A stretch of DNA of 64,000 nt. It comes from Lepidodermella squamata (taxonomy: Eukaryota > Animalia > Gastrotricha). Below, piece after piece: positions 1 to 64,000 of this stretch. Location: positions 496,001 to 560,000 of the forward strand of contig JBLDXI010000009.1 of assembly GCA_047495785.1 (NCBI GenBank), in the 5' to 3' direction. The position numbers and the translations under genes are program-made. Under the pieces are notes generated by a model that was not told the DNA's origin, did no database searches, and worked only from the letters and a program-made list of their open reading frames with translations. Within the stretch, counting starts at the first letter, position 1. Every line of letters starts with the position of its first letter.

Positions 1-1929
1 TATTATCTCTGTCTTTCTCTTTTCTCCAACGATGAAAATTGCATATCATAATGCCTGCTTTTTTCAGCTGTTGCACCAGCATTCCATATACTTTACAGTC
101 ATTTTTAACTCCGGCGAAACCTGCCACTAGAAGGTGAACAACACGCCAGCTGTCTGCATTCTCCTCTCTCTCGCTCGCAGCTAGTACTGCATTAATGAAT
201 TATTCAACTAACGACAACACGGCAGCACGATGTATCTTAAAGCAGCGGTGACGGCTAATCGATTTTCCAGGGTCAAAGTTCGCGCTAACATTTTTTCAAC
301 CCGAGATAAAACAACGGAAGAACATATTTCAGCATGAAAATTCTTTTATTTTCTTTAAAAATTGAACAAACATATGCCGTCGTCTTCCAACGGCCTTCAT
401 CCACCTTCATCAAGGCTGTACATATATTTACCACCAACCGCCATCCCAGCAAAAATAGCGATCAGAATAGAGAGTCAATCGAACAAAAATGCAGAATATA
501 ATAAGACATAAATCGGTAAAGAAATAGGGTCGTAAGAATATAGAGAAGTCGGAAGGAGTTGTTTTTTGTAACGGTTTAATAGCATAATATGACGCAACTG
601 ATGTAAGCCAGTGCGTTTTGATGCGGCCAGTTGACGGTACGATTCGACACTGCTCATTTTTCATGACCATAATAAATAGACATCTACATATTTCTCAAGC
701 GAGTGAAAGCCGAGGCGTTTAAATGTTATACAACATACCTATTCATAAACTGTATGTAGCGTAACCCCGGGGAGTCGAAGACCAACAACACATACACGCA
801 CACCAAAGCACGCACCATTTTTTACAAGAGCCATAACGTCGTGTATTATATACAACGCGCATACATCGAACAGTTAACCTCCCTATTTGCATCATAAATT
901 TTTTCTATATTTTTTTTCGAAACATAACGGAAGTTTACACAGAGTGAAACGCGCCCCGGCTTGTTCCCGTGGTAGAGACGAGAGAGCAGAGGAAGAATGA
1001 TGCACAAATATATAATCAAAATTTATATCCAAACCAAACATATGGTAACAACAGTTCAATGATAGAAAAGCTATCGCTTTCTAATTTCAAGTGTGGTTTT
1101 ACATTGTAATATTCCGCAAATGAAATAGAAAAGCGGAAAGGCTCGAAAGTTTTGTAGATATATCTTTATAACTTTCACCGTTGGATTGCAAAACTTAGCA
1201 AAGAAGACGAACATAAAATTGCAGCACTCTGCGCAGAGTTGATAAAAAATGAGAGAGATAAATGAAAATTCCACTTTGTTTCAATGGGGGTTTCATCTCC
1301 AGGCCTTCTGAATTCATAAGGGTATCAAAGTTCATAAGAGAATAAATAGAAATAATGAATTTTAATTGAACCATTGGCTTTGAATGGGCCTGTTGTAAAT
1401 GAGGATATGAAATCGCTCTCGGCAGCATCCGATTGCCATCGAAAAAAGACGGAAGTAAACTTTAGCAGGCCGCAATGAAACTGAAGTTTGAGAAATTTGT
1501 GGCACTGCATTAGCGACCCAATTGAATGATAAGGTAGTTCTTGGCCAAATCATCGAACTGGTTAATTGAAGAACCGATTCACAACATCGTAATAAAGTGC
1601 GCGAATTTGGCAAAAATAATACAGTTATTCAAGTCTACGCCAAGTTTCCTGCTATTCATTTGGATAGTGGTCACAGTTAAGCATTGTGTCAGATCCTTAG
1701 TCGCATGCCAATCAACACGAAATCATGAAATGAGCCGAAGATAAACCCAACAAATCTAATAAATTCTTAATTTGCATCACTCCGGTCTAGGCCTTGCGAT
1801 AAGCGATTATGAATTCTTTCTTTTTCGAGCGGATATCAGACAATCATAGCATTTTACTTGAAAAGAGTCGTCATAGTAAACGTGGGAATTCAGTTATTAC
1901 TTAGTAAGCAGTTACACGGAATGACATAA

Positions 1930-2362
1930 TCAAGTGGCCGTTGGCGGCGGAGGTTGATCGTTATTGCTGTCGGGTCCATTCTGAAAAAAAGCAGGAGACT
2001 ATTTAAATTGCGCATATTGATGAAAGGTTAATACATACGTTTCTATTGATATTTTTAGTTGGGACAGGTCTATTTCGAAGGCTTGGTGGCCGCAGTAAAA
2101 ACAGCGCTGTCGCCACAACCATCATTCCAAGCATCATCATCATCATGCGAACGCTATCAGCAGGGTCGGCATTGGGCGCAGCATTGTCGGTGGTGAGACA
2201 CTCATTATCGTTACAAGTTTCTTGAGTACTCCGCAGCTGGAAACCATAATATGAATAAATTGGGATTTAAGAATGGGATCAAGCTCTTACCAAGTTTATT
2301 AGCCGCTGCATGGCCGAGACGTGATTGTAAACACACTCGCATGGATCAAATTCGTCCCCCAT
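1930..2362 (-). CDS. SMIM14: Small integral membrane protein 14 (3 exons: 2362-2291, 2236-2039, 1980-1930)
   Basis: Manual splice gives MGDEFDPCECVYNHVSAMQRLINL|LRSTQETCNDNECL...MMVVATALFLLRPPSLR...DQPPPPTAT*. This matches the SMIM14 pattern (FDPCEC..H..AM.RLINLLR.SQ..C.D.EC, a TM helix, then LFLLRP). GT-AG introns. Not in the ORF track. Confidence 0.93.
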
Positions 2363-4372
2363 TTCTTCAGATATTTTGATAGTTTTACAACCGATTCAAT
2401 GCGAAGAAGAGGTGTTTTAGTGATAAAAGCTTTGTAATATACCTAAATAAATAAGGCGAAACATCAGATTCATGACAACTGCCAAAATAGCCTGTAGAGA
2501 GCAAGCTTCATAGCGAAATCGCTATCACAGCTTTGGTACCACCATATACGATGAAATTAAACGACGGCAACCCTTGGCGATATCGAAGAATGCACATGGG
2601 AAGTCGCATAGCATAGTTGTCAACCGACTCTCAAGCATTCAGCACAAAATAAACAAAACAGCACAAAACCCTAAAACGCTGAAGATTCTAATAGACTCGA
2701 TTTAAAATAAAAAGCTCCTTAACTTCAAGGAAATTGGTGTATTTTCCTGATGGTGCTTCGATAGGTAGCTCTCCTGATTAATTACGCATACAATCACAAT
2801 TAAAAATTATAAAAAAGGAGTTTCAAATCGAGCCAGATTACTGGCGATGAGGGGCAAGACGTAAGAAGAAACAACAATAAACAATACCTAAATATCTCTG
2901 GTCTCTCTTCTCAAATTGAAATGGTAATGGAACTATTCGATAGAACCTCATTCGTTTGGGATTTAAAAGCGTGAATTAGCTCTGGAATATTCGCCCAATG
3001 TCACCAGATGTTGCAGACTGAAAAACAGGTTTCTTCCATCCTCCAGAGCCAGAGGTCAACAAGGTTGCCAGGTCAGCAACAAGTGAAAACGTCCCCTCTT
3101 TTCAAGCTTTTTGGCTCAGACTTAGATCGCTAACGTCAGCATATTAACCCATTTACAAAAATATGTCAGCTATTTTTTGAAAAAATTAAAACAGTCACTT
3201 ATATGTTTTAAAATTTAAGTGTGAACATTTTTGCCCGCTAGGTTTCAAAATTTTGCGCACCTGGTCGCACTCCCCCATAAGATAATATACTACACTTGCA
3301 CCCCACCTACCCAGATATTATGGCAGTCTAGGAATTTTCTGCCACCCTGCATGTTGTGTTGTCGGCTTAGTCCTTAGTCAGCAAGCATCCAACCTCAACC
3401 TAAAGCCCAAGAAAATGATCAGACTTGAGACTTGAAATGATGTGTGGTAAGCGATTTCGGCCATACCTCTATCTTCGCAGTAATTTGATAATTGGGTGTT
3501 GTGTGTTGTGCAATAATGAGTATGCGGCAGCTGTTGCCTTTTCAAGTGCCTGTGAAAATAGAGATCGGGTCGAAATTGCTTGACTTGTCTCAACTGCTTA
3601 TTGCGGTTGGCCTTCGGGTGTTGATCATTGACCCCCTGAGGAACCATCTCGTGTGATTCGTAAACTGCTATCTTTATTCTCGGTAAACTAAGGTTATATG
3701 GCTAATGCTATTGATATGGAACCAGCGGCTGGCGCTAAAGATGGAAAACGCGCCCTGACATATATGCTACAGTTAATGTTCTGGTGGCGAAACTTGGCAT
3801 CTTTTTCGTTAGCCGAGCAGGTTCTTGAGATATATCATTATCTGTTATCTGCCAAATAAATTTCGTTTGCTTGCGGACGTTCTCATATAATTTGCTTGCC
3901 TGTGACGTTGTTGCAAGCTCGGTTGACAGAACTTATGGAATATCTAGAGAACTTAGCTTGGAGCTATAATATCAGAGATTTGTCTCAATTTTCATCTGAC
4001 AGCTCGCAAACTGAAGTGCTAAAGCCTGTCAGTCTAAGAAAATCGAGCCTACGTTAAATTCAAGGCCGCTGTAGAACCGACCCAAATATAATAATTACTC
4101 GCGCGGTTAAAATACTGTTGTCCTATGCTTCTCACAAAACTTTCTGAAGACATGTTCAAGCTCTTTTTTGAGACCCCTTTCCGGTCGCTATACGTTAAAT
4201 GAAAAATCATGAGATCTGCGCGTCGAAGTTGCGTTTGTAGATCATAATTATTGGAATTATGTGTAATTATCTCCAGAAATACCAGATTCGTGATGGAACA
4301 CTGTACTTTTTCTTTTAATAGGTGTGTTAGCTTTCAGGGAGGCATTCCGTCGCATTTTTTATCGAGTATAAA

Positions 4373-5488
4373 ATGGCCTTGTCCTTTCTACACTCCGGCG
4401 TCGACTTGTTGAAAGCATACTGTTCCAGTGGGAGAAACTTTGCCACCGGTATACCTCAGTTAGTTTTATCGTCCTCATCATAAAACCTTTTTTATTGCTT
4501 CTGAATATACAGGATCGACCACTTGTTGTCAGGAGGAATAAGTTCTGGGCAAGTTTTGGAATTAATCGGAACAGCAACTTCGGGCAAAACCCATATCTGT
4601 CATGTAATGGCTGCGCATGTCGCCGCCTCCCATCCGCCCATTTTGGGCCATCGAGTGCTATACATTGATTGCGCTGGACAATTTTCGATACCCAGATTAC
4701 TTCCTCTAGTCGAAAACGAGTGCCGGAAAGAGATTGAAGCGGGTGACACGGAGGAGTTTCACGTGGCTCAAACAATGCGCCGTATTTCCGTCGTTAGGTG
4801 CATTGACCTTGCTGAGCTTGTTTCTGGGTTCGAGTCGCTACTCGAAAAAGTGAAAAGCTCTCGCACCAAAACCCCGACTTCCCAAGCAACACCAAGTGCT
4901 GGCTTGAACACGGCGAAACCTGTCGTCGAAAATCTGCCTGAGCTAATAATAATTGACACTTTGGCATCGGCGTTTTCGCGAATGCCGCTAACAGTTTTTC
5001 CCGACGAAAAAGAGCCTAAGAAAGAGAGCGAGTTGATGAAGAACATTATTGACGCGGAGAAGGCGAAGAAGAACAAGGCGAATTGTGAACGATTGATGGC
5101 GAAATTTTCGCTACTCGTGCGTCAAGTTGCTTACATGGCCAATATGGGAATAGGTTAATTTGTCTCTTAATTCTTGCATATCATCTTGATGAATTGTTGA
5201 TCTTCAGTGATAACAAACCCGGTACCGGTTCCTCAAATGCTGTTCTCTGGCAGCTATTTCAATGCATGGACATGCGCCCCGCATATTCGAATAAACCTCG
5301 AATTGAATGCGCCTTCAACATTGCCATGCAGCAATACTTCAAATGACAAAACCGGAGGTGATATCGATCACAGACGGAAGCGATTTGCCGTGTTGCGCTA
5401 CCACTCGGGTTCGAGGCATGTGGGCAGCATCGAATCGTTGCCAGCGGGTGATCGGCTTCCGTCTGCGGTGGCATTCACTCTACCGTAA
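4373..5488 (+). CDS. RAD51D: RAD51 paralog, RAD51D-like RecA-fold ATPase (exons 4373-4458, 4513-5153, 5208-5488; 5' end uncertain)
   Basis: ATGIPQ|IDHLLSGGISSGQVLELIG, Walker A GTATSGKT, VLYID..GQFS..RL, Walker B LIIIDT, VITN and AW..PHIRI motifs. The paralog assignment is by recalled motif similarity only. Confidence 0.75.
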
Positions 5489-6090
5489 TTGTTTACTCGT
5501 ACCGAGCAAAAAAGCGATTAACAGGCATTATATGATTTTATACAAGTGGACAAAATGCGTAATGACTATTTTGACGTGCTGAAAAACTAAAGTGCCCTCG
5601 GCGACCAAGAATAAAAATAATAAAGCTGCCTAGATTTGCGACCGACTTGTTCGTTTGTTTTGATTAATTCGTCATCGCGCCGACTTCACGATTCACATGG
5701 TACGGCTGTAAAAATGCCACTGTTTATTTGCTTAACATATACATAGGCTGGCTAAATAATGTATTTCGTGACGATATGTTTTGATCAGCGAAGCGAAGAA
5801 AAAGCGATCGCAAATGCGAATAATACCTGGCCGTAATACTTAATTTAGTTTTGATAGCCAACATGTGTACAGGCATTTGCTCTCAGTGTGTTTGTACACG
5901 AGTCGTTTGTCGGCCAACCGGCAGTTTGGCCGCATGAATTTTATATGCGCATAAGTATCGCCCACTGTTTACGGCCAGCAACAGCAGACAAAGGGACGCA
6001 CGGGCCAAATTCGGCTAGAGAGCTCGCCGATCCTCAAGAGTCGTACAATCAATTTTTCACGCACGAACTTGTCGCGTGAATACTACGTAC

Positions 6091-6112
6091 ACGACGACGA
6101 CGACGACGACGA
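6091..6112. repeat. (ACG)n microsatellite
   Basis: acgacgacgacgacgacgacga. Confidence 0.9.
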
Positions 6113-6912
6113 ATCGCTTCATGACAATACGGCCAGCCAATACAATATTCTAATAGGTGTTCACACACGCGCGCGCACAGACTTGCGACCACTGCTGGCA
6201 AAAGACGCGCCCGCCCGCTCCCCAACCTAAGCCTTTTATATCGGCGCGCTATTGATGATGATGTCGCGCCTGGCAAAACATTGCAAAAGGGTGTCGCACA
6301 TAGCCATATTTATAGAGGTATCTCTAAAAATTGCATTTCATGATGCACGGTGCCTTTCCAATACTTATAGCTATGCGGCTGAAAGATGCGTCGTAATTCC
6401 ACCTGCGGTCAGATACATACGCGGGCTACTGAAGATATTATGCGCAGCTTAACTTATTCGATTCGCGCTTTGTTCAACGCAGCGACTTGGCCGTCAATGG
6501 CGCACACGTAGCCAAGTGCGACGCGCCTTTCATAAATCGCATTAGCCATTGATATGGCTTTCGCCGCCAGCCGCCTATAACATGCGCTCCTCTTCAAAGC
6601 AGTATATAGGCTGGCTAAAATGCTGCAAATTCGAAATATTCTCTACGTTGTCTTCTCATATATAAGCGTGTAGATGCGGCTATTTTGACCGGCCACTTGA
6701 GACCGCTGGGCGCCATTGATTTGACACGCCCAGTACCGGATTAGCTTTTCAACGCGTCCAATCACTAGTTAGACAAAAAAATAACCGCGTACGTTTTTAC
6801 ACGCCGGTTCGATGCCGGCAATTAGCTGCACTGGTTTTTTTATCTATGTAATTCCGATTTTTTTGTAAATAATTTTAGGAATTTTATCGTGAATTTTATT
6901 CCGATTTAAAAA

Positions 6913-7183
6913 ATGGACGACTTTTTATACAAAGAACCGCAAAACGTATCCGAACTTGCTACTTACATCCAGCGAGCTCTCGAACATATGCAAAACAACG
7001 TCCAGGTTAGCGAAATCTTTTACGCGGAGGAATTTGTGTTAAAATGTATGCATATCTTAGGGTACTTTTGATAAGGCGATGGGTCGCATTTCTGAGCTCG
7101 GTCAGCGGTTGGACGAGCTCGAGCGAGAAGTTGCCGATATCATGACCGAAGGCGGTGTTAGAATTCCGGCCGGCGAGCGATGA
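6913..7183 (+). CDS. HSBP1: Heat shock factor-binding protein 1-like (exons 6913-7005, 7061-7183)
   Basis: MDDFLYKEPQNVSELATYIQRALEHMQNNVQ|GTFDKAMGRISELGQRLDELEREVADIMTEGGV...*: a short coiled coil aligning with HSBP1 (P..V.DL...Q..L.QMQ...GRIDDM..RIDDLEKNIADLMTQAG). 55-nt GT-AG intron. Confidence 0.88.
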
Positions 7184-7602
7184 GCTTGCCTTCAATTGAA
7201 TGCAACCTCTACCTACCTACTCAACTACATTTATTAACTGTGTTCTTCAAGTCGAAAACAACAAAAAGATTCCAATATTATACGTATATATATAAAATAG
7301 AAACGATCGATGTTATTACACTTCCATCACTGCCTGTTGCCTACTGATGACGTAGGATGACAATATTCAGATCTCTGAAAACTATACGCTGTGATAGGCA
7401 AGGCATGAATAAATTGCAACCGAAGTTAATCGAAATGCGGGAAATGAATATTTGTAATTTTATTCAAATTTGCAGGTAAAGAAACCCAATCATTAAAGTC
7501 TCGTTTGCAAAATAAATGAATGAAAATAGATATCCCTCGAAGCCGAATATCCTATGTAAATCGCCATTATATTATTTCGATCATATTTTCTGGATTTTTC
7601 GT

Positions 7603-10600
7603 TCACTCCTTTGTGTAGTATTCTCCGCATTCAGAGCAGAACTCTTCGTCACCACAGCTGTCGGAATTCGTCGACCCAGCGATGGACATGCGCAGAGATG
7701 CGGTTGGCACCCACACCTTGACAGCGCGATCGGCCGCCGCCGAGAACATGCGGCATTCGGTTATATTGGCGTTATCCGCATTCGGGGCGATGATCGCCAG
7801 CCCGGTAACGGCGTCCTTGTGCCGGTCGAGCACCTGCGCCGTCACCATCTCGCGGTCGTTGGCGTGCCAGTGCCACACGCGAATCGTCGAGTCGTCGCTG
7901 CCCGTCAGAATGCACAGCGGGTAGGTTGTGCCCAGCGAGGCGATGCAATTGACCGCCGCCGTGTGACCTGGCGCAAAACAAAAAATCAATCATCGACCGC
8001 GGCATCACAGCCAGCGTAATATTTATGCAGCGAACAAGACCGGCAAATAACAATAAAGAAAACAATGCGTTAAGAAAGCCCGCAAATTTTTTCTGCAATA
8101 CTGCGATCAATTATTAATAGTATTGTATTTTGATCGATATCTGCCACATTTACACGCGCACAAATACCGACCAATAAACCCGAGCCACGTTTTGCAAAGC
8201 AAGCCTTAAAACGCGCCGTCATTTACTTTGGTTTTTCTAGCGTAAAAAATGGTTCCTCAACACTACAAGCGATTCTTCTTTTTCGTGGCCCTCATCGCCT
8301 ATTCGATGATTACGCCTCGGATTGTCGAGGCGCAGGACGGTGAGGATGGCGAGATCGCCGACAGCGGAGAGGGCGGTAAAAAGGACGACGAAGAGTTGTT
8401 CGAGTTTAAAACGCCCGATATGACGGAAGAGGAGCAACACAGCCAGCACATGCCTGTTCATATGGAGTGCGACGGGTGTAAGCTCATAGCACGACTGGTA
8501 ACGTTATAACCTGTTATAAGCAATTTTATCCTATTTATTTCATACATTTTCGCAGCTTGACCAATCATTTTACAAGGCAACTGAGCGAAGGTCGAAAAGC
8601 AAGAAAATTCTGACGGAATCGGAAGTTATCGAAATCGTCGAGAAAGTTTGCGAAGACAAATTCGAAGAGTAAAATTTATCGACTTGAGGCTAAAAAATCC
8701 ACCTTAAACCGTTTTTTCCCAGTTATGGAGCCAAGGAAGTTGGTGGTGTTTTAAGGCTGACTGGTCCTTTCACTGAGGTGGAGAATATTCCAGGTGTAAC
8801 TTCAGGCGGTGGAAAATGGCCTAACCGCATCCGCCAGTTGTGCTCTCGTTACTGGGACGAATTAGGGGACGATGGTTTGTTTTCAACTCTTTTCTTATTT
8901 TACCTCCATTTTGCTCACTTTTTTTCAATAGAAATCTACACGGGGTGGAGAGACGACCCTGGCAGTTTCACAAAGTACTTGTGCCATGCTCCTCACCGGC
9001 CGCGCGATGCGTGCTACAAAAGCCGGCTAGACAGCAAGCACATGCCCGACGATTTGAAGCAGGACTTCACGAAACACATGCACGAGGAAGACCAACAGCG
9101 CCAGAAACGCATGGCCGACGTTTCGAAAGAGAACGCGAAGCTCAGAAAAGAGCAAACAGGACGTGATGAACTTTAAAGCATGTGCACACAAAAACACTAT
9201 TAGATGCAGCATCAACTGCCTGTTCATAAATATGTTTACCCGAAAACTCGCAATAAAACCGACACAAAAAACGCAAATTTACCTAACAGAGCGTAGGCAA
9301 ATGCGTACGATGAAGCGGGCGATGTACGGCGGTAGTGCTGCACTGTTGCCCTCTCGAAAATGTACAACTTTCCATTGGAGCCGCCGGCAATTATGAGCCG
9401 ATTTCCGGCTGCCATGGCCAAACATGTGATAGCTATATCGGCCAATTCAAACGGAATCGACAGAGATCGAGACTTGAAAGAAAAACAAGATACAAAAATG
9501 TGAAAAATTGCTTTGCTGTGACAAACCTGACGCCATGTAATATGCGTCTCGTGGCATTGTTTCGCCAGAACGCAAATTGACCGAAACCCCACAGCGCAGA
9601 ATAGGAACATTGAGTCGTCGTCAAAAATGACCGAGTGAACTTTAGTGCTTTTCATGTGACCAATCGACCCGTTGATATGGCGGCGGGTTTGGCTGTCAGA
9701 ATCATCGGAATCTCCCGAACTCTCCTCGAGCTCTTCTAGAAAAGTGTGGTGGAATATGATAGACGCAACGCCCTGGCTATTCAGGCCTAGCACGGTGAGC
9801 TCAGAGCCGCGGCCGATGGCTATCATGAAGCGATCTCGAGATGCCGCCATGCAATGTACGGGTTGCGTCGAGGCGTGAGAAATCGTGTTAGTCCGAGGAT
9901 GGCCGTCGCCGCTATTTCCGGCTTGTATCTGCAACCCGGATACGTACAATCTATTGCTTTCAGGCCAAACTTGGAGCATGGACAGGGGAGAGCCAGATGA
10001 ATGCTGAGCGCTGATTTTAAACGCAGCCAACCGGCCATCGGACAGCCCGGCGTACAAGTGTGAGTACTGGCGGCAGGTTACGACCGCAAGAGTTCGAGCA
10101 TGGACTACGGCGGTCGACGGGACAACCGAGTCGTCGAATAAACTGATTTCGTGAGCGAGTGTGACGGATTGCATGTGACGGGGCGGGTCGCCAATTTGCC
10201 ACAGTTCGATCGTACCAGCTGCAGTTCCTATGATGAGCCAGTCGATTCCGAAAGCGGCTATAGGTCCGGCTAGGTTGTCGAAAGTTCCCGCGCAGCTATT
10301 TTGATTAGTATCAGACATGAGGTTATCAATTGTTGAATTAATAATTACTTGAACATCATGAGGTTTTCAATTGCTGACGAGTCGGATTGGCGGCTTCGAA
10401 GCCGGCTCGTTCCAGATTGGCCCCGTTCGAGGTAAGTTAGCCGGGTTTCGAGACGGCACAGATCGTTATCAATCGCACGAAGCGAATGACCAACAGCATG
10501 TTGGACTGAAAATCACATTTCCATCAAATGCTGTCAAATACCCGTTAAGTGATACCAACATTTCTCTAAAGCTTCCTCGAGGCGGCTTAGTCTTGTCAAA

Positions 10601-10870
10601 ATGACGTTTTCATTAGGCGACGGGTCTTTCAAAGTAACACCAGTTGAGTGGTCGATCAACGACGGTAAGTTGCTTGCCGTCAACCTGGCATTTGGAGGTA
10701 GTTGCTGCGTAAAAATTAATATTGTTAAAATTTGCCATTTCGTGATGCAAGCACTGCAAGCTACCTTGGCGACATACTATTCTAATCTCGTCACTAATCG
10801 GAAGGCTAGATTCTGAGTGACAGTCGCTGAAAACTTCTTCGCCTTTGTCATCATCTGCTTTTTGACTCAT
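7603..10870 (-). CDS. WD40-repeat protein with an N-terminal coiled coil; multi-exon, last intron 9282-7968
   Basis: ORF fragments 10613-10870, 9236-10318 and 7603-7989 join through GT-AG introns. The phase-1 junction TTA G|GT CAC rebuilds YALLGHTAAVNCIA...LTGSDDSTIRVW, a canonical WD repeat. A second repeat reads RHKDAVTGL...SAAADRAVKVW. Confidence 0.8.
8249..9176 (+). CDS. MZB1: MZB1/pERp1-like (canopy/saposin-related) ER luminal protein, 4 exons
   Basis: Signal peptide, then EEQHSQHMPVHMECDGC (CxxC), YGAKEVGGVLRLTGP and GGKWPNRIRQLCSRYWDELGDDEIY, all paralleling MZB1. C-terminal RDEL ER-retention signal. AATAAA at 9252-9257. Confidence 0.85.
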
Positions 10871-11026
10871 CTAACAAATGACTTTTTCATTAACATAAAA
10901 ATAAAGTTAAATGATTAAAGCAAGCAATCATTCAAAACAATTTATTCAAGAGGCGAATGAACCGGAAACGATTTTTTATCACAATACTGATGAGGATGAG
11001 AAATACTAGGTGAAAAACGGGCGATG

Positions 11027-11796
11027 CTAGGCAGTGCTGCCGAAAAGTTCTCGAGCAAAGGCGCAGTGCCGCAAACAAATATCGGCCGGGGTGTCGCCTT
11101 GGGCGTTGCGAAGGTCGGTGCGCAGATGAGGCCAGCGCAGCAAGAAGGCGATGGTTCGAGGAGTTTGGGCCTGTACGCAGGCCACGTGCAACGGGGTGTT
11201 GCCGCCCTCGGTCAGGGCGTTTGGCTCGGCGCCGAGGTTCAATAGCAATTCGCACATCGCGTAATGGTCCCAATGCGCGGCCGAGTGCAGCGGAGTCCAA
11301 CCGTCATTCGTCCGCGCCATCACATCGGCGCCCAGGGATACCAGCAAATCCGCCGTTTGGCAATGGCCACCGTAGGCCGCTCGGTGCAATGGCGTGTACC
11401 CGTCACAATCCTTCGCGTTGACAAGCTCAGGCCTTTCAGACACCAATTTATTTATTATACCGCTTTTTCCGTTCTCCGCGGCCCATAGAATCTTCTTCAC
11501 TGGATCATCTGAAATATTTCGACATAGTATATGAAAGCCGAAACTGCAATAACAATTTTACCGTTGATTTCCTGTTCGCTGTAATGCTCGACGTCTTCCT
11601 CGTCCATCTCCCAATGGCTTGCGTACTTATTTGGCTGGCCACGCTTGTCCTCTAGGATTTTCCGCATCAGCTCGTCGTTTTCAGCCTTCGCAATTTGAAG
11701 CTGCGTGTCGTCGCAAACCGCGTCGACTTCTTCCGCTTCAGCCAACTGAGCCTCGGCAAACGACTCTACAGAGTCCATTTCTTCGTCTTTTTCCAT
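11027..11796 (-). CDS. ANKRD49: Ankyrin repeat domain-containing protein 49 (exons 11796-11562 and about 11508-11027)
   Basis: Acidic N-terminus, then DPVKKILWAAENG...KDCDGYTPLHRAAYGGH...DGWTPLHSAAHWD...TPLHVA. This follows the ANKRD49 repeat pattern (DPSRLLLWAAEK, YTPLHRAAY, GWTPLHSA). Confidence 0.85.
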
Positions 11797-11899
11797 TTTA
11801 AACGAGTAAAATGCTACCCTATGAAGTAGAAAAAATACAGTAGGGTGAAATCCGAATGCCATATGACAATAAAAAAAAATGACGAAAAACATGAGATCT

Positions 11900-12543
11900 C
11901 TATGATTTCCGAGATTTTCGATTGCGACTTTTTCTCGGCCCCTTCCGTCGTCGCTTCCTTGGCTTTTCACGCGCTATTCTGACCATGACGCTCTACAAGA
12001 GGAACAAATGGATGCATTGGTCGGCGAAATCAGATGTAATATAACCTGTTCGTCGAGGAAATTGACGAGCTGTTGCTCTGAACACTCGACATCGCTCAAC
12101 GTTTGCACTTTCGCGTATATTTCATTGAAATGAAGCGGCTTGTACTGCAAAATATCCATGTAAAGCTGCCGATCCGATCGAATGAAGGCAGCGATTTTCT
12201 CCTCAGCGTCATCAGATAACGCGGTTTCGCGCTGCTTCTTTGACAGTTTCCTAGGCGACGCGTCTTCAGCAATTTCTGCTTCCCATTCTTCAAAAAATTC
12301 GCGAACAGCAGCATCTTCGTAGTCTTCATCACCTGCTGTCGGTGACGCCGCAGGACTGGCTGCTGCGCATTTATCGGCCGACTCAGAGTTGTTTGTATCG
12401 CCTTTGGCCACTGCCGCTAATTTAGCATCTTTGTTTCGCGGCAATCGGTAACGATACCATTTGGGGATATAACCAGCTCTTCGGCGCCGCTTGTTGCTGG
12501 ACCGTTCCCTGCTCGAACCAGCAATCGCTTCAGGTAAATCCAT
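11900..12543 (-). CDS. Stand-alone SLX4 C-terminal (SLX1-binding/CCD) domain protein, a partial SLX4 duplicate; 2 exons
   Basis: EKIAAFIRSDRQLYMDILQYKPL...QQLVNFLDEQ is 36/52 identical (hand count) to the C-terminal domain of the adjacent SLX4. It has the same phase-0 intron after DEQ. The last exon reads SVMVRIAREKPRKRRRKGPRKSRNRKSRKS*. Confidence 0.8.
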
Positions 12544-12692
12544 CGACTTAAATTTTCATGCTCAAGAAACTAATCAAGAAGAAATCAGCTTACAGCGATT
12601 TTCAAACAAGACTTAAAAATGTGAGCTTCATATTAATATCAATAATTCGGCTAATAAAATCGATATATTGCAAAAAAATTCAAATGATGCGA

Positions 12693-15600
12693 TTAATTTT
12701 GCGCGGCGGACTTTTTGTTCTGCCTCGGCTTCTTTTCGACGGGAGGCGGCGGAGGTGGCCGGTGAGACTTGCCGGGTGCGAGGCGGAACGTAATGCACTA
12801 ATCACGGATTTGAAATATTAATCGAAATCATTACAGCAAAAGAGCTAACCTGCTCGTCGAGAAAATCGACCAACTGCTGCTTTGAACAAGCAAAATTGCC
12901 AACTTTTCGGACCTTGGTGTAGATGTCTTTAAATAGCAACGGTTTGTACTGCAACACGTCGATGTAAAGCTCACGATCGCTGCGAATGAACGCAGCAATC
13001 TTTTCTGTAAATTCATCGCCGGATAACACGATTTTCTTCTGCTTCTTAGCCGCTTTTTTAGTCGCGGCTTGGGACACAGTCATAGCTTGAGATTGCGTGA
13101 AAAATTCGCCAATGTCGTCATCGCCATCATCCTCCGCTTCGTCCTCGATTTCGTCGAGCAGCGACAGTGCGTTCGGCTCAATCGTCATTTCAGCTTCGTC
13201 GTCGTCTTCTTCAATCTCCGAATCAGAAGATGACGAAGATGATTCAGAAAATTTTTGTCTACAACGAGCTTTCCAATGAACAGGCTTCGCATTTGCAGCT
13301 GTAGTCGGCTTCTTCTTTTTCGTCACATCAGGCTGCGTCACAACTGCTGGTTGTTGGGTCGACGAGGAAGTCGACGGCTGGTCACTTTTCGATTGGATAG
13401 GCTTCAAAACTGAGTGAATTTCTTTCAGTTTCAGCACCATGTGCTTCTTCGGCAATTTCCGCACGCCGTACTTGCTCAGCAGCTTCGCAAGGCTGGGTGT
13501 AGCCATTTGGCTATACGGCGGCGTAGTTTTCTGGCGAAGCATGTTACCAACAGGAGTTGCAGGTGTCGCGTTCTCTTTCACGTGGTTCTGCTTCTTAGCC
13601 GCATGTCCGACAGAAGTGAGGCCTACAAGCGAAACTCGAGGTCGCGTTTTGCCACCAGCAGCCAGTTTCGACCCAGCGCCATTTTTCCGACTCAAAACTG
13701 ATATTTCGCCAACAGCAGCGGGGGCAGGCGAAGGAGATTTCCGCAAATTATCAAATTCAGCAATCAAATTGTTTTCCTCTTCCGTTATTACAAGACCTCC
13801 CTCCGATAACGGAATTTCCTCTGTGAAGCAATGGTCATAGTAGTTGTAATTTTCAAGATCAGCATAATCGTCGTATTGCTGAATCGGCGGCAAGTCATCA
13901 TCGTTGTTTTCACAATGGTTCTCTTTCGAATCCATTTCGCTATTTCCAACTGATGCGGGATCGAAATTATCGACAATTTGAGGTGGATCGTCCTCAAGCG
14001 CCAATAGTTCAGGCTCAGATTTTTCATCGGCGTCAACAGCGTCAAAGCTTCTCAAGGAATCATTCGACTCGTTCTTCGGAGATTCAGAAGACAGAACAAT
14101 CGGTGACATTGGTTCTCTGCGAAGCGGCAAAGCCGGTGTAGCGGCATTTTTGAAATACGATATAGGACTAGCATCGTCATTCGCAACAGCTAGAATAAGC
14201 GATTCGCTTAGCTCAGGCGGCGGCGGCTCGGAGTCACTAACTTCCTCGTCGGATGCAGGATCTTCATAAGACTCGATAGCATTCCTGATTTCATCAGTAA
14301 ATTCTGACGTCTCAAAACAACCGCCGTAAATAAAATCAAGGAAAGACTCGATAAATTTTGACGAGAATAAAGACAGCCGGGCTATAGTTAGGTTTTTATT
14401 CGGCGAGGTCAACGATTTCCGCGAAATAAGGCCAGGGCATTGAGCGAATAGTATCAGACGATGGGCAGGAATGAGATCACCATCGGCGGATAACAACCGA
14501 ACATCACAGGTCGATTTGTCACAACGAAGTTGAAAGAAATTCGCCAACAACTGGTTTCGACGCTCTGGGTCACTTTGCGTCGACTTATCAACTAGCGCAT
14601 TCTCCGTCTGCGAGCTTTGATCATCGACGGTAAGCATGGTTTGAGAAGCCTCGTCAAAAGTTGACACCTCTGTTTGAGAATCTGAATCTTTCAAAGACTC
14701 CACCGAATAGCTAGTAGTACTGGGTAGTTCAAATGATGAATTATTGGCAGTTAACGGCGGTGCATAAGTGCTTGTAATTATAACATCGGTGTCTCGATCG
14801 AAATTCGATGCAATATGCATAGTAGAGTCATGCGTAATTTCCAACGACTGAGGAATCAGAGTTTCGTTCGATTCATCAACACCGCTGATCGACTCATTTT
14901 TGCGAATTTCAATCGATTTCTTCGGCGAAATACGAGGTTTATCGGTAATGTCGATTCCTAATTCGAAATCACAAGTGTCGATGTGAAATTCTTCCGGCAT
15001 TCCGAAAATCGTATTCGATGATTTGATTTCCTCGATCAGTTTTTCGGGTGAAGAGCAGGCCAAACGAAACAAACGGGATGCAACTTCTCCCGAGGCCAAC
15101 TTACTAGCTACAAGGACTTTGAACGTTTTGCGACCAGTAATCGCTTCGAACCGCTCGTTGATAAGTTCGAGAAGACGTATTTGTGCTTCGGCTGGGTCGC
15201 GGGAAGCCGCTGCCGAAATCGCCTGTTCGATCGTTGCTTGTAATTTCGGCTTTTTCGACGGAGCACGGCCATCTTTTTCGCAATTCTCAGCGATGGAAAC
15301 TATCGGCAAGTGACTAACGTGAGTTTCAACCACTGAAGCCGATAAAGCCACGGCGAGCTGTAACTGCTCATCCTCGTAAGAGGCCGGCTGTTCGAAAAAT
15401 TTACCCGGCCGTTTCTTGCCCGAAGCTGGTTTGCTAGTGGGGGCTGAAGGAGGCGGAGGCGGTGGCATCTCCACTTGCAGAGTCATCTGCTTCTTGGAGA
15501 GTTCCAACAAGAGATCAGGGGCAACATTGTACTTTTTGGCGCATTGCTTCAAATGAGGCGCATAAGACCGGTCAGTTTTTATTACCCGCCCACAAATGGG

Positions 15601-16092
15601 GCAATAAGGCAACACCGTTCCAGTTGCTTCGGCTATGGTCGTCTGCATAAATTGAATTTAGTAATTTTTCAGAGAAATCAAACGATTTATTACCGAAGAA
15701 TCAGCTGTAAGATTCGAGTCCGACGTTGAACTTGAAGGCCGTTCGTCCTTATCAATAGCAGTTTTGCTGTTAGACGGCGATGACTTGACGGTGATGAAAT
15801 CCGTAATCGGTCGAACTTTTCCAATTGATTTAGCCGCTTTAGCCTTGGCAGCTCTTGCTTTCATACACTGCGCAAAATGATCAGCATATTTCGACTCGAG
15901 TAGCGCAACATTGCATAGGGCGCAGTTTCTAGAGGCGGCTTCTTCCGATTTCGCTGGTGCGGGTGCGGCAGGTTTTGAAACCGGCACGGACTCGGACTTG
16001 GCCAACTTCGCGGCAACCTGCTTCAGCAACGGTCGAACTGATTCGTCCTTGAAGTCATCCAAGCTATCGCGGCGACTGTCTCTGCTGCTCAT
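12693..16092 (-). CDS. SLX4: Structure-specific endonuclease scaffold SLX4 (exons 16092-15694, 15642-12850, 12797-12693)
   Basis: Two UBZ-like fingers (CALC...H...C; CPICG...HLKQCAK), MLR-like EQLQLAVALSAS, BTB (DVRLLSADGDLIPAHRLIL..QCP...FLDFIYGG), SIM-like PIVLSS, SAP (PPYSQMATPSL..LLSKYGVRKLPKKHMVLKLKEIH) and CCD ending FLDEQ|CITF. Confidence 0.93.
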
Positions 16093-16282
16093 TCGGCATT
16101 AACATTAATAAATTATTCCTACTGGACAATCAAAATAACTCAAATAATTGCGCAAATTATTACTTCAAAGCAGATTAAAATGTTGAGCCGAATCACGTTG
16201 TGGTTGTAAATAATATGATCAAGAGATTCATCTATTCGAAATACCGGATAATCAAAGGCAGTTATTTCAGTTTCATCACAAT

Positions 16283-18630
16283 CTAAAATTGCGGCCGGCG
16301 CTTGGCTTGCGGTTGACCAGTCGCAGATCGAGCTGCAGTGAGATCAATGAAACCGCCTCCGCCACTAGCCCCGCCTGTCAGGGTAGTCGGAAGGCGACGC
16401 TGAGAAGCCTGCGAAACGTTGCCCACCGCTTGTGACGTGTTCATCGACTCGTTAGCTCCGCCCACAAACATGTTCCTGATATCAGACTGAGCCCTGTTAA
16501 ACAAGCAAATGAAATTCGAAAAATTAAACAAGTCTGCCCAACTTACTGAGACGAGCGAGTAGAAGCGGCGGTCGTGCGATTCGTTGCGGTTGTTCGTTTA
16601 GGAGGTGGAGGAGGTTCGTCCGCCATCATATCGTCGTCCTCAGGTGGATCAAAGGGATCGATATCGACTTCACGCGCCGCCGCCGCTGCAGCACCGCGGC
16701 CACGCCCTCGGCCTCGGCCTCGAGTGGTGGTCGGAGCTGGAGAAGCGGCCGCAGCTCGACTCCCTCGGCCACCTCGGCTACCACGGCCGCCGCGTGATCC
16801 ACGACCACCCCGCTTGCCCTTAGCGGCAGTCGTCACTTCCATGGCGTCTTCATCATCATCGCCAGCTAAATCATTCTCGTCATTATCATCATCTGGAGTT
16901 GTCCGTCGAGCAGCCGGTTTGACATCTTCGTCGTCATCATCCTGCTCATCCTGTGGCGCTCTCTGGTAACCTCGAGCTTCGCGATTTCGCTGCAGCATTC
17001 CCAACACCTCGTTTTCCTCGTCAGTTCGCCCTTTCCGCTCGGCGTGGAATCGACGAATGAGTCGATCAACGTCGCTTTCATCGTCGAAATCAACGTCAAT
17101 GTCAGGATTTGCGTTGACATAGTCCATCATTCGACCAATTTGATGCTTCATTAAATTTCCAATGGAATCTTTGTCTTCCTTATCGACAAAAGCCTCAAGT
17201 GCGCGCCTGAGACCGATTTCAGACAACACGCGCAATTTATCCATCTTATTATCTGGCGCTTCCATCAATTCGGAAATGATGTCCTCCAAGCGATGTGAAT
17301 TCAATTGCGATAAATTGATATTCAACGCATCCATACCTTCCAGATCGTCATCTCCATCAGTCGTATCACCACCGCCGCTGATTAAACGGCGCTTATGGAA
17401 CAATAAAATGTCCTTAGGATTCGCGACTGTATCCGCGAAGTGGCAACCGAATCGAGCGGGGAAAAGCACTGGATATCCACCGGATGCGTCCACCTTAAGG
17501 CGAATGAGAGGCTTCGTCGGTTGACGAGGATCGCCGCTGCGTTCAGCCTTAGCTCGAGTCAACACGCTCTTGATAATTTCCAAACATTTCTTCTCAATCT
17601 TCTCCTGACAACGCGGATCGTCGGGGGCGATGTTCGTCTTCGAAAGTTCGAGATGTTCAACGTAGAGTTGGCGCACAGTTTTCAATGGCAGTGGGGTCAA
17701 ACTGAAGTTTTTCCCGCGAACTTGCAGCAAAGCGCAATGTTTCTGGGCTGCCTCGCCATCCGCCAGTGACGTTGCTACGGTTGAACCGACCTGGGTGACG
17801 TAAAAATCACGAGCCGAGTTGCGCTGGTACGGCTGGCTGCCCAACATCGACTCGTGTTCATGGCCCCAAAATACCAGATCGATGAAGTCGTCGAGAAATG
17901 ACTCGGGGATGAAATTTTTCGCACCATGCTTCGATCGGTTTTGGTGGATGCACAACAGGTTGAAAAAGTCGTCAGCTCGTTCCTTAGGCCTGAACAGCGT
18001 TACGCGCTTTTGAAGAAACATGCGATGCAAACGCTCATCCCTCATTGCACCGATGCCGTATATCGCCAGTAATGTGGCCCCTTTCCGCATGAGAAGCGGT
18101 GCAGACTCAACGGCGTCTGTCGCCCTGGTTTTCCCGAAGAAATTTACCAAACCAGCCGCAGCCAAAAGATCCAAGGCACATAGACCGCCGTGGCCAGACG
18201 GATCGTCGTGATTGCCGTGGATGCTGAATACTGGGATCGCAACGTTTAAATTAGGATCTTCGTAATTTAAACGCAGGTAGGAATCGCTGTGAGACAACGT
18301 AGCTTCTCGGCTGCTCAAAAACTCGAAAGCAGCCGGCGTCTCCCCCAGACAGTATTTCCTGAGCAACTCGATGCATTTGTACTGAGCTGTCCGCGACGGC
18401 TTGTTGTCGTGGTACAAATCGCCTCCAAGCAGGATGAAATCAACCTGGTGCTGAACTGCGTATTCGAGGCACTCCTCGAAAGCTAGAAAAGAATCGTTTT
18501 CGCGTTCGGCGTCCTTTTCGCCGAATCCCAAGTGGATATCGGTTGCTAACAGAATCTTGAACGTATTTTCTTCATCATTTTCATCTGCGTCGACGTTATA
18601 TGACGACTGGTCGGCATAAGAAGCCTCCAT
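16283..18630 (-). CDS. MRE11: Double-strand break repair nuclease MRE11 (exons 18630-16547, 16493-16283)
   Basis: Phosphoesterase motifs ATDIHLG, GGDLYHDNKPS, IHGNHDDP, HQNR and WGHEH; capping domain PLIRLKVD...ANPKDIL; RGG-rich GAR motif. Confidence 0.98.
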
Positions 18631-18720
18631 AAATGAATATAAAAACCCTTGAAAAAATCATTATTGCCGTTTTAATACAATATAATGTTGAACGAATTGG
18701 AAGCGCAAGGAACGAGTTTT

Positions 18721-19785
<1,065 letters not shown>

Positions 19786-21086
19786 AATCTTTCAAAGTAA
19801 ACTTAAAACCTACTAATAAAACAACATATCAGATTGAACAAGTCGTGTTTCTTTATTCAAGATGACACAAAAATATATTGGGTAAAATATAACAACCTTT
19901 ACTCACTCGTGTTAAAAAATATAATTATCATCGAAATAATGATTGATAAAGCAATAAAATATGTTTTCATATATTCAACTCAAACCATAGCCCCAAGAAA
20001 TGGAGCTACTACTACATTCACCGATTGATCAGCAGGCAAACGCAACAAGTGACAAAATCGATGGCACGGGAAAAAGACATCACATAAATCGCGCATTATA
20101 TCTCACTGATTGTACGGAAACTTTACCGGCGATACGAAACAGAGGATCAAACCACAATTTTTGTATGGAATGAAAGTACAACAGGATGCATTTTGTGGGA
20201 AGATTTGTAAAGGCTTCGTAAAAAAATAGCTTTGACTTCCATTAGAAAATACGAGATGATCGACAAAAAACAATAATTCATTATGGTAGACATATAGGAA
20301 ATATATGTTTGATATTCGGCACAACGCTCTATTGTCATAACAGATCAGAGCGGCGAATTGCTCCAAGGCACTCGTTTATCTTTTTCGGTCACGCGGTCGA
20401 ATAAATAAACGAGAATAGAAATGAAGATATAGGAAAAATTGTGTTAGTTTATAACAAGGGAGCAGCATGTAAATATTTTGCTATAAGACGTCATGCAAGC
20501 CGTAATAAAATTTACTCGTAAAATGGGAGCATGAGACTCACAAAAAGACGGGCATGCAATTGAGATTAAATTTGATCCATTTGGTACGACGCAAAAGAGC
20601 ACGCATGAAGAATACATATATGTAATAACTATTAGGCAAATTACACCCGGGAAATGACGAGAAAGAATTCCAAGTGAACAATATAGCTAATGGTAATAAT
20701 ATGGATAGCTAATGTGATAGTCTAAGTGTAAGAGGAAAGGCAGATCATGAAAACAGTTGTCGGCAAAATCGCCGGAAAGTGTTGCTGCAAGCCCGCTGAA
20801 ATTCACACAAAAGCTAGGAACCATCTACAAGCTAAGCACCGTGAAAAGTTGGATATGATTGTGATAGTGACACAGCTACTAGAATATGATGTGCTCGAGG
20901 CATCAACTAACATACCGAAGTATTGCCGTGAAGAATTATTGGCTCAAAAATATATCATCTAAGCTTCGGTCTGACGAGAATTTATCACAAAGTGCGCAGT
21001 ATCCCCAAAATTGAAAATACAGATACGATTTGGAGCCGTTAAGATTGATGAACAGGAATGAATCATCAAGTTAAGAAACCACTAAT

Positions 21087-22248
21087 TCACAATAGGCCAC
21101 GTTCTTTAGCGTAAAAATAAAGCTGTCGACGAAAGAAAGGATTCAGTAGACATGCGTCTCTACGCTCTTTGACATAACGTAGCGCATCAATTAGCTTCCA
21201 TCGATTTCGAATCACACAATAAGCAACGACTATGGCCGCAGATCTGATTAAAAATGATTAGTTATTCAACATTTGTGACAATTTGATTACTTCTTACCGA
21301 TTTATTCCAAGAATGCAATGAACTAAAACTTTCCCGCCTGCTTTACTCGCCTTGTCGATGAATTCGAAAGCCTGAGGAAATACGCTTGTGATGTTGTAAC
21401 GTTCGTCGTCCTCTGCCGATAATGAGATTAACGGTTAAGATAAAACTGGCGAAAGCAGCAAATTTCTTTCATTTAGTTGCGAAGTTTGAAACTGCCAATG
21501 CGATTTAGTATCACCAAAATTTAAATTTAAATTCAAAGCAACAACTGGGTCACCGACTGTTCACCGAATCTAATCTAGTAAAATGCCGGGCTGAATATTG
21601 TGTGATATATCAATTAATAGCAGCATTCCGCGCTGCAGTGAACAGTGAACACAGTAAAGAAACTGCTAAACGTGTTCATAAGTAGTCCCAAGCGACTCGA
21701 GTTTAGGCAAGGAATTCAAGTACAAAGAGCAACATACCGGCATAAATCTCCATGTATTCGCGGCCATTGGGCGGGTAGCGAACATATCCTAAATACAAAA
21801 ATTGAGCACATATGGCCGCAACGAACACTTGGAGCTACCTGCCGCAGCATTGAGCATGTGTGTAACACCTGTAAGAAAAACGCTATACAAATTGAAAATA
21901 AATTCACGGATTGGCTAACCAAGATTCTTCATTTTGACAAGATTTTTAGCATCCAGCTCACTGCCAAGGTACATAAAAGGCAATATTTCGCCTGGCGTCT
22001 CAATTGCACTGCGCTGTGGCGTCTGCAAGTACAATTCGTACTTGAAATAATTAATTACTTCCAGTCCACAGCAAATACCTGCAAAACTGCTTCCATTCTC
22101 TTCAGGTATTCTTCGTCAGCAGCACTTAGTTTGCTTGAGCTTCCGCTAGGTACTGTATTCACAGTGAGGCGGCCTAGCCACGAACGAGCGTTCCTAATTC
22201 AGAAAAAAATAGATAAAAGCGGGAAGGCAGGCATATGTTGACTCACAT
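21087..22248 (-). CDS. Atypical dual-specificity protein phosphatase (DUSP3/DUSP26-like catalytic domain, no rhodanese domain), 7 exons
   Basis: Manual splice gives EILPFMYLGSELDAKNL...LGVTHMLNAA...IYAEDDERYNITSVFPQAFEFIDKA...GGKVLVHCILGINRSAAIVVAY...LIDALRYVKERR...LNPFFRRQL. It has an intact HCxxGxxRS P-loop and the general-acid Asp. Missed by the ORF track. Confidence 0.9.
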
Positions 22249-22686
22249 TGCCGGTTAAATTCGCTGACGGGAAGCAGATATAATCGCTATAAGGGAGAAT
22301 CCTACTCATACAAAAGGCACAGTAATATAACAATATATCGGCTCTCTCAGACGCCGGCTTGAATTTTAAAGGAACTAGTGACTAGAGAATCGAAAGCTTA
22401 GTTAGCATTTTCTGTCAAACTTGTCAGTACAACAGCGGTGAAAATGATGAAAACCACCATTGGACCAATTTCAAATCTTGAAGATCGATGTTAATGAGTT
22501 TTGACGAGCCGACGATGCTGCCTAACGACAGCAAATTTTGATAAAGTAGGAGGACGGTATCGACTAAGCCTTAAGCCTACGCTGCTCGCTGCTAATTAGT
22601 TAGTGACTGCATTATCAGAAATCAGCTTTTGGCTGAGGTAACTTAAAGTCTATGGCACATAACTGGCTTTTCACTGTAAAGCTTTT

Positions 22687-23040
22687 TCAGAGCGCTGATA
22701 ACTGGCTCTGGTGGAATAACATTTGAATAACATCCAACTTTCTGTGGATAACAACTAACAACGTTAGAAAAATAAGAAGAATAAGACCACTCATGACTAC
22801 AAGCAGCGGCTGCAGACGTATCTCTGTCAGAAGCCTCTCGAGCCAAGAAGCACCGGACACCAGGACGAAAGTTGATACATGCGCTTTCAAGAATGGACCC
22901 TTCAGATCAGAAAGGAAAGACGGACCTGCCCTCAAATTCAATCATTGGGCATTGAAAAGCCCTAGTGCCGAAGGAAAGACGGACGAGCCGTCCAACTTTT
23001 GATCGTCGTTATAGCGCGCATTTAAATTTGTTCCTGACAT
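22687..23040 (-). CDS. Small protein with one C-terminal transmembrane helix, function unknown
   Basis: The ATG at 23040 (MSGTNLNARYNDDQKLDGS) can splice into ORF 22687-22941, which carries a long hydrophobic stretch (LLVVMSGLILLIFLTLLVVI). No family recognised. Confidence 0.45.
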
Positions 23041-23364
23041 TACATAATCTAAAATATATCAAAAATGTTTTTCAATAAACAATAAGTAGTATAAACTAAA
23101 AATACAATTTACATAGCAACACGCGTTCATCGCAACCTTTGGGGATGTATGGCGCAAGTAGCCAAACGACTTCAAAACCTCAATTAACAATAAGCTTAGA
23201 ACAGAGCCTATTTAATTATTTAAATGCTAAAGCAGTCTAAATATCATTGAGTAGTGATGCATTTAATAACTTGATTCCTAAGATGCTGATACATGAATGA
23301 ACCAACCTTGAGATAATGTTATGAGCTACGTCTAACTCTGCTCGGATAGCCAGCACTCTTCGTG

Positions 23365-25718
23365 ATGGAGACGGAAGAAGATGAAGACAATTTCTTCCGT
23401 TTTGAAGAACGAACATCTATTATACCTCATCGTGAAAAAACCGTCTCGCACAAGTCAGATTTAAAAGGGATTTGCTCTGATTGCTCATTGGCTGATAAAT
23501 CGGTAAAAAAGCTTGTATCATCATCATATGAGCGTACCCGGGCCTCTCGGGCCGTCATATCCAGATTAGACCATTCGGGTTGGACGCTTTTCACAAGTGA
23601 CAATGTCTTGTTCAAATCTGCGATGTGCCTCTCTACTTTGGCGCGGAATGCTCAACAGAAAGCACCAGTTATTATCGGGAAAGGAGCTTCTAGTGCTGGA
23701 AAAGGTGCGATGAACGTGGCGGTTGCTCGACGGCGTCGCCCGAGTGACATTGGTTTGAGGAGGATAAAGTCCGACGACACGCTACCTGCAACCTTCGTTT
23801 TTTCGAACAACTATAAGAAATACATCGAGTCATTTAGGCGTGAAAAGTTACTTGCTCTGCAGAAGCCCTTGTTTGAGGATGCAATTAAAGCCAAGTTTGA
23901 AGAAATCGCCGCAACTCTTGCGGTTAGGCGATCTTTCCTGGACGATTTACCAGAAACTATCGAAGCAATAATCGATGTGCCTTCGGTAAGGGCAAGTAAA
24001 GAAGAACTTCAGCAGAAAGCATCAGCTTCGAATCACAGCAACCACTCGGTGGAAGCCATACTGTCACATAAGCAAATTAACCCCGGTTTAAATAATCCTA
24101 ACAATCAAACTCAGAATGTTTCAGCTAAGATACCTGCTCAAATTAGCCTGGACCTCCCGCCAAGTAGCCAGAATTTTTCACCATTTCACGAGCTTCAGTT
24201 AAAAACCACAGACGCTGGGAAGAAGAATAATGTAATGATATATCAAAAGTCCGCCAGTAATCAGGGACTCGCGCTGGCTCAAGGCTCGCAGATGATCACA
24301 TCTGTGCCTGGGAATAAACAAACACAACAGCAGAATCAGCAGAATCAGCAACAACAACAACAGCAACAGCAACAACAGCAGCAGTATCAAGCAATTCAAC
24401 CCGCTGCTAATGGATCGGCATCCAAGGCAAATTCTTCGAATAAGGCATCAGTTCCCAAAGTATTTGATGTCACGAGCTATATTCTAGACAGGGATTTGTT
24501 GAAAAGGTAAAGTTACTTTGCTCACGATACCATAATTTTGATCGACATTTTGCCCCAGGAAAATGGCAGAGCAATTGCGGTCAGCTGAAAATGGAGCAGT
24601 CAATGCTTCTGTCAAGCCGTTGGGAAAATTAAGCGACAAGGTTAGTATGACAAATTCAGAGATTCTAAGATAAGTGCGATGCATTGTTATAGCAGCGCGA
24701 TGCATCTCCGTCGCCCATGCTTATTCCGAACAGTCTGGGCAAAGCTTACATGAACGGCTCGGTGAATGGTGATTCTCAGCCGGTTAGATTGCTTACAGCT
24801 GGGGACGGCGAGGTTTTATCCAAAGCTCGCTCCCAGCTATCAGCAGGTAAGGCAGGCCACGGAACCGATTCGGCGGCATCTTCTGCATCGGTCCACCGAG
24901 TGGTTGGAGAGCCAAACTACACCGATATCAAATACTGGTTGCTCACCTCAGGCCGCAATGCTAACGACTCGCAGCTTTCTGGTGCTAATGCACAGCCAAC
25001 TACGGCTGCTTTCTTGAAACAACAAGCCAACGAGCTCAAAGCGTTGCAGCGTCAGCCGTCTTCTCACATGACATCAAACGACAATGCAGGCGTATCTGTG
25101 AGGTTGAAAACATTCAACGCCGCAGAGGCCATTCCACCGTCAATGAAGCATGTCAAAACCAAGAGCTTCTCCCTAACTGCTGCTGGAGGTATGTGCAATT
25201 TACGGTGTATTAGTTTCATTTTTGAAGCTTCCCTGAAATTCGCGCCCTCAATAGATTTTTGGATACCTCCAGATAGAACAGTGTTATCGGTATTCTTATT
25301 TGAAAAGGGGATATATATTCACGTATTATTTATTCTTGAATCGGCCACAATTCTGATTTAATAAAGCACAAGGTGCATAAAATTTTGTTCAACTACAAAC
25401 CATAATGTTCATTTAATCATTTCAATAACCTTCAAGCAAAATTGGCTCATGTTGTTATGTGTTGTATAATCTCCAATTCCAGTGAAGCACCTCACTATCA
25501 GAAAGCGGGTTCCTTCGAGTCATCTAGTCACGAAAGACAGTAATAGCGTGGATCCTATCGTGCAGTTTACCTCTAAACCCGCTCCGATCCCAACCGCCCC
25601 CGTTTTGCGGCTGATCAGGGCTAATAGTGACATGATGATGCCACCGCATTCAGCTGATAAGCCTAACAGAGCGTACATTCTAACCCAAGATGACCTACCC
25701 CCATTTGATTTCGTTTGA
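23365..25718 (+). CDS. Uncharacterised low-complexity/polyQ protein (exons 23365-24506, 24559-24640, 24693-25188, terminal exon 25483-25718)
   Basis: Long ORFs joined in frame by GT-AG introns, with a Q-rich tract. No domain recognised. Confidence 0.7.
24323..24384 (+). repeat. CAA/CAG repeat encoding a polyglutamine tract
   Basis: caacagcagaatcagcagaatcagcaacaacaacaacagcaacagcaacaacagcagcag, in frame in the 23365 gene. Confidence 0.9.
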
Positions 25719-26605
25719 TTGCCAGCTTCCAGTTATGTTCACGATTTTGCACTCGCAATTACCATTATAATCACTAGATGTTAACATTGAAACAGTATTG
25801 TTTTATTGAAAACGTGATATTTTATTAAGGTTGCGGTGTGAAGGACAGTTTTGACGACGAAATCATCGCGTTTGATAAATAAAACTATTTGACTTTGACA
25901 AATACTTTCTTCCAAGCTAAAACGCACAAAACCTTCAAATATGAACTGCTTGACTTGTAGAAATGAAAGTTTCAAAATGACCGCCGCTGGAAATAACTTG
26001 CACCACATCTTACGGTTTGTGCTCGGTCATAGCATATTAATTACTCGGTAGTAGCTTTTCTGCTTGCAGAGCATATTAACTGATACTGCAATGCTAATAC
26101 TGCTCATCTTATTTATTTCGCACTTTGTTTCAATTTCTCCTCATAGCCGAAGACAGGCGCAAAGTTATTGGCGCTTTGTCAGAGTTGGGCATTACACAAG
26201 GCTGGACTCAGCGGACTTGACTAAAGTGAAGCGGTCGAGTGGGTTAATTTCTTGCGCTAACAATTGTAGCTTTGTCTTTCTGTTTTTTACTAACTTCTCG
26301 TGAGTTGTGTTAGAGTGATTTTATGCGATTTTAGACTTATATCCCTCCACGTAGCTAGTCATTAAATACGATTATTCGTGCTTTGAAATACGGTTCAATG
26401 TTGTTTTAAAATCATTAAAAGTAAAACGCGTGAAACATATCCTAATTTTGAACTTATTTTGTTGTTTGTGGAGTAGTTTAGATTTGCCACATCATCATCA
26501 ACTTAAAAAAAAACACTCGTTGAGTAGATGTAGCACTGACGTCTGTCTATTAACTCATTGAGTTGAATTCAAATTTTTAAAACGCTTTGTTTTGCTTTTT
26601 CACAG

Positions 26606-27264
26606 GACAGCGTGTTCTCTTCGGTAACAATCTCGCAATCAACGTTTCTGCGCGATGCGAGGAAACTAATGGGAACGCCTACGCCAACGCCACTCCCGCA
26701 CACCCTCACCAATCTTCCCTTGTAGTCACTGCTCATAGCGCCACGAATAACAGCAACAACAACAGCAAACCTACCGCAAACATGAATGGCCAAAGTACTC
26801 ATCCGAACCCGGCAGTTGCCGCCGCGATTTCTGCTCAGAACCTCTTCAACACCGTGACAACCGGCGACTTATCAATGCTTGCCGTAGCGCCAAACAGCTC
26901 ATCCGTTCGCATATTCTCAGCGTCGAATTCGCGGGTTAAAGCGGCTGCTCATTCAGCCGATAACGCCATGTCGTCTTACATTGCCGATAGGAAAAGCCGC
27001 GAATCGGTTGGCACCCGTGAAATGAACCCCGCAGCTTCATTTAACATCGCCAACGTCATTGCCGAAGCGTTGAACCGCCGGGGTCGCCATTTGAACCCGC
27101 GACGGTCGCCCATGAAAACTCAGCGCCGTTCTGGCTCTGAAAATGGCAATGCGAATGAACCGGTTGCTCTACGCCTTACGACTCCTGGCGATCAAAACGG
27201 GGCGTACCATTTATCGGCGCCATCTCTCGCTGTGCTTGAAAGTGATGCCAACGACCTGCAGTGA
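26606..27264 (+). CDS. Terminal coding exon (about 219 aa, N/A/S-rich), probably an alternative last exon of the 23365 gene
   Basis: Long ORF preceded by a polypyrimidine acceptor (ttttgctttttcacag). It is phase 1, matching the donor at 25188/25189. Confidence 0.55.
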
Positions 27265-27749
27265 TTTTTCTTTTATACTCCACCTCGCTTACTCTGTTAA
27301 TAAAGCTTTCTGGATAACATAATTTATATTCGATTGTCATTTCTTCTTCTGTGATCGAAAAACTGTGATTATGGCTTTGTGTATCTATCAAATTAGTGAT
27401 ATTGACGGAGGTCGATTGTTTTTTATTCGGAAATTGACGTGTAAGGCGCAATAAAGTTGCAAGTGCATGACGCAGGCATTGTGTGTTTTTTTACAAGCTC
27501 CTGCTCATCCCCGGTCTTCATGACTGACAGAGGTACGACAGAAGAATTTCGCGCGATGGTGTTACTGATAGCCGCAAACTACAACAGCGCGTGGCTTGAT
27601 ACATACATGAGAAAGTTTGACAAGGTCAATAGTAGCCTACCGAATTACGTCGTTCGCCCTGAATTTTACATCGCTACAGCGAGAGGAAACGTTCTCGCTA
27701 GATGCCAGCCTTTAAAAGCTGCCGATAACGACAGGTTCATTCTTGAAAG

Positions 27750-30700
27750 ATGGCAAAACCTCAGTCGATCATATCTAGCATCCTAATTATAAGTGTTTGC
27801 ACTGCAATCGTGAGCTCAACGGTTTGGTTTTCCTTGGAACTGATTTCATCACTGGTCAAACATTTTCGTTTCTACCAGGAAGAATCTGAAGGATGTGAAT
27901 ACGTTCACAAAATCGATAATGCAACAGAGCAATGTAGATACGTTCAGGATTCAGAAGACTGCGCTACAGATGGTGGCTACGTCAACTATGTTGTGAAGCT
28001 TTACTGTTCATTCGAACCCAACATCAGACCTCTTGGCTACGTGCTATACGTAAGATAGCCATCATACCCTAATGCTTTGCTCAATAAACATAATTAATAA
28101 AGGCGCTGTGGTTCCTATATCTACTTCTAGCGACAGCTGTTACGTCCGACAGATTGTAAGTTCACGTAGGTTCAGCTATTCGATTGGGTTCAAACTCTTT
28201 TAATTGTTTTAGTTTCGCCCCTAATTTGCCGATTATAGCCGAGGCTCTGCATCTTAGGTCGGTTCTTTCAAGTAATATTTCTATTGCATTCTATCAATTT
28301 TTCAACTTTCAGTGAAAATATCGCGGTATGCTACCATCGGCCTTCATTTAATTTGAAATTATACCGAGTTATATCAGGGAGAGACACTGCTGGCTCTTGG
28401 AAATGGAGCTCCGGATTTCTTCACAAGCCTAGTTGCTGCTTTGGGCATGAAAGATGGAGATGCCGGCATACTTTACGGGACACTGCTCGGCTCTGGAACT
28501 TTTGTTACCACCGTGGCCCTTGGAACAATTATCATGATCAAACCTTTTCGCACTATGCAACGACCACTGTTGAAAGACATGGCATTTTATATGATTGCGG
28601 TATTTTGCGCCTTCAGCACGCTTTGGGACGGCATCATACACGTTTGGGAAGCCGCTATGTTCCTCGTAATTTATGTCACTTACCTGATAACGGTATTTGC
28701 CGGGCCTCATCTCAACAAGTGCTTGCTAACTTGGGCTAGGAAGCGACGGACTGAAGCTGAAAAAGGCCTTACTTCAAACCAAAGCACGGTCGCTGAAAAC
28801 ATGAATCAGGCGAATGAAGGTTCTGGTGCGAATGGTCAGGTACAACCCGAGCTTCGAACTCGTGAAAACTCTAAAACTTCAGTAAATCACATCAATGCTC
28901 CGGAGGGACCCTCGGCTGCTGAGCCTCAACAAAATATTGAGCTTCGACCAGTTCAAGCGCGGCGTCAAAGTGGAAATACCGTTAGCTTTAGCAATCCGGC
29001 ATTTCAAGGAGAGGATTTCAGCATTACTCGACGCAGGTTGAGTCGAATTTCCATGGAGCCCAGTAGCATCATCGGCGAACCGTTGATTGAAGAGCCTAAC
29101 ACTGCCTCGAATGACAAGGCTGTCGATGAAACTGATGAAACCCCTGTGTTACCTGATGCGAGCTCTGAGATTCTCAACCCTGAAAGACTTCCAGTGGCTT
29201 TGGGACTTCGACAGCCGCGTGTTTCGATTCAAGACTTGCAGCCACAAGTTCCAAAATTTCGCGCCATTCTTCGCCAGCAGTCTAAAAGCACGGCTTACTA
29301 TGAGCCACCAAGCGCTCCGCAGGGTCAAAGCGGCTCTTATAGCGCTTTAAATGGTGCCAGCGTGGGTGCGAGTAGGCGTCGTCAATCTGCTTGGGCCGGA
29401 ATGAGTACGTCACCACCACCGAGATCAGGAGCACCCTCGCCATCATCTGGTTTCTCACGATCACGGCAGTCCAGCAGGGCGGATGGGCTTGAGTTGTCAG
29501 GCTCGGAAAGCCCAAACATACCGAGATCGGCTCGTTTGATGATGCGACGAGCGTCAAACCGACTGAATGAGCCTAAAATATCTTCGCTACGCAATGAAGA
29601 AATCGAAAATCAACCTACGACCACGGCAGGTCTGCGAGCTGGGTCACGGCTAGATTCGAGAATGCAGTCGAGGCTGGAAGCCTTTCTCGAGCACGACAGC
29701 GACGACGAAGCCAAGCAAGCGGAAAAGGAGGAAGCTTATAATCGGCAACGAAGAGGGTCGCTAATGAGCGGAGTCTCCACTCCTGCGTCAATTAGGCAAC
29801 GCGACGCAAGATCAAACAGCATTTACACCCTTCCCGTTCCGATCGAGACAAGACGTCGTACTACTTCTCTCGGGAGAAGAGCCCAAATTACAGAGGAAGG
29901 AGATGTTGAAATTCAAATCAGTGTTCAAGCTGCTACGCCTACTCTTCGGGAGGAGGAAACATTTGAGGTGGTTGTTAGTGATCCTGCAAATCCGCCACTA
30001 AGCAACATGGATACTAACAGTGAAATCGATGAAATCGTCGAAGACAGGCCTTATTGGAAGTGGATTCTGCAGGGTTACAATCCAATCGAAGTTGACCAAT
30101 GGCCGAAACAGTCGTGTTTCGGAAAAACCATGCAAATTCTCAAAGCTCCGCTAGTTCTGGCGATGTTGATTACAAATCCAGTGAGGACTTGCGATTCTTT
30201 TTTTAATTGTATTAATGATGAGACTTAGGTTCTGGACGAAGAGAGGCCGATGTTAAACTGGAACAGACCGGTGAACTGCCTGCATTGCATTATTTCGCCC
30301 ATTTTTGTCATATTAGCCATAGTTGGTAAGAATAAGGAATATGCGATGCATCAGCTTACCAATAACTACGCGAAAATATCTAGAATTTGATTATATGCTT
30401 GGCGGACATTTCCCGTTAATCGTCCTTCTGGCTATTATCGGCGCTGCAGCTGCAGTCTGGACTTTTTTCACGTCTAAAAACACTGAGCGTCCCAAGTATC
30501 ACCTGGTAAGCCTGACATATTTTGCTGCCATTTGACTACTCTTGGATAGGCGTTTGCATTTCTAGGCTTTGCAACAACAGTGATATGGATTTACGTGTTA
30601 GCGAATGAAATTGTAATAAGGATTCCCTTGATCGGTGCTAAATAGCTAAATTTGGTCATTTATCAGGTTAATTTGCTTCAGTGCTTCGGTCTTGCTCTGA

Positions 30701-31237
30701 ATATCAGCCAGGCAATCCTCGGCCTAACAGTTCTAGCTTGGGGAAACAGTCTCGGTGATCTGCTCAACAACGTCATCATCGCAAGACAAGGTTATTCGAA
30801 AATGGCGATTTCCAGCTGCTTTGGCGGAATGCTCTTCAGTAACATGACTGCAATAAAACGCCATATTTATTTTTTATTTCGTTTCCAGATATTCTCCTAG
30901 GATTAGGCGTTCCTCTTCTAATTGTAACGGGCAAGAGTTCCGATGGGTTTATTCAAGTGAGTTCAAGGATTTCAGCTTCATGGTAATTTTCTACGCGAGA
31001 ATGTTTCAGATCGAGCAATCAAATGTATTGTCGATTTTGTTTGGTTTCCTCGGCTTGGAACTGGTCTCTTCGTTCATCGCTATTCCCATAATTCAGGGCT
31101 TCTACGTCAGGCGTCCATATGCAATTTACCTGTACGTCATATATGCTCTATGTATCGTGTTAGCAATTCTAACAGAGGTTCAAGTTATTCAACCAAATGT
31201 CTTCAACTATGCTCGCGTAGGCTTCCGAAATGATTAG
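27750..31237 (+). CDS. SLC8B1: Cation/Ca2+ exchanger, NCLX/CCX family, copy 1 (type A)
   Basis: Signal peptide; Cys-rich ectodomain (C..V...DC.TDGGYVNYV..LYC); alpha-1 GETLLALGNGAPDFF; large cytosolic loop; WNRP; alpha-2 GLTVLAWGNSLGDLLNN...ARQGYSKMAISSCFGG. Confidence 0.9.
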
Positions 31238-31912
31238 ACACCATTGGAGAAATGTACTTCGTTCTGTCGTAGGTATTTAAAATAAATAATTCAATTCGGA
31301 TAGAAGTCTTTTTCTTTTGAAAACGGTTTCAAACTGCGTGGAGCCATATAAATGTTATTTCGCTATTGATGCGATATGGCGGAGTATATAGTGATATATT
31401 GTCCGTTGATAATTTGTATTTCAATGCGCCATCCATTGAGACGCTTTGATTTTATTCTGCGCCACCTAAAAAAAAGTTGGCAAACGAGCGCTTGGAAGAA
31501 TAAGGCAGCTATGCAATTATTTGTTGCTTGTTGTATAGAGTTAACCACGAGCAAGCACGTTTTTTGTGTTTTCGTCTTTGTGTTGCGATTGTTATGCTGG
31601 TGTTTTTTTTCCATTTTTCCTAGGTGTAACGGGAAGGGATTGCGGCTCTCCAATATGAGCTCTCGTAATAATTTTAATGAGTGTGAGGTATAACAGGTAT
31701 CACACCTCTCACACTTTCCCACTTGGAATAGTCAAAACAAAAGACAGCTGAGCCAAGTGTTTTAGCCTAAAGCTGCCGATTCGACCCAATTTTCTGCTTT
31801 TCCTTGGACGAAATTGCCGCGTCTGGTAAATCTCAAAATCAGCACCACTTGAATAGGGTAACACTTTGTATATAGATTATTACTAGCAAGCCCTGCATGA
31901 CAGCCGAAATCG

Positions 31913-34900
31913 ATGAACACCAAGCTGGCCATTTTATTGCTCTCCATCGCCGCTTTGCCTTTTTTCATTCCGCAACCATTAGCAAGTGCGGACGAAAGCG
32001 TCGCAGAATTGCTTGAAGAGGTTGACTTGCCACCAGAGGTAGCTTGGCTCCGCTAAGAAAAGACGTAATAAATATGCTGTTTTTCCAACAGGACGGCGTT
32101 TGCAACCTGGTAATACGCATCAAAAACGATACTGAAAAATGCCAATTCATTCGCGTAAGTGAAAACAAAAGACCTAATGCTCATGAATTTTGATGATTAA
32201 CTCGATGAAATGAAAGAGAACCGACGATTGCAGCATCGAAAGTGGATATATCAACTACGTGGACGCTCTGTACTGCACGTTTCAGGGGGCGACTTTGCAG
32301 CCGATCGGATTTATTTTATACGTTAGTTCGTTTTAGAATAATGCATAGTTTTTTCCAATCTTTCGAGAAATTTACAGGCCCTACTGTTTCTTTACCTGCT
32401 TATCTGTGTTGCTGTGACATCCGATCGCATGTAAGTATATAAAGTTTTTTTTGAAGTCATGTAACAGTCGTATCGATGTTCAATTCAGGTTTATTCCTAA
32501 TCTATCTGCGATGGCAAAAGCTCTTCGCCTAAGGTAAAAATTCCCTTGAAAGGTTCAATTATTTCGATAATTAATGCATTTTTTCCAACAGCGAAAGCGT
32601 TGCGGTAAGAATCATAACGCATAGATTCAGCTTTTTCTTCTACAGCTCCAAGTAACAGGGTGAGACACTGTTGCCGCTTGGAAATGGCGCCGCCGATATT
32701 TTCACGTCAATAGCTGCTGCGATTTCGATGAAGGACGGCGACGTCGGGGTTCTGTACGGTACTTTACTTGGCTCGGGAATGTTTATGACAACTGTTATTG
32801 TTGCCGCAATCGTCCTTGTGAAACCATTTCACACCATGCAACGGCCGTTGTTGCGAGTTCTAGTGTTTTACCTAGCGTCCCTCTTTTTCGGTAATACTCC
32901 TTGACTATTTTCATTCAAATTCAAATTTTTGTTACATCATAGCTTTCTACGTCTTATGGGATGGTACAATCACAGCCGTCGATGCTTCAAGTAGGCTCCG
33001 GTGCATTATAGTTTTCTTCGTAAAATGCCCACTTTTCCCATAGTATTCCTTGTTCTTTACGTGTTCTACCTAAGCACGGTGCTGCTCGGGCCTAAAATTA
33101 ACGCGTGGCTGACGGCGTGGGTTCAAAAGCGAAATATGAGGAAAGAGGAGCGTAAACTCAAGCTGGAGCCTGTGGATGTCAACCAAGCGATTGTTTTACC
33201 GACGATTTCTAATGGTGTTATTGCGCCAGATGAAACCACAGCACCGCTTCCTGCACCTGCCATTAGAGTAATCTTATCGAACTCATCTATCATCCTTCAT
33301 CCTGCGTCGCAAAATTCAATCGAGATGATGAATTCGCAGTCCCTAGACGGGTCAAAGCCGAAATTTGCAGATGTCGCCGACTTGGCTGAACCTCGAAGTC
33401 GAGCTTCGTCTATTGGCAACAAAGTTGCGTTCAATTTAGACCCGCGGCAGAGAAGCAACTCCTTAACAGTTGATTCTGCGGCCGATAAGAGGAAGATGGT
33501 CAGCTTTGCAAGCCAGCCAAGAACGCCCCGCTTACAGCACAGTTCCCAAGCAAATATTGAGAAAGCGTTACTAGATTCGCGATTGTCGCGTGTCGCGAGA
33601 ATGTTGATTCGACAGGAGACAGTCAGGCAGGCCTACCGCTACAACGCAAGCCCGTTGCACTTCAGGAGGAAGAAAAGCTTTGCTGATAGCTCATTTAAGC
33701 GAGACAAACCAGGGCCGTCGCATCGAGGCGAAATTTCGAAACTCGAAGCTTTCCTTACCTTCGAATCCTCTTCCTCCGACGAAGACTATTCGGATGCTGA
33801 AATAGCAGTACGATCGAAGAAGTCGAGTCGCAAGTCGAGTTTATATGAAAACGCGAGCCAGGTACACGGATCAATGCAATCAAACATCTGTGCTGTTAAT
33901 GCCATTGCCGCTACGACAGATGCGCAAGCAACTGAACCTACCGCGGTGTGCGAGCCTGTGACCCGAGAGAGCTCCAGCGATACCACTGCTCATATTGAAA
34001 ATAAGCCATTATGGAAATGGTTGGTTGATGGCTTAAATCCGATTGATCAAGAAACGTGGAGCACGCAAAGTTTTGTTGGCAAAACGATGCAGGTGTTACA
34101 AGCGCCGGCTGTGATCATACTCACGCTAACTACTTCCGTGTTGGACGAAGAAAAGCCCATGTGGAACTGGAATCGTCCGCTGTGCGCTCTTCAGTGTATA
34201 TTGATGCCTGCTTTTATTGTTGTAGCCATCAACAGTATGAGACACCCGACATTTATACACTTTATTATAATTTAATTTCGAATTTCAGAAATGGATTTCA
34301 TGATATCTGGAGTCTTCCCATTGGAGCTTGTTATGGTGGGCGTTGGCTTGATCGCTGGTTTGATAGTTATCGCTACTTCGAAAAATACCGTTCGACCAAA
34401 GTATCACATAGTGAGATGCCAATATAAGTGCTGGGTATAACAATTATGATGACTTTTTTCAGGTATTTTCTTTTCTTGGCTTTGTGTCGACTGCAATGTG
34501 GATTTATATGTTTGCGAATGAGCTGGTCAACCTAATTCGCTGCTTTGGAATCGCAACAACTTTGAACGATAGCTTGCTTTCGTTGTAGGTTCCTTTAGAT
34601 GCAGGCCAGACTCGCCTCTATTCGCTATTTTTTCAGAACTTTCTTATCTTGGGGCAACTGCGTCGGAGGTAAAACGATTTCAATGTTTGGCTACCAAAAG
34701 AAACCAAATTTTGAATTTGAATAGATTTGATCAACGACATAGCCGTTGCCAAACAAGGCTTCTCGAAAATGGCAATCAGCGCGTGTTACAGCGGAGCATT
34801 ATTTAGTTAGCCCTATTTCCTATCCATGATTTTTCTCATGTTTTTCTCATTTTTTGAAATTTCAATTTAGACATTCTGCTCGGGCTTGGCATACCGCTTG

Positions 34901-35124
34901 TTATATCCGCAATCGAAGGCGGCGTCGTGATTGTTCACATGGAAGATGTTCTCATAGTCATGTTGGCTTTTACCGGTTTAGCCTTGGTTTCTACATTCAT
35001 AGCTATCCCACTCATCCAACGATTCTACCTTCGGCGCCCATTCGCCATTTACTTGCTCGTTGTTTACGCGTGTTGCTTGGTTTGCGTTGTGCTCGCCGAG
35101 GTTAAAATCATAAAAATTCTTTGA
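31913..35124 (+). CDS. SLC8B1: Cation/Ca2+ exchanger, NCLX/CCX family, copy 2 (type B)
   Basis: Signal peptide MNTKLAILLLSIAALPFF; alpha-1 GETLLPLGNGAADIF; alpha-2 LTFLSWGNCVGDLIND...AKQGFSKMAISACYSG. Many short introns, exon order as in copy 1. Confidence 0.88.
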
Positions 35125-35899
35125 TTTAATACTGGTGAATGCTGCCAACTGGTGATTTGGACTTTATAACTTATTTTTTATGACAATGCAATCAATGGGT
35201 TGTTTCTACTACAACATTATCGCCAAGTAAAAAATTTTCCAGGATACCCCAGTCTATTTTATTCCAGAAGGTTCCGCTTCACTGCAAGTCAAATGCAAGT
35301 CTACCAGATGATGCAGTCCCTATGAGCATGAATTCCGTAACATTTCCATCGTATGCTCTGAATTTCTTCGATGTTAAGGCTTGGATGTGAGCTTCAGAAT
35401 AGTCAGAATAGGACGCAATTTCACAAAATCGAAGCTTTTAATATTATCCCTATCAAGGCATAATCTTTCAAACACCTTTCAAAGCTTCAAGAAACACAAT
35501 AGACTCCAAGCTTGTACTAGATGAAACTGCGTAACAACGAATTGGCTGTTCGATTGGCCGAATCGCCCCTTTTAACCAGGTGAAGTGCGAGTCTATTTAG
35601 CAATATTGACCTATAAAAACCGCGGCTTTCCGTTGTTTAATTTAGAGGTCACACTGTGCGTGTTTTTTTTACCTCAGATTAAGTAGCTATAAGCTATACG
35701 CTGAGTTTATCATCATGGCGTGGTTCGAAATGGCAGATAAGATAGCCCAAACCAGCTGGAGGGACTGCTAGGTAGTCGATAGGAACTTGAAAAAATTGGG
35801 AGACGTAGTAGATATCAGATAAGAATAATCCAGCATCCCATCTATCTTAGGTGTCTTTGATAGCCTTGAACCTCGTTCCCAGGTTTTATAGAGTTCAAG

Positions 35900-38800
35900 A
35901 TGCATACCCGGCGCGTTCTATTGTTTATTGCGGTAGCCATAGCTACAGTGGAATCAACTCAATCAAGTGATGTCCCTCAGACACGCGACATTCCTCTACA
36001 TCCCGAAGTGAGTAAAATAACGCATAGCATACGGGTAAATTTCTCGCTTGATTTTGACAGGACAACCCGTGTTCGGTGGTACACGATATTAAGGACTCAG
36101 CAGAGAAGTGCACTTTTGTAAAAGTGAGCGTCAGCTTTTTTCGACGTCCTATTCCTTGACAATAAAAATATACTACAGGAGAGTGATGACTGCGGTATAG
36201 AAAGTGGTTACATTAATTATGTCGAGGACCTCTACTGCACATTTGACAGTCCAACGTTGCAGCCTGTTGGCTTATTTCTTTACGTAATATTTTGAGCATT
36301 CAATCATTCTAATGTCGATTTGAATGTACATATCAGGCTGTTTTGTTCGTTTACCTGATTTTGTGTATAGCCGTAACATCAGATCGCGTGTACGTGATTT
36401 TGCTATCGATCGATGCTATAAATCGTATAGCTTTTTAATAGGTTTATTCCGAATCTCTCAGCAATGTCAAAAGCGATGCGGCTCAGGTAAGCATGACGAT
36501 GCTGATCGCCAGATTTTAGTCATTCGCTTTTTATTCGCAGTGAAAATGTCGCCGTGAGTTTCAACTGATAAGCACCATATTCATCCAATGGATGATAAAT
36601 TGGCAGGGTGAGACTCTGCTTCCTCTTGGAAACGGAGCCGCTGATATTTTCACGTCAATCGCGGCTGCCGTTTCTATGAAAGATGGCGATGTTGGCGTGC
36701 TGTATGGCACCCTGCTTGGCTCAGGCATGTTCATGGTAACTGCGATTGTCGGCGCGATAGTTCTGGTCAAGCCGTTCCATTCGATGCAACGACCGCTTCT
36801 CAGGAGCCTCATTTTCTACCTGGCTTCACTTTATTTTGGTATGAGCTCAGATATTATTAAAATACATGAATTTTGAGTGTCAATTCAAGCTTTCTATGTC
36901 CTCTGGGACGGCGTCATAACAATTGTTGACGCAATACGTGAGCCATTTTGAATATTTGAATGTCTACGACTGAATCTATTTTTCAAAGTTTTCCTCATTC
37001 TCTACGCTATTTATCTCATCAGCGTATTGACCGGACCAAAACTGAACGCGTGGTTTACGAAGTGGGCGAAAGCGAGGCGACTCAAGAATCAAAAACCCGA
37101 AATTGAGCCTGGTAGACAATCAAGGCCTTTAATTATTTTTAAACATCCTTTTAATCTGAACAGGGACGGGCGGTGACCAAGCCGCTAACCAACCGAGCAT
37201 CGAGCAAACGGCACCTGCTATAGAATTGCAACAGATACCGACTGACGAGCACAAGGCATCTCCTTCGCAGGTAACAACCGCTATCGAGGCACCTACAGTT
37301 GCTCGTACCCAATACCTGCAAGTTCCTGACAACCTTCCAGAGAGGGGGCGGTCATCAACTTACACCAATAAAGATGCCTATTTTGTCGATGGGCGCCAGC
37401 GTAGCAACTCTGCAGCGATTCAATCATCAGGCGCTGGTGCCACTGCCCGATTTGCGAGTCAACCTAGGACACCCCTTAAGCAGCAGTACTACCCTGAGCA
37501 AATTGAGAAAGCCTTAGTTGATGCTCGTTTGTCCCGCGTCGCCAGGCAATTAATTAGGCAGGAGTCAAGCAAACAAGCCTATCGTTTGAATCTCAATCAG
37601 CAACCTACAGTGAGTGATAACGAAGCAGTCATGTCAAAGCTTGAAGCTTTCCTGACATACGAAAGCTCCTCGTCAGATGAGTCGATTCCCGACTTGACGG
37701 TTAGAAGTTCGAAAAGATCGAGCCGAAGGTCTAATCGTCCCAATGAAGACGGCTTGAAGCCTGTTGACGAGATGCTAGTCGTATCGTCGATTGATTTAGA
37801 AGTGAAAACCGATGAAAAATCGGAGGATGAGGTAATCGTTGATAAACCCCTGTGGAAACGGATGCTTGAAGGGTTGAATCCGATCGACTTGGAAAGTTGG
37901 CAATCACAGGGCGTGTTCGGACGAACCATTCAAGTTCTGCAAGCTCCAGCTTTGGTTGTGATTTTATTGACTGTATCAATTGTAGACGAAGAGAAACCAA
38001 TGTGGAACTGGAATCGACCACTGATTGCTGCTCATTGTGTCACAATGCCAATTTTCTTAGTAGTAGCTATTAACGGTACGATTAAAGGCAAATCTCTTGA
38101 TGAATTACATTTTCAACGAAATTTAAATAGAAATGGATTACATGATAGAGGGCGTTTATCCTCTTGAGCTGTTAGTCGCTGCTTTCGGTATCGGCTTCGG
38201 AATTCTTCTATTTATGACATCCGAAAACACAAAGCGGCCGAAATATCACATCGTATGTAACATCATCCCATTTTGATTTCTCCAAAATGATCCAAGTTAC
38301 ACGTCGTAGGTTTTCTCATTTTTCGGCTTTCTCTCAACCGCTATGTGGATTTACATGTTTGCCAATGAGCTGGTGAATCTGATCCGATGCTTCGGTCTCG
38401 TGTTAAGCCTCAGTGACAGTTTGCTAGCCCTGTAAGTGTTCACTGTCAGCATTTTTGATTTTACCAACAGAGTTATTTATTTTATAGAACATTCTTATCA
38501 TGGGGAAACAGCATAGGCGGTTTGTATTTTTCAAAAAGTTTCCTTTCCTCTTATTTTTTTAATATTATTTTCAGATTTAGTAAATGATATTGCCGTGGCG
38601 CGCCAAGGCTTCTCCAAAATGGCTATGAGCGCATGCTACAGCGGAGCTTTGTTTAGTGAGTCAACACTTGGAAATTCGTTCAATCCCTTCTTTCACTTTG
38701 TATTCGAACATCTAGATACATTACTTGGCTTGGGTCTTCCCTTGCTCATCACAACAATTGGCGGCGAAGATGTTGCAGTGAAAATGGAGGATGTTCTATT

Positions 38801-38969
38801 AATAATGTTCGGATTTACTGGTGTCGCTGTTGCTTCAACATTGGTCGCGATACCACTTTTCCAGAATTTTTACCTTCGCCGCCCATTTGCAATATACTTG
38901 CTTGTTCTATATGGTGCATGCTTGGTTTGCGTCGTATTAGCTGAGCTGCATATATTGGACTTGGACTGA
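35900..38969 (+). CDS. SLC8B1: Cation/Ca2+ exchanger, NCLX/CCX family, copy 3 (type B)
   Basis: Signal peptide MHTRRVLLFIAVAIATVES; alpha-1 GETLLPLGNGAADIF; alpha-2 LTFLSWGNSIGDLVND...ARQGFSKMAMSACYSG. Confidence 0.88.
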
Positions 38970-39607
38970 AGTAAATTATATTAGTTAAATATCAATAGTC
39001 GATAGTGTTCATCAAATTAAAGTGAAGTTGGCATCAAGCTTTGAAATAAAATCTTCTGACGAAACCAATTGAAAAGTTAAAACAATAGGTATTAGATCCA
39101 CAACATTTTTCCGTGGCTAAATTTTGTCTTCTATGTTGCGGCTGAAAAATGTCATCAGTAAAAGCTAGTGCAAGCGTTATACGTGAAAGTTCAACGGGTG
39201 TGTGAACTCAGCTTTGTCCAGCTGGTTTTCTATTACGCATGAATCTGGCATGTACAAATGTTCTCTTGTAAAAACGTCAGTCATTATCACCTTAGTTATC
39301 ATGATTATCTCTAAAGAAGATAATCATCATGGCAGTGTCAATTTGTAGTCTCATCAGTTCATTCACGAGAGTCGAGCAGCACGAATTAGAATGCCTCATA
39401 AGGAATAAGCTTATACACCCTAATTTTCTCACGAAAAGGTTAGCAGAAAGCGAACTCGTGAAGGATTTTCCATTAATTCATTAAGCCTTTATATGAAACG
39501 GCCTCTGTTCTTATTTGTTATACTACTTTGATTAGGTTGTATCACTACAACAGCTGTAATTTATCGTCAACCTGTGAATGCGCCTGGTCATATTATTGCG
39601 CTAGCGA

Positions 39608-42600
39608 ATGCTTAGCAACTTGGTTTCAGCTTTGCTACTATTGATCTCAATCCCTATTTGCCGAACATCTGCGTCTGCTAACGCTTCGTTAAGTGGTGAC
39701 TTCTCGGTACGTGAAACATTTGCGGCCTGTTACCAGTAGGTTGAGTATCAGGGTCCCTAATAGAAGGGACATATAAACATTTTATTTGGGGGGTTGAATT
39801 AACTGGCATTGGTCCCGTTGTAATTTCGCAAGAAAAAAGAAATAGGGAAAGCAAACATTCAGGCTGTGATATGATAAATTGTAAATTGGACGCTGATATG
39901 CCAGTCAGGTTTGTTGGAAACCTTGAAAAAACGATATGATTCAAGGAGGTAATCAAGAGTTCAATGATGCTCTCATTAATGACATGCTCCGCTGCCTCAG
40001 TTATAATGAAATAATCATTTTTCAGCCCACTGCCCCTTGTTCTCACGTTCACCAGTTCGACAGCGACGCTGAAGCGGCTTGTTTGTTCGTCCAGGTTTGA
40101 AAGCTAGAATTAGTTATCTAACTTGCTGGTAACAGATTCATTGCCGCAGAATTCCGATACCTGCAAAACGGACGACGGCTTCATCGACTACATCGAAGGA
40201 TTATATTGCGGTTTTCCGGGAAAGCTAAGACCGCTCGGATTAGTCCTTTACGTTAGTGCCACGGATCGACCTTTCGGAGAATAATAGACAATATGATTGT
40301 GAATTTTAGGCTTTATGGCTTTTGTACATCTTATTGGCTACTGCAACAACTTCCGATCGCTTGTAAGAATTGGTTCTTTTCGTGTTAAGATTTTTATTCT
40401 TCTATTCAAACCACAGCTTTGCCCCAAATCTTCCAGTGATTGCAGATTCTCTTCATTTGAGGTGAGCCTTTGTCTAAAACTTCAAAATGCGAAAATAATA
40501 TCGTTTTAAATCGCAGTGAAAATGTTGCAGTAAGTGTTTCTACAAAGTTATTGACGTGATGCGAGTACCTTAAGCAATATGTCCACTTGAGGGTGAAACT
40601 TTAATGGCATTGGGAAATGGCGCGCCGGATTTCTTCACGTCTCTTGTTTCCACTCTTTCCATGAAAAACGACGGCGATGCAGGTATTCTTTACGGGACAC
40701 TGCTGGGATCAGGCATTTTCGTCACTACCGTCGTCGTGGGTACGTTGATCGTTATCAAGCCGTTCCGGGTGATGGAGAGGCCATTGTTGAAAGACATAAT
40801 TTTCTATCTTTGCGGCTTGTTTTGCGGTATTGAAGCTCTTTTTGTAATATCGCACCTCGAATCATTTTTATTTCTAGCGTTTGGAACACTCTGGGATGGT
40901 AAAGTGGAAATATGGGAGAGTGCAAGTTAGTTGCCCTTTCATATTTTCCCTGCTAACTATTAAGCCAGGGATATTCTAAAAGTGTTCTTAGTGATCTACG
41001 TTATTTACATTGCTGTGGTGCTGATCGGCCCAATCATAAACAAGCGACTACCTGCTGCTTTCCTTGCGAAAGCGCCCGTCATAAAAATATCCATTCAAGC
41101 GGAGCCAAGCGATTCGCAAATTTCGGAAATCCGAAATGATTCGAACGCAGGTATGATTCGTCCTGAATATCATTCTTACAATAATATCGCACTAATGGGC
41201 AGCTGAAATGAATACCATCTCCGAGGAGCAAGTTGGCGATGTTGGATCAATTAAATCTGTGAAGCTTGTTAAGAAGCCAAGTATCAGGATAGCCCCGTCC
41301 GCATCACCAACAAGAAGTCACGTGAGCATACGTGAAGACATTTCCGAGCAAGTCGATGCTAGATCTGCGACAATGTCGCAATCTGGGTCCCCCGATTTCG
41401 AGCTTCAACGCCATGCATTCCGCAAGCACGCGTTCAGCCATGGAGCGTACGAAATCGATGTGAAACGCTCAGCGAGGCAAGCTGTCAGCCGCAAAGACCT
41501 AGCGGATAGGTCTCAGTCTCTGGCACCTGCACATTTTGAGAAAATCCGAACAATTACACCGGAGCAGGAACGGCAGCAATTGATTGAAGCTTTGCGAAAG
41601 CTGCCGAAGGAAAACTTGGGCGGAACCAGAGTCACTCGTAACGCTATTAGGAGAATTCTTCCCGTGGTTGAGGATAGATATCAGCTCAAGCAGACTATTT
41701 CAGTGGTGCGTAATTTTTCTCGGAATGATGGCGTGACCGGCAGCAGCGAGTTTGAACCAGACTTGAATTCTTTTTTCGAGGAGGAACGTTGGAAACAGGC
41801 AGAAGAGCAGGCAATTACGTTACACAACTTGGCAGTTCCATCCACTTCTGACGCTTTGTCACCTACTGGAAAGCCCAACAGCGTAGAAACACTTCCTAAT
41901 ACTGGCGAGATTCCAACCTCCGAAAACGTGGAGGACTCGAAGATATCAACTCCCAGGCTGTGGTACCACTGGATAGCCGATGGTGTGAACCCTATTGAAA
42001 TGGACGAGTGGCGAACTCAAGGTTATTTCGGACGCGCCATTCAGATTATCAAAGTTCCAATCGTATTTATCATGCTTTTGACTAATCCTGTATTGGACGA
42101 AGAGAAGCCTATGCTGAACTGGAACAAGCCTTTGCGCTGCCTTCATTGCATTGTATCACCAATTTTCATCATCGCGGCTATTGATGGTAAGATTAAACAT
42201 CTACAAGAGCTTACATCTGTTCTCATTTTCTTCTCTGGTATTCAGAGGGTGGCTATTTGATTGGCGGTGTATTCCCGCTGATAGTGATTTTCGCCATTGT
42301 TGGTATAGTAGCAGCCATTGTGGTTTTCTTCACGTCCGAAGTCGACAAGCCTCCGAAATATCATCTGGTATTCTACGTCGAAAATCAATTCGAAAATAGA
42401 TTAGTTTCATTCGATTACCAGGCATTTGCTTATTTAGGATTCGTAACCACCATTATATGGATCTACGCATTGGCTGGTGAAGTCGTTAACATACTTCAAT
42501 GTTATGGCCTGGCGCTCGGAATCAGCGAGGCAATTCTAGGCCTGACCATTTTGGCTTGGGGTAACAGCCTTGGAGATTTCATCAACAACATTATCATCGC

Positions 42601-43049
42601 GAAGCAGGGATACTCTAAAATGGCTATTTCATCAGCTTTCGGTGGAATGCTTTTCAGTGAGTGCCAATATAGCAGCATCTCAACCCTAAATCATCATTTT
42701 TTTCTCTCATAGATTTGCTTCTGGGACTCGGCGTGCCACTCCTAGTTGTGTCTATTAAAAAGGGTGGAGCCGTATTGGTAATACATATTTTGCGAAAAGC
42801 GATAGAATTTTGAACAATTTTTCTTAGATTTCTCGACCGAATACACTGACCATCCTGTTCGGATTCTTAGCCTTGGAATTGGTCAGCTCTCTCATTGCGA
42901 TTCCGTTCATTATGCGATTCTACGTTCGTCGGCCTTATGGCATTTATCTGTATTGCATTTACGCAGTGTTTCTTGTTTGCGCCATTTTGACTGAAACCCG
43001 TGTCATATCGCCAAATATTTTCAGCTATTCCGGCAATCTTCAACTCTAA
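39608..43049 (+). CDS. SLC8B1: Cation/Ca2+ exchanger, NCLX/CCX family, copy 4 (type A)
   Basis: Probable first exon MLSNLVSALLLLISIPICRTSA; alpha-1 GETLMALGNGAPDFF; alpha-2 GLTILAWGNSLGDFINN...AKQGYSKMAISSAFGG; stop at 43047-43049. Confidence 0.88.
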
Positions 43050-43376
43050 ATTTGGCGATCACTGAATATTATCCTTCTTATTCTTTCCTATGCAACGCAA
43101 TTAATTCTTTGAATATAAAATGACTGAAGATCAATACATGGGTGAACAAATTTCCAGCACCATTTGTAGTGAACATGTTGAGTATATCCTTTTATCGCTT
43201 TGATACCATATAGGCCTTTGAAGTTCAAGGTATAATTGGACGACATTGCGTCTGGCATAAGTCATGCAACAATTTCGTAGACTTGGAAGGTCGCCTTCAG
43301 CAGAGATAAAATCCAAGGCATTTATTTTTGGCCAGCAGTATTATATAAGCTTTCATTCACATTGCCAAATCACATT

Positions 43377-43892
43377 TTATCGCCGGCGTTTTGATCCGAA
43401 TAAGATCCCAATTGGAGTTGAAAAAATAGGAATAATCGCATAAGTGATAGCGACAATGATGCCGGCTACAATTAATTGCCAAATGACGGCGAGAAAGCCG
43501 AGGTACAAGGCTGACATTGTAATCGCAACAACCAAACATCCCCAAAAGCCGTAGCTTAAATGGAGGATAAGAAAGACATATCCAGATGAAACCAGAAAAA
43601 TTGCTGCAGACAGATTCGTCACGTCGAGATTTTCCTGCCGTTTCACGAAATCAATAAAAAGCGGAATTTTCAGCCATGAAAGCGCCAATATGACAGCCGT
43701 TCTTGTAAAGGTGAAGAAGAGCAAACTGTCAGGAGAGTCCATTATGTGATCGGCAACAAAGAAAACGAGCGCCCAATAGCTGCCATAAGCACAGCCAAGG
43801 AGAGCTCCGTACAGGACGCCTTTAAATAGAAGCTCAGGTGAATCGATCCCTAACTTTGAAAACACTGTTTTCGTTGCCTTCTCTGAATTCAT
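43377..43892 (-). CDS. Uncharacterised multipass membrane protein (171 aa, about 4-5 hydrophobic segments)
   Basis: Single uninterrupted ORF with the ATG directly after an acceptor-like aaaacag. Several hydrophobic helices and a basic KRRR tail. Confidence 0.65.
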   Translation of the reverse strand: MNSEKATKTVFSKLGIDSPELLFKGVLYGALLGCAYGSYWALVFFVADHIMDSPDSLLFFTFTRTAVILALSWLKIPLFIDFVKRQENLDVTNLSAAIFLVSSGYVFLILHLSYGFWGCLVVAITMSALYLGFLAVIWQLIVAGIIVAITYAIIPIFSTPIGILFGSKRRR

Positions 43893-45989
43893 CTGTTTTT
43901 GTAATCAGACCTATGGAAAGACATATTATAAACAGATTTACCTTATAAGTTGCGAATCTGATTATCTCAGGGATATTTTTATTGAGTGCTGGAGCTGAAA
44001 TATCCTACCGAGTGAAGAATTGAAGAGAGATAAGCCGTAAAAAGTATTGCTTGTCACTCAATTTACTACGATAACACCTGACGCAAGTCGTAATTCGCAC
44101 CGCATGCTGGTGCTTTTGGACAAATTCGCAGAGCGAAATGCTGTTTATTTTACTCGCTATTTTTGTTCTTGACGCTGATACGAAAAGCAAACTAATATAA
44201 TGAAAAACTGAAAACTATGAGTTATATACCGTGTGTGGGATGTCGGCTATGGTTTTGTTCCCTGTCGATGGCGAAGCAGTATTTTATGGTCATGGTAATA
44301 GCAATCCTCGAAAATGATTCAGCCAGCACCATGCTAGTTTTTAGGCGACCGATTAAACAAACTGTATAATAATATAATAAGAGCCAAACATTCCGGAATA
44401 ATGATATACTTTGAGATGATTTGATACACTGCAGGATACTGGCAATTTTCATCGTTGATGACCTTATTTACACTGGATTTTTTTCGCGTGGATTATATAC
44501 AGGGTTGTTATTGAAGGAGGGTCATTTATGTGCGGCCGGGTATCAACTGTTACTTGTTTATCATCGCCTCCCTAATCGTTCATTCCGTGGCACCATATTA
44601 CCATTTTCACAGCTGCCGAAATCGATGAGTATCGCGGTCGAATATATGGGTTAGATATTATTACATAGTTCAGGAAGACATTTTTCTAGTAACAACCTCG
44701 GAACTCAGACCCTAGAGACCAAGCCAAGCCTCGCTTCTTGACATACCGTTTTTGAAAGTTCACATTCATTGCAAACCGTAGCTTTTGGGCTGTTAAAATT
44801 ACCCGTCGTCTCGCATCGTTTCGGCGACATGGGACGGGGCGCACTGAAGCGGAAAGAGCTTCCTTCCTCAAGAAGGGAAAAAAATTGCGCTGCTCGCATG
44901 GAATGGAAAAATAGAGAGGAAAAACAATAAAAAATTATTATTGTTGCCATTATTATTGTATTCAATATGCATTCGGTGCCCACTTAAGGCCTATTCACGA
45001 TTCACGACGCGAGATCTTTGTACTAAAGATATCTCTCAACGGCGCGATGCCGATACAATATCATACGACAAGCGATTCGTTCGCGCCGCGCTCTTCCCTT
45101 AGGCGGCGGTAATTTGGCCTGATGAATTCGATAAACGCCGAAATTATTCATTCGCGCGGCCGTTTTAGAGCGTTCAGCGCACGCGCCTTTTAGCCTCTTT
45201 GCTTTTGTTTCTTTCAAAAAGTTGCCAGCTTCTTAATGCAAAATCAAACGCTCTATTGTTGCGGATTTTCTGTTTTGCATCTTCCCATCGAGTTGAATTT
45301 TTCAAATTTTCACAATTTCCCGTCTATTCTGCTGTCTTGATTAAAAGTTCAGAGCACGCAAAGCGTTCTATCGATGAGTTCTTAGCGTTTTTTCGCTGAT
45401 GACGTAAGCCATATCACGCGAGCAACGGAGGCAAAGTAAAAATAATTGCTAAAAAAGTCAACCTGAGTAAACACCAACCTATTGAGGATAGCGGGAGGAA
45501 ACTCGGCAGGGTCTAGGTCGCTTGTCCTACGCCGTATAGGTGGAGCTCGATCGAAAGAATAATTGCTTCGTGCTGTCACATATAACGAGGAGTATAAGCA
45601 TTTCCGAAAGAAATTATTTAACTGCACGCCAGACGCCGATAAATGACTTGTTTTGCCGAATAGTTATGCGCTTTTCGCGAATAGAGGACTATAAAAAGTG
45701 GAGGCAACGGAAGCTATACAAAAGTTAGTCTAGTAATGAAATTGCGGCTTTTTTCCTACTTTATAGACTTCAATTTATTTTTACTGCCGAAAGCAATTAT
45801 GTGCTGACTTCTCGCGGCATATCTATCCTTTCTCGAGACATAAGTTCTGTTTTGATACGCCGAAACAAACTCTTTGCGTGCTGCTGATTTCAAAGCGACC
45901 GTTTCGTCCGATAACATGGTAATAATTTGCGTCCCACGTTGAAATCGAACTTTATTGTTTTTTGTTTTTTTTTCGGGCAGGCACATACA

Positions 45990-46271
45990 ATGACGGAAGA
46001 AGGTAAAAAAGCGTCTGATATCGAAAATAGTGTTCGTTTGATAGTAAAAATGAGCTGCTTTTCTTATTTAGAGCTGCGCGGTGCGTTCGACACTGTCGAC
46101 TCGGACGGCAACAAGGTATTGGACAAGGATGAATTTTACGAGATGCTGAAGCTCATCAAGCACCCGTCGGGCAACGACCGCGCATCTGCGCATGAACTCT
46201 TCGACAAAATTGACTCTGACGGCAATGGAACTCTCGATTTCGATGAAATGAAGGCATATTTTGTCAAGTGA
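45990..46271 (+). CDS. Small two-EF-hand calcium-binding protein (about 70 aa; exons 45990-46002, 46072-46271)
   Basis: MTEEELRGAFDTVDSDGNKVLDKDEF...ELFDKIDSDGNGTLDFDEM contains two canonical EF loops. The 69-nt intron is in frame and stop-free, so the ORF track reads through it. Confidence 0.88.
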   Translation: MTEEGKKASDIENSVRLIVKMSCFSYLELRGAFDTVDSDGNKVLDKDEFYEMLKLIKHPSGNDRASAHELFDKIDSDGNGTLDFDEMKAYFVK

Positions 46272-46650
46272 AGCTATGTGCCCATGTTTTAATCTAGTCA
46301 AACACGCAACGCTTTTTTACCTCGAGAAAAAATCTGTGCTTTTCAACTGTTTTGTTACTGTATTATAACTAACCACTAGTTATGTTTTAGTTGTTAACTT
46401 CACTCTGTAAGCATTTGTCGAAAACGATAATAGGTAGATTGTTTGAATATATCGGCGTCAGCGATCATGTGACATGCCCGGTATTCATTTAATAGGCATT
46501 GGCAACCGCGGCTATACTGAATTTATAGACCATTTCGAATTGCGGAATAACTTCGAGTCGAACTTGATCATCATCTGGTTTCCGTTATGCATCAAAGTTA
46601 TTATTGCAGCGTCCGTTACTAATAATTGTTATTGGTTTTGTTGATAAAGC

Positions 46651-46726
46651 AAATAAAAGTAAAATGCATTCAAAAGTCGACACCTGTTTTTTTTGTATGA
46701 AGTTTGAACTTTATTGTTTTTTTATT
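46651..46726. terminator. Convergent polyadenylation signals for the EF-hand gene (+) and Musashi (-)
   Basis: AATAAA on + at about 46652-46657 and TTTATT (AATAAA on -) at about 46710 and 46721, flanked by U-rich tracts. Confidence 0.5.
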
Positions 46727-47715
46727 CGCGTAAACAGTGTGAAATTTGTTTTTGTTTTTCCTTTTACACACATCATAATTTAAGAATCAATAAGCTATAA
46801 CATCATATAATAAAGCGTAATAATCAATATATTATATATTTAGGTATTATTGAGAGAAGTAGCCGATATAAAATCGCGGTACATTTTGTAGAGCGTTCAA
46901 GAAACATCAACATTTTTATCATCAATAATTTGATATTATTTTATAATAATTTTAATTTCAATAAAAATTGATCGGACGATTCACATAAATCAACATAGAC
47001 ATATACTTATTTCAAATATTTTTTCCATTTTTTCGGTTTTTGTTTCGTTTCAAACGCTCTGATTGTTTCGTTTTCATCCAAATAGCAAAATTTGGTTCGC
47101 AGATTTCCTCATCTTCTCATCGTAAAAAAAACGCCAATCAAAAGTTGATACACTGAAGAGTAGAAAGAAGTCGAATGAAGCAATGCCGATTCTTTTTTTT
47201 TCATCATCGTCGCATACAAAAGCCATCGCCGCCTTAATTTATCATAGATTTGCTAGCAAAATTTGACTTCACGAAAGTTCTTGATATTGAATAAGGAAAT
47301 ACAAGAGCGCGCACCGCCAATCGACAACCGCATATAACGAGAAATATTTAAGCCCTAACTTCAGCAACTGATCACACTCAGCGTTCCGAACCGACCAAAC
47401 ACCAAACCTTCAGACAATCCAACTCAACTCAAATCCTTCCAACTCGCGGAAACATCAGTGAAGAGACGTAATGAGTGGCATGAAAAATCAGATCTCGCGC
47501 CATCAGAAACTGTATGGCAGATCAAACATGAGGATAAGACTTATTTTAAGGCGGTGATATTATAAGTAAGCTTTGAAGATGAATATGATGATGATGGTGA
47601 TGATGACGATGATGACGAGTTTAAAAGGTACATTAGAAGAAGAAGAAAAATTTTGCGCGGTTGAACGAATTTTGTTTCAAGTGTTTATTAATGCTAGCGA
47701 TAAATGATGAATTCA

Positions 47716-50700
47716 TCAATGAAAGCCGTTCTGGAAGGCTGTGGCAATTAGCGGCGCCGTTAGTCCGGTGATGGCAATTTGATGGCTGCCGGCAGAATTC
47801 GCTGCCGCGGCTTGTTGAAGGTAGTTGACGAGAGCGGCATCGGTGACGACGGACGACGAGGCGTTGCCAGCACCGGCACCGGCTGCTCCCGACGAGTACA
47901 GCTCAGCCAAGGGACCGGGGCTGTTGGCGCTGTGCGAGTAGCCACGCGTCGCGGCTTGGTGCGAGTTCGCGGCCGCGAAACCGGGAATCGCACTGAATAC
48001 TGATGACATCATAAAACCAACTGCCTCAATGCACTGTACATTCAATATTGTGAACGTTCAACTTACGCTGATGAGTCCTGGCAGCTTGTTCGGCGGCGGC
48101 TTGCTGGTTCGAGCGGGCAGCAGCAGCGGCCACCGCTAGCTGCGAGGCACCGTTGATGTCGTTCGCTGTAGTTAGGGCTGTCGCCGGGATATAATAGCCA
48201 GGAAGGGCTGCAAAAAGAAAAAATTATTATTATTTCAACCATCACCCAAGTTGGTCAACATTCAAAGCTATTATATATGTAAAACTGCGCTAATTTCGTC
48301 GCATTGGAAATCCCGATAGTAAATGGTTGACCAGTAAAGATGGTTACAAGCTACTGAGATTACGGGGATTCCGCACGGTTTTCTATCAGGTACCATAATT
48401 AGATTTCATAAATTATCATCGTCTGACTTTTTCAAGTTCAAGCTAAAGACGGCTACGCTCATTCCGCTCCGAAATGATTGCTTTTATATCTATTACATGA
48501 TGTATTTATTTGGTGCCACTAGAAGGCCGTCAACTACTGCAAGCCAGAATTTTCACTGGATTACGGCTAGCTAGCTTTACTAGCGCGACGAGATTTCCGA
48601 AAATACCATTGCTTGGAATCTAATTCGAGCTGAGTCGATCCACCAAGTTCCGACCAGGTTTGAAACGCCTAAATCAAACTGGCCTACAGCCAAGTCTTAC
48701 ATGGGGATTATATATAGAAGTTTCATGGTTATAGCAGAGATCTAGGGAGAAAGTGTTGTCTCAGGTAGTCGCAGTTTTTCAAACTGGGGTTACGATTAAT
48801 AAAAAGCTCTTACACCCAGCTACATCACATGTTTACACGTCATAATAAGGTGCAGAAATATAATTGCCTGTTTTGCCCAAACACCGAATTAAAACTACAA
48901 CGATATTAAATTTGCTTATTTTCAGAAATTAGCAAAGGTTATGCTTGCTTTGTATCATTATTATGAGTAGATGATAACAGCTGCAAACTACTGATGCACT
49001 AATTTCGATATAAAAAACGTGTTTACGTTTCATTAATATAATACCTAATTAGGTACACATATATGGCGATATCTTTTAAGTCTAATGAACTGCCAACTGC
49101 GCATTAGGAAACCATTACCATTACGGAATAGAACCAAATTTCAGCCAGAAGTAAATCATCATCATGCCGGAACTCGATGAGCTGTACATAGGTTTCGCAG
49201 GATAAAAAAAAGACAAAACAACATGACTGTTGGGTTATTTATAGTATTTCTCCATACTCAATTAATTTCGTAAGTTTCGAAAGGTCATTTGCAATAGAAA
49301 GAATACTTCGAATTTCCCAATGAATTTATAAAAAAAAATGATTTTTTTTGAAAAAAAGGACTTACTCGGTAGGTAGAAGCTAGCAGCAGCTGGTTGAGCA
49401 GCGGCATTTTGCGCAGCAGCGGCTGATGCGGCGTTGGCGAGCGCCGCGCGGCTGTAGAATTGCGCCGCAGCGGCGTAGGTGGCGAGCGACGTCGGCAGGA
49501 TGCCGCGAGCGAGACTGCGCCCGCGCGCCGCCGCCAACTGCGCCGGCAGCATAACCTCCTTCGGCTGCGCCTTCTTGCACTCGACCATCTTGTTGTTGAT
49601 CTCGTGAAAGTGCACCTCACACACTTTCTCGACAACGTCCTCGTTCTCGAATGTGACGAAGCCGAAGCCGCGGTGCCGTTGCGTCGTCTTGTCGAACATG
49701 AGCATCGCGTCCTCGACGGGGCCGAACTGGCCGAAGTAAGCCTTGATGTCGTCGACGGTCGTGTTCGCCGACAGCCCGCCGACAAATATCTTCTTCGTCC
49801 GCGTTACCATCTGCATTTCGAAATAACACACAATTAAAGCAACGATATCGTCAGATTTCACACGAGTTTTTCTTTGAGCCTAAACTACTTGGCATCGTGT
49901 CAGCGCTTTAGTTGTTGATCGGTAGTAGTAGCCGTTTATCAAGGGGAGTGATTAAAAATGGTGAGAGATGGCACCAAGCATGCGCTAATAGCTGCGTTCT
50001 GGGCGCGCGTCGTCGAAATAATAATAAAAACAAAAGTCAGCGCGCATTAAGGCTGCGACGGCACAGGTGCCTGTGCCGCGCGATGAATAGCAAAGGTGCT
50101 TTGCAATAACAGTAGATTATGCATAATTATGATTATTGGCGATGCTAATAGGAGAATCGCTCGCCTAATTTATATACTAGCGATGTAGTATCGGAATGGT
50201 GGTTGTACCATATTAAGGCTGGTTGTATTTGATGGCGGATTATTCTAAAAAGATGACGTGCATAAGAAGTTTCAGCCAGCAATGTTCGATCACCGTCGTT
50301 GTTTAGCGCTCAACAAAAGGTGTGAACTTGGTCGAATGTGCCGGCGCCGCGCCTGCTCTAATCGAGCAAACAACACTGCGCTATTAGTCGAAGTGATAAT
50401 CATAATAATAACAATTCAACTCAGCTCGCTCGCTCGCATGCGCTGGTGGCGCACAAATCGCCGCCGGTTGCTTTCGAGAAGACAACGCAGCAGTAGCAGC
50501 AGCAGGTGAATTCCGAATAAAATTTAGCGCAATTAGGCTCGCGACTCGCTAGCGCCACCCGCGTGCTAATCGAACGGCGCTAAGTTGGCGCATCAATAAT
50601 TCATCCGTCAAGCGCTGTGTGGCGAATATATGAGGCCCAGTGGTTGCGAAAATCATCAGCGTGGAGATGATTGCTCGCCCGCACAAGAAGACTCGATAAA

Positions 50701-53700
50701 ACGAGAATTACTAACACTTGTAACAGCGGCGGCGCCTGCTACCGATTGCGTCGGCGACAGGTACGGGTGGAACGATGGGTGCAGCGCCAGTGAAGCTGTC
50801 GTGTTCGGATAAGTTGCCATTGAGTTGTGGTGACGAAGAAAAAAAACAGTTGGCGACTAACGCCGAACAGTTATAGCAGTAGAATAATGTAAAACTTGAT
50901 GACGAGCCAAGTGCGGCAAATGGCGACGATTAGCGACGGCGACGCGTTTAAATAAGTGCCGAGCGGGTTCGCAAGGCTATTATTAAGTTTGCCGGCTAAC
51001 GAGCTAAACGTCGACGCGGCTAATGAAGTGCGTGGCCGGCGATCAAAAGTTTAGCTACTCGTTATTATATTATTTGTTATTTGTCGATTATATTCGAAAT
51101 TCGTGGAGCAATTCCTTAAACACGACCGCTGTAGCTTCTCCTCGGCAGCAGCGGCAACAGCGGCGGCGGCGGCGACCGGCGCGCGTGCTCGATCTCGGTG
51201 GCGAGCGGAAATGATTGGGGCGATATCAACTGCGAAACGGTGATTTTCTAATAACAGTTCAATCTTATTATGTTGACTCTGCGCCGATGCCATTGTGCGC
51301 CGCCGACCGAACGAGTTCGTGTTCGAACTGTGGCGCCGATTAAGCACTACAAATCGCAGCGAAGACGGCGGCGGATGTTTGGCAGCGCGTTGTCGTACTC
51401 GGGCGGCCCCGAGGGACTCTGCTCGGGCGCGTATAATGAGCTCAAGCGCGCGCGCGCGCGCATTCCGTCGTCGTCGTCGAGACTTAAACGGTTGAGCTGA
51501 TCGGCGCGCATGCGCTTGATGAAATTATTGGCGCCGAACAAAAGAGGTGCGCGCCGGCGGAAGAGCGCAAGCGCATGCGCCACACAGACGGCGAGCGAAT
51601 GAGCGAATGCAGTAATAAAATCGTGCGAGTAATCATCAGTCGCTTCTCCTGCAGAAATCTGGGCGGGCGCAGCCTGTGACGCGATAACTCTCGCAATCAC
51701 TACAACTCTCGCAAATTGACTCGGGGCAAGTTCATATTGGAGCGGCAATTATAATCGAATTCCGGCTAAATGCGGCGTGTAAAAAGCGCCCTGCGACTAA
51801 TTTCCGCGCTTCTTGGCGTCGAAAAATAATAACACTCGCCTAAGACCACCCAGTCATCAACACAACAACAAACCGTCATCGAGGCACTCGCAGCCGCTGC
51901 AGCAGCAGCTTTTCGCTTTGATGCGCGCGACGGAGCCATTTTCTTCGACTTCTTGGACGGCGGCTGAATTTTCGGTGGAATTTTCGATAATATTTTACGT
52001 AAAATAAGTAAGCTGAACAACTGCTAGTTGTTGACCGCTAAGACGGTGTCATCGCCCGGGCGCGACGTGCCGCGTTGGCGAAATACGAGATCGGAGCGGA
52101 GTTAATTACGCGGCGTCTAATCCGAGGCGACGAGCTGAACATCGAACATGAGATGATGCGCTTCGCGCAGTATCAAAACGTAACTAAAAAACTACCGCTG
52201 CTCTCGCTGACTCACTCGAGTTTATCTCGCATTAAGCAGCAGCAGTAGTAGAAGTAGTAGTAAGTAGTAAGTAGTTTCTATTGCGGTTGGGTTGCAATAT
52301 ACTCGAGTGCGTCGGATGCGAATAATAACACATCAGGTTCGCCTTAATGGGCACGAGCCCGCGTTTTTTTTCGCTTCTGGCCGACTGTTATTATTGACGT
52401 TATTACTCGATGACTGATGCTCGGCGCGGCTGCGGCTGTGAGTTGATGGCGGCGCCGAAAAATAACCGCCAGAGAGCAGCCACTTAGCGTTGGCGATGAC
52501 TTGAAGGTGAAGAGCGAGTGAATCGCGCGCTTTTTATGGCGCCTCAACCACGCCAAGGTCTATCATTATTTGATGTAACGACGCGAGCAAACAAAACAGT
52601 TATCGTTATATTAAAATAATAGTAATACATAAAGCGCCATAACTGAATCTTCTTACCTGTCTATATAGTAGGCAACTGCGTAGTTGCGATCTTAAGAATA
52701 ACAATGATATTCGAAATATATATAGTGTCTTCAATCCCTAAAAACAAATTAATTGAGAAGACGGCGCGCGCCAAATAAATAACAGCAAATTTGTTCGATG
52801 GTTAGAAAACCGATTGCAATTAAATGGAATTTTCCGCTACAACAATCAGTACTAAGTATAACAAACTCAGAAAAGGTTTCGCTGCAGCTCCGTGCCCTGT
52901 GGTAGTCTTTCGATTTGTTATCGCACTGCCATCATCATAATATCCTCATCATTTGTAAGCAGAACAGCAGCTACAAAGCTGGCACCCTCTTGGAGTAAGA
53001 GAGTGTTACCGTATACGATACTATTTATTATCCTACCATTGTTATTGTTATTACTGTTAAGTATACTACTACAGTTCGGTCGGTAGTGATTGGGGCAATT
53101 GAGGATAGTTCGCGAGCTCAAAAAGGCAATACGGGTGAACGGTGGCTGGCGCCAAATGCTCACCACATGCGCCCGTGTTTATGCTCGGCGTCATTTTGCT
53201 TGCTTTTGCACTGCTGCCAGTGAACTGGGCGCCCTCTATCCCTTCTCAATCGCGAGATCGCGCGTATTAATAGCACCTATCGTCGGATGCGCTTCGTCCA
53301 ACGTGTAAACAAATATCGATTCAAGTTCAACACTGCATTAGCAGCTATGATAACAAAAAGCAAGTAACAATAAATGGCGAGAAATTGCATATATCGCAGG
53401 TATAACAAGGCCAATAACACAATACTTCGAGAGATTACAAGCCCGAGCGTTGGGGCGAGGCGTGTTTTTTTTCTACTACGCACATTAAGTAATAGAAACC
53501 TTGAGGGATGAAAAACGGCGTGTTATAATCTCGAAGAAAAACGTTGACACGACCAAGTAGTTTGAAATTAAAAACGCGGCGTGAAATTGAGATGCAAAAA
53601 ACGCAATTAACGTAATTCAAAAAAGATCTTCTCACCTTTGGTTGAGACTTCTTCGGTATGGCAACCTTCGGATCAACCTAGCGTGAAAAAAACAACAAAA

Positions 53701-56700
53701 TAGACATTGATTAGAAAAAAATACAGGTAAAAATGTTGCAATATTTAAGGCGTTGATGCGACTCGGAGTGGGCCCAGATTATGATGCTATTATGATATAA
53801 CTTATGCGCAAGGAAGTAAGTCCCCTGACTAGATATATAACATAAGGACACAAAAGGGGTCATCATTGCTGCGGATAACAAAAGGCGACCGCGATATACA
53901 CGCTGCGGGCGCGGTGAGATGATCACCACGATGATGCTGATGAGATGTTTATGATGACGATGATGTTAACAAACACAACAGCGGTAATTTATAGCTCAGG
54001 AAGATGCGCGCTGCAACAGATGCCGGCATATGCGCTCGTGCGCTCACGTTCGCTGTGTTATCTCTGGCGACGACAAATAAAGCGCCGGCGCTCTTGCCTT
54101 TTGGCCCGCACTCGCTTCGCGGATGTACGAGCGCGCACGAGCGGTGTTGTGTGCCGAGCCATCGGGCATCACAGTCAATTAATATTATTATTACAGCGTA
54201 TTAGCTGCTGCCGCCGCCGCCGTCGCCGCCGCCGCAGGTAGGCAGGGCTTGTTGAAACGCGGTCGTGGCCTGTGAGCACCCTAACTCGGACAGTTCATGC
54301 GCGTAAGACCAACACGGCGACGGCTAACGCGCCCACGACAATTTATGACCGCGGCGCGCAGCCAAAAGCCACGGATCGGTGTCAAACTGGTGCCGTGCGG
54401 CATAAATTAGGCACGCGAGCGCGACCGTTGGCGCACGCGCTGAACCCAGCACAAATTTAACCCGCGAGCTGGTGCCGCCGCCGTGGGCTAAACTAGCCGC
54501 GATGATGATGATGATCATGAAGATGAAGCGCTGCTAATGGCGCGACGGCAGGGTTAGTCTGCTGTATCAGCTCTAATAAAATTAGGCGCGAGCCGATGGC
54601 CACTGCGTAATAGGTATTAATGATGCGCTGGTATTGTCATTCGATGGCTTTCAAGAGACCGACGACCGTCGTTATTTCGCCACGAGGCGTAGGACGTAAT
54701 CGAATTCCTCTCGCAAAAATAACGCAGTCGTAAACTAATAATAACCGTAGACCACATCAGTCGATGTCGTTGTTGAGTGTAGAGTCATCGTCGTCGTCAT
54801 CGTCATCATCATCATCATCGTCGTGTCATAGCATCGGAAACGCAGAGATACCTTGTACGCGAGGGACAAAAATACGGCTTCTAACGCGTGGTTGCATTCG
54901 TCAGATTCGCTCGAGTATAATTCGCGATGCGCGCTTACCGAAAAAAGCTCGTGGCGATTAGCGCCATTAGAGGTGCGCCCGGCTATAATAAGCTTAGCGA
55001 CAGCGCCGGGCGACCGACAACCAACAAGCTGATTATTGTTGCTATTAGCCATCAGCAGATGACTGCTGACAAGGCTGTCGTCGTAGGCCGAAAGCAGCGC
55101 GGCTTGAGCAGCGGCTGGCCACGCTTGAGCGCCAGGCTTCACCTTTTGATACGGCGCGTATCGCATCGATTTGGCCGTCGATCGCGGAGCTGATCGCGCC
55201 GGCGCCGACTGGTCGACAAGCGACGACGCCGAATCAGCCGAGTCAGCCGACTGCGGCGACGGCTGTTCGTCGCCGCCGCCGCCGACCGGGGAAGACCGCG
55301 AAGTCATGCGAAATTCCAACTGCTCCGCGCACTCTCAGTCGTCGATATAATACGTCGATGAGCCAGCTATTGACGGGTACTCAGTAAGTCGGCAAGTCAG
55401 CAGTCTTCGTCGTTGCCGCCGTAGTTAATAACAAGTAAATTTATATCGAACTCGCAACGATGAGCGAGCAGCCTCAACTTTTTGAAAATTCAAAGTGCGT
55501 ATGTCAAGTTTTGTCGCTCGACCGTTCTTAACAAATTAATATAATATATAGTAATGACAGCACGTATATCACAGATGCACACACGGGTGAAAGATAATTA
55601 TCGAAAATTAAATTTTTCTCGACTAAACGAATTTGAAGGCTGATACTCGAGCTAAAAAGTCGGGTGTAATGAAGGAGAAGATGAAGGAGGATGAGGAGGA
55701 GATGACGCCGCACGGCGCTGTGGGAAGCGTCGTCTTAGCGCCGAGATGTAAAACAACAATTTCCGCGCCGGCTGTGCCGTCGACGTGAGCTAACACACCG
55801 CGCAGACTCGGGTACCAATGATTTTGCGCTAGAGTCGCGTTGCAGGCGTCGACGTGCTAGAATTTGCCGCAGGTTGCGCGCGGCGCCGTGTTTGCGAACC
55901 GCCGCCGCCTTCTGCGTATGTGTGTCCTCATGTCGACGCTTTAATTGGCGCCTAATTGGGCCGCGAACTTGAACGACAGCAATATAAAATCACACAACAG
56001 TCGGTACCGAGCGACAAACACCGCGCCTCAAGAAAATGCGCCTTGAGCTTGCTGAATTTTGATACCAGGCTTATATTCTCGGAGAATTAGCTCGGCTCGG
56101 CACACACGCACAAGCCAGACATCACATACCACCTATACCTGCTACGACGCAAGGTGTTGTTTTTTCGCATCTGCAAAGCGACGCGGTGACCGTGATTTTC
56201 GCGCGCAAGCCTCAGCCGTGTCGGCGATGATGCCGATGTAGGGAAAATAACAACGCCTGCAAGCAAATACGCTATAACGAGAGTCAAGTAATCGGCACAA
56301 TCTTCGTCATCGTCGTCTTCGTTGCTTAAATATGCAATCTCATGCGCGACGATAACACATATTGTGTTATTTGCCAGCTGGGCGTTCCGGGTCGCATTTT
56401 TTCTACGCCGACAACAATACGCAATTGATATACTTACCTGCTTTGCGTCGATCGTATGCGGCCCGCCTGCTAGTACTTTGTCGACGCTGCTCGGATCCGA
56501 GAATGTTACAAATCCGAATCCCCTAGAAACAAAAAAATGAATCATTAGACATTGGACTCTTATTTATATGATTTTTAAAATAATTTAAGGAATCAGAAGA
56601 TTGCTGTCCTAATATGTGCAGGCACTGCTTTCCGAAGCCGAGAGAATCGAACAATAGGGAAAAAGGGAAGAAATTATTTTTCCTAATGGAAACTACGAAA

Positions 56701-59700
56701 CTACTTGCCGATAAATTCGGTCACGTTGAATTATAAAAAATTACGGGTCCTATTGTACGATTTTATCGGCCTTGGTAAAAAGTGGCTGGGCTATGCACGA
56801 GAATTAGGTGGCTTGAAAAAAATGTAGCCAATTTGTGAGTAGTTAACATGATGTAAATAAGTCCATTTCGACGAAAATTCCAACTCCGGTCATAAGTATT
56901 AGAAGGTGATAGCTCTCGGTCTCGCTTCACTAGTGATGCCTTTGAATTCAAATTACGATCGCAATCAAAGCAACTGAATGAGCGTCTAGATTTCAATGCA
57001 TGACACACTTTTTTCTTATTAGATGAAGTCGCAACTGCACTGAATAGGGGTGGCCTTATCGCGGCGACGCCGGCAAGTCGGCTTCCGCAGGCCGCAAACT
57101 GAAATTTTTCGTTATAACCAGCTTTTTACTAGTTGGCGCGTTGTCTCGCAGGCGGCATGACGGGCGGTGAACGATGTCTGCTTAGAAACTAAACGTGGCA
57201 TCTATGTCTCTTTCTCTACGCGCAGCGAAACTGAATACGAGCCAGCAGCTTCTGAATGCGGCTTGTTTGCTGCAATTAAATCGCAATAAAACAACGTGTG
57301 AGCGGGTGAGCACGTGGCGGCTGCTTTCCGACACGGCGACGCCTTTTCAGCGCACTTTCTTAGACACCGAGCTTCTAGCTTTATGACTAGCGGCAATCGG
57401 TTTCATAATAACACCCGTGCGCCTTCTCAAGGTAGAGATAGACAAAATAATATTGTTTTAAATTAATAGCATTGCCCCTCATTGGTGACAAGTACACGTG
57501 TATCAGGCGCCTTTTTACAAATTATTTATTATTGTTATTTAAAGCGCCTACGCAACGCTATGCTCTACTTCTCAATCGGCGTCCTTTGCACTTCTGAATC
57601 CGCGCTGTACTGGGCCGAGCCGCCGATGAAGGCCCTATACTTAGCACAAACGCGGCTTTACAGTCTTATTTAAATACGCTACTACCACGTGCTCGAGCGG
57701 GTACAGGCGAGAAAGTTGTCGCCTTGGTTAAACGCTGACCGTATATTCACCTCTATATGAACTCACAAGAGTATATTTTTGATAAAAATTCAAATCGAGA
57801 TTAATCTATCTCGATTTGACAAGTCTCGATCCAGAAAGTTGTCCCACGGAACAGTTGATAGGGGTGGCCATTACAGATTTTATTTCTATTCATTTCCACT
57901 CACCTTGATCGTTTGGTTGTAGGATCCCGCATCACCATACATTCGGCTATCTCACCAAATCTTCCGAAATGACTGCGAAGAGTTTCTGAAAATGAAACGA
58001 AACCGTTTTAATCAAGGCGAACACTGAAAGTTGAATCATTGAAGAATACATTTCAAGAGGTGTTTATATGTTTATGAGTTTGCAAAATAAATTGTAACTA
58101 CCTACTTTCCACTTGCTCATCTAACTGCTAAATAATGTTCAGTTTTTTAAACAGCACTAATGAAGCGGTAATCAAAACACAGCGTCTGTGAAATTTTACT
58201 GGCTGTAGGTCACGAGAATAAGATACAGAGTTTTGAACTGAAAACTGGAAAGGTGTGTGGCAAACAGTCCCATCACCTCAAGGCCTAATTCCATTGTTAT
58301 GGCCGCTTATAAGCTTACATGAAACCGCATTAACACTAGCACAGAAATCTAACAAATTGAAGCCTCCAATTTCGAACTGAAACCAAAAATGATGGCTTCG
58401 CTGTTTAAAACGAAGAAAAAACTTGATAAAAGAGGTGAATTTCAGCTAGTAAATAAGAATGAACTGAATGGTGCTCCAAAATGCAGGTGGCTGTGATCGA
58501 AACCTAACTGCAAGTTAACAACTAGTTAACTATGAACTTTAGTATATGCGGGAGATAATTAGCAGTTATCTTTCGATCACAGCCACCAATGCCTCATATC
58601 TACCAAAGCAATGAGTAATCTAGTCCGACTGAATGATGAAGGCTGAACTGTATCTTTAGACTAAAACGCTCTCTCAGCAGCGCTAGCAATAAAGGTTCAG
58701 TAAAATTGTAAAATACCTTTGCCAGTTTTTACGCAATTGATCTGTTGGTTATTTTTTCAATCAGAAATTAGATAAATTTGAATCGTGAAGTCTATCAGGA
58801 GACTTCGTATAAGTATTCACTCAACACCCCATGTGTGTTGCAAATAGTTGTAAGTGTTCGGGAAAATCCACAGCCTAAAACTAGCGAGAGTGCACTGATG
58901 AAACATTTCGAGGTCTAAATTTGCCCAACGTGTAACTATTATTAAGGATCTCATTTCTTAGTACTCATGTTCCAAATTCTGGCTAAACACATGACAACAA
59001 GTAGTATGAGACTTGGAGATCACCGAAATCTTATACCTTATATCATTGCGTCTTCATTCGGAAAAATTGGAAAAATAAGTTTTCATCTTTGACAACATTT
59101 TCTTCAGTCTTTTTATATAGTCTCTTCAATCTTCTAGTCGGAATCATTTCTTACCTGGTGTAGTTTGCCAGCTCAGACCGCCGATGAACATTTTACTGTA
59201 AAATAAGGAAAAACCAACAATTAGTTTTGATCATCATTACTTTGTCCGAAATTAGTTCAATTTAAGTCTATCAGCCCTTGTCAAAGGTGCCAAATATTGA
59301 CCGGTAGCGACAAAGCATTGACGCAAATGCAATATGACAGCTTGAAAGTGCGAAATTTATGGCATCACTCAAGTTCGATAACTTTCAATCGCGAGTTATC
59401 TCCGGCGAACGAATGACAAGCTACGACCTTCCCACCTGCTAAAGCCACAGCTGGTTGGCCGGAATTATTAAAAAGGACGAGCACAACAACATATTCGCTA
59501 TGGACTTGGATGCGCCTCGCTTTGAGTAATTGCCATTATTTAAAAATTCGCACGGTCACAATAACAAGCTGTGGCGCGCCTTTTTCATGCGGTAATAGCG
59601 TCATCGTTATCACCTACACGCGTGTTAATGGCGAGAGTCGCAGGCGCCATTTAGCCGGCACGAACTGCCGTTTGATTACTGGCAGGCTCAATGGCTGCTC

Positions 59701-60013
59701 AATTAGCTAAAATCCAGGGAGCGCGAGATAAAAACGGCCCAATTTTCCACGCAACCTATTGATGGTGAAGGCTATCTTTTCATGGGAACCCATCTTAAAT
59801 ATGCTTATTTATTGTTATTATTGCGTTGCGCTATAATGCACTCGACTACGGTGGAAGAAAGTACCTAAGATTAGTGTATAAGCTTGGGACATTTCGAACT
59901 TACCCAGGGTCATGCGGCAGCATGTCGTCGCAAATGTCATCAGAATTTGTCGACATTCGAGCAGACTTGTTTTCCATCATTTGCGAGGCGTCGAGTTGAT
60001 CTTCGTCCATCAT
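47716..60013 (-). CDS. MSI: RNA-binding protein Musashi (8 exons: 60013-59904, 59195-59155, 57985-57904, 56522-56438, 53677-53636, 49810-49366, 48207-48067, 47999-47716)
   Basis: PHDPG|[12 protein letters not shown]...[13 protein letters not shown]|GFGFVTF (RRM1), [20 protein letters not shown]...[21 protein letters not shown] (RRM2), SPGPLAELY, and C-terminal [12 protein letters not shown]. All splice phases are consistent. Confidence 0.96.
51446..51461. repeat. (GC)8 alternating purine-pyrimidine tract in Musashi intron 5
   Basis: gcgcgcgcgcgcgcgc read directly from the sequence. Confidence 0.9.
54785..54824. repeat. (TCA/TCG)n microsatellite in Musashi intron 4; similar (GCC)n at about 54209-54234 and (GAT/GAC)n at about 47586-47617
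   Basis: Direct observation of trinucleotide runs. Confidence 0.85.
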
Positions 60014-63000
60014 TTTTCGTTTTCTCGAATTAGAATCGTCAAAGTCAGAAAAGCTAATCGTTGCGAATACGGTAATTTTGCCGGTTGGACTAGTTGAACG
60101 AATTGGCTGTGGTCGAGGTCAGAATCTCCGACAATAAGGTAATAGCAGTTGACTGTTGTGATGAGAACCGAAAACGAAACAGCAGAAGTGATCCGATCAG
60201 CTAATCAGTAGTGGGCAGAAAACTAAAAATTAGGCGAGCACCTTGCTGATTATTAGAACAGCCCGACTAAACAGCTATAATAATGGGCTTAATTTTGCTA
60301 TATAAAATTAGCCTAGAAAACGAAATAAAAACAAAATGAGTCGAAAAGTTAGCTTCAACTGCAGGTGAGCCAGTTCATTTGCTAGCCCAGGTGTATAAAA
60401 TGAGGTAGATGATGATGATTATTATTAGCTCTGGTGTTGTTTTTGGGATGTGTAAATGAGATGCATGCCGTTGAAACTTTTTCCAACGTCAAATAACATG
60501 CATGAACATCGGAACAACACTCGACTAATTTGCATTCCGCCGGCGGCGGTCAGTGAAACCGCTTCGGAAAAGCAGCGAGTCGGCGACACTTTGTCGCCAA
60601 TAGGCTGGCGAATTCGCAGTCACGCAAGGTGTTTGCGCCGAAAAAAACAGCTCGACAGGCGACTGGGGTTAAAAAAAACTATTAGCCGCGCATAAAATGC
60701 GACAAAGCGATGCCATCGAAGACACAAGTCACGGCTTGACATTAAACATAATATGATGATGACAAAAGTTTACAAATAACACACACGCGTATTACATACT
60801 CTTAATAACGTTATATTTACTACAATCATGCTTGAGTATGAATTCAGCTTAACAGCCTTTGTAAAGCAGTACCAGCGATGGCACCGGCTACACCGTATAC
60901 CGACGTCACTCACCGCTAGTGCTGCTGTTACAAGACAATGCTGTAGCCTGACGGAGAACGTAAAAATTGTTGTTCAAAGCCGTCGAGATCGCTGTTAACG
61001 CGGCGCGTGTATAACAAGAAGACGTGGTCAGATGATGATAAGAAGCCACGAGATGAACACCATCGTCGGTTATATCTTCTTGTCATCTAACTGTGTAAAA
61101 ATCATCTCTCCTGTTCTCGTAAGCTTACGCACGCAACAACAAAAAGCTAATTATGACTCTAAACAAAAAACAATTACCTGCGTATTTGTTATTGCGTCAA
61201 TCGCCCCAGGGGGTTCGAACTTGTTGGCCTGGTTTTTTTTCAGCAGCTGAACTAAAGAAAACTAGGCCTTAGAAGTTGGCGCGGCAGCCAGGTGTCGTGC
61301 TCTCTCAGTCATCAATTCTTTGGGTGCCTTGTTTGAGCAAAATTGCAATTCGCGTCGGCGACAATTTAATGCGCATTACGAAAATATTAGTCGACGGGCG
61401 CGCATAATATCGGGCGCGGCCCAAGTGCCAGAACAAGAACGCAATAGCACAAACAAAAAGTATAATAAATACAAGTAAGATCCTACTAGACGGCAATATT
61501 ATGTGGCCGGGCTGTGTTTCCGGCGATGATGATGTCGAGTGGTGTTGGATGCATTATAATACCTACACAGCCGGCAGAACAGGTAGCGGCGGCCGTGCCG
61601 AGTAATAATCGCAGTCGTAAAGAAGTAATAACAATCGCGACTTGGCGTTTGTAGTCTCAGCAGCCTCAGCTAGGTATTATTGGCTTGGCGCATTGTCGCG
61701 CAGCGTGTTTGACCGTCTCGAACAAATGCCGAATGCTTCAAGACAGTCATTACTGCGGCCGGGCGTGTTGTGTGGCGCTCTTGGCCGCGACCATTCGCCG
61801 TGCGCGCATCGCCGCCTGCGCTGGCGCCGCGCATTCGCAGCCACACGCGCATGCAGTATCGGTGACAAAGCGCGTCATATTTATCCGGCCGTGCGGTAAC
61901 GCCAACAACCCACCGGCTACCGGTCGCGGGATGGTCGCTCGGGAACTTCTCTCGGGGTAATAAACACCAGCTCGCCGACGCCCCGCTTCCGAGCGCAGGC
62001 AGCCGATGTGACAAGGACGAGCGCAAACAGTCAAAGGGTGTGTAAAGCTCTTGGTGTTAGAACAGCCTCGCTGTTTATATGATGCGGCCACTAGGTTCTA
62101 GCAGCAGCGATGACATCCTAATGACAGATCTATCGCTTTCACACCCGTTCGGCAAATAGTAAATAAATATAGCGATAATTACTATGACCTGTGTGCCACG
62201 ATATCACAAAGTGTGAGCATCTTGTCGCCAAAGTGGCCATAGGATACTGCTCCGAGAGGCTGTGGGAACGCCTGCCAGGTGCCACCGAGGGTGCCTGCGC
62301 GAGTACGTGCATTTTGGTACGATGACGCTACACTAATAAATTATCAATATCGAAGACGGCGACGATAGCGACGACTGACTGACTGACTGCCTCGACATAG
62401 ATACTACGCAGCGCTGCGCCGATGAAGCCTTAGCCGCATCACTAGGCAGTAGAAAAGTCTGCTGAGCATGCAGCTGATTGTTTGTTTGTTGTCCGGCACC
62501 GTTTTAATAATATCGTAAAAACTAAAATATAGCCATCGTAATCGCTCCCGCGATATGATAACTCCTTTACGAGTCGCGATCGCGAATACCGCGAGTGGAG
62601 ACAGTAATCTACTGTTATTACTAAGCTACTATAGTATAATATAGAGTGGCATTTCGCTACTACACCTCATTTGTTAGGCATATGGCCACGCCGCCGTCAC
62701 TTGAAAACAACATACAACACACCTTAGCCAGGCGCGGCTGTCGATGAAGTTTTATTGACTAAGCGGCAGATTAGGCGGTGATTGGTCGCCCGGCGCCGTT
62801 GCCATGCGCTCGGCTGTCCAATGCGCGAGCGACTTGCGCCATTTGCAGCTGCGCTTTACCGCGTTATATTCACATCATTGTAAATTCAATAAAATACAAA
62901 CCGCGCCGAGTGAGCAAAAATTGCTGCTACTTAATCTTCTGCCGAGCTCGCACCTCGATTCAAGCGAAAAGCTCACTTTTTTAATTAAGGAAACGCGTGC

Positions 63001-64000
63001 CTATTAGTTTTAGATATTCAGTTTAATGCGCACTCAATTATGGATAGGTGATTTTTCCCATAAAAGACGGCAGCAAAACATCACATTCTTTGAATTCATC
63101 TGGGAACATGTCACGTGGAGTGTTCTTACAATGCCAAACCTTGTCTGAATTCAGCATTCAAACTAGCTAAGGGCAGATAACTTGAATCGAAATCTGTAAT
63201 GCATAAGTGCCTAAGCTGGGAAAGTCTTAATAAAAATTAGAAGTTGTAGGCCAAGTTGAATAGAAGTAAAATAAGCTAACACTATAATACCCTGTGAGAA
63301 ACAGCGAAAATAAATTACAACTGTTAAGCCCGAGGTATGATGGTTAGTGAAAAATGTAATTTCAGCGCGTGTCCGAATAATTTACGTAAAGGGCTCATTG
63401 CGCCCTGCGCAAATGCTCGGAAATGTTTTACAAATGTGGAAAAGTAGCTAAAAGCTCGCATCCGCATTAAAATGCAGAATTCATAATAGCGAAGGGTTGA
63501 CTGAAGGTGGGCGGCTGTGCATTTGGCCGAACTGGCCAAGTTTCGGTTCGACGATATACGTTGCCCGGGGTAAATATACTACTGGCTAAGCGCCACGAAT
63601 AGTGATGATGATGATGAGCAAAATTTTTAATGGCGAGATCGAATGTCATCGGCTTGGCGCTATGAAATAAATGCAATGCCGAGTATTTATTAGTATTTAA
63701 CCGATGGGCAGCCATCATCGAGCAGCGATAATGTTATAAAAAGCTCAGGCATTACCAATTTCATCAAGGCGAGCTCATCGCTGGGCGGCGACGCGTGTTA
63801 AAAATATTGCCCGTTATTTAGACACAAAATTACAATCGACTGCTGCGCCTTGAATACCAACAGCTAGCTATCTTTGCGAAGCGAAAAGCAACATCGATAC
63901 AGCGAGCAACAATTGTTAATAAAACGTTAATAATGCCATTATTGCAATAACAAATAAACATTTAGCTACTGATCGACGTATCGCCACTGATCACGCCGCC
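60014..64000 (-). promoter_or_regulatory. Musashi 5' UTR and upstream non-coding (probable cis-regulatory) region
   Basis: No credible coding exons. CpG-rich with many TAAT/ATTA cores, the same texture as the large Musashi introns. Confidence 0.45.

Follow-up and report, generated by a model that had tools for sequence, protein, structure and literature searches.

Immediately downstream of a complete SLX4 gene, the stretch of Lepidodermella squamata DNA analysed here (64,000 nucleotides, hereafter the window) carries a second, much smaller gene that encodes the SLX1-binding C-terminal domain of SLX4 (CCD) and no other SLX4 module. The small gene is transcribed and spliced as predicted, and sequence comparison supports its being an old DNA-level partial duplicate of SLX4. 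With a probability of roughly 0.5, we read it as a functional, lineage-specific partial SLX4 paralog that would supply a scaffold-free nuclear subunit capable of binding and activating SLX1. The SLX4 scaffold stabilises and activates SLX1 and coordinates it with MUS81-EME1 and XPF-ERCC1, and SLX1 is not known to act in animals unless it is tethered to this large scaffold.

A CCD-only gene within an SLX4-containing cluster

The stretch is represented in two public runs, X1 (2015) and X2 (2024), and positions 10900-16400 (5,501 letters) were compared with both. X2 is a DNA run and probably the source of the assembly; X1 stems from another study with a differently labelled organism and is mostly 95-100% identical to the window. 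The full-length SLX4 occupies 16092..12693 on the minus strand and encodes 1,098 aa in three exons, the second of which has Pfam matches to BTB (E 1.1e-6) and Slx4 (E 2.9e-6, 27.6 bits) as well as a zinc-finger-like match. It belongs to an operon-like cluster of genes on the same strand in the order PECR, MRE11, SLX4, ANKRD49-like and WD40. The interval of 896 nt between the last SLX4 exon and the ANKRD49-like ATG is occupied by the small gene, which according to the list of open reading frames and scripted splicing consists of two exons on the minus strand (12543..12046 and 11992..11900) with a product of 196 aa. In the direction of transcription, the features are as follows.

15694..16092, minus strand: SLX4 exon 1, an open reading frame of 133 codons; the X1 joint 15642/15694 sets the 51-nt intron that follows
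12850..15642, minus strand: SLX4 exon 2, 931 codons with the zinc-finger-like CPICG..HLKQC, the BTB, the SAP-like motif and the CCD as far as DEQ
12693..12797, minus strand: last SLX4 exon (CITFRLAPGKSHRPPPPPPVEKKPR...), stop at 12695..12693; it follows a 52-nt intron (12798..12849), and the homologous exon of the relative described below is L001:12600-12707
12544..12692, minus strand: spacer of 149 nt from the SLX4 stop to the ATG of the small gene, bridged by the X2 DNA contig 12546-12999
12556..12562, minus strand: pyrimidine run followed by an AG (12562/12561) and an in-frame TGA (12558..12556), as read in the sequence
12046..12543, minus strand: exon 1 of the small gene, 166 codons that begin with the ATG at 12543 and end in DEQ (GAC GAA CAG), with X1 RNA-derived contigs over the whole exon
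12478..12495, minus strand: N-terminal basic NLS-like tract NKRRRR, aa 17-22 of the translation
12046..12201, minus strand: CCD core, aa 115-166, with helices including LYMDILQYKP and QQLVNFLDEQ; Pfam PF09494; 36/52 identical to the SLX4 CCD
11993..12045, minus strand: intron of the small gene, 53 nt, GT..AG, phase 0; an X1 contig skips exactly these positions and a DNA contig (X2 record 8) reads through them
11900..11992, minus strand: exon 2 of the small gene, 30 codons (SVMVRIAREKP and a basic tail), TAG at 11902..11900; spliced X1 contig 11849-11992
11903..11971, minus strand: C-terminal Lys/Arg-rich tail, aa 174-196 of the translation

The Pfam content of the small gene is PF09494 (Slx4) alone, matched at aa 115-166 with an E-value of 2.1e-9 and 37.7 bits against a gathering cutoff of 24.8, which exceeds the 27.6 bits of the full-length SLX4. 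The match covers profile positions 2-54 of 60, with the remainder encoded by exon 2. Neither BTB nor UBZ nor any other Pfam family was found in the small gene by the Pfam scan, and the SAP-like motif of SLX4 (YSQMATPSLAKLL..RKLPKK) is without a counterpart, BLASTP homology running from about aa 72 to the end and the N-terminal 71 aa having no similarity to SLX4. A hidden Markov model built from eight CCDs and run over all six reading frames of the 64 kb detected two CCDs and no more, each with an E-value of about 1e-33. The sequence-only reading of this DNA had described a two-exon gene of about 196 aa that contains only the SLX4 CCD between basic NLS-like flanks and has no UBZ, MLR, BTB or SAP region, and the spliced reading frame, the single Pfam family and the translated flanks (NKRRRR at aa 17-22, the Lys/Arg-rich tail at aa 174-196) agree with that description throughout.

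The in-frame TGA lies five codons upstream of the ATG of the small gene and directly 3' of the sole nearby AG, so that an SLX4 exon joined at 12562/12561 cannot enter the frame of the small gene. The small gene is a separate cistron.

The locus is genuine, transcribed and spliced

X2 contigs cover the whole region at an even depth of about 100-150 and read through the introns, and one of them (12546-12999) spans the spacer between SLX4 and the small gene. An alternative haplotype is represented by an X2 contig at 12187-12450 with 16 differences, and the sole haplotype indel seen in the small gene is an in-frame 3-nt insertion (GCT) after position 12488. The small gene is thus carried by a second haplotype as well as by a second sample. 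Its locus is not an assembly artefact, the outcome that had been named in advance as fatal to the idea of a duplicate.

Three introns, all with CT..AC ends on the plus strand, are precisely left out in contigs of X1; the joints are 11508/11562 (ANKRD49-like gene), 15642/15694 (SLX4) and 11992/12046 (small gene). It is on account of these three intron-skipping joints that we take X1 as RNA, its RNA label being a guess. The joint in the small gene, carried by a 272-nt contig of depth 15, falls precisely at the junction that the sequence-only reading had predicted and proposed to check in RNA. X1 contigs cover the entire coding sequence of the small gene at depths resembling those of SLX4, as contigs that convey neither strand nor expression level. 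No spliced leader was seen on the small gene in these RNA-derived contigs, which give no 5' end.

We also considered that the locus might reflect a misassembly or that its exons might serve as alternative 3' exons of SLX4 instead of forming a separate gene. The tandem arrangement on one strand, the common intron phase and a spacer of just 149 nt would be in keeping with this, as would the lack of any X1 contig seen across the last SLX4 intron; no X1 contig lies within the spacer positions 12556-12739 either. However, 45% of the aligned residues differ between the two copies, whose introns are not alignable, the spacer is crossed at even depth by independent DNA contigs, the second haplotype and second sample have the small gene too, the TGA directly after the sole upstream AG keeps SLX4 out of the frame of the small gene, and no joint from SLX4 to the small gene is among the X1 joints listed. 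We therefore regard an artefact or a set of alternative exons as extremely improbable.

An old duplicate with a constrained CCD

Alignment of exon 1 of the small gene with the SLX4 reading frame by BLASTP gave 47/85 identical residues (E 9e-24). Within the 52-residue core 36 residues are identical, and half of these (18/36) are specified by different codons. The last CCD helix reads QQLVNFLDEQ in the small gene vs QQLVDFLDEQ in SLX4, and in both genes a phase-0 intron follows directly after DEQ, 53 nt long in the small gene and 52 nt in SLX4; the introns themselves are not alignable and have only their splice sites in common. Beyond the junction the sequence is CITFRLAPGKSHRPPPPPP... in SLX4 and SVMVRIAREKPRKRRRK... 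in the small gene (CITFRLAPGKS... vs SVMVRIAREKP...). The core identity with its many synonymous differences, the shared intron position and the exchange of CITF for SVMV had all been noticed from the letters alone and are reproduced here. As the intron was kept, a retrogene origin was rejected.

Over the 52-codon core the Nei-Gojobori method yielded a pS of 0.73 and a pN of 0.18 (omega about 0.08), and extending the count to the following five codons gives a bootstrap median omega of 0.14 (95% range 0.06-0.31). Constraint is weaker in the linker at aa 73-114 (omega about 0.33), and the tails can be aligned only as low-complexity basic sequence. The same codon is used at 28 of 58 aligned identical residues, compared with 22.9 expected at saturation under the codon usage of the window (P = 0.10), and synonymous sites between the copies are thus statistically saturated. 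When the decay of an SLX4 copy was simulated under neutrality, the mean core identity at 0.5 substitutions per site was 18/52; none of 20,000 neutral runs with at least 0.5 substitutions per site retained 36/52 (P < 5e-5), and at most 5% of runs at this divergence or above kept 86 stop-free codons. Taken together, the saturated synonymous sites, the low pN and the neutral simulation indicate that the copy is old and that its CCD has been under purifying selection. The earlier suggestion of an old duplicate under selection is thereby upheld in both parts, the age by the retained intron and the saturation, and the selection by a pairwise omega of about 0.1 together with the simulation. None of the outcomes that the sequence-only reading had named as refuting it was encountered.

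Among haplotypes and samples the N-terminal 110 residues are highly variable, several of the differences being non-synonymous. Over 11554-12216 the two haplotypes do not differ at all, even in non-coding sequence, and the absence of variation in the CCD there is therefore uninformative on constraint; a pN/pS test based on haplotype differences was rejected.

Relatives and the probable origin of the copy

An exhaustive phmmer search over 1.84 billion representative proteins gave four matches, three of which are full-length SLX4s, and found no homolog of the small gene itself. When exon 1 was used as query in a word-index protein search limited to candidates of 91-290 aa, nothing was returned, the self match being absent too, and scans of JGI metagenome contigs with the single protein and with a 3-sequence alignment were blank. 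The fourth phmmer match, P0004 (131 aa), was tried as a CCD-only gene and rejected, since it is the last of several exons of an SLX4 in L002, where SAP-like and zinc-finger-like open reading frames precede it.

The closest match, P0001, derives from metagenome assemblies, where it is found on three contigs from three assemblies that all represent one species. MRE11 of this relative is 79% identical to that of the window, the next best being mollusc and brachiopod sequences at about 50-53%; an exact look-up of the MRE11 protein of the window gave no record. Its loci L001 and L003 contain the same cluster (adh_short/PECR, MRE11, SLX4, ANKRD49-like, WD40-like), in which the last SLX4 exon (CVTFRLAPGKSHRPPPPPP...) is separated from the ANKRD49-like ATG by 81 nt, compared with 896 nt in the window. 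The hidden Markov model found one CCD and no second one in the 21 kb of L001, and a one-to-one syntenic copy of the small gene is absent from the relative. Because it is missing from the syntenic site of the sole available relative, the small gene is lineage-restricted, and it is dispensable in the lineage of that relative.

In a maximum-likelihood tree of eight CCDs (63 columns), the three sequences of this lineage form a group with support of 85/87, within which the two SLX4 orthologs pair to the exclusion of the small gene with support of 92/90. Forcing the small gene together with the SLX4 of the window costs 3.8 log-likelihood units (AU p = 0.084). This position suggests that the duplication is probably older than the separation of the two species and that the relative has lost the small gene. 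Less probably, the duplication came later and the copy then evolved fast. These comparisons cover one lineage and one outgroup species. Between the SLX4 orthologs of the two species pS amounts to 0.94-0.99, and given this saturation and the difference in composition between the two species, dS does not date the duplication.

Absence from the syntenic locus of the relative, the strong and partly non-synonymous variability of the N-terminal 110 residues and the failure to find a homolog among 1.84 billion representative proteins are what one might expect of a transcribed relic, that is, a decaying and functionless partial duplicate that is transcribed along with its dense cluster. We consider such a relic quite improbable, since the 196-codon reading frame, the start and both splice sites are intact despite saturated synonymous sites, the observed identity is excluded by the neutral simulations, the sole haplotype indel (GCT after 12488) is in frame, and the PF09494 score lies above that of the parental copy.

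The SLX1 interface and the fold of the domain

Mouse SLX4 neither binds SLX1 nor keeps it stable when it carries the C1536R substitution or lacks Cys1536-Thr1541 (PMC3808987), in line with the Cys to Arg mutation given in the sequence-only reading. The six-residue span Cys1536-Thr1541 fits the CITFTT of fish SLX4s. Mouse Cys1536 corresponds in C. glabrata to Gly716, where the last CCD helix ends, and the effect of an Arg at this position is a steric clash (PMC4407285). The corresponding residue is Ser167 in the small gene and Gly in the P0002 and P0004 SLX4s. As Gly occupies the position of the Cys in C. glabrata and in two other SLX4s and the effect of Arg is steric, Ser is no argument for lost binding; Ser167 would be a tolerated small residue, from which loss of SLX1 binding is not predicted.

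Two regions of the CCD form the interface with SLX1, helix 2 and helix 5 (PMC8599992), and the helix-2 residues that stack on Slx1 and insert into it in C. glabrata are Tyr679 and Phe681 (PMC4407285). Profile alignment to 4xlg_B maps these two residues to Leu131 and Tyr133 of ILQYKP, which is identical in SLX4 and the small gene. The interface regions are the best-conserved parts of the small gene. As judged by these alignments, the SLX1-contact residues are kept, with the hydrophobic/aromatic pair in helix 2 and the small residue that ends the last helix both in place. A point against reading the small gene as an SLX1 partner is the change from CITF to SVMV, which affects a loop that in yeast touches the Slx1 nuclease domain.

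An AlphaFold2 model of aa 83-166, without the residues of exon 2, comprises four helices and is of moderate confidence (mean pLDDT 63.4). Its best PDB match in Foldseek is 4zdt_B, the S. pombe Slx4 CCD with the Slx1 RING (TM 0.62, rmsd 2.1 A, a weak E-value of 1.5), and 7cq3_B of S. cerevisiae is matched as well (TM 0.56), the E-values being weak for a domain of this small size. At these weak statistics the fold is that expected of a CCD, a compact bundle of short helices. At the level of sequence, phmmer with exon 1 against PDB sequences was blank, and a profile reached 4xlg_B and 4zdt_B weakly (E 0.029-0.14).

Substitutions in the small gene concentrate at aa 147-156, where RKVGNFACSK of SLX4 has become QTLSDVECSE with several basic residues turned neutral or acidic; this cluster falls between the two interface regions. 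The charge reversals could mean a changed partner, such that the CCD would have been retargeted to another RING/GIY-YIG protein or to an unrelated ligand. Such retargeting would also accommodate the replacement of CITF by SVMV and the asymmetry of evolution, with 16 core changes unique to the small gene vs 2 in the SLX4 of the window (and 9 in the relative). We nevertheless hold a new partner to be unlikely, as the residues that contact SLX1 in the solved complexes belong to the best-conserved part of the protein, and no Helitron-like elements are co-located in the 64-kb window. The latter observation bears on one particular version of this idea, in which the stand-alone CCD would regulate non-canonical nucleases, the candidates being SLX1-type GIY-YIG domains fused to giant Helitron-like transposases. 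This version is a long shot; were it true, the host would have kept a piece of a repair scaffold that licenses or restrains transposon cutting.

A proposed route to scaffold-free SLX1 activation

We favour the view that the small gene provides an SLX1-binding subunit, and we envisage its origin and action as follows. By a tandem duplication at the DNA level, the last 125-130 or so codons of SLX4 and its final intron would have come to lie between SLX4 and the ANKRD49-like gene; in this spacer the copy would have acquired an ATG of its own and a new basic, probably disordered N-terminus of 71 residues, and would then have been retained by purifying selection. Within an operon-like cluster, a duplicated fragment may not need its own promoter. 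The product would essentially be a CCD flanked by two NLS-like basic tracts that could mediate nuclear entry. Helix 2 (ILQYKP) and the last helix of the CCD are predicted to dock in the cleft of SLX1 between RING and GIY-YIG, giving a 1:1 heterodimer of SLX1 and CCD that is sufficient in fungi to break the auto-inhibited SLX1 homodimer and that would act as an active nuclease on branched DNA. The outcome would be a stabilised, active pool of SLX1 that is tethered neither to XPF-ERCC1 or MUS81-EME1 nor to the BTB, UBZ and SAP modules of SLX4. Nuclear localisation, SLX1 binding and SLX1 activation are properties that we infer for the 196-aa protein from its basic tracts, its conserved interface and the behaviour of fungal CCDs. 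The CCD alone forms a 1:1 complex with Slx1, displaces the inhibitory homodimer and supports cleavage of branched DNA in vitro (PMC4407285; PMC8599992).

The same conservation of the interface would serve a competitive decoy, a small protein that titrates SLX1 off SLX4, for instance in certain tissues or stages, and thereby breaks its link to MUS81-EME1 and XPF-ERCC1, so that the coordinated resolution of Holliday junctions is dampened. Each SLX1 accepts one CCD, so that the paralogs must compete for a single site (PMC4407285), and Holliday-junction resolution in mouse cells requires SLX1 and MUS81 both on SLX4 (PMC3808987). On the other hand, SLX1 bound to a CCD is active in vitro and not silenced, and a pure decoy would hence set free a promiscuous nuclease. 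We see the decoy as a possible reading, if a rather doubtful one.

If the small gene is indeed a scaffold-free activator, evolution can uncouple SLX1 activation from scaffold assembly. The small gene would then constitute a natural reagent for the effects, useful or dangerous, of free SLX1-CCD in vivo. It would further illustrate a route of gene birth in which a duplicated 3' gene fragment becomes established within an operon-like cluster, perhaps without a promoter of its own. So far the small gene has a single known occurrence, in a sparsely sampled invertebrate lineage, and its function is inferred.

Comparison with known SLX4 proteins and CCD fragments

A limited search of the open-access literature found no published SLX4 gene duplication or truncated SLX4 paralog, and likewise no described equivalent in animals, as the sequence-only reading had supposed. 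A feature search of the ESM Atlas revealed clusters of short PF09494 proteins (157-213 aa) in fungi and green algae. Whether these are genes or fragments, they confine any uniqueness of the small gene to animals at most.

The closest known systems are the full-length SLX4 proteins (SLX4/BTBD12/MUS312/HIM-18), with which the small gene shares a homologous CCD (PF09494), the ILQYKP and LV.FLDEQ helices and the phase-0 intron after DEQ; the basic tail after the CCD recurs in arthropod-like and fish SLX4s. Unlike them, it has no zinc-finger/UBZ-like, MLR, BTB or SAP region, is 196 rather than 1,098 aa long, carries SVMV in place of CITF and has a more acidic loop at aa 147-156. With the other SLX4 modules missing, its product offers neither XPF-ERCC1 nor MUS81-EME1 a place to dock, and it is without a dimerisation module.

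SAP and CCD together have been described as the minimal Slx4 architecture, ubiquitous in fungi and animals, and the S. pombe Slx4 of 418 aa has been called the smallest Slx4 studied (PMC8599992). The latter resembles the small gene product in being a short Slx4-family protein built on the CCD, but it contains a SAP and is the sole Slx4 of its organism, whereas the small gene has no SAP and exists alongside a complete SLX4.

The name mini-SLX4 has already been given to an engineered mouse SLX4 fragment (residues 1-758) that binds XPF-ERCC1 and is without the CCD (PMC4017094), and is therefore best avoided for the small gene. The likeness is one of nickname, a minimal piece of SLX4 that serves one nuclease, and the published fragment represents the opposite, N-terminal half of the protein.

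Most similar in domain content are the engineered CCD fragments of C. glabrata (CCD3, 4XLG), S. pombe (4ZDT) and S. cerevisiae (7CQ3), which like the small gene product consist of the CCD alone; the sequence similarity of fungal CCDs to the small gene is weak (E 0.029-0.14). In contrast to these laboratory truncations, the small gene is natural, spliced and selected, and has its own start and NLS-like tracts.

Gene order around SLX4 is conserved in a related species

The genes adh_short/PECR, MRE11, SLX4, ANKRD49-like and WD40-like lie on one strand and in this order both in the window and in a related species represented by metagenome loci L001 and L003. The spacing of the cluster is tight and likewise kept between the two species, with spacers of ~80-450 nt, and the sole difference in gene content is the extra gene of the window, which encodes only the SLX4 conserved C-terminal domain (CCD; PF09494). 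MRE11 identity between the window and this relative is only 79%, with synonymous sites saturated.

window 7603-19785; L001:6287-15152; L003:202-7025: same-strand cluster, adh_short/PECR to WD40-like

Haplotype blocks and opposite-strand joints

In the DNA run X2, heterozygosity is patchy, short blocks with 6-14% differences alternating with stretches identical between haplotypes, and the alternative-haplotype contigs in the divergent blocks have about half the depth. The small CCD gene carries a single in-frame GCT insertion after 12488 in this run. Several contigs of X1, a run taken as RNA, link opposite strands with ~45-115 nt between the joined points, and these joints are probably hairpin-like artefacts of assembly or library rather than biology. 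In one of these contigs, codons 41-54 of the small gene occur in a more divergent form; four of the changes are non-synonymous and one is synonymous.

window 12187-12450, 13534-13609, 13801-13899, 15727-15770: divergent haplotype blocks (alternative contigs, DNA run)
window 12446-12491, 14381-14563, 14996-15091, 15737-16096: X1 opposite-strand joints

Short PF09494 proteins in databases

The 131-aa protein P0004 was rejected as a CCD-only protein, being the terminal CCD exon, called separately, of a multi-exon SLX4 from an unrelated organism. At the position of Cys1536, this SLX4 carries Gly (GISYIF). Such gene-call fragments will look like CCD-only proteins in any database survey. The ESM Atlas holds clusters of short PF09494 proteins of 157, 175 and 213 aa, mainly from Basidiomycota and Chlorophyta; these may represent either additional natural proteins with a CCD alone or truncated gene models.

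L002:2791-6396 (Logan contig): multi-exon SLX4 ending in P0004

C-terminal tails of MRE11 and SLX4

The C-terminus of MRE11 is a long tail of low complexity in which acidic runs are accompanied by a Gly-Arg repeat (GRGSRGG in repeated copies, followed by GRGRGRGRG), similar to the glycine-arginine-rich motif found in the vertebrate protein. In the SLX4 tail of both species, the proline run GKSHRPPPPPPVEKKPR is conserved after CITF/CVTF; it looks like a derived trait of full-length SLX4 in the lineage of the window and its relative. Arthropod-like SLX4s, fish SLX4s and the small gene have a Lys/Arg-rich tail, whereas the full-length SLX4 of this lineage has the proline run.

window 16546-16900, minus strand: MRE11 C-terminal low-complexity tail
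window 12693-12797; L001:12600-12707: SLX4 tail with proline run
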